From: Hypanus sabinus
Taxonomy: Eukaryota
NCBI RefSeq assembly: GCF_030144855.1
Contig: NC_082708.1
Span: 142,414,001-142,478,000 of the forward strand
Direction of reading: 5' to 3'
Length of the DNA: 64,000 nt
The translations under genes were made by a program, and so were the position numbers. This document shows, piece by piece, positions 1-64,000 of the stretch. Within the stretch, counting starts at the first letter, position 1, and the number at the start of each line of letters is the position of its first letter. A model generated the notes under the pieces. It worked only from the letters and a program-made list of their open reading frames with translations. It searched no databases and was not told the DNA's origin.

Positions 1-425
1 CCCTTTACTCTTTTCTCTCTCCTCTTAAACCTGGCCCCCAATCACCATACCACTTTGCTGCCCCCCATCTGCCCATTCCCCACATTCATCTCAGACCTAT
101 TCCCTTCCCACCTCCCTCACTTTATTCCATGCTCCACTTTCTCCTATCAAATTCCATTATCTTTAGCTCTTTGTCTCTTCTGCTTATCACCTTCTGTTCT
201 CTGAATGATTCCTACTCCCCCTTCCTCCATTTGCCTTACTCCCCTCACCTGGATCCACCTATCACCTGCAACCTCCACCTTAAAATACTGGCCAGATAAA
301 GTATCCATTCCAGATGAAGGGCCTCAATCTGAATCATTGACTGTCTATTTCCCTCCATAGATGATGCCTGACCAACTGAGTTCTTCTGGTGTTTTGTGTG
401 TTGATCCAAACTCCAGCATCTGCAG
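1..425 (+). mobile_element. Penelope-like element 3' region, decayed
   Basis: Pyrimidine-rich tract, then a degenerate hammerhead-like motif (ccagatgaagggcctcaatctgaatc) and the ...gatgctgcctgacc...ccagcatctgca terminus shared with the copies at 16.7, 52.9 and 56.5 kb. Confidence 0.65.
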
Positions 426-429
426 CGTT

Positions 430-730
430 TGGCAGCGTGGTAGCTTAGTTAGCACAATACTTTACAACACCAGTGATCACCCATTGTGGTTCAACTCCCG
501 CTGCTTTCTGTAAGGAGTTTGTACGTTCTCCCATTGACTGTGTCTGTTTTCTCCAAATGCTCCCATTTCCTCCACATTCTAAAGACATATGGGTTAGGGT
601 TAGTATGTTGTGGCTATGCTATGTTGGCATCAGAAGCATGGTGACACTTGCGGGCTGCCTCCAGCACATCCTCGTAGACTGTTGGTCGTTGATGCAAAAG
701 ATGCATTTCACTGTATGGTGTTTTTCAATG
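430..730 (+). mobile_element. tRNA-derived V-domain SINE (HE1-like)
   Basis: tRNA-like head (gtggtagcttagttagc...ggttcaactccc) followed by the V-domain-like gagtttgtacgttctccc...tttcctccacattctaaagac. Related copies lie near 1190-1450 (+), 21470-21770 (-), 48580-48870 (-) and 53690-54000 (-). Confidence 0.65.
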
Positions 731-2584
731 TTTCTATGTGCGTTTATCAAATCAAGCCAGTCTCTTTATCTCATTTGTGTCTCAAAGAAATGCTCTGATT
801 TTCAATAGAGCTTGCCTTTGGATCTATTCCATCTGCCTGATAGTTCAGCTGGTTTAGTACCTCATTAGAAATGGAAGCTCAGTAGTGCAACACTCATTGA
901 GTTATCGACCAGGATTTGTATCCACAACAATTTGACTCAGAGGAAGGAATGCTTTCCAGTTGAAGAAAGAAGGTGCCACTTTTTTGACAGAAACAGTGAC
1001 TTGGCACATTGGCAAATATTGCAGCCAATTTGCACACATCAAATTTCCTAAACAACAGTGATATTAGTGACTAGTTAACCAAGAGTCATGCAGAAATAGG
1101 CCCTTTAGCCCACTTCACTAATGCTGTAATGTAAGTAAGTATTTTATTGCACAAGTGCATTACAGCATCACAGATGTATCGTTCCAGTGATCCCGATCTA
1201 ATCTTGACCTCCAGTGCTTCTATGTGGACTTTGCAAGTTCTATGTAGGTTTCCTCCAGGAGATCTTGTTTTCGTGCACATCCCAGAGAAGTGGGTCACTG
1301 TAAATTGCCCCTAGCATGGGCAATTGAGTGACAGAATCTGAAGTGAATGTCGGAATGTGGAGAGAATAAAATGGGAGGAATGAAGAGTTAGTGTAAATGA
1401 GTGTATGATTGTTGGAACAGACCTTGTGGGCTGTTTCCATGATATAACCCTTGGCTAGCAGAGTTGCACAATTCGTTATAAGTCTTATCTATTTAAATCA
1501 TGAGAGATTGCCTTATTTTTCATTCTTAATTTTCTTTGGAATCATTGGATAAGTGCCCAGTTCTGTGCTGTATGCATGGAGTTAGGAACAAACTGGACCT
1601 GGAAATTTCTTTATGGGATGTAAATGAACCAGATGTTTGCAGTTAAGATAATCCAGCCATCATTACTGATTCTTTTTTAAATTCTGGACTTGCTTTATTA
1701 ATCAAGTTTAAATTTCCGTTCCGGTGTGGTGCTGTTATGACCTCATATTTCTGGATGATTCTTCTAATGTGCAGATTACTTAAACAATAAATTATTCAAC
1801 AATTTCAGTTTAACCTGCACCCTGACAGATGAACTGGACTAATGAGGCCTTACTCTATTCCTAGTAGTGTTAATAAACCAGAAGCTGAGTTTTCACAATA
1901 TTAGTGGCTAGTAGTGTAAATCAATTTTCCTAATCTTTTTACAATGAAACTCCACTCACTAGAGTATGTTCCCCTCATCACCAACCAACTGGCATTGATA
2001 TTGTGGGTTGTTGAGGTTGTCCCAGGGATTCCTAACCCTTGTTTGGTGTTTCATGGGTCTGGGGCAGTTGGCATGCTGAACGCACCTGTATTTATTTATA
2101 TATAATCTTAAATTACCTTAATGTTATTAAAACCTCAAAGCCAGCTCTGTGTGAGCTGGAAGGGCTGTGCTCCCCAGGATGGAATCATCCACATAAGTAG
2201 TATGAGAAAAGCCAACATTCAAAATAGAAATATTTATTTCCAGTTATCTAATGAGAAGCCTCTGACTGGGAAAACAGATAAAGGCAATACTTGTTAAATG
2301 TATCTCCACATGTAGGACATCACGTGACAGGGCAATGGAGTTTCTCCAATGTTTTGTCTTATTTACAGTCAGAAAAATTTGAACAATAATAACAGCATAA
2401 GACTGGTTTTATTACTGCTGTTGTTTCTAACTTCACAGAATATAAGGGGAAATATTTACTGAATTCCAGAAGAATTTGATGAATCCTTTTAAGACCAATG
2501 AATAAAAAGCTAAAATAAAAGTTACAATCAAAAAATAAACAGACTAAAAATTATTTCAGCTAAGCATAGGAAAATACCAAAATT

Positions 2585-3460
2585 AGAATCAGGTTTAATA
2601 TCACTGGCATATGTCATGAAGTATGTTGTTTTCTGGCAGGAGAACATGGTAATACATAATAAAAAACTACAAATTGCCATAAGAAATATATATATATATA
2701 TAAAATGTTATAACAAGTACACTTATACATTTGTAATTCTTTATACATACATACACACACACACACACATATATAAATTAAATGTGTAGTGCAAAATAGA
2801 GAGCAAAAAATAGTGAGGTAGTGTTTCTCAGTTCATTGTTCATTCAGTAGGGTCGAGGTAGAAGTTGTTCCTCAAACATTGAGTGTGTGTCTTCAGGCTA
2901 GACTCCTGTACCTCACCTTGATGGTAGCAATGAGAAGAGGCCACGTCTTGGGTGATGGTGGGCCTTAATGATCGATGTCACCTTATCGAGGCATTGCCTT
3001 TTGAAAATGTCCTCAATGCTGGGGAAACTAGTACCCGTGATAGAGCTGGCTGACTTTGTAACTTTCTGCAGCTTTTTCCAGCCCCATGCACTGGGCCCTC
3101 CATACCATCCTTAGTGATACAACTCAGTCAGAATGCTCTCCACGAAACATCTGGGACGTTTGCATGGGTCTTTGGTGACATACCAAGTCTCCTCAAGCTC
3201 CTAATGAAATATTGCCACCATCATGGCTTCTTTGTTATCGCATCAATATATCGGGCCCAGGATAGATCTACAGAGATATTGGCACTTCGGAACTTGAAAC
3301 TACTCACTTTCCACTGTTAATCCCTCGGTGAGGACTAGTGTGTGTTCCCTTGTTTTCCACTTCCCGAAGTCCACAATCTATTCCTTGCTCTTACTAGCAT
3401 TGAGTGCAAGGTTGTTGTTATGATGCTACTCAACCAGCTGATCTGTTTCACCAATGTACT
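2585..3460 (-). mobile_element. Rex1/Babar-like LINE 3' fragment containing (TA)n/(CA)n microsatellites
   Basis: Shares the agaatcaggtttaatatcactggcatatgtcatgaa tail and the tttggtgacataccaa...ctcctaatgaa segment with the copies at 55.9 and 57.2-59.0 kb. Confidence 0.6.
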
Positions 3461-5470
3461 GTTGACCAGAAGGTTGGTAAAATATCTGTAATTTACAGCG
3501 GAATTTTAAGTACGTGTAAGAAAAGATAGGCTTTTGTCCTTTTTCTGAAAATCTTTTCCCTAGACTTCCACTGTAGTTTAATTGGTTCTGAATTGAATCT
3601 TCATATTTCTTCCACTGAGGGGCAGAAGGGATCTGATGAGAGAGTTGTGAGCAGTTTGTAATGAGGTCTGTTCCTTCCGCTGCTTTGTGGCTGTCAATGC
3701 ATGGACTCTGGAATCTCAATGCCACCCCAAACACTGCTCCTTCTGGCCATGTGTTAGAGATTCCCAGGAGTCAGGAAGGATAATGCATTCCTTCATGATG
3801 ACTTTAAGCGTGCCCATGAATAATTTCCTCTATCCACCTGGTAATTTCTTTCTATGTGTAATGACGGTCTCAGTGCTCGGGATGTTGGCCAGGGAGAGGA
3901 CAAGAAATAGCAACCAAATCAGGGTTGCTGCCTCCAGCTTGACTGACCTAGATCCGCTTGCCGTGAAGTTGGAGAAACACCCTTGATTATACCTTTCCAG
4001 TGCTGATAATAACAGGATATGTAAACCCTAATTGCTGCTTCCCCATCCCACCCACCACCTATGCCACTGCTTCCAAATGGAGAACAAAATATTTTAGCAT
4101 GTCCACTGTATTAGTTTGACTCCATCAATAATTGGAAGTCCATATAGTTCAAATAATGGTTAGCTAAAAGAGGAGATTCTTTAACACAAACAATCATGAA
4201 GGCTTACCTTGTTTGAATATTAATGTTTAGCATCTACCAGTTTCAGATTATGTGGCTGATATTTGAATATTAGGCAGGCCAGCATCCAGGCTTCTCAATC
4301 TGCCAATTTCATGTTGTTCTTTCTATTTTTATGTGTCTGCTTCTCAGCATTACGTTTTTGTTTACTTTTCCTGGTTTTGTCTCTCATGTGGAATCTAGAA
4401 GTAGATAAGCATGCCAGTAAACTGGCTCAATGATTTTGTTCCCGGTGCTTACAACAATTCTTGTACAGAGTATCACTCTTATTTATATTTTTCTTTTGAC
4501 TTCAGATAATAGGTAGAAAGATGAAATATCTGTAAAAAGCAGAGAATCATAACACCTTGTAATTATGATGAAGCTTTTTTTATGGTTTATTATTTGAAGA
4601 CTCAAAGATCAGTATGTAACTTGATTAAAGTTACATACTGGAATTTTTTTCATCATATCTTAAAGAAATGGTAACTAAACCAGGGCTGCTGCCTACAGCT
4701 TCACTGACCCAGATTTGACCCCGACTTCTCTTTGCGACTGCCTTAGGTCCCACAACTATTTCAGTTTCCTCTCATATCCCAAAGGCAGGTTAAATCACCA
4801 CTGTAAATTAGTGTAGGTAAGTGCTAACAGCATCAAAGAGAAAGAAATAAGTTGTAGTGTTGCAAAAATAAAAAGGAAAGGAAGAATTGGACTGATAGGA
4901 CTGCTCCGTTGGTGGTATGCATGGATCTAGTGGGCTAAATATCCCTCCTGTGTCATAAACAGTTAAACTTACACAACAAAGCAAATAAAATCAGGGAACG
5001 ATTGTAAAGTGCATGAAAAATATTGGTAGAAATTACCACTGCATAGATCTTGTGCAGAATAAGTAACTTTGAATGAAAAATATCGTTGCCATACGATGGC
5101 AAATTGGATTAAAGAAAAGCAGATCTGATAGATGGAATTGAGGTAATATGCGCCATTAACAAGAGCCTGTTCTTCCTTCTAATCTCTAAACATATGGTCT
5201 ATGTATCCTAGCAGTTGAAGTACATTCGTCTTCCAAATTCTCTGATGAGCATCAAATTATCACAAACAATTTCTGAATATCAGGAAAAAAACAGCAATAT
5301 TTGAGTGATTTTAATTTTGTGTTTCACATTTTGTTCTGACAGAACTGTGAGGACAAATTTTGCAACCAGCCTTGTTTTACTTGTACTGATATTATGGCTA
5401 AATATGGTGTTTACCACAATGGACTGGTGTTGTGTTTGAACAATAATCATAAATCATTTCTTTTTAAAAG

Positions 5471-6208
5471 CTTACAGATAAAGAGAGTACTGAAGAGATG
5501 CTGAAAGGTAATGAAGGGATACTGAAAGGTAAACTCTGCCGCTTACAAAACCAATTGAGGATGAAGGTGGATGAAATGAATAAGCAGTCTGAATACTTTG
5601 AACACTACAAACAAAGGCAGCAACAGCTGACTATGAAGCTGAGAGAGCGCGAGCTGTCCTTGCAGAACCAACTCTTCAAACTGGAGAGAGAGAAAATTGA
5701 TTTAAGTGCCACCAGTATAGTCCTAAAAAGTGAGCTACACCAAGTCACTGCAAAGTTCACAAAGCTGGAGAAAGCACACATGAGGAGGAATAGAGATGGT
5801 TCAGAGCATGATACGGATCTCACCAACATGGGAAGCTGCCTATTGAGTGGAGAGGATCACATTAAAGAGCAGATTCTGGTCCTTCAGAATGACTTAAAGA
5901 GTCTTTTAGAAAAAGAAGCAGCAAATAACCAGGAAAGGGAGCAATTCCAAGAAAGACTTCAACAAGCTGAGGAAAACGAGAGCTTCCTGACACATAAACT
6001 AGAAGACTTCCGCTCACGTATCCACGAACTGAAGTTATCAGAGAGCAGCCTGCAAGAGCAAATCGAGGACCTGGAAGAAGAGAACGAGAAACTCAGAAAA
6101 GATCTGAAAGAAGTACAAGAACAAAAGAACTACCTGAATGTGCTGGACTTTGAAGAAAAGCTGGGGAATTTAGCGCAGGATGAGAGTACAGTGAATAAAA
6201 CCTCAATT
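5471..6208 (+). CDS. C4orf50: C4orf50-like coiled-coil protein, internal coding exon A (738 nt, phase 0-0)
   Basis: Acceptor tttctttttaaaag|CTT and donor ATT|gtaagt. Heptad-rich frame LTDKESTEEMLKG...LCRLQNQLRMKVDEMNKQSEYFEHYKQRQQQLTMKLRERELSLQNQLFKLERE...FRSRIHELKLSESSL. It resembles the recalled N-terminal region of mammalian C4orf50 (LRRLREQLRRK...QERVLRAQVQRLERD; RSRIQELELSE). Confidence 0.85.
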
Positions 6209-6509
6209 GTAAGTACCGTTGTTGCAAATTGTGAAAAGTCTTCACATGAGGTTTCTGTTTCCTGATTGCAATGTTTCACATGAAATTCTGTTAACTTTAA
6301 AAGAAGTCTTGACTCCGAAAAGTAGACTTATTTTTATGTTTCTTTCTATGTCTGATCTTTGGAGATTACTAATGATAGCTATGGTCCTCCTGTTGTTTAG
6401 AATTATCCTACCATTTGTTCATTAAGAATGTGAAGGAAGGTAGGAGAAGGAACAGAGGATGCAACAATTTAACTTCCAGCAGAATTTCAGAGTTAAAATT
6501 CAGAAGGAC

Positions 6510-7100
6510 AAGTTCAAGTTTATTATCATTTAACTGTATACATGTATACCACCAAATGATACAATGTTCCTCTGGACCAATGGGCACAATACAGTACATA
6601 TAACTCATATAATCACTTAAAGTAATATTCCCACAAATAAATAAATAAATAATAAAATATATTCCAGAATATTTACATTTAGTATAAGATGCATTTATGA
6701 CAAAAATTAAGAAGTAAATAGCGTAACTCTACTGGTGCTTCGTAAGTGATGAGACCTTGGTATTTGGGAGGGAGTTCAGTAGTCTCATGACCTTGGGAAA
6801 GAAGCTATTTCCCATCCTACCAACCCTTGTCCTGATGCTACACTACCTTCTGCCTGGTGTTTGGGGGTCAAAGACCTTATGGGACAAGTAGGGGGGGGGG
6901 GGAATTCTTGACAATGCTAAGGGCCCTGCATATGCAGTGCCCTTGATGAATATCTCAGGTGGGTAGAAGAGAGAGACCCCAAGGATCCTCTTGGTAGTCC
7001 TCAAATCCTTTGTAGGACCTTGTGGTTAGATACCTTGTAATTCCCATAACAGACAGTAAGACACCTAGTCAGAACATTCTCAATGCTGTTCCTGTAAGAA
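6510..7100 (-). mobile_element. Rex1/Babar-like LINE 3' fragment
   Basis: ttcaagtttattatcatt tail and aagaagctatttccc...ctaccttctgcc segment typical of this family. Confidence 0.45.
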
Positions 7101-10100
7101 TGGTGGTGGTGGGGGGGAGGGGGGGTCTCTTGCCTCAATCACCACAGGAAATGGAGATATTACGTGAGTTTTCCTGATCAAAGAGATAGTGTTGAAGGAC
7201 CAGATGAGATTGTGAGTAAGAATGTACATCAGATTCCGTTGAAGGTGGAGCATAGGGAGTGGGTACATGCGAAGTTCTGGGAGTGAGTGCAAAATATGAT
7301 CTGGCAGATCTTTAAGATTATGTACTTGAGTTGCTGAACTAATATGTAGTGAGAGTTGAATTACATTGCAGACTTAACCCCTGGAATAACTTAATATATG
7401 GGCCATAATAGTCTACAACCGTTTTGGGAAATTAGCTTCAAACGATGAGATTAGAAAGTTCTGTGGTCAGGTTTGCAGAGGAAGGGTTTGGGAGACGTGA
7501 GACTGCAGATGGTGGAAATCTGGAGCGATGCACAAAGCACTGGAGGAATTCAACGGGTCAGGAAGCATCCGTAGAGGATGATGCACAGCCAGTGTTTTGT
7601 ATCGAGATCCTTCATCTGGAGTGAGGTCATTCAGTTGATTGTCAACTGTCCATTTCACTCAATGGATGCTGCCTGACTACAGAGTTCATCCAACACTTTG
7701 TGTGCAGTGGCTTTGAGAGGTTGTCTTCCTGTGGTTTTGAGCCAGTAAAATTCTTTCTACCCATACATCAGTGAAGGAACTCATACTCTAGTTCTCACAT
7801 TGGCCAACACCGGAGGAGGTAGAATGAGCAGAGGGAGAGGAAATGGGAAGAGTCTTGCAGTTCAAAGCTGCTTCAAAGGAGAAAGAAACAAACTAGAAAG
7901 TATCCTTTCACTGAATGGTGCCTCTCCAAGTTATCAGGATGTGTTTGCTATGACCTTCTGCTTCAGCGGTTCACCAAGATTCGTGGTCACAATATGTCAC
8001 ATGGAGGCTCTGTTCTGGAGTTCTTTGTATTTTGGAGTAGAACAGTTTGTATATGTTCCTGCTTCTTTACTTGCTGTGGGGACAGGGCACGATCGGACTA
8101 TTTTTGAGTCCTTGGGGAAAAGAGAATGTCATTCATACTTTGTAGGAGGAGCTTTTGATTGGTGCCTCTTGGCATTACAGTGGGAATTAGATGGAGGTTC
8201 ATCTGTGAATGTTACATGTTAAGTTTGTGGTGCATTAGAGCAAACATGAGCTACCATATACTTACTTGCAGGGGAAAAATAGCTCCCCCCCCCACTATGT
8301 CATAAGGAAATATGGAATTCTGGAGTACAGTCACAGAGGGGGAGAGGGAAACAAAGACCCATGTAATCCTAAGGAGATTGTGAAAACACCTGTACTGTGC
8401 TGTAGTGTTCTACCACACAGACAGCACTCGATGCTAGGATGGAATCTAGGCCATTAGAATGAGGCAGCAGTTGACGGTAGGGGAGCTATCTTAGTGTGAG
8501 CTGGAAGCCAGAATGAGAGACACAATTTGTTTCCAACAGGGTTGTTGGAATTCTCAGAGGGGGGTGGGGGTTAAAGAAATAATTCTGGGAAAGAACATAG
8601 GACATTACAACCCAGTACAGGCTCTTTGACCCCAATGTTGTGCTGACCTTTTAATCTACTCTAAGATCAGTAGAGGGGAGGATAGGCAAGTTCCAAAAAT
8701 GATTCTGACTCAAAAGCTGAGGCTGAAAATTGAGGAGAATTTTAACAGGATGAATAAAAGAGCTTAGTTTGGAACAACAAATGAATGGCAGGCCATTCAA
8801 AGCTCTGTGAAGCTATCCTTAGTGCTTTGCACCGAAAGTGCTACAGATTATGTCGGAAGGATAGTATCAAGAGACGGTTTGGAACAGTGATACTCATCTC
8901 TGGTGGGAGAGGTTAAGGGGCCAATAAGGGCTAAGAACGTGAAAGCATTTGAACAATGGATACAAATCTAAGGTGAGGTACTGCCAGAGTGGGAATTCAA
9001 GGTGGATATTTCTGTCTCACATCAGAGAGTTATTCATTGTTTTAATCAGCAATGAAGAATGCCATAATGACCACTGGTATTGAGCTAGGGCTCCAAGATA
9101 TTCAGATATGGATGATACAGTTGTAATCTCTGTAAATGAGGGAATAACAATAGAAATTAAGAGTATAAAAGCCTGGGACTTCTGATCCCACACCAATATA
9201 AATGTCAGGATGCAACTGTGCTTCCCCGGTTTCTAGTGTTGGCGTGGGCCTGAGACAGATGCTGCATCTCCTATTGTGCGGCCAGTGCTGTTGAGCCCTT
9301 GCAGAGATCAATGCAGCAGCATAAACATCCTCAGGCCTCCCAGTTCTCAAGTAGACTGCTGATTCTGCATGTTTAGACCAAAGCCAAACACATAAGAAAA
9401 TAGAAGGAAGAGTAGGCCAGCAGGCTGCTCAAGTTGCCCCATCAGTCAATATATCATGGCTGATCTTTGCTGGCCTCAACCCCTCTTCTGTGCCAGTGTC
9501 CTAGTTCCCTTTATTCCTTGGCAGTCCTATTTCAGTTAACTCTGAGGCATCTTGGTTGGTGTGAACTGAAGGGCCATTCATGAACTGTACAACACCTTGA
9601 CCTTGGATGCCATGAAGGAGTTTTGTGTTTATTGATTTTTTTGATGGTTTCAATGTTTTTAATTCTTTTATATGGAGTTGCTGTGCAGCGCAGCTCAAAG
9701 GACCAGAAGGGGGCTATTCCACACTGTATCCCTAATATTCAAATAAAGTATTAATGAAGTAAGTAAATTTCTAGATATGTATTTAACAGGCTCCAAGATT
9801 TACTTGATTTTTTTTTTAAGGTCCTGTTATGGCTTTAATAGATAATGATCCTGAGCATGGGCCCTAACAGGCTGTAAAAATCATTGTATGAGAGCAGCTA
9901 GTCCCTTTCCCTGAGCTAGCACCTGCGATGCATTGGGCTACATTGAAATGCTGAGGTACCAGTGTTGGACCGCACTGAAACTTTGTGATTCCAGGCCAAT
10001 TGGTGATCTGCTCCTTAAATTGCTATTGCTGTATAATAAATTGAATTGTTCTTCTTGGCTCTGGGGAGGATGGCTTAAAAGCTGTAGTATTTAAATCATT

Positions 10101-10649
10101 GGAATAATCTTAGTTTGAACTCTCAAGAGTCTTTGACTCTGTCAATTAAGAGAGGTAAAGCATCGAGAGCTTTCAAGAATTTTATTTTGTATAGCCACGA
10201 GAGGCATATTAAACTGTTAGGTATATAAGGATGACTTAAGATACAAGTGGATTGTTGAACTGCAAAGAAAATGACGAACAGTCTAGTCGAAGAATTAAAC
10301 AGTCATATCCAACAATGGAGAGACCTCCCAAAATTTGGCTACCCTTAGAAAGTCATTACCATTCTACGCCTGCTACGCATTGATATGAAAGTTGTAATCT
10401 CACAGAGATAATTTCAGTGTAGACCATGGTCAAGCAAGGTTATATCATTAAACCAAAGCTCTTAATATTTTGCACTGCAGTACAATTTCTCTCTTTAAGC
10501 AGGTTTCTATTTGGGATGGTGTTATTCCTCAAATAAGCTGGAAACTGTTCAATGCTAAGGTCACTCCAGTTTCAGCTGTTGATTTACTGCAGGCAGATGT
10601 TGCATGATTGTGTGTACATTTGGAGGCCAATTCCATATCATCATTGTCT

Positions 10650-11065
10650 CCTTCACTTTTGAAATTTAGGCCCCTTGTACTAGCCATTTCCGGCCTGGGA
10701 CAAAGACTCTGAATGACAACTTGATCCATGTCTTTTATCACTTTGTACATCTTTATCATCAGTCTTCACTCCCCCCCCCCCCCCCATTCGCTCAAAAGAG
10801 AGAAGCACTAGCTCACTCAATCTGTCTAATCAAGGCAGCATCCAGGTAAATCTCCTCTGCACCCCTTCAAAAGCTTCCACATCCTTTCCATAATGAGGTA
10901 ACTAGAACTGAACTCAATATTCCAAGTTGTTTCTAACCAGGATTTCATAGAGCTACAACATTATCTCGCAGCTCTTGAACTCAATCCTCTGACTAATAAA
11001 GGCCAACACATAAAGCACCATCTCAACAACCCCATTAACTTGTTAACTTTGTGGGATATATGGAT
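10650..11065 (-). mobile_element. CR1 LINE 3' fragment
   Basis: Minus-strand KMYKVIKDMDQV...SLCPR is homologous to the CR1 ORF2 C-terminus seen in other copies here. Confidence 0.6.
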
Positions 11066-11084
11066 AGAAGATCTCTCAGAACAG

Positions 11085-11490
11085 CCAGGAAAAACCTCAT
11101 CTAAGGCATCGAGGGCATTAATGACTACACAAGAAAAAACTGTATCAGCTATACCAGTACCACTGCCCTCCCTGATGCTCTGAACACCTTTAATGCATGC
11201 TTCAAGGCACGCAACAAATGCCAGCTACAAAGCTACCCCCTCCCAGGTAAGCAGCCACTGTCTGTAACAGCAGCAAGAGGAGGACTCTGGAGAGGAGTCT
11301 TACAGGGGTAAGACGGCAGGGCCAGACAACATCCCAGTCAGAGTATTCAGGAGCGTCCAAACCAGTTCACTAATGTCTTCATGGACATCTTCAACACTTC
11401 ACTCATCTAGGCTGCTGTCCCTACATGCTTCAAATCAGCCACCATCATCTCTGTACCAAAGAATTCTCCACCCTCAGATTTAAATGACTC
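11085..11490 (+). mobile_element. Rex1/Babar-like internal ORF fragment
   Basis: Decayed translation: K.AGPDNIP.RVFR...VFMDIFNTSLI.AAVPTCFKSATIISVPK...SDLND. Confidence 0.6.
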
Positions 11491-11699
11491 TCAGAGACCC
11501 TCAGAGTTAACAAGACAAAGGAGATGGTTATCATCTTCAGGAGAGCTTGCACCAATCATATCGCTCTTTACATCAGCAGCACAGCAGTGGAAACTGCGAG
11601 CATGAATAGTGCAATGACCCGTGTTAAGCATTCCTAAGGAATAGTCCACTGGTGGGTCCTCAGTAGCAGTAGAGGCCAATCTGGGATCTACATATTCTG

Positions 11700-13985
11700 G
11701 TGCGTTGTGGACACGAGTAAGTGGTGGCTGCAGTTAGTTGTTCAGCCTTTTGTTCATTCTCTCCTCTCACAGCTGCTGCTTGTTCTCTGTGGCACAGTGG
11801 AGGCTGCTCTCATATACTGCAGTTCCCTCTTGAACAGATTTCCTCCAAGTGCTTCCATTGAGTGCAATGTCTTCCCAGCTTTTAGATGCAATATTAAATT
11901 TCTTCAGACTGATTTTGATATCATCTTTGAAGAGTTTCCTTTGCCCACCAAGGACTGGCTGACCTTCCTACAACTGGGAGTAAAGGATCTGTTTGGGGAG
12001 ACGGGAGTTAGGGATCTGAATAACATGACAAATCCAACGGAGTTGGTGATGCTTTGTCATGGTGGAGATACTGTTCATGTTCGATTCTTCCGGTACCCTG
12101 GTGTTAGTATGTCTGTCCTTCCAGATGATCTTCAAAATCATCCATAAGGTTTCTGGTGGTATTGTTCCAGAGCTTTCAGATGTCTGCTGAAGGTGGTCCA
12201 TGGTTCAGCTCCATACAATAATGTAGGAAAGATGGTTCTCAATCAACCAAAGGTTTTGTTTGGACCTGAGGGTAACAGTCTTCAAAAGACTCATTTCCTT
12301 AATCTTGCTGAGGCTCCACTAGCACTACACGAGGTGGTTGATCTCTGAGTCGATGTCCTCTTTTGAGGAGAGGATACTGCCAAGGTAGAGAAAGTGATCT
12401 ACACTTTCAAGGGCAATATCATCAACTTCTATAAAGGTCTGGATAAATAGCTGGTTGGGTGGTGGCTGATGTAGGACCTGTGCCCTTTTTATATATTCAA
12501 AACAAGACCCAGGGCATTATATACTTTGGAGGTCTTCTTCAGAGTGTGCTGCAATGGCATTGGCATCTATGTACTGAAGATCCAAAGTGCTGATCTTGTT
12601 CTTTGCCTTGAACCTGTTGAGGTTGAAAAGCCTGTTGTCTATTCTATACATGATTGGGATTTCCTGTGGCATGTCTTGGCCATTGAAGCAAAGGATGGCG
12701 GCAATAAAGGTGCAATGGTACAGTGGTTTTGTTGCTTTGCAGGCTCCTGATGTCATAGTGGACCTCGTTTATACTGGGAGGTTCCCCCATGTCTTCTCTC
12801 ACAGGTCTCTGAAGGATTTGGTTAGTAAAAGACAGCATAGGATCACAGTTGGGGAACTTCCTGAAAGTGCTCTCTTCACCAGTCATTGATATCCTTTCAA
12901 TCCTTTCACAAGTTCTTTCCATCCTTTGGGTGCAGATGTTTTAGTCCAAAGTACCTTGGCCCATAGGCAGCTTTGGTTGCACTGAAAAAGTCACTCATGT
13001 CACCGGTGCTTTCTCAGTCCATCAATAATCCTGTAGCTCCTTCACCCTTCACTGGACAGTTGCCTTGGCTCTGGAGTAAGGTTCACTTTTGGCCTTGCTG
13101 CCGATGTAATTCTGCCAGGCACAAAAGGCTTTTCTTTTCTGAGATAAGTTGTTCTATGTCCTTGTCATCATCATCAAGCCAATCCTGATGTTTTCTAGAC
13201 TCGTACCCAAGGATGCTATTGTAGGTATGGAGAATGGTGGACTTGAGCAGCCCCCAGTCTTCTCCAATATCCTTTGGATATTCCTGTTGGAGGCTTTCCC
13301 CAAATGAGGTGGTGTTGGGTGGCCATGTCAAGCAGATTCCTGAGATTTAGTCTTGGCATGGTCTGCTTTTTATGAACCCTCTTCTTTCTCATGAGTTTGA
13401 TGGACATGGTGGAGTGGATCAGGAGATGACCTATCTAGCATTCATCTGTCCCAATCATGGCCCTTGTGATATTGACATAACGGTAGTCCCTGGCTCTGAT
13501 AATAACAGTCAATGATATGTAATTGTTTCGATCAGGGGTACTGCCAAGGTGCCTTGAATTTGTTTTTCTGGTGGAAGAGAGATTTATGATGATAAGATTG
13601 TGTTCAGCACATATAGTGAGGCATAGTACTCCATTTGAGTTGATCTTGTCAATATCTTCCTTTCCTATGGTACCCTTCCAAAGATTGAAGTCCCTGCCAA
13701 CCCTGGCATTAATTTCCCTAAGAAAATTATCTTACCCTCCTTCAGGATGCTCAACAGTGTTGCGTCTAGGCAAGTGTAGATGTGACATTCTTTTGCTTAC
13801 TCATTTGAGTCCGCAGTTGATGCATAAGCACTCAAGAAGGTTGCTGTCAAGTTTTTGGCAAGAACCAAATGGATCACCATGAGACATTCACTGATCCCCA
13901 CAAGAAGTTCAGAGAGTTAACTGATGAGCTGTTTTTTATTGCAGACCCAACACCACGGTCCTGGGCTTGTCATATGCCTTCCCTT
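11700..13985 (-). mobile_element. RTE-clade LINE, decayed (AP endonuclease plus RT remnants, internally deleted)
   Basis: Minus-strand motifs INARVG (APE), RKHQDWLDDDDKDIEQL, LQYIDANAIAAHSEEDLQ (YADD region) and QLRWICHVIQIPNSRLPKQILYSQL, with many stops. Confidence 0.8.
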
Positions 13986-14729
13986 TCCAGAACCATGGAG
14001 CCGCACAGTAGCTTAGTGGTTAGCGCAACCCTATTAAGTACTAAGTACACTTACTACCAAAGTATGTATGCAGAATACAACTCTGAGATTTGTCCTCCTG
14101 CAGGCATTCATGAAAAAGAAAAACACCATGGAACTCATTCCCAGAAAATCATCAAACATCCAGCGTGCAACAAAAGAACAAATACAGCCAACAGCAAAAA
14201 AGGAGCAAGCAACACGTAGAATATCAACATCAAACTAGGAGTATTCAGTTCAGTTCAGTGCCGCTAGCTGATGGCAGGCCACAGAGCTAGTCTTCACCGA
14301 AGTACCCCAATCCTCACCAATCCGCCCTGATCAAACCGTTCAAAAAACAGAAAAACAGTAAGCAGAAACCCATAGCACATGCAAAATGAACCTCAGAGTC
14401 CACAGCTATGAACTTCAATGGGTCAATCCTTTCAATGTGTAACCCAAGACTCCTGCTCTTTCCTCTGACAGCAGCTAGTGAAAGGGAGAGGAAAACTGGA
14501 CAGACGCGGACATTCGGCACCAAGCACATATACATCCTCTGCTCCTGTCTTCGCCGACTTCAACCTTGCTCAATGCCTCAGTCAGAGAGAAGTAATAGAG
14601 TTGATCATGGACTCATGTTCTGTCTCCAGGCTGCACACGCTACTCCCAACGTCACCAAACTCCTTCGGAGACAGCAAAGTACCATCGCACTAAATCATCT
14701 CAAAAACACACTATCTAAATAACAGAAGC

Positions 14730-16355
14730 AATATGGTGGAAGTTACAGGTGTCAGGGGTTATGAAGTGTGTGAAGTTACCATTAATAAAGAGAAGGTACT
14801 TGGGAAAATGAAAGATCTGAAGGTAGATAAGTCACCTGGACCAGATGGTGTACACACCAGCATTCTGAAAGAGGCGGCTGAAGAGATTGTGGAGGCATCA
14901 GTAATGAGATTTCAAAAATCACTAGATTCTGGAATGGTTCCAGAAGAGAATTGTCACTCCATTCTTCAAGAGGGGAGAGAGGCAGGAAAAGGAAATTATA
15001 GGCCAGTTAGTCTGACCTCAGTGGTTGGAGTCCATTATTAAGGATGAGGGTAATTGGAGGTACATGATAAATAGGCCATCATTGGCATGGTTTCCTCAAG
15101 GGAAAATCTTGCCTGACAAATCTGCTGGAATTCTTTGAAGAAATATCAAGCAGGATAGACAAAGGAGAATCGGTTGATGTTGTGTACTTGGATTTTCAGA
15201 AGGCCTTTGACAAGGTGCCACTCATGAGGTTGCTTAACAAGCATGAGCTCATGGTATTACAGTAAGGATTCTAGTATGGATTAAAGAGGGGGCTGATTGG
15301 CAGGAGGCAAAGAGTTGGAATAAAGGGTGCCCTTTCTGGCTGGGTGCCAGTAACTAGTGGTGTACCACAGGGGTCTGTGTAGGGACTGATTCTTTTTACG
15401 TTATATGTCAATCATTTGGATAATGGAATTGTTGGTTCTGTTACAAAGTTTGCAGTAGAGGAGCAAATAGTTTCGAGGAAATAGAGAGGCTACTGAAGGA
15501 CTTAGATTAGGAGAATGTGCAAAGAACTGGCAGATGGAATACAATGTTGGGAAGTGTATGGTCATGAATTTTGGTAGAAGAAATGAAAGAGTTGTCTATT
15601 TTCTAAATGATCAGAAAATAGAAAGAACTGAGGTGCAAGGGGCCTTGGGAGTCCCTGTGCAGGATTCCCTAAGTGTTAATTTGCAGGCTGAGTCTGTGGT
15701 GAGGAAGGCAAATGCAATGTTAGCATTCATTTCAAGAGGAATAGTATATAAAAACAAGGATGTAATGTTGAGGCTGTATAAATCACTGGTGAGGCCTCAC
15801 TGGGAGTATTGTGAGCAAGTTTGGGCCCTGATCTTTAAAAAAAAATGTGCTGAAACTGGAGAGAGTTCAAAAGAGGTTCACAAAAATTATTACAGGATTA
15901 AATGGCTTGTCATATGAAGTGCGTTTGATGGCTCAGGACCTGCATTCACTAGAATTCGGAAGAATGAGGGCTGACCTCATTGAAACCTATCAATTCGTGA
16001 AAGGCCTTGATAGAGTGGATGTGGAGAGGTTGTTTCCTGTGGGAGTGTCTAAGACCACAGGACACAGCCTCAGAATGGAGAAGTGTCCTTTTAGAACAGA
16101 ATGAGGAGGAACTTCTTTAACCAGAGTGTGGTGAATCTGTGGAATTCTTTGCCAAAGGCAGGTGGGGAGCCCAGGTTTTTATTTATGTTTAAGGCAGTGG
16201 TTGATAGATTCCTGATTGGTTAAGGCATGAAGGGATACAGGGAGAAAGCTGAGAGGGGAGCTGAGAGGAAAATTGGATCAGCCATGATGAAATGGTAGAG
16301 CATATGCGATGGGCCAAATGGCTTGATTCTGCTCCTATACAATGTCTTATGGTCT
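14730..16355 (+). mobile_element. CR1 LINE, 5'-truncated decayed ORF2 (RT) and 3' UTR
   Basis: Motifs [57 protein letters not shown] and LERVQKRFTK. Confidence 0.9.
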
Positions 16356-16709
16356 AACTCACAGTTTTCCTCTCTGGCTGATCACTGGTTGCACGATCAG
16401 AATGTGGACATTCCAGGCTCCGAAGGTCAGTGCACATCTCGCACAATCTCTCATGTATCCAGAGCACATTCTACACAGTCAGGAACGTGCACCAATGCCT
16501 CTACTTTCTGAGAGACAGAAGAGAGCTGGACCATGAACATCTATATTCACATCAGATATTCTACAGATGTGCAATGGGAAGCATCCTAACAAGCTGCATC
16601 ACTGCATGGTATGGAAACTGCACTGTGACTGACAAGAAGGTAGATAAAATTGCCCAGTGCATCACTGGAACAGCCTACCCACCATCAAAGACATATATAA
16701 AGAAAGGTC

Positions 16710-16935
16710 AAACACGAGGAAATCTGCAGATGCTGGAAATTCAAACAACACACACAAAATGCTGGTGGAACACAGCAGGCCAGGCAGCATCTATAGAGAG
16801 AAGCACTGTCGACATTTCGGGCTGAGACCCTTCGTCAGGACGAAGGACAACGTCAGGAAGAAACATCGACAGCGCTTCTCCCTATAGATGCTGCCTGGCC
16901 TGCTGTGTTCCACCAGAATTTTGTGTGTGTTGTTT
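16710..16935. mobile_element. Penelope-derived fold-back element with roughly 75-bp inverted arms
   Basis: 16743-16818 is nearly the reverse complement of 16860-16935. The flanks ataagaaag and ataaggaaag look like an imperfect target duplication. Confidence 0.75.
16808..16841 (-). ncRNA. Minimal type I hammerhead ribozyme motif (Penelope-associated)
   Basis: Minus strand GTC-CTGACGA-A-GGGTCTCAGCCC-GAAA-TGTC-GAC: CUGANGA and GAAA core boxes, stem II GGG/CCC, stem I GUC/GAC and a GUC cleavage triplet. Confidence 0.65.
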
Positions 16936-17568
16936 ATAAGGAAAGATGCTGGAAAAGGGCCAGTAACATCATAAAGAATCCCACTCAACTGCTCACGGAC
17001 TATTTGCCCTAATCCCATCAGGGCGGAGGCTACGTAGCAATACTACTAGGAACACCAGACTCTAAAACAGTTACTTCCCCAAGCTGTAAGGCTGATCCAC
17101 CCACTAACCCATCCTCCAACACCCCTCCATACCCCAAACACCATTTGTTTATCATTTCATGTCAGTCACCTTATGCACAGACACTCCTGTGCCTGGTGTC
17201 GTTATATGGACATACAATCAATTTACGTCTATAAATTATCTTATTTATTTATACATTGTGTTTTTTTTTGTGCTGTAGCAGAGCTGGAGTGGTAATTATT
17301 TCTTTCTCTTTTACATTTGTGTACTGGAAATGACATTAAACAATCTTGAATCTGTGGCAAAGCTTGCAATCCAACATTGAACTCCTTAGTCATCTCAGAA
17401 CTCATGAAACTGGGGTGGAAAGCAAGTCATCCTCAATATTGATTGCCTTTGAAAAGAAAGCTGAATTGTGGTTTACAGTACAAATGTAGATCTTGGTTTC
17501 TGTTTCCATCTTTCCCTCTGTCTGCATTGGGCAACATTTTTATATTGTCTCTTTTTTTTAAATTCTAG

Positions 17569-17628
17569 CAAAATTGTGAACTCCAGTTCAGTTCAGGTGA
17601 AATGTCAGAGGTGGGGATTACAATGGAG
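17569..17628 (+). CDS. C4orf50: C4orf50-like exon B (60 nt, phase 0-0; QNCELQFSSGEMSEVGITME)
   Basis: Strong polypyrimidine acceptor ctctttttttaaattctag, donor GAG|gtaaga, open frame, phase compatible with neighbouring exons. Confidence 0.65.
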
Positions 17629-20600
17629 GTAAGAATAACTGCTCTGTATCTTCTCAGCCTAAAATTTTCTCTGAATTTAGTCACTTGAAAATAAAGTTGA
17701 GTGTGAGATAAGAAAGCTGCTATTTTACCATGAACCTGTTTCACACTTCTATTTCCGATGTGTAGGGCAGTGGCGAAAACATAATGATGCAAATTTAGTT
17801 CTGTATGCACCCTCTCGACAAATTTATAACTGATGAACAGAGTTGAATGGAAGAACAGATGACTCAAACATGAACTCCAAATAAAAGTGAATGTGCTGTT
17901 TAAATGTGAAATTCAACACCTTAACTGTCATGGATCTGAGTAACATGTGAATGGTTCTATTTAAAGCAATTCTGTCTAGTACCCTGAGTAATATATATAC
18001 TCCCGCCAATATCACATAGGAAACCCAGATGAGACAATAGAATTTTGAGTAGTTTGGAATCTGTGCCTTTTCTGGCAATAAGTGTAAAAAGGAATAGCTA
18101 TCCTTTAACTAAAACCAATTATTTATCACTTTGCCATTTTTTAAATCTTGCTCTACTCAAGAAGGCTTTCTATCCTGAAGAAGGGTCTAGGCCAAAATCT
18201 TCGACAGTTTATTCATTTCCTTGAATGCTGCCTGACTTGCTGAGCTCCTCCAGTATCTTGCATGTGTTGCCTTGGATTTCTAGCATCTGCAGACTTTCTT
18301 GTGTTGAGCATTTTCTACAATGCCACAATAATGACACTTCAAAGACATTAAATGATTTGAGATGTCATGAGTGGCTAAAAATGTTTCTTTCCTTCCATGA
18401 GAGATGTTGTTAATATTTAATTCCCTATGGGTTGCTGTGGAGTCCCAGTATATCACAACTTCCAGCAAGTTCAGGGATGAAGGAGAGGCTGACCCATCTG
18501 TCCACCATGTAGTGAAGCAGAAATTATAATGGCTAGATATTTGGATGCTTATGACATCTGTCTAAATGGATTTGAGGATTCTCAAATGCTATCATAAATC
18601 TGAAACTTCTAACGTTACTGTCAGAACAATTGGTGCCTGAAAAAATGCTTGAGACTGCAAAGATTCTACGACTAATACCGATGTCAGCCCTACAGAGCAG
18701 ATCCAGAAACTAATGTTGCTATACCCTGAGGCCCAATTTAATTAGAAAGGCTTCTACAGTTGCCTAGATGATTACGGGTGTGCCTTTTCTACATTATTGA
18801 AAACAAACAGATGCTGAAATTCCTTTGCGAATGAATAGAACATTTTGTGGCCTATTGAAAACTCACTTCTGCATTCCCAGACAAAAATTTGTTTCAGTAG
18901 TTATACATTCCTTCTTTTCATGATCAGTTAGCTTGAGAGTGTCTGCAGCTCTTGCTGAGTTGGCCTCTTATCTGTAGTTAATTAGATCTTTAGTTAGAAC
19001 ATGTTGTGTAAAGTGGGTACAACAGCCTTCAAATCCTGTTGTTGCATTTGGATTGGATTAAAAATGCTTGCTATTTACAATTATAAGACACAGTTAAGAT
19101 CATTAAACACCCCACTGCCTATCACAGGGTCATTATCAAATAAAGCTTCTTGTTCAGGTATTGAAGGACAGATTCAAGTATATGACTAAATGCTTTGGTC
19201 TTGTAGGGGTTGGTTTTAAGGAAAATCTTAAGAAAGGGAAGAGAGGGGGAGAGATTTAGGGAGAATAGGATTTTGGTTGCCTGATGCATAACTGCTAATA
19301 GTAGAAAGATTCAAATTGAATATGTACAAGAGACCAGAGTTTTTGGAATACTGTATCTTGGAGGATCCTAGGGCTGGAGAAGAACAGGGAGGATAAGGCT
19401 ATGGATGCATTTGTAATCAAGGATAATAATTTTAAAAACACCTGCACTTAACCAAGAGCATTGTGGGCCAGTGAGTATAGAAGAGATGGGGAATAGAACT
19501 TGGTGTAAGTTAAGATATAAGCAAATAGAGTTGGAATAGATCTGTGTAAAAGTTATCAATAACAGTAAAATAGGGTGAATGAGATAAAACCCTTAGAAAG
19601 AGGCTTTCATGTGTAGCTATGCATAAAAGAATTTTAGACTGCTGGCATCATTGATGCCACTTTATATAGTTTCTATAAAAATCGATGAAGGAATTATTTG
19701 GAAATTGAAGAAGTCGGTTCCTTCTTTGTGCTGCAGCAACTCAGTTATTGTTCAGTTGACAGCTTGTTTCTATTTACTTGTTGAGTATAGAAGATATCTT
19801 CCAACGTTGTTAAAACTGCTATTGCCATCTCCTTCCCAGGTAAAAACAGAATGTATTGCTGCATTTGGCATACTCTGGTCTCAGTATGACTTTCCAAGCT
19901 GGATTGAATCAGATGATCTCATAACTTGCTTAAGAGTTTGCAGGAGTAGCATTAGATTTAAGTTCTATTCCAACAGTCCATGAGTCAGCATGGTTAGCAA
20001 TGATAGAAAAATTGGAAGGTGCATGCCATTGACATCGGCTGTGGCACCTGGTTGCTGTCTGTTTATCACACGTGCTTTTTTCATGACCATTATAAAAAGT
20101 AATGGTACTGCTGATAATTGAGTGGCATCCCCCATACATTAATGAATGAATATACACTGTCAAAACTACTATGTTATGGTATTGCAGTGAACTGGCAGAT
20201 TTTCAGATTTTATGTTGCTTATGTTAGCTGAAATCTTCTAAGAATTTTAGTTTTAAAATAATTTTGTGTACCTTTTTACTGGTTAATCTCCATTTCAATA
20301 TTCCAAAAAACAGATGCTGATCTGCTGAATTGATCCAGAATTTTGTGTTGTGTTATAAATTGCTTTAGGTTTTTCTATCTTCTTGGCATCCTCTCCTATT
20401 GATGCTGGTCTACTGATAATTGCAGTTAATCTTTGGACAAATTTCTCAGTTCGATCTGAACAATCAGTCACAAGCAGCACCTTCAACAGTACTCTACTTC
20501 TTTAATGAAAGCCATTCCCAGTTGAGCCTAAGAGCGTTTTCCTTTGCAAAGTGTTGGATGCAGCTTCCATATTAAGCAATACTTTATTTGAGTTCATTTG

Positions 20601-22039
20601 GTTTTAGTGTGGCCCTTCACTTGATCTGACTGTGAAGCTCTCCGGTTCTACAACATTAGGAAAAAATGGAATGCATTATGCCACTGATGAGCTTGCAATC
20701 TCGGTGCATACCAGATCTAGACCAGCAGCTGTCATTAAATATAAAATGCAAGGAAGAAATTCAGACTGTCATAATTAAGAGGAACCTCAATATCTCTATC
20801 CCATCATAGTAATGAAAGGAAAGAGGTACAGTTATATAGAACCTATCAGTCTATTTAATCAAGTGCTTTAGAAATATAATCACCATTGTAAAGTAGGAAA
20901 TGTGGCAGCCTGACTCCACAAATGATAATCTCATAATGAGCAATAATCTTCTTAAATAATGTTTGCTGTGGGATAAATATTGGCCACAGAATTGTTTTCA
21001 AGGCTGCAGAGAATCCAGACAGCCTGAAGTTAATAACCTCAACCTGATTATCCTGATGATATTGACTGAGAGATAAGTAATAATTAGGCCACCAAGGAAA
21101 ACGCCGGTCTTTCATTGATTAATGATTGGATCACTGACAACGAAAAATTTCTGTCTGTGGATGTTTTTTTTGGAATCATTGCTATGCTGGGTGCTGGGAA
21201 GCTGAAGTGAACCACTGCCCATTCTGCAGCTGTGCCTGGGACATGGGCCTTGGGGTTCTGATGAGCCACTGTTCTCCATTGCATTCCCACAGCAATGAAT
21301 TGCCCATGGCTCTGTGTGAAGAGGTTTTATGATGGCTAATTTTTGGGGAGCTGGGCCAAGCAGTGTGGAGATTTGTGGGATGAATGGGAGAGGCATCCTT
21401 GTCAGTGTAGACTTCTGCGGGGGACTGGCAGTGACTGTTCCATGCGCCAACCTATTAGAAGCTGCTCATAGAGCATGGAAACATATACTTTTCCTCACCA
21501 AGTCCATGCCAGCTATCACCAACCCTCTTCCCATTTACATTAATTCTTTATCAATCTGCTTCTTATTCTTCGCACATTCCCATCAACTGCCAGATTTTCC
21601 CGCTCTCCCACACACTGGCGGCAACTTACAGTGGCCGTTAACTGATCAATATACACATCTTTGGGATGGGGAGGAAACCCATGCAGCCACAGGTAATACC
21701 AAGATCAGCACTGAACTCGAGTCACTGGCATGGTGAAGCATCAACTCCACTTTCTGTGCCACTGCTGTTGCAGTCACCTCCTCCTCTTTTTTTGGCATAG
21801 CATCTCTCCCAGTACAGAGGTGCTTCTCTAGCAACAAGATCGGTGTTGGTTGCTGGTCCTTGAGCTTGCTGCAGTAGAGCAGAACATCAGCTTCGATCAC
21901 ATCCGAAACAGTGGATCCTGTGTGGCCTGTCAACGTCCAGCACAGGTGCTGGGCACATTGTCCTCCCTGACCTTCCTGACATTAGCCCTCACCAGCAACC
22001 TCTCTACACTGAACTGTGGAGTTGGAATGACATGGGAGG

Positions 22040-22640
22040 GCAGGAATTCGTTATAAGGAGAGATTGGACAAACATGGATTCCTATCTATAGGGCATCAAA
22101 GTGTGAGGGGATACCTGATGGAATTCTATAGAAGTATGAAAGGCATAGATAGGGTAGATGATCAGAGTCTTTCTCTGTGGTGAACTACATATACCTGTCT
22201 GGACATGCCCCCTGCTGATTACTCCTGTGGCTCCTCCCACAGATCCCTGTATAAAGGCAATTGAGGCCTGAGCCCGGCCTCTCAGTCTCCAGGATGTAGT
22301 ATAATGGTCACTCACTGCTTGTTCCTTCTTCCAGTCAATAAAAGCTGATATCTCACCTTTACGTCTCAGAGTGAGTTATTGATGGTGCTTCATTCTCCTA
22401 GGGTGGAATTGCCAAGTACTTGAGGGCAAAGCTTTAAGGTGAGAGGGGCAAAGTTTAAAGGAGATATACAAGGCAAGTTTTTTTAAACAATGAGTGTTAG
22501 TGCATGGAATGCGCTGTCAGGGGAAGTGTTAGAAGCAACATTTAAGAGGCATTTAGACAGGCACAGGATTAGAGGGAGATGCGTTATGTGCAGTTTAAAT
22601 TGGCATGCTGGGATGAAAGGCCTGTGCTGTACTGTTACAT
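22040..22640 (+). mobile_element. CR1 LINE 3' fragment split by a solo LTR
   Basis: The gataccTgatggaattctatagaagtatgaaaggcatagatagggtagat...ctagggtgg...tttaaggtgagagggg pattern is continuous across the insertion. Confidence 0.7.
22176..22392 (+). mobile_element. Solo LTR (217 bp) with 5-bp TSD
   Basis: TG...CA termini, TATAAA at about 22249, AATAAA at about 22337, and TTCTC duplicated at 22171-22175 and 22393-22397. Confidence 0.8.
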
Positions 22641-22847
22641 GTTCCCAGAGCAGCATTAGAGACGGTGAGAGTTGTGCAGGTTCCTGAACCTCCCATCCTT
22701 GTACAGCAGCCTGCAATGGTGGGTAGGGTGAGAGTTTTGTGCCCACTTCCTGACACAGCAGCAGTGAGCAGGGCATAGGATATTGTGAAGATCTTGGCAT
22801 GTCAGTATTTCATTCCACGTTTTCTAACCTTACTATAAACACCTTTC

Positions 22848-23570
22848 ATAGAACATAGAAATTTACAGCACATTACAGGCCCTTCGGCCCACAATGTTGT
22901 GCCGACCATGTAATCTACTCTAGAGACTGCCTAGAATTTCCCTAGTGAATAGCCCTCTTCTTTTCTAAGCTCTTTTTATCTACGAAGCTCTTAAAAGACC
23001 CTATTATATCCAGTTCCAACACCGCCGCTGGCAGTGCATTCCACTAACCCACCACTTTCTGGGCAAAAATAACTTGACATCCCTGACATCCCCTCTGTAC
23101 CTTTTCCCAAGCACCTTAAAACTATACCCCCTCTTGTTAGCCATTTCCGCCCTGGGGAAAAGCCTTTGGCTTTCAGTGCTGATATATATTTGCAATCTAG
23201 TTTACAGGAATGCATCCTAAACTGTAAGTGCAGCGTAACTATACCTTATAAACTAGCAAATAAATGTGGAGCAATTTTGGTCCATGTTAGTTGAGCTGAA
23301 TAGAAATCTACAGCCCTGGGAAAAAGCCTCTGGCTATCTACACAATCAAAGCCTCTCATCATCTTAGACACCTCAATCAGGTCACCTCTCATCCTCTGTC
23401 GGTCCAAGGAGGAAAGGCCAAGTTCGCTCAACCTCTTCTCAAAAGACACACTTTTCAATCCAGGCAACATCCTTGCACTCCTCTGCATTCTTTCTATTGT
23501 AACCACACCTTTCCTGTAGTGAGGTGACCAGAACTGAACTAGTACTCAAAGTGGGATCTGACCAAGGGCT
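22848..23570 (-). mobile_element. Two CR1 3' fragments (about 22848-23170 and 23310-23570)
   Basis: Minus-strand RMRGDLIEVSKMMRGFDCVDSQRLFPRA and a catagaa-type tail. Confidence 0.75.
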
Positions 23571-25189
23571 TGCATATCAAATTATCAACCCTTTTTAGCC
23601 CCGGTTTCAATTTTATTTTCTAGCCATTTAAAAGTAACCAATGTTGAATTTACAGTTTAAATATTAAGAAGTAGTTATTGACATGAAATCTATTTTGTGT
23701 TGTACTACTCATCTAAAATACTGCTCCACTGAAGTCAATTGAATTTGAATTTCAGTCCAAGGCACAACCACTGCTGCACTGGTGTTTTGAAAAAGCAACT
23801 GAGAGGAATTTCCATGTGACCCTAACTCACACCAGTAATAATCCACAGCAATGGAGAAAGAGGTCTGATTATATGTTTTATCAGTGTTGCTTGGGAAATA
23901 AACATTAGCCAGAACTGTGATTGTCAAGATAAGCAGGTAAACCAGATGACCTTGAGATCTCCGTTGATTGCACTATGCCCGTGCTTATATATTTGAAATC
24001 AACTTGAAATGATGCACAGCGGATTTGGAAAATATAAAAACACTTATCATTGGCTTCTATCAAGATTTTGATGGTAGATTATTTCACTGTAAAATACAGA
24101 TGACTCTGGATGTTGTGCTCACAATTCAGATAAGATTTAACAAAACATTCCTTTATTGATACCCTGCTTGTTCAGGTTGTATCAGAAGCATGCAAAAACC
24201 ATAACTGAGTGATGACTTATTAACGTCAATAATTTATGCATGATAAAAAGAGAAAGTGAAAGAACAAGGCTGGAAAAGTGAGAGTAGACTCAGATGAGCT
24301 ATGTTCAGGAGTGGAGTCACAGAATCTGAAACAATTAAACAGAGAAGAATCAATATCTGAGCGGAAAAAAGTTACAATTTTGAAATGTTATTTCAATAAT
24401 AAATAAAGCATTACCTTAATGAGAATATGTTGAACTCCGTGGACCCTTGAGACCCTGAGTGGATGTAGCTGACTCTGAAGGACTTGTTAGCTGTTGCAAG
24501 ATATCCTGAAGTAGCTAGGGATAATGGCCCAAGCCATGGTTATTAAGCAAGAATGAGCAAGAATTTTTAGATGAAGTTAAATTTGGTTTGTCTTCTATAA
24601 TGCAGGTCATCAAATGCCACAAAGTATTAGCATGGAATAATCCAGCAACGGTGAATATTCTGTAATCCTACTACTATTTGTAAACAACAGGAAACATTTG
24701 TTTGCTCGAGCTATCCAGAAGAACCAGAATTGGAATCAAGTTCATCATAGCTGTTGCATATGATATAAAATGTGTTGATTTGCAGCACCCGTCATGTTAC
24801 CTGGTGAAAACTATGTACCTGCAATGGCAGACTTGCTAAGTAGGTCAAACAGTAGTCTGGAACTTGCACTAGATCATCTCATCATCACCTTATCCTCTTT
24901 TAGCAAAAGTGTCCATACCCAACACATTAACACATTCACATAACTTCTTAAAGCACAGCCCTCTTAAAAGATTGAAGCTCCTGCAAAATCGCTTCACCAA
25001 GTAGCGAAATACTTCAATCGATTCCCGCTTCTGCTGAAGGGTAGGATTAATTCAAACACCCTTCCAATACAGATTTAACAAACACATGACAGACTTAGCA
25101 CTTGTCTCTCTCTCTCTCCACATTTTTTTGAACTTAAATGATTCACATCTTATTACAGGGGATGGTGCAGGGTGAATGGCAACTCCCCT

Positions 25190-26413
25190 CCTTAGGAGAG
25201 TGGGCCAGGAAGCACAACCCACCATCTGCTGCTGAAGTTCCCTCCAAACCTCTTGCAGAGCATCCACTGAGAGATAAAGGGAACCCTGAGAGCAGAATGC
25301 AAGGGATCCGTTGGACAGAAGGAGCCTTTATCGGGGGAGGGCTTGGAGAACGACCCTTCTCTCTTAATGGTTTCCTTGCCTCGCTTCATCCGGCAGTACT
25401 CCCTCCACAGGGCATAGAGGGTGGGGGTGGAAACCCCAGTTACCTGCTCCCGCAGGACCCCGGCTCTGAGAAACACCAAAAACTTCTCCTTACAGGTTAT
25501 GCAGGGCCTTCCACTCCCATGCTGTCTGTCTAATTCGAGCACCCAATCACAGGGACCTTCCCCCACCTATACTATTCCCTTTAATTTTCTAATGTCTACA
25601 GTAACCCCTGTATCTAGTCTCATTAAGGGCTGCACCACTCCCTTTAAACTGAGAGCTGTTGCTTTAGGTAAATACTCCGCCATGGTCAAGGTGAGTCTAT
25701 GGCCCTTCAGTGGGTCACTGTCACCACCGTATACACCTGTGACCAGGGCCCTCTGGTGGAGGGCTTTGGACCATACCTCCACAGTGCCATTCCTCCCAGG
25801 GCTGCAAATCTCACTCAGAGAGTGAGAGATATCTTAACCACCACTGTCACTCTGTCCCGTATTGATTCATCAAGCCCATGGAAAGCAGGTGGCACGCTCA
25901 GGCCATTGTTAATCACGTGGTGGGATGACAAGTCCGCCCACCCCACCCAGGACACCCATCTCCCTGTTGGATGATCTTACTGCAGAGCTCCTCTCATCCC
26001 AGATCCTCAGCAACCACATGGACAGCAGCTCCCCTGGCTTCTGTCAATACTTGCCTCCCACCTCCACCCGTTCCTTAGCAGGGAGCTCGCTGGTGGTAGT
26101 CTTCTCAGCGAGACACAGTGTGTTATCCTCCCCAGGCCCCTCTCCCTCACACTGTTCCTCTCCCCCAGCCAGTTGCTCTTTCTTACACTGTTCCATAGAG
26201 GCTGGAGGGGCAGTGGCCCCCTTGCTGGGATTGGGATCGTGTAGCCAACTGTCTTTCCTGTACAGGTGCTGCTTCTGCACGCTTGCTATCTCTTCCTCTT
26301 TCTGTGAGATTGTCTTATACTGCTGCTTTTCGATGGCTGCTAGCACCCCTCCAGCTCCCCTTTGTCTTAGGGAACCCAATCTCATTAAAGACAGACACAA
26401 TGTGATGTTCCAT
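25190..26413 (-). pseudogene. gag: Decayed gag of a class III (ERV-S/ERV-L-like) endogenous retrovirus
   Basis: Minus-strand ELPAKERVEVGGKY*QKPGELLSMWLLRIWDERSSAVRSSNREMGVL, where the stop is a probable CGA>TGA change, and FLRAGVLREQVTGVSTPTLYALWREY. Both resemble recalled ERV-S/ERV-L Gag motifs (RQxPGExxxxWxLRxWD; LIRAGVDREKID...LLxLW). Confidence 0.7.
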
Positions 26414-26591
26414 TTTCACCCAGTGTGAGTTCAGCTTGTCTGAACAGTCTGTGGGTGTGGGTGTCCTGTAGCCTGCCAGTAGGTTGTGGGACTCCCAAAT
26501 CCTGCACTTCTCACACGGGGGGGGGGGGGGGGGGAGGTTGACTCTCTTATTTTTTCCTTCTTAAGATATTCATCCTCTGATCAATCACTGA

Positions 26592-26609
26592 ACCCTGCTT
26601 GCAGTGCCA
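26592..26609 (-). promoter_or_regulatory. Retroviral primer-binding site complementary to tRNA-Ser
   Basis: Plus strand 26590-26609 GAACCCTGCTTGCAGTGCCA matches the recalled vertebrate tRNA-Ser(TGA) 3' end GAACCCTGCTCGCTGCGCCA at 17/20; two mismatches are CpG-type. It lies 1 bp from a minus-strand CA LTR end and upstream of gag. Confidence 0.7.
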
Positions 26610-26610
26610 G

Positions 26611-27063
26611 TGAGTGGGGATAGAAGGCACCCACTACCAGTAAAAATAGGTTAACTATTTACCTACAAGACAAGACAGACACTAGACATTCAGTAAACTC
26701 TTCAAGTTACACTTGGTTACAAATACTCCTCTAAACTGAGCACCTGAAGTGACAGGACAAAGCAGACACTAAACATACACAGTGTAGGAAGTACTTATCT
26801 AAAGTGTGTGTCTGGGCCTTCTTTACTGCAGCACACCTCTGCTATTTAATGTTTCCACGGTGCCAGCTGCCCATGGTGCCCCTGAGGGTGGAAAGGGAGC
26901 CATGGTTTCCGCACGCTAGATTTAAACTCTCCCAGTGCCGTGACATCATCAGTTAAATAGCAGGTAGAGGGAGGGTCTGCAATGCTCCTTAAACAGGCCA
27001 ATACCTAGCTCGTGCAGTGGATTGGCTTTTGATGAATGAGTAAGATGGACACCTACTGCGACA
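26611..27063 (-). mobile_element. Probable 5' LTR of the ERV (outer boundary approximate)
   Basis: Abuts the PBS with a terminal CA. On the minus strand, CCAAT (about 27021-27025), TATA-like TTTAAA (about 26921) and ATTAAA (about 26845) occur in U3-R order. Confidence 0.5.
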
Positions 27064-28004
27064 GTTCCCTGGTGCAGAGTCCAGCAAGCTTCTGACTTAT
27101 AAACTAGACTACTGATGCTGAAATCTGAAGCAACGTTCAAGATGCTAAAGGAACTCAGCAGGTCGGGTTGCACCCATAGAGGATAATGTACAGTTGATAT
27201 TTTGGTTCAAGACTCTTCATTTCAATCCAAAATATTGGCTATCAGTTCCCTCGGTAAATGCTGCCTGACCAGTTGAGTTCCTCCAGTGTCTTGCGTATTG
27301 TTCTGGCTTTTATTGTTTGGATGTATGTTGCTAAGTTGGGGTTTGTAGGAGACGGTCACATCTGAGGAGAACCTAAGGATCTTTAGGTAAGCTAATCATT
27401 TCCTTCATTCTTCAAATATTTAAAAATACATCAATTTCTGATTTGAAATTAATCAGTACTGAGGCTCAACAACATTCCTAGTTGCAAAATTCTAAAGGTT
27501 CATCAGGTTCTGTCTAAACGATTTTCTCCATATTTCAGTCCTAAATGCCTACGCTTATTTGGAGACTGCAATCCTTGGGAACAATCACCTTCTCAAGCCC
27601 TTTATTTGTTTCAATGAGATATTAAGAATTGTTAGTCAAAAATCTAGAAACCTTGGTACAGGTCATATGTGCAATAGAAGTGTTAAGAAAGGCTACAGCA
27701 AGTAAGACTCATTGATAGCACTTGTCACCAATTAGGCAAAGAATCTATTTGGTGGTTATTAAACCTAAGAGATTAATAGAATTGATGTGAATTTCAATAA
27801 CAAACTTTCACAGCAGTCAAATTTCCATTTGAGTTAGTGTTATAGACATATAGATAAGTCCATAACACTAGTTCCAGGTTTCAGCTGCTTATGTATAAAG
27901 TTAATGTTATAAGTATGAAGCAAATTTTCCCAGGGAGCTGAGGGAGAAAGCCTCAGCCTGTGTTAATAACAATTGTTAAAATAATTATTTTGTTTCCCTT
28001 TTAG

Positions 28005-28061
28005 GCGTCTTCAAAATATAAGCACCTGAGCAGCCTCTGCAATGCAGTGTTTCAACATATG
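28005..28061 (+). CDS. C4orf50: C4orf50-like exon C (57 nt, phase 0-0; ASSKYKHLSSLCNAVFQHM)
   Basis: Acceptor ttttgtttcccttttag, donor ATG|gtaaat, open and phase compatible. Confidence 0.65.
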
Positions 28062-28564
28062 GTAAATATTATAATATTTCCTTTGCATGAATTTAATAAC
28101 GTAGTCAAAATCTTCAAGGAGAAAAATCATAACGATTGCTGGTGTTTCTTCCAGATCATCTAATTGAACCTTTAAATGTATCAGACTGAAACAAAAAACA
28201 TTTAAAATATCTACTGTGAATTCCGGTTAATTGGGGCATATCAGGACAAGTACATTTTGGCCTAATTAAGCAGCTGCCGCAATTAGCCGAAGCTTCATGG
28301 AAATGCGTAGATAAAAAGGCATAGAAGTGACAAACTACCGTTTATCTGAGTAACAAATTACGTATGTATTTAAATGTAATCTAAAACAAATTAGAACACC
28401 ACTAACTCTACTACAGTATTACAAAATTATGCATTAGTTCCCAGTAGTTCTCAATGGAGAAATTCATCCACTGTACGCTGCTGTGTTCTTTTGATTGACT
28501 GTAAACAAACAAAATCACCGCGGACATCCAGTGCGGATAATGCCTTCATACGATGCTTTCAATG

Positions 28565-29688
28565 TTCAAAGTAAATTCATTATCAAAGTACATATTTTTT
28601 CACCATATACAACCTTCAGATTCATTTTCTTGCCAGCAATCATAGTAAATACAAGAAACACAACAGAAACACTAAAGGACCAGTCCCAACAGGATGGACA
28701 ACAGCCAATGTGCAGAAGAAAACAACAAGCTGTGCAAATACAAAAAGAGGAATAAAAAAGAAATAATAATAAGAAATAAATAAGAAATAAGTATCAAGAA
28801 CATGAGATGAAGAATCCTCGAAAGTAAGTCCATAGGTTGCGGGAACGGTTCAGTGATGGAGCGAGTGAGCTGAGTGACACTATTGCCTCTAGTTCAAGAG
28901 CCTGATGGTTGAGGGGTAATAACTCTTCCTGCACCTAGTGGTGTGGGCCCTGAAGCTCCTGTAGTTCTTTCTGATTTCATCAGTGAGTGAGAAGAGAGCA
29001 TGACCCAGATTTGCTGAGAGGTGGGTAAGTCTTTACTCGTGATGGACTGGACCGTATCCATAAACTTTTTGTCGGCTTTTCCGTACAAGGGCATTGGCAT
29101 TCCCATACCAGGTTGTGTTGCAATCAGACAATATATTCTCCACCACACATTTACAGAAGTTTGTCAGAGTTTCAGATGATATGTCGAATTTTCACAAACT
29201 GTTGAGAAAGTAGAGGCGTTGCTTTACTTTCTTCATAAGGGTATGCATGCGCTGGATCCAGGACAGATCCTCTGAAAGGATAATGCCCAGAATTTTAAAG
29301 TTGCTGACCCCTTCCACCTCTAATCCCCTAATGAGGACTGGCTAATTGACCTCAGGTTTCCTCCTCCTGAAGTCAATAGTCATCTCCTTAGTCTTGCTGA
29401 CATTGAGTGAGAGGTTGTTGTTGGCCAGATTTTCAGTCTCCCTCCTATATGCTTTGTCACCACCTTTGATTCAGCCAACAACAGTGGTGTCATTGGTAAA
29501 CTTAAATGTGTCATTGGAGCTGTGCTCAGGCTCACAGTCATGGGTACAAAGCAAGCAGAGCAGGGGGCTACAGGTGCAACTGTGCTGAGGGAGATTATGG
29601 AGGTGATGTTGCCAATCTGAACTAACTGGGGTCTGCAAGTGAGGAAATCCAGGATCCAGTTGCACAGCAAGGTATTGAGGTCTAGGAC
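28565..29688 (-). mobile_element. Rex1/Babar-like LINE 3' fragment nested in the pogo remnant
   Basis: Motifs [14 protein letters not shown] and [11 protein letters not shown]; tail ttcaaagtaaattcattatc. Confidence 0.75.
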
Positions 29689-29839
29689 TTGATTGTTGAA
29701 TCCTCCAAATTTTCATTGTAACATGCAAGATTATTTTCAATAACTCCAAATCCTTCATAGTTCCTTATTTGTTGAAATAGTGAAATCACTTCATTTTCAC
29801 TCTTGGCTGGTTCTTGAATCTCCAAGCCTGAATATATGA

Positions 29840-30768
29840 GATTACAGAGCTGTATATCAGATACTGTGATTAGCAACACAGGGGCACCTTGGGGGACTCT
29901 CCTGTTCCCCTTCCTGTCCATCATCTACACCTTGAACTTCAGATACAACTTGGATTCCTGCCACCTGCAGAAATGTTTGGATGATTCAGTAGCTGTGGGC
30001 CATAGCAGCTGGGGTCAAGAGGCTGAGTACAGAAGAGTGCTGTGGCTGAATCATCTGCAGATCAACAGCACTAAGGCAAAGGAGTAAGTGGTGGACTTCA
30101 GGAAGTTGAAAACACCCTGCATTCCCATCTCCATCAAGGGAGAGGATGTGGAAGTTGTCTGGGACAATAAATACCTGGGAACTCACCTGGACAATAAACT
30201 GGACTGGACTAAAAATAGAGAGGCTCTGTACAAGAAGGGATAGAGCAGACTGTACTTCCTGAGATGGCTCCAGCCTTTCAACATCTACAGTACTATGACT
30301 CAGTAGTGGCCAGCTTTCTGTTCTACTCTGTAGTCTGCTGGGGCAGCACGGTGAGAGCAGCTGATGCCAGGAAGATCGATAAGCCTGTCATGAAGGCTGG
30401 TTCTGTTCTGGAGATGGAACTGGATTCCCTGGTGGCTGTGTCTGAGGGGAGGATGCTGCAGAAGCTACGGAGCATTATGGACAATCCCTCTCACCCCTCC
30501 ATGACATACTGGACAAACAGAGGTACCTTCAGAAATAGACTGATTCCACTGAACACCACAGGAGATCCTTTCTCCCTGTGGCTACAAGACTCTACAACCT
30601 CTCCTCCTCGTTAAGAATCTAAGTGTATGGTTTCATCGCACATCTATATTTTGCGCTATTACTTTTTAATGCACATTTTGTATTTTCATATTTTAAAGTA
30701 TTTATTTCTGACTGAGCAACATCATGACAATAATTTCCTTTGGGATAAATAAAATTTTATCTTATCTC
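29840..30768 (+). mobile_element. Rex1 LINE 3' fragment with TSD
   Basis: Motifs NTGAPWGTLLFPFL, HLQKCLDDS and YKKG.SRLYFLR; AATAAA plus a (tatct) tail; flanked by gaata(t/c)atga at 29830 and 30769. Confidence 0.8.
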
Positions 30769-31200
30769 GAATACATGAAACCACAGTGAGCAAAACTATT
30801 GAATTGTCTTACTGCTTATTTCTCACAAACTATCAGTAATAAAAATTATTGCTATTTGAACACAAACACACACAACTGACTCTATTTAAAAACTGTTTGC
30901 TCTAAGCTTGGTGTAGTGTCTAATGGCCACACAAGTGCGTGCAACTGACACTCGTTAGAAATTGTTCAGCAACAGTCTCCTGTCCCATTTAAGTGGCAGA
31001 GTGTCCCAAGTAAACAAAAGGAATCCCATCCATTTTCTTGATTAGTTTTTGTTCTTTAAGAGCTGTCCCAAACGAGAGGCTGCCCTGATTAACCAATGGC
31101 CCAATTAACTGGAATTGCTCAAGGTTTGCAAAGCAGCTGAGTGGGAGTGAAACAAGGAAATTGTCAGCTAATTTGATGTTCTGTTTCCTTCCATCGCTAG

Positions 31201-31272
31201 GAGGATGAGAGCTCACCCAACAGGTACAGAGAACTAAAAAACTCCTTGACCCACTTGCGATCTCAGCTACAG
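31201..31272 (+). CDS. C4orf50: C4orf50-like exon D (72 nt, phase 0-0; EDESSPNRYRELKNSLTHLRSQLQ)
   Basis: Acceptor ctgtttccttccatcgctag, donor CAG|gtaaaa, helical peptide. Confidence 0.7.
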
Positions 31273-31657
31273 GTAAAAGAATGCTGAAGTCAGTTAATGT
31301 ACTCTCTACCTTTTAGTTTATGTCTGTCCTTTTAAAACAATTTAGACATGTGAATTGTTTTAGATTCCTGTTTTAAATGCAATTAGTAACTGAGCCATCA
31401 CTCCAGGGCAGATAATTCCAAAGATTCATCATTCATTGAAAAGGCCATTGTTTATTGCATATCAGTTATGATTGGCAATCATAATTGACATTTATGGTGA
31501 TGAAATGCTTTGAGAAGTTGGTCATGGCTAGGATCAACACCTGCTTCAGCAAGGACCTGGTCCCACTGCAATTTCCCCATCACCACAACAGGCAGACAAA
31601 ATCTCCAAGGCTTTTCACATGGCCTTAGATCAGCTGATTAATATAAACACCTATGTT

Positions 31658-32231
31658 GTAGAAATATAGAAACATAGAAAACCTACAGCACAATACAGGC
31701 CCTTCAGCCCACAAAGCTATGCTGAACTTAACCTTACCTTAGAAATTACCTAGGGTTACCCATAACCCTCTATTTTTCTAAGCTCTATGTACCTATCCAC
31801 AAGTCTGTTAAAATAGCCTTATCATTTCCACCTCCACCACCATCGCCAGCATTCCATGCACTCGCTCTCTGTGTAAAAAAAAACTTACCCCTGACATCTC
31901 CTCTGTACCTACTTCCAAACACCTTAAAACTGTGCCCTCTCTTGCTAGCCATGTCAGCCCTGGGGAAAAGCCTCTGACTATCCACACGATCAATGCCTCT
32001 CATCATCTTATACACCTCGATCAGGTCACCTCTCACCCTCCGTCACTCCAAGGAGAAAGGGCCAAGTTCACTCAACCTATTCTCATAAGGCGTGCCCCCC
32101 AATCCAGACAAAATCCTTGTAAATCTCTGCACACTTTTAAAAGTTTCCACATCCTTCCTGTAATGAGGCAACCAGAACTGAGCACAGTACTCCAAGTGGG
32201 GTCTGACCAGGGTCCTATATAGCAGCAACAT
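31658..32231 (-). mobile_element. CR1 LINE 3' fragment
   Basis: LYRTLVRPHLEYCAQFWLPHYRKDVE, MRGDLIEVYKMMRGIDRVDSQRLFP and a (catagaaa) tail. Confidence 0.9.
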
Positions 32232-32251
32232 TTTTAATTTAACTATTTAAT

Positions 32252-32278
32252 TGTGTGTGTGTGTGTGTGTGTGTGTGT
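32252..32278. repeat. (TG)n microsatellite
   Basis: Direct reading of the sequence. Confidence 0.9.
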
Positions 32279-33310
32279 ACACACTACTGTAATTGATTTA
32301 CTTATTTTTTTCTTTCTACATTAGCATGTATTTCATTGTACTGCTACTGCAAAGTTAACACGTTTCATGACATATGCTGATGATGTTAAACCTGTTTCTG
32401 AATCTAACTGAGAAAGTGATGGTGAGCTGCTGCATTGCATCATCATATTCTCACGGTCAGCTAGGGAAGACCAATAAATCCTGGTAGTTTCAGAATGATT
32501 AATAACAGTAAAAGTGGTATAAAGAACTTTTTAAATGTGCTCTTCACTAGAAAAAATATAAACTGTAAATTAATGACATATATGGTAAAAATTCAATAAC
32601 ATCATTTTGAAAATTTGTAAATCAATTGTCCAGAAACTGTGAAGTTACCACAATTGCATCTGGACATTTTTAACTAAATGATAGCTTATTGGATCACAAA
32701 TAATACTGTCAGATGTTTGGGGAAAAAATATTAGTGATTGAATTGGTTTTGCATTTGTGTGGTCCTTATTTCTCATTGCTAATTTTCAAAGTAAAAATTT
32801 TTTATCAGAGTACATACATGTCACTACATACAATGCTGATATTCTTTTTCCTGTGGGCATACTTAGCAAATCTATAGAACAGTAACTGTAAACAGGATCA
32901 ATGAACAACAAACTAATTTTGTTGATCACATGAATGGGCAAGTTAAATGTTATTTGTTATTTGCATCAATAGGTGCTCAGTATAGCATTATTTTCAGATG
33001 CAATTGTGCTATGTAGTTAATATTTCAGTAATATTGTAAACATATTGTTTGACAAAGCACTCTTTGTTGTCCACATAATGCATTACAAATTATATGTAAA
33101 AGACATTAGTCATTATGCCACCATGTCATATTTGCCTGCCTTACTTAAAGTACATACAGAGTTAGACTTGCATTTTGGCTTCATGTATTTGTTATTAATT
33201 AGTTTCATGCATTAGAGTTACAAAACATAACAAATTGATGGAGTTTTTACCTTTGTGCCTCTGAGAACATACTGTATATTTATTCATTCAAATATTTTGG
33301 TTGCAAACAG

Positions 33311-33440
33311 AATGGAGACATCTTATTTCGAGAAGAGTTAATGCAGCAGAAGTGGACAGCGGTATTGGATTCAGCTCGGAACAAGAACACTCAAACTCCC
33401 TCCGTTGGACAATGTCTTCAAGAGGCCATGATTCTCGCAA
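33311..33440 (+). CDS. C4orf50: C4orf50-like exon E (130 nt, phase 0-1; NGDILFREELMQQKWTAVLDSARNKNTQTPSVGQCLQEAMILA)
   Basis: Acceptor ttgcaaacag, donor GCAA|gtgagg. Its phase-1 end matches the phase-1 start of the exon at 39802. Confidence 0.7.
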
Positions 33441-33573
33441 GTGAGGCAATGCATTATGAAAGTTTGTAGCTAACCTCTCCCAACCTTTACTCAGTAACTC
33501 CCATGTTGACAAAGACAACTAACTATCAATAAGAATTTGTTTTAACTGACTTAGATGTGTAAAGATACTTCAA

Positions 33574-36160
33574 GTGCCAGGCTTTAGATGTTTCAGAAAG
33601 GATAGGGAGGGAGGCAAAAGAGGTGAGGGTGTGGCACTGTTGATTGGAGATAGTGTCATGGCTGCAGAAAGAGAAGAAATCTTGGAGGTGTTGTCTATGG
33701 AGTCTCTGTGGGTGGAGGTTAGGAATAGGAAGGGGTCAATAACTCTACTGGGTGTTTTTTATAGACCACCCAGTACTAACAGGGACATGGAGGAGCAGAC
33801 AGGGAGACCGATTCTGGTAAGGAGTAATAATAAGAGGGTTGTTGTGGTGGGAGATTTTACTTTCCCAAATATTGATTGGCATCTCCCTAGAGCGAAGGTT
33901 TTAGATGGGGTGAAGTTTGTTAGGTGTGTTCAACAAGGTTTCTTGACACAATATGTAGATAAGCCTACAAGAGGAGAGGCTGTACTTGATATGGTATTGG
34001 GAAATGAACCTGGTCAGGTGTCAGGTCTCTCAGTGGGAGTGCATTTTGGAGATAGTGATCTCAGTTCTATCTCCTTTACCATAGCATTGGAGAGGGATAG
34101 GAAAAGACAAGTTAGGGAAACGCTTAATTGGAGTAAGGGGAAATATGAGGCTATCAGGCAGGAACCTGGAAGCATAAATTGGAAACAGATGTTTTCAGGG
34201 AAACTTAACAAAAAATGTGGAAATGTTCAGGGGATTTTGCATGGGGTTCTGAGTAGGTACGTTCCAATGAGACATGGAAAGGATGTTAGGGTACAAGATC
34301 TGTGGCACACAAAGGCTGTTGTAAATCTAGTCAAGAAGAAAAGAAAAGCGTATGAAAGTTTCAAAAAACTAGGTAATGATATGAATCTAAAAGATTATAA
34401 GGCTAGCAGGAAGGAGCTTAAGAATGAATTTAGGAGAGCCAGAAGGGGCCATGAGAAGGCCTTGGTGGACAGGATTAAGGAAAAACCCAAGGCATTCTAC
34501 AAGTATGTGAAGAGCAAGAGGATAAAATGTGAGAGAATAGGACCAATCAAGTGTGACAATGGAAAAGTGTGTATGGAACCGGAGGAAATAGCGGAGGTAT
34601 TTAATGAATATTTTGCTTCAGTATTCACTATGGAAAAAGATCTTGACGATTGTAGGGATGACTTGCAGTGGACTGAAAAGCTTGAGAATGTAGATATTAA
34701 GGAAGAGGATGTGCTGGAGCTTTTGGAAGGCATCAAGTTGGATACGTCACTGGGACCAAATGGGATTACCCCAGGCTACTGTGGGAAGTGAGGTAGGAGA
34801 TTGCTGAGCCTCTGGCAATGATGTTTGCATCATCAATGAGGACAGGAGAAGTTCCAGAGGATTCGAGGGTTGCAGATGTTGTTCCCTTAGTCAAGAAAGG
34901 GAGTAGGGATAGCCCAGGAAGTTATAGGCCAGTGAGTCTTACTTCAGTGGTTGGTAAGTTGATGGGGAAGATCCTGAGAGGCAGGTAAGGCATTTCATAA
35001 GGTACCCCATGCAAGGCTTATTGAGAAAATAAGGAGGCATAGGATCCAAGGGGCTATTGCTTTGTGGATCCAGAACTGGCTTGCCCACAGAAGGCAAAGA
35101 GTGGTTGTAGACGGGTCATATTCTGTGTGGAGGTTGGTGACCAGTGTTGTGCCTCAGGGATCTGTTCGGGGACCCCTACTCTTTGTGATTTTTATAAATG
35201 ACCTGGATGAGGAAGTGGAGGGATGGGTTAGTAAATTTGCTGATGACACAAAGGTTGGGTGTGTTGTGGATAGTATAGTATGGAGACTTGTCAGAGGTTA
35301 CAGCAGGACATTGATAGGATGCAAAACTGGGCTGAGAAGTGGCAGATGGAGATCAACCCAGATAAGTGTGAAGTGGTTCATTTTTGTTGGTCAAATATGA
35401 TGGCAGAATATATTATTAATGGTAAGACTCTTGGCAGTATGGAGGATCAGAGGGATCTTGGGGTCTGAGTCCATAGGGCACTCAAAGCTGCAGCACAGAT
35501 TGACTCTGTGGTTAAGAAGGCATACGGGTGCATTGGCCTTCATCAATCGTGGGATTGAGTTTAAGAGCGGAGAGGGAGTGTTGCAGCTATAAAGGACCCT
35601 GGTCAGACCCCACTTGGAATACTGTGCTCAATTCTGGTTGCCTCACTATAGGAAGGATGTGGAAACCATACAAAGGGTGCAGAGGAGATTTACAACGATG
35701 CTGCCTAGATTGGGGAGCATGCCTTATGAGAATAGGTTGAGTGAACTTGTCCTTTTCTTCTTGGAGCAACGTAGGATGAGAGGTGATTTGATAGAGGTAT
35801 ACAAGATAATGAGATGCATTGATCATGTGGATAGTCAGAGGCTTTTTTCCCCAGGGCTGAAGTGGTTAGCATGGTAGGGCATAGTTTTAAGGTGCTTGGA
35901 AATAGGTACAGAGGAGATGTCAGGGGTAATTTTTTTTATGCAGATTGTGGTGAGTGAGTGAAATGGGCTGTTGGTGGCCGTGGTGGAGGCGGAAACGATA
36001 GGGTCTTTTAAGAGACTCCTGGAAAAGTACATGAGCTTAGAAGAATAGAGGGCTATGGGTAAAGCTTAGGTAGTTCTAAGGTAGGGACATGTTCGGCACA
36101 GCTTTGTGGGCCGAAGGGCCTGTGTTGTGCTGTAGGTTTCCTATGTTTCTGTGTTTCTAT
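33574..36160 (+). mobile_element. CR1 LINE ORF2 (AP endonuclease plus RT), decayed, with an internal deletion near 34985
   Basis: APE motifs GVFYRPP, VVGDFTFPNIDW, PTRGEAVLDMVL and GDSD; RT motifs [12 protein letters not shown] and KFADDTK. The frame jumps from KILRGR directly to KAF.KVPH, so the QHGF-to-DF segment is missing. Confidence 0.9.
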
Positions 36161-36911
36161 GATTCTGGCACAAGTATTTCAGATTTGTTCAGGCATCTGA
36201 TTTATTTACTCCTTCCTTTAGTGTTGCAACTCATACCTCAACATATTGTAAAGTTCTTTCTTATAGAAGTTGTATTTTTGCCTTCAGTTTTCCTTTTTGC
36301 ACAGAACTTTGCTGTGACTCTCTGTACGCTACTGCGATGTGTCTGCCTGGTTAGATTCAATCAAAGATTGGATGTTAATAAGAAAAACGGTGGCTGATCT
36401 GAAATTATACTTGGGAATTTTCCCTATGGATCAAAAACTGCTTAGTAATCAGTAGGATAAGAAACAAAAATACAAATATGCACTGGGCCATGTGGTATTT
36501 CAATTTAAATAAACCCAAATTTAATTTGATAAGGAAAACAAAATAAAGTCAAAATAGCTGAACCATGAAAGTTAATAGTTAGCTAAATACTTTGAAAGCC
36601 TAGGAGTTTATACAAGCTTCTGCTAACCAAAATATGCTACTACCGTGGTACAAAGCATGTATTCTCCATGATCCAGTATAGGTAAATTGAACATAAAAGA
36701 ATTGGTGCCCAAGGAAAGAAGAATATATTCCAGATGTGATGGAAATATTGTAACTGGATTATTGCTCCTGTGTATTTGAAAAATTCAACGGAAAATGCTA
36801 AGTCCAAAGCTTTACAGAGTCTTTTCTAGGAAAGCAGAAAAACCTGCAGTCTTCAGCAACAAATCTTCATGGGTGTCCAAACTTTAACCTGTTACGACAA
36901 TATTCAACTCT

Positions 36912-38955
36912 AAGACCATAGGATATCGGAGCAGAATTAGGCTATTTGGCTCATTGAGTCTGCTCCTCCATTTAATCATGGTTGATCCATTTTTCTCTTG
37001 GCACCAATCTTATGCCATCTCTCCATAATGTTTCATGCCCAGACTAATCAAGTATCTATCAACCTGTGCCTTAAACATACATAAGGACTTGGAGTTCACA
37101 GCCGCCTCTGGCAAAGAATTTCACACATTGACACTCACTGGCTAAAGAATTTCTTCCTCATCTCCATTCTAAAAGGACGCCCCTCTATTCTGAAGCTGTG
37201 CCCTCTGGTCCTATACTCTCTCACCATAGGAATCACCCTCTCCACATAGACTCTTTCAAGGCTTTTCACCATTCGATAGGTTTCGGTGAGGTCATCCCTC
37301 ATTCTTCTGAATACAGGCCCAGAGCCATCAAACACTCTTCATATGACAAGCCATTCAATCCTGGAATCATTTTTGTGAACGTTCTTCGAACCCTCTCCAA
37401 TGTCAGCACATCCTTTCTAAGATAATGGGCCCAAAACTGCTCACAATACCCCAGGTGAGGCCTCATCAATGCTTTATAAAACCTCAACATAACATCATTG
37501 CTTTTATATTCTAGCCCTCTTGAAATGAATGCTAACATTGCATTTGCCTTCTTCACCACTGACTCTACCTGCAAATTAACCTTTAGGCAATCCTGCACAA
37601 AGACTTCCAAGTCCTTTTGCTCCTCAGATTTTTAAATTTTCTCTCCATCTAGAAAATAGTCAACATTTTTATTTCTTCTACCAAAGTGCATGACCATGTA
37701 CTTCCCGACACTGTATTCCACCGGCCACTTCCTTGCCCATTCTCCTAATCAGTGTAATTCCTCTGTAGCCTCTCTACTTCCTCAAAGCTACCTACCTCTC
37801 CACCTATCTTCATATTGTCCACAAACTTTGCAGTAAAGCGAACAATTCAGTCATCCAAGTCATTAACATATAACATAAAAAGACGCAGTCCCAATACAGA
37901 CACCTGTGGAACAGGACTAGTCACTAGCAGCCAATCAGAAAAGGCTCGCTTTATTCCCACACATTGCCTCCTGCCAATCAGCCACTGCTTTATCCATGCT
38001 AGAATCTTTACTGTGATACCATGGGCTCTTAATTTGTTAAGCAGCCTCATGTGTGGTACCTTGTCAAAGACATTCTGAAAAAGTACACAACATCCACAAA
38101 TTCTCCTTTCTCTGTCCTGTTTGTTATTTCTTCGAATAATTCCAACAGATTAGTCAGATAAGGTTTTCCCTTAAGAAAACAGTGCTGACTACGGTCTATT
38201 TTATCATGTGTTTACCAGTACCTGGAAACCACATCCTTAACTATCAATTCCAATGTCTTCTCAACCACTGAGGTCAGATTAACTGGCTTATAATTTCCTT
38301 TCTTCTGCCTCTCTCCCTTCTTGAAGAGTGGACTGATGTGCAATTTACAGAACCATGCCAGAAAGATGGTTCTTGAAAGATCATCGCTAATGTCTCCACA
38401 ATATCTTCAGCCACCTCTTTTGAACCCTGGGATGTACACCATCTGATCCAGGTGACCTTCAGACCTTTCAATTTCACCAAGAACCTTCTCCCTACTAATG
38501 GCAACTTCATACACTTTTGACCCCTGGCACTCTGGAACTTCCACCATACTGCTAGTATCTTCTACAGTGAAGACTGATGCAAAATACTTATTCAGTTCAT
38601 CTGCCGTTTTCTCGTCCCCCATTACTACCTCTCCAGCAGCATTTTCCAATGGTCGGAAATTCATTCTTGCCTCTCTTTTGCACTTAATTCACCTGAAGAA
38701 ACTTTTGGTAGCCTCTTTGTTAGCTAGCTTACTTCTGTATTCCATCATTACCTGCTTAATGACTTTTTTGTTGCCTTCTGTTGGTTTTTAAAAGCTTCCC
38801 AATCCTCTAACTTCCCACTAATTTTGGCTCTATTATATGCCCTCTCTTTGGCTTTTATGTTGGCTTTGACTTTTCACCACGGTTGTGTCATCTTGCCCTT
38901 AGAACACTTATTCCTCTTTGGGGTGTATATATCCTGCACCTCCTGAATTGCTTTC
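36912..38955 (-). mobile_element. CR1 LINE, 5'-truncated and decayed (same family as 14730-16355)
   Basis: ADELNKYFASVFTVED, RLLNKLRAHGI, VPQVSVLG and LRFYKALMRPHLGYCEQFW; taagaccatagga tail. Confidence 0.9.
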
Positions 38956-39801
38956 CAAGCTTTGAGTGTTCATTTTGTAGTTTCTTGGACCCTTAATCTC
39001 TTTTGCAGCTTTCTCTCATTGTATCGTAAAAAATTGAGTCATTCAAATATGTGACCCATGTGGTTATAACAATGAAGTTAAATTTATCCTTGAGTGACCT
39101 GACTACCATAGTTTCAGTTATTATCTCATGGGTACAACCATTCTTTCAAAAGTTAAACTTTACACTGAGGTGTGTCTTTTTCAATCCGAATGCTTCATTC
39201 TTTGTGCATGTAATCGGTGTTTGGATTTGGTAGAGTGAATTTCATGAAGTACCTTATTACTCAGAATTACACAAAGCTGCCACGTGTTCCGAAAAAATGT
39301 GTTGCACGTTACTTATTAGTTACTCTTAAGGAAGACTGAAACAGAAGTGATTTTTTTTCCCCTCTGTGTTTGATGCCTGCTATAGTTGTCAGTTGGGTCT
39401 CAACTTGGAAGAGTAATAAGGACACGTTTACACCTTCTCCAGCTCTCTGTGTTACATTTTACCCGTGCCACTATCCAACAAGTTGTAGGTTTCTAACTGT
39501 TGCCGATGCATCCCCACTGCTCCCATTCCAGTACGATGTCTGTGATCACCTACAGGAAAATCTTGTCTAAATCTTACTGCCTGAATGTGATATGAGTTGC
39601 AAGATGCAACAGAATGCAGTTTCTTCTCCTAGAATTCATGTATTGTGTAGATTAACTTCCTGATGAGCTAGGATTGTTAATTGTAATATTTTAACAAAAT
39701 TTAATTGATATCCATTCCACATGTTTAGAAAATAAAAATGGGATAATTGACCTGACAAATACATTATGGTAATATGCTGGCATACCATCTCTTTCCAACA
39801 G

Positions 39802-39941
39802 AGCTGGCTTCTGAATGTACCTGTGATTACCCTAAACTGTCTGAGGCTGTAAGAGAAGGGTGGCTTAATTCACTGCTTCAAGCAAACTCGTGTACGTTGG
39901 CAGAGCTGATGCAGATTGTTAGGACTGGAGATGTGGAGGAG
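39802..39941 (+). CDS. C4orf50: C4orf50-like exon F (140 nt, phase 1-0; LASECTCDYPKLSEAVREGWLNSLLQANSCTLAELMQIVRTGDVEE)
   Basis: Acceptor catctctttccaacag, donor GAG|gtgagg. Restores the frame after exon E. Confidence 0.75.
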
Positions 39942-39989
39942 GTGAGGAATCACAACTAAATACAATCAAATTATATTCTGCGTCATCAG

Positions 39990-40275
39990 GGCCAGTTCCC
40001 ACCCTCCCACTTTCACACCAGTGCCAGTTTCCGCTCTCTCTTTCCCACAGTGGGATCAGTTCCCAGTCTCCTTCTCCAGTCTCACACCAGAACCACTCCT
40101 GCCTTCCCTTCCCCACACTAGGACCACTATTCCCCTTATTCCCACTTGGACCAATTTGTACCATCCCTTTCTCACACCGGGGCCAATTCCCACCCTGTCA
40201 TTCCCACAATGGGACAAATTCCTGCCCTCCCTTTCCCACACTGGGATCAATTCATACTCTTTCTTTCCCATACTG
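39990..40275. repeat. Degenerate pyrimidine-rich minisatellite, about 9 units of about 31 bp
   Basis: Recurrent unit ggaccaattcc...ccctttcccacactg within the 408-bp intron between exons F and G. Confidence 0.75.
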
Positions 40276-40349
40276 TCTGTTTATTGTTCTTGCTGTCTAC
40301 TTGTAGTTTATTTGGAGCTAAACATAATTTATCATTGTCTTAACCCTAG

Positions 40350-41936
40350 GTCAGAACAGTCCTCCGGTTACCTGAAACACAAAGAGAACTGGGCAAGTTG
40401 TTGAGCCCTGAAGTAGGACGTTTTGTGTGTTGTGATCTATCTTCCCCTATGATTGAAAACCAAGAGACCAGGCAATCTAGAGATGGCCTAATAATGGTCA
40501 AGGAATCAGTAAGTGATGCTGCTATTCCCGAAGATACCATTACCATTGCATCACAGCCTGAACCTTTGGACCCTGGGAGCCAAGAAGTTGCAAAGTTGAA
40601 CTTACTAAGCATACCTGAGCTTGTGGATTGCAATGGCAGTGATGCAGCCAGTTGTACACTACCAAAGACCCCTTGCAGCATGAAAGGAGAATCTGTGAGT
40701 GGAGACACAAATGCTGTGACTAAAGAAGTCATTGCAAACCTCAAAGCTGAAGTAGGAGAGCTTCAGGAAGAGAAAGCAGAGATGGATCGTCGCCTGCAGT
40801 GTGTGAACAATCAGTTACTCGATTCAACTGAAGAGAAAAGAAGATTGGAAGATGAATTATATGTTGCAGGGAGAGAAGTGAACCATTTGGCTCAGAAACT
40901 TGAGGCATTGACAAAAGGGAAGATACAAGAAGAAGAATCAATGAAAAACAACTTGAGAAAAGAAAATGAGGTTTTGGAGAAGAGAAATAAAGAGCTTCTA
41001 AATGAGATTACAAAACTGCAAACCAGCCAGCAAGCAATGGAAACAGAGTTTGAACAAAAGAGGGAAGAATATTTGCAGAAAATATCTCAATTGAAAGATG
41101 ACAAGAAGAAGATGGAGGACAAGTTTAATTGCATGCAGCAAGAAAATGCAGAGAAACTAATAGAGTGTCATCAAAGTATTGAAACATTGAGCACAGAAAA
41201 TGGGGAAATGAAGGGAAGATTATCAGAACTTAAAACCAAGGATAAAATTCTTAATAATATGGTGACAGAACTGAAAGAGAAAGTTGAAAAGATGATGAAA
41301 GAAAATGAACACCTGCTTAACAAAATTGACAAAATGAAGAGTGAGAAGACAAATACGGTTCACGAAACAATACATCACTTAACAAAAGAGAATGAACATC
41401 TTTTAGGAAAAGTCAGAGAACTGGAAAATGAACTGGAGAATTATTCCACTGCGAATACTGCAGCACAATATAAAATAAATCAAATAGAAAATGCAAATAC
41501 CAATTTGATGAATGTGAAAGAAAATTTAATCAAAGAATCAAAAGTGCAAGGAGAAGGTGAAATAAATGAAAAGCCAGATGAGTTACAGAAAATGTCATCA
41601 CAGCAAAGTGATGTTTTATTACAAGAAGCTACTGGCTGTGAGAATGACAGGAAGATAATGTTAAAAGCCAAGAAGAGGAGGGAAGTGGAACAAAGCAAGA
41701 ATTCGATGGAACACCATGTTGAATTTAATGATGTATTGTCTGAGACATCTACAGTGAAAATCACTGGAAGATCTAATGAATACAAAACCTTGTCATCCAA
41801 AGAGAATGCAGAAGATGAAAGTCCACTCAGTGATGAAACAAGAATTGATGTCGAAGCATTTTTGGAAGAGATTGAGATGGTGAATGATGAGGCTTTAAAA
41901 ACCATTAATTGTTCTGACATATCAAGTTATTGGGAA
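40350..41936 (+). CDS. C4orf50: C4orf50-like large coiled-coil exon G (1587 nt, phase 0-0)
   Basis: Acceptor ttgtcttaaccctag|GTC is in frame with the 521-aa ORF 40398-41963, which is an E/K/Q-rich heptad sequence. The donor GAA|gtattg is moderate, so the 3' boundary is less certain. Confidence 0.85.
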
Positions 41937-41956
41937 GTATTGTTAAGGGAGGAAGA

Positions 41957-43608
41957 GCCATAGAACACTACAGCACTGTGCAGGCCCTTCAGCCCTCCAT
42001 GTTGTGCCGACCCATATCAGTTCAGTTCAGTTTCAGTTTATTGTCATTTAGAAACCACAAATGCAATGCAGTTAAAACAATGAGACAACGTTCCTCCAGA
42101 ATGATATCACAAAAGCACATGACAAAACAGACTACACCAGAAAATCCACGTAACGTTTGGCAATCCCCAATCCAGAGTCCGGAGAGGCTGCTGTGTATTA
42201 ATATCGCGCTACCATCTTAGCGCGTTCCCCGGAAAGGAGCTCCAATCCACCAGACAAAACAAGACTACCCAGACACACCAAGTCAGGAGACCAACTCTAG
42301 CACCCAACAAACCAAACACTAAAGCTACAAGACCGGCACAAAAGCACATAGTTACAACAGTGCAAACAATAGCATAATTAATAAAAAAAACAGACCATGG
42401 GCACAGTAAAAATAGTCCTTTAAGAAAAGTACTAGACCCACAGTACCCCATAACCCTCTATTTTTCTTTCATCCATGTGTCTGTCCAAGAGGCTCTTAAA
42501 TACCCCTAATGTTTTAGCCTCCACCACCATTCCTGGCAAGTCATTCCAGGCACTCACAACCCTCTGTGTAAAAAAACTTACCCCTGATGTCTCCCCTAAA
42601 CATCCCTCCCTTAATTTTTGTACATATGCTTGCTATTAAAATACATTGCTATATTTTAATAGGTGTTTGCTATTGGTGCCCTGGGAAACAGGTACTGACT
42701 ATCCACCTTATCTATGCCTCTCATGATCTTGTAGACCTCTATCAAGTCCCCTCTCATCCTTCTATGCTCCAAAGAGAAAAGTCCCAGCTCTGCTAACCTT
42801 GCTTCATATGACTCGTTCTCCAACCCAGGCAACATCCTGGTAGATCTCCTCTGCATCCTCTTCATAGCTTCCACATCCTTCCTATAATGAGGTGACCAGA
42901 ATTGAACACAATACTCCAAGTGTCTTCTCACCAGAGATTTGTAGAGTTACAACATGACCTCTCTACTCTTGAACTCAATCCCCCTGTTAATGAAGCCTAG
43001 CATCCCATAGGCCTTCTTAGCTACCCTATCAAACTGTGCAGAGACCATGAGGGATGTATGGATTTGAACCCCAAGGTCCCTTTGTTCATCCACACTCTTA
43101 AGTAACTGACTATTAATCCTGTACTCAGTCTTCTGGTTTGTCCTTCCAAAATGCATCACCTCACACTTGTCCAGATTGAACTTCACCTGCCATTTTTCTG
43201 CCCAACTCTGCAGCCTGTCTATATCCTCTTGTAACCTTTGACAATCTGCAGCTCCATCCACAACTCCTCCAATCTTCGTGTCATCCGCAAACTTACTCAC
43301 TCATCCTTCTGCCTCTACATCCAGGTCATTTATAAAAATCACAAATGGCAGGGGTTCCAGGACAGATCCCTGCGGCACTCCACTAGTTACCGACCTCCAG
43401 GCAAAATACTTTCCTTCCACAACTACCCTCTGCTTTCTTCCTTTAAGCCAATTTTTTATCCAAACTGCCAAGGTTCCACTTATCCCATGCCTCATGACTT
43501 TCTGGATGAGTCTCTCATGAGGGATCTTGTCAAATGCTTTGCTAAAGTCCATGTAGACCACATCCACTGCCCTACCCTCATCAATTTCTTTTGTTACCTC
43601 TAACATTT
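41957..43608 (-). mobile_element. CR1 LINE RT fragment with 10-bp TSD
   Basis: [35 protein letters not shown] and HLEYCVQFWSPH; GGGAGGAAGA at both 41947-41956 and 43609-43618. Confidence 0.9.
42020..42417 (-). mobile_element. Short retroposon 3' end with (CTGAA)n-like tail nested in the CR1 3' UTR
   Basis: gttcagttcagtttcagtttattg is a minus-strand AATAAA plus tandem tail; the CR1 UTR resumes after 42417. Confidence 0.6.
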
Positions 43609-43856
43609 GGGAGGAAGACTTTATTAGATAAATAAGAAAGCTTAAAAGAATATTTTAAAATCAAATATCAATTGTTTTATTCTCATTATTCTACAAGTTA
43701 CATTTATTCTGCTGTATTAGTCTAATTTTTCTACCTATTTTAACAAAATATTAGCTTGATAGCAATGTATTTTAATAGGAATAATTTGCTATTTGGGTAA
43801 AGTGACACCTTTCCATTATAAATTGAAGTATTAATTAATCAATCCTGCACTTAAAG

Positions 43857-43949
43857 GAAGGAGACTCTTCCCCAGATGAGCTGCAGATGGGCTATGACAT
43901 TCTACCAAGCAAATCACAAGATGCTGATCAGTCAAGAACTGTCATCAAG
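43857..43949 (+). CDS. C4orf50: C4orf50-like exon H (93 nt, phase 0-0; EGDSSPDELQMGYDILPSKSQDADQSRTVIK)
   Basis: Acceptor cctgcacttaaag, donor AAG|gtaaat, followed by a 92-bp intron. Confidence 0.7.
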
Positions 43950-44041
43950 GTAAATTTTTATAAAACACTCAAGTAATGTCTTTACCTTCCATCACTTTAT
44001 TAATCTAGTGAATTTAGAAAAACAATTCTTTTAAATACCAG

Positions 44042-44149
44042 GCACAATTGACTAATGTGGAAGGGAAAAATCAATTTGAGGAACGATTTGTAAAAGCAGA
44101 ATTGGAGCTGAAGTCTAAACAAACTGAGCTGGATGAGACAAAAGCTAAG
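44042..44149 (+). CDS. C4orf50: C4orf50-like exon I (108 nt, phase 0-0; AQLTNVEGKNQFEERFVKAELELKSKQTELDETKAK)
   Basis: Acceptor ttcttttaaataccag, donor AAG|gtactt, coiled-coil peptide. Confidence 0.8.
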
Positions 44150-46812
44150 GTACTTCTATGCCTTTTACCAGCCTCCTCAATTTATGGATAAGGTGATTCT
44201 GAATGGACGCTCTGCACAGAATTTATTTTATCATTTATTCTTCTGCAGAAATTTGCTTGCAGCCACTTGCTCTAGATTTAGTTCCACTGAGAACAATAAC
44301 CTGTATTTGGTGGGTGACTTGTGACATCTCCTGTCAGAAGTTCAGAGATATTTCTAGCTTTTGAGGGGGAGCATTGGTAGCCAGTCAAAATTTCTTCAGC
44401 TGCCTTTGTGAGTTGTGCCTCCACCATGGTATGGAGTACTTGATCTTGGTAGATTTGCACTCGTAAGTTCAGCCATCATGTACAAAACTGGAGTGAGCAC
44501 ACGTGTCTTGTCACCATCCACAAATTCTGGGCTAATGGTTTATCTTGCTCCTGGGTATTTTTTGCTGCTATCCTAAAAAGTTAACCTTTCCTCTGTACCA
44601 ACAACACGGGTTGTCTCGGGAGGCAAGGCAATGGTTTATTTTCAAAAACTTTAAAAAGGAGGAAAATAATCCACTGAGTATCATAGGGTCAAATATGTCA
44701 TTAAGGTTGTAAACAGTTAACTTAGTTTCAGATTGTTGTGGGATAGACGGATGGAGTGGATGGATAGAAATAAATTTTATGACAGAGACAGACAATGGCT
44801 AAGATCTTCTCAGTATTTTGTTTAAAAATTGCTGCTCATTTAGTATTGGATATTGGTCAAGTATTCTGTCAGTGCAGTGCAGTGGTGTTAGTGGCGTATG
44901 GCCCTTGGTGTGTGGAATCTGATGGCTGACTAGCAGTTTGGTAATGAAGAACAGGGGAGATCCTTGCAATAGTTCTCTCAATGGAGATCTTTGGTGGGGA
45001 TGTGGCTTTTCAGGGAAAATGGCACAGGCTCAAAAAGGGGAGATGGTGCAAGTGATTTGTGGCTGCAGCTGGATAGTGGATGGTGAATGAGGAAAGTGGT
45101 ATGGTCACGTGTTAAAGGCACAGCAAGGGGAAACATGCCATATGAGTTTGCTGTGCAAAAGAATCACAGTATGTACATTGATATACCGCGCATAGATACA
45201 TTGCAGTAAAACACAGAACACTCAGGCATATCTGACGAGGAGAGGACAGAGGAGCGTTACATAGTACCAAGAGGGAAGCTGGATAGCTGATACTTATACC
45301 ACATATACCTGTAGATACATTGCAGTAATGCACAGAATGCTCAGGGGTCACTCTGTTCCCGTGATGAAAGCATACCTGAAGAAGAGGCTGTTGCTGAGGA
45401 CACTTACACAGGTACCAAGAGGGAAGCTGGATAGGTGATACTCCAGTGGGAGTAAGCTGAGGAAGTAGGAGTTGAGCGTTATTGATAAAGGGAGCATGAA
45501 CAGTGTTTAGAGAGAAACTGGAGAAGGGCGTGCCTAACACTAGGGTATGGGGACATTACTTTAGCCCAGGGGGTCAGATATAGAGATGAAGCAGCAGAAG
45601 AAATTGCCAAGTAGTTTCATTCTCAGTGGCAAAGTCCACAAGATGCTTGCATGTTGGAACTGAGGATGGGGAAGCTTGGATTTAAGTCTGTATTCAGTAA
45701 AAGGTTGCTGGTTTATCTCTGGATTCTGCACTGTTACTGGAACACCCAGCTGCTTCATCAGATTAGACCAGGGCTTCACATGGCCCAGCCATATCTACTG
45801 ATGAATGTGTAGAATGATTATCCAGCATATTTATTCCAGATTGTATCCCTTGCATTTATAAAAACACAGATGGGCTGCATCATGTGGCATGGCTGAAGTG
45901 AGAAAGAGCACATGTATACTGGCAGTGAATGTGTGACTGAACTGCAGCCAGCTTCTAATTAAAACCCACTGGAAAGTTTGCATGGCCCCTTCTTTCAAAT
46001 GCAACCTCAGGTGTCTTTCCTTTTGCTTCTGCAAAACTAGTAATCTGTGCTGTCACTTTGGCTCTGGAATACTTTGCAGGCTTCTTCTCTCCTCCTGGCT
46101 GCTGAAAGCCTTTCACAAAAAAACAAGCTCTTGGGCAACTCAGTGATGGAGTTTGTCTGGCAATACTTCACCGATGAGCTGTGAAAGTTTTACTATATTG
46201 ACAACAGTAATATATACAAATAAAAATATATTTAAATGTTGTATACCTGAATCTATGCACCAAATACTAGAAGAGTCTTCATTTATTGGAGGCATCCCAG
46301 TTGAGACTAACTTTATGCTCTCCTGATATCTGTATGTGTGTGAATTCCAACAGGAGTTGTCGAATACCAGCGGTGAGTGTGATTGCATAGGATATGGTTT
46401 CTTAGCTGATTCTCCTGCTCCACATTTTATCATTTTTACATTTCACTCTACAAACCTGGGACATCTTGGTTTTTAAGGCTTAGTGAGACGTGAGACCTCA
46501 TCATTACCAACAGAACCATTGGCAAGGACCAGGAGGGAGAAAGTAGCTCATCATATGTAGTTTTGTATGCCAGAACACCAAGAGTCATTAGGGCAGGTGG
46601 ATCATCCTGTAGCATATGGACATTGCAAATGGTGCTGTTGAAATATGATTGGTATGAAGAATTTTATAATTTTTTTGTGGTCCGGCACATTAATCCTCGT
46701 TCACATATTTATTACTCTGAAATATAAAAAGCAAAAGAGAAAATATCTTGCCACATAGTACACACAGTAAATTTTGAGCTGAAGCAGAAATGTCTTCTGT
46801 GGTTGGTTCCAG

Positions 46813-46965
46813 GCCCAGAAATGGCATTCAGAGGCAGGGTTGGCAGAAGATAGATCTGAAAAGATCAAGCAAGACCTAACGCAAATTGTAATTGAGATGG
46901 AAAAGCTGCATAGAACCACAGAAGAACAAGGACCTCTGCAAATGCAAACTAAACTTATGGAAGAG
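46813..46965 (+). CDS. C4orf50: C4orf50-like exon J (153 nt, phase 0-0; AQKWHSEAGLAEDRSEKIKQDLTQIVIEMEKL...)
   Basis: Acceptor ttggttccag, donor GAG|gtaata. AQKW..E.G.AE.R resembles a motif I recall from tetrapod C4orf50. Confidence 0.8.
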
Positions 46966-47969
46966 GTAATACAAAATGGTTCATCTGTCAGTGAAGAAGT
47001 TCCTTCTACTGTTGCAACCTCTCTGAAGGTGGCTAGAAGATCAATTTACATGAACCATATTCCTATCTTAAAGGAAAGTCTTGGCCTTCATTTTAAAATA
47101 TATTCTGACAAGTTGTGAATTATATTATGGCCGCAATTAAATCTTTATGCGAGATAGATTGAGCCTTGGATTCTCACTTACAATTCTAAATGAGAAAAGA
47201 GTTTTGCCTCAAAATTGGATAGTGTGTACTATATTTCCATATACGATGAAATTTAATTTTGATGAAGTATTAAGCTGAAAAAGAAAACTTGCTGTGCTTA
47301 GCTGCAATAGTCTTTTCAGATTATGCATTTGACTTGCTAACACTTGGAGGACTCAGACATGTTTTGTACTTCATTGCAAACAATTTCATTTTACCTCAGT
47401 GGAACATGATATTGGATGACACTTATAGTTGTTTGCCCATTGCAATCAGTTCAATCAGGATGTCAACGGTTAAACCCAGGGGGATTTATCATGAGGCCTT
47501 CATAGTCTTGACATTCACATAGTTCAGTAGATTGCAATTCCGCAACAAACTGTGTAATTACTTTTTGTGCTATTCATTAATGCATATTTCTAGATTGAAC
47601 TACAGAAAGAGGGAAATAGTTTTATAAGGTATTACATTTGCTAATAACTAAGGTTTAATTTAAAAAATGCTAATAATCTCCCACTATCGTTTATTAAAAT
47701 GCAGGCGCCTGCTGTTTCCCACATTTAAGTCCCAGTTACTGTTGCAATAGTGCCCTCTATAGGGGACAAGTTCATTAGCAGCTGTGGGATATTCCAGTGC
47801 CTTTGTCAGGTGTAGGTTTCAATGTACTTCACACATTAAAATCCAGATTCATAGTTCACATTTTAAGTGCTGTTTGTAAAAACATGAGCAATAGAAACAT
47901 GAGTAGGTTATTGGGTCCCTCACACCCTGCTGCATCATTGTGGCTGATCTTTACTGGAGTGTCTTTTTA

Positions 47970-48415
47970 AGATGAGATAAAATCTTATTTATCCCAAAGG
48001 ACATTATTGTTGCAAGATTGCTCAGTCAGAAATATATACCTTAAAATACAAAATGTACATTAAAATTAATATTGCAAAATACAGATGTGCAATGAAACCA
48101 TATACTTAGGGAGGAGAAGGTGTAGAATCTTGTAGCCACAGGCATTCAGGGGTGCACCATGGTAGAACCAGTCTGTTACTAAAGGTGCTTTCTGTTTGTC
48201 CAGTATGTCATGGACAGGGTGAGAGGAATTGTCCATAATGCTCCGTAGCTTCTGCAGCATCTTCCTCTCAAGCACAGCCACCAGGGAATCTATCTCCACC
48301 CCAAGAATGGAACCAGCCTTCATGATGAGGTTATCGATCTTCCTGGCGTCAGCTGCTCTCACCCTACTGCCCCAGCAGACTAAAGCGTAGAATACAATGC
48401 AAGCCTCCACTGAGT
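47970..48415 (-). mobile_element. Rex1 LINE 3' fragment (same subfamily as 29840-30768)
   Basis: VCWGSRVRAADARKIDNLIMKAGSILG, nearly identical to the 30.3 kb copy. Confidence 0.8.
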
Positions 48416-49884
48416 CATTTATCTGCACAAATCCCATATCATATTGTTGCCTTCAAATTTCTGCCACTCTCTACTATCTCTGTGACAGCAAAATAAATAT
48501 CTAATGCATTCAGATTAGAGAAATACAAAAGTAGCTTGAAGAGAAATTAAAGACATACATTCATATTTCTTTGTGGTGAGGAAATAGGCCATTTGGTCCA
48601 TTTTGCCTATACCAGCTTTTGAAAAAAATTCCTACCAACCTCATTTCTCCAGTTATTTCCCTGTAAATTAGCATCCTCTGATTGTCCTCCAACCCACCTA
48701 CAGAGTCAATTAACAAATCAAATGGCATCTCTTTGGGATGTGGGGGAACTGGAGCACCTGGATGAAACTGACAATATCACAAGGAGAACAGGGACAGAAA
48801 ACACTGGAGGTTAGGATCGAACTCAGAATGCTGAACCTCTGAGGCAGCAGGTATACCTGCAGGACTGCTCTGTCACAGTTTGAGGGTAGATTTCAGACTG
48901 TAACAGTATTTATAGCATCTAAACGTTAATCTGAAATATATTTTATTACTTATTAATTTATTTGTGGTAATATTATGTTATGTGTTGTGTTTGAGTTAGA
49001 TGTATGGTGTTATCCTCTGTGGTCTGGAGAAACATTGTTCGTTTGGTGATCTTATGTCTATATGGCTGAATGACAATAAACTCAAACTTGACCTCTGAAT
49101 ATTCTCATGTCAGCAGAGGTTTTCACAATTGTTAAGTACTTATAGATTATTGTATTGATAAAAGGCATATTTTCAAGAAAACTATTTGCTCACTTTCCAC
49201 TTTCAGTTGACAAGAACAATTAATCACTAATTCTGATTTGGTGTCTCTTTAAAAATAACTTAACCTAAAATTGGATTGGTCTGTTTATCTCCATTTAATT
49301 CAAGCATGTCTTGGCATGGTTGGTTCCTCTTCTCAGGCAGGTGAGAATGCAGATTCCACTCTCAGGCATTTTCCAGTAACATGGTGTGCCAGCCCTTACA
49401 TGTTACACAAGAGCAGTTTTTTTAACAGTTAGTCTCTCTTGTAAATCTTTCCTCCCTTGTGAGCAAGACATTTGCCTCCATATTTCAGCTGAAATCACTG
49501 GCAACCATTTCCACTTTATAATGCTTTTTAATACTAACATACAGATATGACTATAAGACCATAAGATATAGGAGCAGAAGTGGGCCATTCAGCCCATCGA
49601 GTCTGCTCCACCATTAAATCATGGGCTGATCCAATTCTTCCAGTCATCCCCACTCCCCTGCCTTCACCCCATACCCGGACTGCAAAAGAAATGGAGAATG
49701 CAACAAAACCTGCCTTCCTCCCACCCACCTTAATAACTAGTAAGAAGAAGCATCAGCTTAATGTTTGAAATCCTCAATATTGTCAGTCCATGTATTATAA
49801 ACTGTCAAATCATTTGATTTCTTTATGCCACACACATCATTCAGTTTGTTTTCTATTTGATGGCTACTGTGCTACCTGTCAGTT

Positions 49885-49980
49885 ATATTGGGGAACCATT
49901 TCGTCAAACACCTCTGCTCTGTCGGCTAAAAGCTGAACTTTCCGATGGCCAAACATCTTAACTCTGATTCCCATTCCTGC
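49885..49980 (+). mobile_element. Penelope GIY-YIG C-terminal fragment
   Basis: GNHFVKHLCSV...FPMAKHLNSDSHS. Confidence 0.5.
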
Positions 49981-50159
49981 ACGTTATCACAAGAGGAGAC
50001 CATGAACCGACATGTCGGAACAGGAATATCAAATCTTTATGTTTTTTCCACACTACAATCCAATTAGCCAGTATGGACAAATTAAGGAACAGCAAGCACT
50101 TGTGTTTTTAAAAAAGCAAACAGCCATAAAACACGTCTGATTACTAGTAATACTTAGTT

Positions 50160-50760
50160 AAGCCCTTCATCTCTGTGGCGGCCTAGGCTGCCGACAGCAG
50201 TTCGCCAGAGTCGTCCGTTCTGGGCCAGTGCTTCAAGTTGTCCCAGATGTAACCTGCATTCTTGCTGTCAGCTTCAAAGTTGCATTGCCAGGTGTGATTC
50301 GGTCGGCTGCTCTTCTGTTTCCCCTGGGGATTCCATTTTACTGCTTGCCTGGTGATGTCGGTACTTGGCTTATGCAGCATGTATCCTGTCCATCCCCATC
50401 TTTTCTTTAGTTCTTCTGCTGGTCTGCCATAGATCGGTGTTGCTGATGGCTTCTGGCCAGTGGATCCAGAGGACTTTTCTCAGATAACTATAAATCTCTG
50501 CACTTTCCTGTCCTCCGATTCACAATGGAGTTGAACAGCCTTGGTGTGCTGTGACTGCTCCTTGGAGCACCAGATGTTCCTGAACTGGGTAAAGGCTGCC
50601 TAGCTTTTGCCAGTCTTTGCCTTGACACCCACATTGGTGCCACCCTATCTGACAATGACACTACCCAGACAGACAAAGGCTTCTACCTCCCCCACTAATA
50701 CTGTCTTTCCACTTTCATACATGGTCTTTACATTCTGTGCTCTAGTAGTGGTGGTCCTGG
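50160..50760 (-). mobile_element. RTE-clade LINE 3' fragment, a second distinct family
   Basis: LRKVLWIHWPEAISNTDLW...LHKPSTDITRQAVKWNPQGKQKSSRPNHTW, matching the WNPQGKRKRGRP motif. Confidence 0.75.
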
Positions 50761-51778
50761 ATGATAAAATGTCGATTTGCCCTGTGACTTCCACAGACTT
50801 GCTGCTTTCATTACACAAGTTCACTTGTCTTCTAGGCGAAGACTCTTTCTCTCCCAGGGATCAAGTTTTTGGAGCTCCTGTTGGCATTTCAGTAGCTCTG
50901 GGAAGAGGTTGCTAGGCCCACGTCCTACCCTCCTCCTTTCTCGGCCAGGCTTGGGACTGTTCATAGCAGAACTAATCATTAGCAAAAAAAGATGTATTTA
51001 CATCATGGCTGCAGTTATGAGACAATTCATCCTGTAGAGGGAGCCACAAGGCCATTTTATGCACACGGACATAGAACAAATACTGTACATCCCTTGCATT
51101 ATATTGTATGTGCTTACCTTGTTGAAATGTATGTTTGTGCTTCATTGTGGTTGTGTAATTTGAGTGTGTGTGTGTGAGAGAGAGAGAGGACTGACTGTGT
51201 ATGTATTTGTAGTCCTTCTCCTGAAGTAAACTTCCCAGTCTGATTTTGACCATAAAACATGCAGTTGTTGAATGGTGAGACTATGGTTCATACCTATAAA
51301 CAAAAAAAGTGGATTTTTAAAATTAAATTGCATTAAAATGCACAATGACCTTTCAATGAATAGTTCAGTTCCAGGAATCTTTAATATTTGGTTAGAGATA
51401 ATCTAAATCTGTGTCTCATTCTTCAATATCTTTGCTTCCATTTTTAAACATTTGTGTAGATCAACTGTGGGTATCATTGGGAGAATGTGAATTTGTAATG
51501 TCACCTCAATAGACTTGTATTGTGAACTCATTATTTTGGCATAACCTAGAGTGCTTGCCATATGTGTCACTGTGGTCACTTCTGGATCACAATTTCAATA
51601 TGAAATTCAAGGCAGTTGAATTACTATCAAAGAAAATGTCTGTTTCAACAAGGAAGCCTTTCTGTACAGTGTTTTGTGATTAATTGGGAAACAGTGAAGG
51701 GGAAGACTGAGAATAATGCTTATTGCCAGTAAAGAAAAGGATGCAAGTTTCAACTCTAAATTGTCTACCCCCTTTCAG

Positions 51779-51955
51779 AGTGTTCCAGTGAAATCTATTG
51801 GCCAAAAAGCAGACTTCAGCTCAATTGACATTACAACTCTTCAGCAGCAGATTGTGACATTGAATTCCCAGCTTAAAGATCAGATTGCTTTGGAGAGGAA
51901 GCTTCAGGAATTGCAGTTTAAACTGGAACTCCTTCAGAACCAGCTTGACATAAAG
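51779..51955 (+). CDS. C4orf50: C4orf50-like exon K (177 nt, phase 0-0), start of the DUF4527-like region (ITTLQQQIVTLNSQLKDQ...)
   Basis: Acceptor ttgtctaccccctttcag, donor AAG|gtattc. LQQQIVTLNSQLKDQ matches the recalled DUF4527 motif LHRQVLTLQCQLRDQ. Confidence 0.85.
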
Positions 51956-52068
51956 GTATTCATGCCTAGAATGGGAGAGACTCTGCAGATGCTCGAAATC
52001 CGGAGTAACATACACAAAATGCTGGAGAGACTCAGCAGGTCAGGCAGCATATATAGAAAGAAATAAAC

Positions 52069-52104
52069 AGTCAACATTTTGGGCTAAGACCCTTCATCAG
52101 GACT
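52069..52104 (-). ncRNA. Decayed Penelope-type hammerhead motif
   Basis: Minus strand AGTC-CTGATGA-A-GGGTCTTAGCCC-AAAA-TGTT-GACT; the GAAA box appears lost through CpG decay. Confidence 0.5.
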
Positions 52105-52854
52105 CAACCTAATGTAGATAGTCCCAATTATGAGTGACTGATGTTAAGTTTTTGTCCTCAAGTATATTATGCATCATCTAATATTAAAAGAAGTCCAAAA
52201 AGATTTACGGTAATATAACGTTAATTGAACACTTGTGCGAAGAGACTCCATGTTCCAGTATCTACAGTGTCTTTTTGCACTCTATACCAAGAAATTATAT
52301 TTTTCCCTATTTTGGTGACTGATGGACACAGACTAAAGTAATGTAGTTATTTCCTTGTGGGGCAATAATGTGATGTTCTCCTCACAACTACAGAAGCTCC
52401 ACCTTGGAATTAATTATTCTGCTTCTTTGACCAACAGTTGCAACATCTTTTCATTCACTCTGCAATTTCCCATTGGTGATAATCACTCCAATTTCCTGAT
52501 GTCTAATCAGGTGTGTTTCCACCTGGTCAATTTGTCCTTCGTAGTCATGGTCCCTTGATCCTAAACTAACTTAAGGGATTGATCTGGGATTCTTATTGTT
52601 AATTACTTCCTCATTTAGAACAGTGCAAAAGAAAAGTACTATTCATCTAGCTTCTTTCTTACCCTTCAGTCTTCCACTTCAACAAATGAAGAACGTCTGA
52701 AAGAAAGATATAATTGTTAGCTGGGAATCATGGCAAGCCATTTGGACACAATGATACTCAGCAAACAGAAACAGATAAGGTGTCCTTAATTATATTGAAT
52801 GATAAATATTGGATGACCCTGTTCCTTTAATAAGTATCAAGAGACCTTATGCAA

Positions 52855-53445
52855 TGAGAGAGAATCTGCAGATGCTGGAAATCTAAGCAACACACACAAA
52901 ATGCTGGAGGAACTCAGCAGGCCAGACAGCATTATGGAAAAAAGTACAGTTGACGCTTTGGGCTGAGACCCTTCAGCAAGGACTGGAGAAAAAAAGATGA
53001 GGAGTGGAATTAAAAGGTGGGTGGAGGGGAAAGCAAAACACAAGGTGATAGGTAAAACCGTGAGTGGGAGAGGTGAAGTAAAGAGCTGGGAAGTTGATTG
53101 GTGAAATAAATACAGGGCTGGAGAAGGGGGCATCTAACAGGAGAGGACAGAAGGCCATGGAAGAAAGAACAGGGGGAGGAGCACCAGAGGGAGATGATGG
53201 GTGGGCAAGGAGATAAGGTGAGGGAGGGAAAAGGAGATGGGAAATGGTGAAGGGGGGGTGGGGGCATTAGCAGAGGTTCGACAAATCAATGTTCATGACA
53301 TCAAGTTGGAGGCTACCCAGAGAGAATATAAGGTGTTGTTCCTCCAACCTGAGTGTGGCTTCATTATGACAGTAGAGGAGGCCATGGATAGACATAGGAA
53401 TAGTGAAGTGGAATTAAAATGGGTGGCCCCTGGGAGATCCCACTT
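52855..53445 (-). mobile_element. Penelope-like retroelement 3' part (GIY-YIG C-terminus, pyrimidine-rich UTR, terminal repeat)
   Basis: Minus strand ATHFNSTS...SIHGLLYCHNEATLRLEEQHLIFSLGSLQLDVMNID, followed by the same terminal sequence as the fold-back elements. Confidence 0.8.
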
Positions 53446-54450
53446 TTCCTGCTCTTTTGCAGCTACCAGAGAAGACAGAGATAACTTTGGTTTAACTTCA
53501 GTGTGAAAGGCATCACTTCCAATAAAGAGGCAATTCATTGTTACCACACTTTAATGTTTGCCTAGATCCTGTTCTCAAATCTCTGCTAGGAACTTTGACC
53601 CCATCGTATTTTCTATCAATTGAATCAGGACTAACATGAAAGTGCACTATTAAATGTATCCAGTGTTTGGAAAGTATTCAAAGAATCATAATCATTCAGA
53701 ATGAAAATGGGCCCTTTGGTCCTTCAAGTCCACATTGATCATCAAACATTAACACTACGCCAATAGCAATCTATTCTCCCCACATTCCCCTCAAAATTCC
53801 CACCCCCACCCCCAATGTTTTACACTCAGCTGCACACTTAGGGAATTTACAGCACCCATTTAACTATAGCACATCTCTGGGATGTGGGAGGAAATTGGAG
53901 CACCTGGAGAACACCCACAGGAAAGTGTGCAAAGTCCACAGAGACAGCGCTAAGCTCAGGATTGAACCTCGTCACTGGAGCTGTGAGCAGCATATCTGCT
54001 GCTGCCTAGTTTTCCTCAGCAACAGATGAAAATGGAAATGACTGAGCCTGCTTTGTTTCATACCTTCATCAAAACCTACCTACAAAATCTGGAAGCCATA
54101 TCGATAACAGATAACAGTATTTCAGTTCAAGAATCATTAAAGTTCTGGATTTGAGCACTGAGGGACTATCAACCTTTGCATTTCATTAAACCACCTGATT
54201 AAAAGCACAGAATAGCAAGTTGGAATGCATTTACTCTGCAGAAAGGTTGTTGCCACAACCAGATTAAAAGACAGGCTGGAATACATTCTCATATGTTTGC
54301 AGCAATATAGAACTTGATACTGTTCCTATTGGGGAGCAGCAGGGAGCAATGTGTGGTAAAATATTTTGTACCATATTGAATTTATTTAAGCAGCATGGTT
54401 ACTGAGTGAAAAGCTAATGTTCACTGTACTTGTGCATTGTTACTTTATAG

Positions 54451-54582
54451 TCCAAAGCCGAAATGGATTTAAAGATGAAAAACTACTGCATGAAAGGTCA
54501 AATTGATGCTTTGGCAGAACACGTCAACAATGCAGAGAATTTCAGAGCAAAAGATAATGAAATGAAAAGTGGGACTGATGTA
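54451..54582 (+). CDS. C4orf50: C4orf50-like exon L (132 nt, phase 0-0; SKAEMDLKMKNYCMKGQIDALAEHVNNAENFRAKDNEMKSGTDV)
   Basis: Acceptor ttgttactttatag, donor GTA|gtaagt, open frame. Confidence 0.7.
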
Positions 54583-54682
54583 GTAAGTCAAATATTTATT
54601 TTTCCATTGCAGACCCACCTGCCTTAACGTTGTTTACAATCCAGCAAAATAATATCTTGGAAGAATATTCCATTTTATATAG

Positions 54683-55177
54683 AAACTCCGTGGCCACTGA
54701 TTGTCTGTTCATGATCTTCTGCTACTGTACCCCGTCCACTTCAATGTGCATTCAGAGATGCTCTTCTGCACACCACACATTATAACACGTGATTATTTGT
54801 TGCCTTCCTGTCAGGTTAAACCAGTCTGGCCATTCTTCTCTGACCTCTCTCGTTGACAAAGCATTTTTGTCTTAGAACTACCACACACTGCATTTTTTTT
54901 GTTTTTGCACCATTCTCTGTAAACCCAAGAGACTATTCTGTGTAAAAATCCCAAGAGATCAGCAGTTTCTGAGTTATTCAAATCACTTTGGCACCAACAA
55001 TCATTCCATGGTTAAAGTCACAGATTACATTTCTTCCCCTTTGGTGTGTGGTCCAAAAACAACTGAACCTTTTGACAACATCTGCATGCTTTTATATGTT
55101 AAGCTGCTGTCACATGATAGACTGATGAAATATTTATATTAATGAGCAGGTGTACATAATAAAGTGGCCACTGAGTG
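54683..55177. mobile_element. Tc1-family non-autonomous DNA transposon
   Basis: TIR-like ends actccgtggccact and aataaagtggccactgagtg followed by TA. Confidence 0.65.
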
Positions 55178-55934
55178 TATTTTTAAAAAGCACAAGATAT
55201 TAAAAAATCATTATTTTGTAACAATACTACAACATTTGATCAGAATTTTGATCTTTGCTCTAATGGATTACAGCTTCCAACTCTATCAACGCATCCCTTT
55301 CTGATTGTTAGTATTTCAGTTGTGTGGCTCTAGTGTTTTACTTCATCTTTAATATTCGAGTGAAGTAGAAAGATCGAAAAGACGTTGATTATCAGAAAGA
55401 TTTATGCTTTTTTTTTAACTGAAACAAAATCAGTTCTAAACATCATAAATCTTTCTCCCATAATTGAAAATATCCTCTAGCTACTCTCAGTAATGCCATT
55501 TCCACAGATAGCAAACAGATGCCATTTGAAACATGTTGAGTGTGAGTCATTTGTAACACTGAAATGATCTGAACCTCAAGACCTCCCAATGTTTTGTGAA
55601 GCTGCAGTTTATCAATGGAGCTTGCAATTCATGTTCTGATTTCCCCTCCCCCAGTCCTTAACTAGCATAGTCTTCCGTCTGTGCACAACCTCACTGCAAT
55701 TTGTACTGTGATTGATGATTGCTTCTTAAAGTTTACTCATTTTCTTTCAAACCACTTATAATTAATAAAGCTTGTATCTAAACTGACTTATTGATACTTA
55801 AGTATACTTATAGTATACTTACTAAAAGGCAGAAAAAGAAATTTACATTACACACTGCAAAAATATATTGCAGCCAAGTGAATAATTTGAAGTGTTGACA
55901 TTATGCAGAATGGGGAACCCAGCTGCCTGTGTCA

Positions 55935-56443
55935 GAATAAAAGTCAGGCTTATTATCACTGTCTTATATCACATGCAATTTGTTGCCTTGCTGCAGCAGT
56001 GCAATACAAAGAAATAAATAAATTGTGCAAAAAAGGGAACAATGAGGTAGTATTTGTGGACCATTCAGAAATCTGATGATGGAGAGGAAGAAGCTTTTTC
56101 CTGAAACATTGAGAGTGGGTCTTCAGGCACCTATACCCTCTCTCTCTGATGAGAAGAGGGTATGACCTGGATGGTGAGGAGCATTGTGCCCATGAGTCTA
56201 TAATCCTCTGCAGCCTTTTGCGATCTTGTGCAATGGAGCCACTATACCAGATTGTGGTGTAACCATTCAGAATGCTCTCCATCATACATCTATAGGAATT
56301 TGTAAGAGTCTTTGGTGACATACCAAATCTTCTCCAACTTCTCACAAAGTAGAGCCACATGTGCATTCTTCATGATTGTATGAAGAATCACAGAGCCCAG
56401 AACAGATCCTCAGAGATGTTGACACCCGAGAACTTAAAGCTGC
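55935..56443 (-). mobile_element. Rex1/Babar-like 3' fragment
   Basis: LYFVRSWRRFGMSPKTLTNSYRCMMESILNGYTTIWY. Confidence 0.75.
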
Positions 56444-56521
56444 CTAGATGTGTGAAGCAGGGTCACAAATAAGGTGGATTGTCTAATGGGGAAAGGCTGG
56501 AGGGGCTAGAATTGTATCTAA

Positions 56522-56690
56522 GTAATACACACAAAATGCTAGAGGAATTCAGCAGGCCAGGCAGCATCTACGGAAAAGAGTATCGTCAACGTTTCAGGCC
56601 GAGATCCTTCAGCTGCCTGGCCTGCTGAGCTCCTCCAGGATTTTGTGTGTGTCACTTGGATTTCCAGCATCTGGGGATATTCTCTTGTGT
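56522..56690. mobile_element. Penelope-derived fold-back remnant
   Basis: acacacaaaatgctagaggaattcagcaggccaggcagc paired with gctgcctggcctgctgagctcctccaggattttgtgtgt as inverted arms around a partial hammerhead-like motif. Confidence 0.7.
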
Positions 56691-57351
56691 GTAGATTTGT
56701 ATCTATCTGTGTCTAAAGGAGTTAGAGGGCGCTTGACTGAGATAGACAAGGTCCTGAGCATCTTGACAGGGTGTGTATAACAGAATCTAGAACTAGAGAC
56801 ATGGCTGAAAAATAAAAGGCTGCTTTATTTTCTGAGAAGATCTTGAATCATAGGAAAACAAGTAAAACTGGAAATGCTTGAAATGGAAACAAGAACTGAA
56901 AATGTTGAGGACCTTAGTCAATCAAACAGCTGTTATGGAAAGACAAACATGCCAATACAACGGATCAAAGACCCTTCCTCAATACTGATCTTTGGAATTC
57001 TTTTCCTCAAAGGCTGATGGAAGCCGATTCATTTTTGAGGTAGCGTTAGAAAGATTCTTTATTTGCTAGGAGGTATAATGTTACCATGGGTATATTGATG
57101 TTTGTAGCTGTTGTTAAAGTTAAATCAATACAAATTATACAGCATTGGAGTGTGCCCTTTAACCCATGGTTTTCTGCTAACCATGATGCAAATATAATCG
57201 GAATCTGAATCAGCTTTAAGATCACTGGCATATGTTGTGAATTTTTGCTGTTATGTGGCTGCAGTACATTACAGCACATAATAATATAAAATGTAACTTA
57301 TAATAAATAAATATATACATATTTTAAAATTCAATTAAATAATTATTATTT

Positions 57352-58395
57352 ACCTGGATTATTGATTACCTGGCTGGCAGACCACAATACGTGCACTTGC
57401 AACACTGTGTGTCAGACAGAGTGGTCAGCAGCCCTGGGGCTCCACAGGGGACTATCCTGTCTCCATTTCTCTTCACCATCTACATCTTGGACTTCAACTA
57501 CTGCACAGAGTCTTACCATCTTCAGAAGTTTTCTGTTGACTCTGCCATAGTTGGATGCATCAGCAAGAGAGATGAGGCTGAGTATAGGGCTACGGTGGGA
57601 AACTTTGTCATGTGGTGTGAGCAGAATCATCTGCAGCTTAATGTGAAAAAGACTAAGGAGCTGGTAGTGGACCTGAGGAGGGCTATGCCACTGGTGACCC
57701 CTGTTTCCATCCAAGGGGCCAGTGTGCACATGGTGGAGGATTACAAATACCTGGTGATACGAATCGACAATAAACTGGACTGGTCAAAGAATACTGAGGT
57801 TGTCTACAAGAAGGGTCAGAGCCGTCTCTATTTCCTGAGGAGACTGAGGTCCTTTAACATCGGCTGGATGATGCTAAGGATGTTCTATGAGGCTGTGGTG
57901 GCCAGTGCTATCATGTTTGCTGTCGTGTGCTGGGGCAGCAGGCTGAGGGTAGCAGACACCAACAGAATCAACAAACTCATTCGCAAGGCCAGTGATGTTG
58001 TGGGGTTGGAACTGGACTCTCTGACTGGTGTCTGAAAAGAGGATGCTGGCCAAGTTGCATGCCATCTTGGACAATGACTCCCATCCATTCCATAATGTAC
58101 TGGTTAGGCACAGGAGTACATTCAGCCAGAGACTCATTCCACCGAGATGTAACACTGAGCATCATAGGAAGTCATTCCTGCCTGCGGCCATCAAACTTTA
58201 CAACACCCCCCTCAGAGTGTCAGACACCCTGAGCCAATAGGCTGGTCCTGGACTTATTTTCACTTGGCATGATTCACTTATTATTATTTAATTAATTACG
58301 GTTTTATATTGCTATATTTCTTCACTATTCTTGGTTGGCACAGCTGTAACGAAACCCAATTTCCCTCGGGATCAATAAAGTATGTCTGTCTGTCT
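57352..58395 (+). mobile_element. Relatively young Rex1 LINE 3' fragment nested in an opposite-strand Rex1/Babar-like copy (about 57205-59050)
   Basis: 214-aa ORF with GAPQGTILSPFLFTIY, HLQKFSVDSAIVG and KKGQSRLYFLRRLRSFN; AATAAA plus a (GTCT)n tail; the host element continues on both sides. Confidence 0.9.
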
Positions 58396-60493
58396 AAGAG
58401 CAGAAAGAGAAAAATAAAGTAGTGAAATAGTGTTCATAGGTTCAATGTCCATTCAGAAATCTGATGGAAGAAAGGAAGAAGCTATTCCTGAATGTTGAAA
58501 GTGTGCCTTTAGGATCCTGTACCTCCTCTGTTATCAATGAGAAGAGGTTGTGGGGGTCCTCATTGATGTTTACTAACTTTCTGAGGCATCGTTCCTTGAA
58601 GATTTCTAGGAAACTGGGTTGACTAGTGCCCATGATGGAGCTGACTGAGTTCTCAACTTTCTACAGCTTATTTCAATTCTGTGCAGTGACAATCCCCTCC
58701 CCTCACACTAGACAGTAATGCAGCCAGTTAGAACATTCTCCATGGTACATTTGTAGAAATTTGCAGGTGCCTTAGGTGACATACTAAATCTTCTCAAACT
58801 CCTAATGAAATATAGCCGTTGTTGTGCCTTCTTTGAAACTACATCAGAATGTGGGCCCAGGACAGATCCTCAGAAATTCTGACACCCAGGAATGTGAAAT
58901 TGCTCACCCTTTCCTCTTCTGATGCCTCAATGAATACAGGTGTGTGCCCCCTCATCTTACGCTTTCTGAAGTTCATAATCAATGTTTTGGTCTTATTGAT
59001 GTTGAGTGCAAGGTTGTTACTGTGATGCCACTCAACCAGCTGATCCCATCTGCCAGCAAATGGACTATTGCCCTTCATCCCTTGCCTGTTCAATGCCACT
59101 TAAATGTTACTTCTGCCACCCCTTCTGGCAGTGCATTACAAGCAGCTACCACTCTCCATATATATATATATATGAAAAATGCCTTATAAGTCTTTAATCT
59201 TTCTTCCTTCTTCCTCTCACCTTAAATATATGCTGTCTGTTATTTTTTATTTCTACCCTGGAGTAAAAAAAGACTCTGGCTAATAACCCTACCTATGCCT
59301 CTCAGAATTTAGTATAGTTTATTGTGTTGCCTCTCAGCATTCCAACTACCCAATGTCCTTCATTACTGCAGTTCAACTGACTTTAATATTTTGACACATG
59401 CAGTTTTGATGACTCAAATTCTTTCAGTGCAGTTTCCCACCACTGGCAATAATTTTCTATGTTCCCTTTGAATTACTGACTGAAAATCCCCCTCAGCTAT
59501 TCCTTTCCCTCTCAGATCTCCACACATCTCACTTTGTTCTAGTTTTAATTTGTCTATTGTGATCTCTTCCTCCTTGGCTTCGCATTTGTTTCTATGCAAC
59601 CTAGGATTTTATTTTACATTAAGCATGTTTGTGTGGAAATTGCTATTTTTCAGAATGGTTTAGTAGGTTAGTAGGTCAGAAATTCAGGTTAGAAAACGAC
59701 TCGTCTTATGCGGGTGAACTTTTTTTCCCACCTTGCATATGGGCATAATGGGAGAATTGAGATCATGTTGATCCCTGGAGCTGTTTGCCCTGCAGTTGTG
59801 CTATCTAAAGGGGACCTTGCTGACCATACTTTAGCCCGGTACTGAAAACTTGACTCAGGCAGGTACAGCCTTAGTTATTTATTATTACAGGGTCAAGTTC
59901 AGACTTCAAAGTCCCCACATCATTCTATTACCATTGTACCAGTCTTCACAGTCTTGCTGTCCTTACCTGACTCATCCCAGGCACCAATCACTGAAACCCA
60001 CCCCTCATTACACAATGGTTCAATGATCATAACAATGGTTGGTGCACACGCAATGACTGATTAACACATCTCTTCCATAGACAAAGAAATTATCAGTTGT
60101 TCCCACATCGCCTATGCTGCAAATGCTTCTTGAGAATGCAGAAACTTTGATGCTAACGTTTACCAATGTGATGTTCAATTCTTTAGAAACTTTACCAAGT
60201 CATGTTGCCTTCCTCCATTTTGCAAGGGGCAACCTGAATGGACACTGCTGCCAGACAGCATATGTTCCCTGGTTTGTTAAGGCTTCATCAGTTCTCTGTG
60301 TGCTGCCTTTGTCCCCTTGTTCAAACGCAGCAATTCTGCTTAATCATTGGACTCGGTTCACGGGTCAGTTGTTTCTTTCTCCTCAGTATATGAACACTTT
60401 GGGACATCATCCAATACATTATGAATATTATAGAAATATTGCAAATTAAGTCAATATTCATCAATTTAAAACAAAGTTTGTTTTTTTTTTCAG

Positions 60494-60550
60494 TTTGAGA
60501 GACTACAGAATGAAAACGCAAATGCCAAGTTGTTGATAGCTCCACTCAAG
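60494..60550 (+). CDS. C4orf50: C4orf50-like exon M (57 nt, phase 0-0; FERLQNENANAKLLIAPLK)
   Basis: Acceptor T10-cag, donor AAG|gtatct. Matches recalled LEELQKKQHEAKLAVTPLK of C4orf50. Confidence 0.85.
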
Positions 60551-60910
60551 GTATCTCATGGGTTCAATAAGCAGTTCACAAAGCTGATGTTTTTATAGCA
60601 TTTAATTTGGTATCACAAGATACATTTTTATTTATTTCTGCTTTCCCGGGCTTTTTTCTCCCATTTTCCTTGCAGCTTTACACAGTATTAAATCTGTCCT
60701 TTTTACTTATTCAGTATTATATTTAAAATATTGCAATGGTTTGGAAAAGCCCACAATAAAAGTTCAAAGTAGATTTTTATATGTTACCTTGAGATTCAGT
60801 TCCTTACAAGCATTTATAGGGAAAAAAGAAATGCATTAGAATTCTATGAGAAACTATCCATAAACAGATAAAGGCTGGCATGTAATATCTCACTTGTGCT
60901 TCACCTACAG

Positions 60911-61093
60911 GCGAAGCTGTCCTGCCTGATTCAGAAATGCCTTTGCAGAAACAGTCTGATTGTACATTTAGTGAGGGAACTTTACCAGCGTGGCCTTCCC
61001 AGTGCCGGTTTGATTGAAGAGGCTGAAGATATGTTGAATGATACTGCAATCCTGGAGTACACCCGCATGTTTCTGCCACCACATTGCCAACAG
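60911..61093 (+). CDS. C4orf50: C4orf50-like exon N (183 nt, phase 0-0; AKLSCLIQKCLCRNSLIVHLVRELYQRG...EAEDMLNDTAILEYTRMFLPP)
   Basis: Acceptor cttcacctacag, donor CAG|gtagga. Clear match to the recalled DUF4527 core [24 protein letters not shown]...NMLNDVALAEY...FLAP. Confidence 0.9.
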
Positions 61094-61590
61094 GTAGGAG
61101 GCTGGGTGTGCACTGCAGGCAGCCTTCTGTCAATATGCATTTGTAAATCCTTTTTCTGAAGTATTTTGAGTCATTTCCATCCATTGGAGTCACATTATAA
61201 ATTCAAATTATTGTTATTGATAAGCAGAATTAATGCAAGAGCTATCAGTACTAATAATGTTGCATTAGAATGCCTTTTAATCTTACAGCTCCATATAACA
61301 AAGAGAGATTGCACCTTACTCGATGCCATACCAATGTTTTTACTCAGCAGAGCCTCCTCATATACTAAAAAACCCACTCACCATACTGTCGTCCATTTAT
61401 TCCCATTCAACATGTATGTCATGTTTCCCTGTATCCCATGATTCAAATCTACTTCAATCAGTGCGTGTGCCAATGAGCTTCACATCCTCACCACTCTGCA
61501 CTGAAAATTTTCCTAAATTTTTTGTTTAGTTGGTGTCTTGTAGTCATGGTCATTTGTACGGATTCACTTGCAATGGAATTTTTCCATTAT

Positions 61591-62028
61591 ACTCGATAGT
61601 CTCTTAATAATAGAAAACTGATGTTTTTCTATTTTCCAGAGGAAAGATATATGTTGTGGTAAATTTTTGACCTAGTAGACAGTAAACACGTTTCAAAAGT
61701 TTCTTTTGTTGTAATTTTTTTTTATTGAAGTTCATCAAACAAACATTTCCATAAGATGTATTTCAGACATTGTACATATATATCATATAATCATATATAT
61801 CACAAAATCTCCACAAAGTATTTATCTGAGGTATACACTAATAGAAAAGAGTGGAAAGAAAAAACAAGCAAAAGGAAAGAACTATGTACAAGTAGGGAGT
61901 GATTTTTTTTTACAACTAGATAGTCCCTTAATAATAGAAAACTGATGTTTTTCTATTTTCCAGAGGAAAGATATATGTTCCGGTAAATTTTTGACCTAGT
62001 AGACCAGTAAATATGTTTCAAAAGTTTC
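61591..62028 (-). mobile_element. About 210-bp poly(A)-tailed retroposon fragment flanked by a roughly 113-bp direct repeat
   Basis: 61591-61703 and 61915-62028 are near-identical. The insert begins with a T-rich tract and tttatt, i.e. minus-strand AATAAA plus an A tail. Confidence 0.75.
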
Positions 62029-63149
62029 ATGTCTGTAAAGTCTTTCACGATCTCTGGAAAAGCGATGCATAAAATGCCACATCAGTGCAAATCTTTATTT
62101 TCCTCCCTACTAGTTATATTCTTTCCATTCAGGATGGGTTGGGTAAGAGAACAAAGTCTCCCAAATCATGTAGAAAAGGGCAGTTTGACTTATAATCTTC
62201 CCTAACTTAATTATGGTCCTTTGTTTTAGCGAAACTTGAACAATAATTCATCACCAGCTGGAATTTCTAAACAAGATCAAGGTCAGTAATGGGTATTTTA
62301 AATACATTAAAGAAAAATCATCCTCTCTATAAAAAGAAGCTTAGTTCAAATTTAGTTCAAAATGAATAGTTGGAATTTATATGTATGTAATCAACAATGA
62401 GGGTTGACAGTGACTGATAATTTTCCTTAATCCACCTGCCCCCTCTGTAACTAATGGCACATAATGCCATTCCACTTGTCATTACTGAGCCAGGCCAGAG
62501 AGGTAACCTATTCCCTGAGGTCACCCATTCCTGCGCGTTGGAAAGCATTGTACATTGCTTTGTAAGATTCTGAAGGTCTACCTACCAGTGAAGAACTGTA
62601 GATAGCTGAGTCTCCCTCAGATCCTTCAGGAAATAATACCATGGTTACAAATTGGTTAGGCTGCATTATTCTATGGCAAATGAAATGAAATGTTAGCAGC
62701 TGTGTAACTAATCTATTCAGAGATTGAAAACAAGTTGCTAGTGGATCTTGACAGGTTGAGCAGTATCTATGCAAGGTCTCAACCTGAAACATTTTTAATT
62801 CCTACCACCTCCCCCCCCCCCACCCTCATAGATGCTGGTTGGCCCACTGACTTTCTCCAGCAATTCATTTTATTGTGCTCCAGATTCCTGCAGTAGCTGT
62901 CTCTTGTGTCTCTATTCAGCAATTAAAGCAACTTTACTCCATCCCTGAGGTATGATGAGATAAACAAGTTTGACTAAGTGAAGCATAAAGCAGAATAACT
63001 TCTGAGCAGTCAATAGCCAGAGTATTTTTTGTATATTTATTATCTTAGTACAAGAACATTTCCCTCTTCATTAGTGCATTTCACTCATTTACATATATGG
63101 TTCAAGCTATATTCTTTAAATTATTGAAAAAGTTTTCAAAACTTTTTAT

Positions 63150-63720
63150 AGTCACAGAGAAGTACAGCACAGGAACAGGCCCTTCAGCCCATCTAGATCA
63201 TGCCAAAACTATTTAAACTACCTACTCGCATCAACCTGCACTGGGATCTTAGCTCTCCACACCCCTACTATCAATGTACCTGTCCAAACTTCTCTTATAT
63301 AACCATATAACAATTGCAGCATGGAAACAGGCCATCTCGGCCCTCCTAGTCCGTGCCGAACTCTTAATCTCACCTAGTCCCACCTACCCGCACTCAGCCC
63401 ATTACCCTCCACTCCTTTCCTATCCATATACCTATCCAATTTTACCTTAAATGACACAACTGAACTGGCCTCTATTACTTCTACAAGAAGCTCATTCCAC
63501 ACAGCTATCACTTTCTGAGTAAAGAAATACCCCCTCGTGTTGAAATCGAGCTCACATGCACCACTTATTCCACACTCTCATGACCCTCTGAGTGAAGAAG
63601 CTTCTCCTTATGTTCCCCTGAATCTTCCTACTTTTCACCCTTAACCTATGACCTGTGGTTGTAGTCCCACCCAACCTCAAGAGAAGAAGCCTGCTTGCAT
63701 TTGCACTATGTATAACCCTT
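63150..63720 (-). mobile_element. CR1-type 3' ends, one (about 63301-63538) nested in another
   Basis: Two acagc...aacaggcc.t.cggccc tails; the outer element resumes after 63538. Confidence 0.6.
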
Positions 63721-63864
63721 CTAAAAACATCTGGGGCTCAAAGAGTCATGTTTTGAGGAAGAAAAGTCGTGCTAGTTAAAGGTGCTATGCTCTGCTTCAA
63801 AAGTAGGGATATATCCTTTTTTTAGTGTGATACTGAGTGGTATAGGGCACAAAAGCACCACAGG

Positions 63865-64000
63865 TTTCAGAGCAACACACACAAAATGCTGGAAGAACTC
63901 AACAGGCCAGGCAGCATCTGTGGAGAAGAGTATGGTCCTGAGACCCTTCAATAGGACTGGAGAAAAGAAAATGAGAATCCAGAGTAAGAAGGTGGGGGGA
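63865..64000 (-). mobile_element. Penelope-like terminal repeat running off the window
   Basis: caacacacacaaaatgctggaagaactcaacaggccaggcagcatc...gagacccttca, as at 52.9 kb. Confidence 0.7.

Follow-up and report, generated by a model that had tools for sequence, protein, structure and literature searches.

The minus strand of a 64,000 nucleotide stretch of the Hypanus sabinus genome (contig NC_082708.1, positions 142,414,001 to 142,478,000; hereafter the window) carries the remains of an endogenous retrovirus (ERV). The original prediction described these as a deep-branching class III element related to ERV-S, primed by tRNA-Ser and ending at 25190. This raises the question of what kind of element is present, where its lineage belongs among the class III ERVs, and how it came to be without pol. 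The locus is very probably a dead, 3'-truncated copy of an old, many-copy class III ERV family, belonging to a pol-less offshoot of that family that likely spread in trans. Membership of this offshoot is what is new; it was overlooked in the original prediction. The features of the locus are as follows.

26611..27063, minus strand: 5' LTR (TGT ... CA), recognised from its genomic copies and present at both ends of siblings
26592..26609, minus strand: tRNA-Ser primer binding site (PBS), 16/18 and 18/20 against the host tRNA-Ser gene 3' end plus CCA
25192..26573, minus strand: decayed class III gag, with ATG at 26573 and stop at 25194-25192
25990..26049, minus strand: capsid major homology region (MHR) with an in-frame stop inside, from a by-hand alignment with Fig. 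S6 of PMC8278194
25405..25473, minus strand: C-terminal Gag motif named in the original prediction, which aligns with its counterpart in class III Gags from the database
24918..25180, minus strand: first ~260 nt of a non-coding filler that replaces pro-pol; the element breaks off at about 24918

The element at the locus

On the minus strand, the LTR starts with TGT at 27063 and ends with CA at 26611; in the siblings the LTR ends are ACA. What had been described as an LTR-like segment is a dispersed repeat, with 39 non-self genome matches at 70-79% identity among the 40 scored out of 437 first-look candidates. Other genomic copies are therefore many, and siblings often carry paired LTRs. A very high-copy short repeat adjoins the LTR at window positions 27130-27300. 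Positions 16743-16935, 33550-35400 and 57343-58035 hold an inverted pair of this LTR-adjacent repeat together with LINE-like fragments, family names having been assigned by eye.

One spacer base lies between the LTR end and the PBS start at 26609. The PBS matches the commoner host tRNA-Ser 3' end at 18/20 and the rarer one at 17/20; the two positions at which the better match fails are CpG-to-CpA changes. The best other sites in the rest of the window reach 14/20 and 15/20, which upholds the predicted tRNA-Ser PBS at this site. As an exact pattern, the LTR end plus PBS has 30 matches in the genome, compared with none for a control pattern. Host tRNA-Ser genes were retrieved by a 3'-end pattern with 53 matches; of the six checked, five were called Ser and one was called Arg. 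These matches are mostly on small contigs, which suggests tRNA gene arrays. HERV-S primes with tRNA-Ser, a primer that the ray family therefore shares with it.

The segment behind the PBS that had been taken for a C-rich leader is really the 5' end of gag, because an ATG with a basic N-terminus is present at 26573, 36 nt past the PBS start. Such an ATG with a basic N-terminus at PBS+36/37 is found in 5 of the 11 family copies checked, window included, and the N-terminus resembles that of the stingray protein P0066. From 26415 on, the main frame of the window gag is interrupted by six stops; there are also frameshifts, and about 270-300 nt are missing near 26290-26245 relative to the siblings. 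Both peptide motifs named in the original prediction are present, in one frame. By-hand alignment of the MHR with the sequences in the available part of PMC8278194 gives 11/20 identities with HERV-S, 10/20 with MuERV-L, 10/20 with HERV-L, 9/20 with XtERV-S and 6/20 with AKV-MLV. The window and family gag contain no CCHC motif (Cys-His box), so that an ERV-L-type Gag, the MHR and the lack of a Cys-His box, as in class III Gags, are found together.

Read through as a single query, the window gag found nothing in PDB or Pfam and had no match among 4594 candidates in a word-indexed protein search; none of the decayed family pieces reached the Pfam cut-off. A Gag profile built from 20 single-frame pieces of the window and its siblings matched 36 proteins at E<=0.001; seven of these were looked up, and those with a name come from two turtles, an owl and a possum. 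The best match, P0009, aligns with the window at E 7.6e-13 (tblastn), and the window gag also matches the stingray Gag-Pol P0066 (tblastn). The profile matches and an MHR nearest to class III Gags confirm the class III identity of the gag. Sibling and protein comparisons identified neither pol nor env nor a 3' LTR in the window, as had been reported, but the element does not end at 25190: family homology continues to ~24918.

Plus-strand coiled-coil ORFs at window positions 5468-6265, 40350-41963, 46783-47118 and 51698-52066 are probably exons of one host gene. They have a weak match to DUF4527 (Pfam, E 4e-5, below the cut-off), a domain linked to C4orf50. The element appears to lie in a host intron, antisense to the coiled-coil ORFs that flank it. 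Part of the window stretch is present in nine runs of six organisms. Contigs cover the locus in 4/4 other organisms compared, at about 2-8% difference, with three bridging the 3' break and three bridging the 5' LTR edge. The insertion is common to all four and its ends are bridged, therefore insertion and truncation predate the splits between these organisms.

Family layout and phylogeny

Twenty siblings were picked by gag similarity. Their LTR pairs are often 3-7 kb apart, and translations and motif scans identify protease, RT (HYIDD), RNase H, integrase and an env TM with CX6CC. The YIDD catalytic motif is present as HYIDD in sibling L053 and is degenerate in others. Searched against Pfam, nine decayed pol/env frames gave one integrase match, below threshold, and a PDB search with the RT profile gave no match. 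The parent layout is LTR-PBS(Ser)-gag-pro-RT-RH-IN-env-LTR, with a gamma-type env. No tblastn match to the dUTPase part of P0003 was found in 32 family and 16 sister-family loci, all of which are decayed. From its sequences the layout reads as ERV-S-like, with a Ser PBS and an env but without a dUTPase, the latter as the lack of a tblastn match in decayed copies. The arrangement of ERV-L proper, with a dUTPase after IN and no env, is not what is found.

The LTR pairs of the family differ by K2P distances of 0.20-0.33 (12 pairs), with a non-CpG divergence of 0.18-0.29 (6 pairs). The catshark rate used in the available text of PMC10699275 converts the non-CpG divergence to 180-290 Myr, and the rate in that of PMC4422223 to over 400 Myr. 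No date in years is given because the published shark rates yield 180 to over 400 Myr; dating was dropped on this ground, none of the rates in the available texts being from rays.

A younger sister class III family is present in the same genome (L084-L099, from a protein search of the genome). It also has a Ser PBS, and its LTR pairs have K2P distances of 0.05-0.14 (3 pairs). The sister-family env is of gamma type, with CWIC, furin, ISD and CX6CC features. A 5-bp target site duplication (TSD) was seen in two copies, in the sister family only. The Hemitrygon protein P0070 nests inside this family.

For phylogeny, the RT-tether of individual copies, with X at breaks, was placed among 32 database Pols chosen by hand from profile and protein search matches. 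Seven of the 37 genome read-throughs (L048, L056, L061, L062, L090, L091 and L097) were left out for low score or partial cover. FastTree was run on 62 rows, IQ-TREE on 32 rows with a shortened search, and AU tests on 21 rows, 11 more having been dropped. All RT rows were anchored on P0062, the basal place of which may be biased. P0074 was assigned as XtERV-S and P0061 as MuERV-L by motif offsets compared with Table 2 in the available part of PMC8278194. The outgroups were one Gypsy-like and two other retroviral sequences, one of them MLV-like.

The RT-profile matches are ERV-L-type Pols, and the family RT is 37-49% identical to ERV-L-type Pol despite its decay. In IQ-TREE, the family and its sister family group together with a UFBoot of 100, are joined by two Hemitrygon akajei proteins at 94, and fall inside class III, which as a whole has 92. 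FastTree and the AU-test tree set give the same groups. The backbone is weak, with a UFBoot of 65 for the ray clade plus the MuERV-L group. On these RT sequences the family sits in a stingray clade among the class III ERVs, apart from Gypsy and class I; the window copy itself is without RT. The stingray relatives point to a host of chondrichthyan type, as had been predicted. Origin of the family from Gypsy or epsilon elements is ruled out by the RT trees, and the expectation that the siblings' RT would be of class III is borne out by the UFBoot of 92. Elsewhere in the host genome, L100 is an MLV-like (class I) RT, and the RT of L102 is about equally distant from those of MLV and foamy virus.

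The Pols of white shark (Carcharodon, P0079) and killifish (Nothobranchius, P0007) are sisters with a UFBoot of 100, apart from the ray clade. A host switch between shark and teleost is a possible source of this pairing. At least two unrelated ERV-L/S-type lineages are present in cartilaginous fish, which favours host switching over simple co-divergence.

The filler-bearing offshoot

Element parts were mapped on 40 loci, selected by gag, by filler or by the filler piece of the window. The filler starts ~10 nt behind the gag stop in 10/10 filler copies, on different contigs, when aligned with five pol-bearing copies. The 20 gag-selected siblings divide into 10 with pieces of pol and/or env but no filler, nine with filler, and one with neither. 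The nine with filler have no pol or env-SU match, and in four of them the filler runs into the env tail and 3' LTR. Likewise, 0/11 filler-selected loci have a pol or env match, while 7/11 end in the env tail and LTR; the other four have no gag or LTR within 9 kb. The filler piece of the window has 39 non-self matches among the matches listed, all within 25118-24916. Of nine loci selected by this piece, six continue into env, two of them through the integrase end. These mixed filler endings show that the offshoot exists in two forms, a long one with gag only and a short one with gag + env. Three of the four best filler matches of the window go on into env, which suggests that its copy is of the short form, cut inside the filler.

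The filler has a GC content of 0.38-0.42, compared with 0.52 in gag. Counting a stop as shared when present in half of the copies (13 copies in the filler set), the longest run without shared stops in the filler reaches 62 codons in sense and 80 in antisense, compared with 245 in gag and 220 in env. Nine filler frames had no match in Pfam. First-look candidates in the genome searches, which are not copy numbers, amounted to 1512 with filler as query, 212 with gag and 179 with pol. The gag tree is star-like, with end branches of about 0.2 and most forks unresolved, and filler- and pol-bearing copies are intermixed on it, with seven changes. For this mixing to arise, either the tree lacks signal or recombination happened more than once. 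No filler-bearing copy has an established TSD.

Several other features were seen in the filler. A splice-acceptor-like site, with a branch-point-like TTAAT, a pyrimidine tract and CAG, is present at window positions 25050-25034 (minus strand). It recurs in other filler copies and could serve env in the gag + filler + env subtype. In the filler-bearing copy L045 a Gypsy-like element is inserted (oriented positions 3696-7911), which has 215-nt LTRs that are 99.5% identical, opposite-strand CCHC and same-strand pol motifs. In sibling L042 the filler is interrupted, at about 3700-5400 of the oriented sequence, by an insertion that has an RNase H-like frame.

It is proposed that a single recombination swapped pol, and in the long form also most of env, for foreign non-coding DNA. 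The pol-less recombinant would then have been copied in trans by the RT and integrase of complete relatives during the burst of the family; with pol absent and filler in its place, the copies likely spread by borrowed enzymes. The gag was probably kept whole either for packaging signals inside it or for the help of cis-made Gag in packaging. Packaging signals would fall inside gag because the leader is only about 18 nt. After insertion antisense to the probable host gene, the 3' half of the window copy would have been lost and the rest left to neutral decay; the copy is without a function today.

The MaLR elements of mammals offer a parallel. The balance tips slightly towards rays having evolved a MaLR of their own, in which pol was exchanged for foreign DNA behind the gag stop, and the derivatives with gag only or with gag + env were then mobilised in trans, perhaps to numbers above those of the autonomous parent. 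If this is true, the MaLR path was taken a second time, independently and outside mammals, and the 18-nt leader would suggest that elements of this kind keep gag for a packaging signal that it contains.

The original prediction offered a different significance, in which the element is a deep-branching relative of amniote ERV-S that would bear on the age of this lineage and of its primer usage. In its full form, this reading makes the element a sister of ERV-S that co-diverged with its hosts, so that the lineage, with Ser as its primer, would be as old as the jawed vertebrates. The Ser PBS, the env and the lack of a dUTPase match agree with the ERV-S description in the available part of PMC8278194, the MHR is nearest to that of HERV-S (by one residue), the copies are very old, and a tree with the ray clade as the deepest class III branch was not rejected (p-AU 0.118). 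That tree is not the best one, however; in the best trees the ray clade falls within class III, on a weak backbone, and the description as deep-branching is not sustained. A single clade of the ray lineage and the white shark Pol was rejected (p-AU 0.0002), P0079 grouping with killifish instead. Chondrichthyan class III ERVs are thus not one clade, and a whale-shark ERV is already in the supplement of PMC6001957 as available, both of which speak against the proposed bearing on the age of the lineage. Host switching is frequent and cartilaginous-fish ERVs are scattered according to the available text of Xu et al. (PMC6001957), and primer use changes easily, as in a bullfrog relative of XtERV-S that is described, in the text available, as using Leu. 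Descent of this kind is therefore considered unlikely.

It is less likely still that the filler is an unrelated repeat, inserted behind gag independently or by chance, and that the window holds a truncated ordinary provirus. The mixing of filler and pol copies on the gag tree, the excess of filler among first-look candidates and the 4/11 filler-selected loci that lack gag or LTR nearby would fit such a repeat. Against it are the single junction in all ten copies, the fact that pol is absent rather than displaced, and the continuation of the filler into the env tail and 3' LTR in both the filler-selected and the gag-selected sets. Least probable of all, and by a wide margin improbable, is a co-option of the gag or LTR by the host, as an Fv1-like restriction factor or a regulatory element. 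The locus is retained in related species, and among the predicted structures of the Atlas the Fv1 cluster comes nearest to the homologue P0009 (TM 0.50 by target, 0.36 by query). The window gag, on the other hand, is interrupted along its whole length by stops, one of them in the MHR, and by frameshifts, has lost a segment, and in the farthest run it differs no less than the flank (44/700 compared with 26/429). In the nearest run it has 17/829 differences, compared with 36/1068 and 16/741 in the flanks, and is below one flank only. Gag diverges about like its flank, therefore co-option is unlikely. The derivation from a pol-less recombinant is the reading that is retained.

Comparison with known elements

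Class III ERVs in cartilaginous fish are not new. In the available parts of PMC6001957 (Xu et al., 2018), class III lies within a clade that is represented in every major group of vertebrates, and the whale-shark element rh_ty_ERV3 (S2 Fig, S2 Data), a chondrichthyan ERV with the same Gag motifs by eye, is listed beside a killifish ERV, HERV-L, MuERV-L and HERV-S, in the order of labels rather than of a drawn tree. This label order suggests that rh_ty_ERV3 belongs, like P0079, with the killifish lineage and not the ray clade. SnRV- and epsilon-like ERVs have been reported in the elephant shark (Han 2015), and ERVs with gamma-type env in six cartilaginous fish (10.1101/2021.11.23.469661), which, from the part available, may include the ray family. 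Among the closest known relatives are the Hemitrygon akajei proteins P0066 and P0070 (NCBI), which lie in the same RT clade as the ray family (UFBoot 94) and carry no annotation beyond that of uncharacterized proteins; of the two, P0070 is a member of the younger sister family. The available parts of PMC10435555, PMC8672886 and 10.1101/2025.06.08.657570 contain nothing specific to the ray family. No description of the family or of a MaLR-like element in fish was found in the literature searched, which lay outside subscription journals and Repbase/Dfam.

As described in the available part of PMC8278194, HERV-S/ERV-S is like the ray family in its class III Gag MHR (11/20), in having an env and in having no identifiable dUTPase. 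The ray family differs in its host and in its large pol-less offshoot, and the likeness is known from layout and MHR, not from RT. XtERV-S of Xenopus tropicalis, in the same source, shares the class III gag-pol, Ser PBS, basic Gag N-terminus and a gag stop directly before pro, and has in common with the ray sister family a gamma-type env with CWIC and CX6CC and a 5-bp TSD. It differs in having a dUTPase-like segment, intact ORFs and a separate RT clade. Many XtERV-S copies are internally deleted, as in the ray family, but these keep only the 5' end of gag, unlike the filler copies. The ray family extends the ERV-S-type layout, with a Ser primer, class III gag-pol, a gamma-type env and no dUTPase match, to rays.

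The ERVL-MaLRs are described in the available text of PMC11359688 as pol- and env-less elements with ERV-L gag homology that are thought to spread in trans. Like the ray offshoot they are derived from class III, keep gag-related sequence without pol, and are very abundant and non-autonomous; the offshoot thus works in the MaLR way, having been amplified with its gag kept and pol absent. It is not a MaLR by descent, as it derives from the ray family and has its own LTR. The ERVL-MaLRs of that text are eutherian and without env, whereas the ray offshoot is independent in origin, keeps the env tail or env, and carries foreign filler. The locus itself is a neutral fossil, and the offshoot is the part worth a second look. 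If borne out across the whole genome, it would be a MaLR-like element that arose by convergence outside mammals, and would offer a natural test of the reason for which gag is retained in non-autonomous class III elements.
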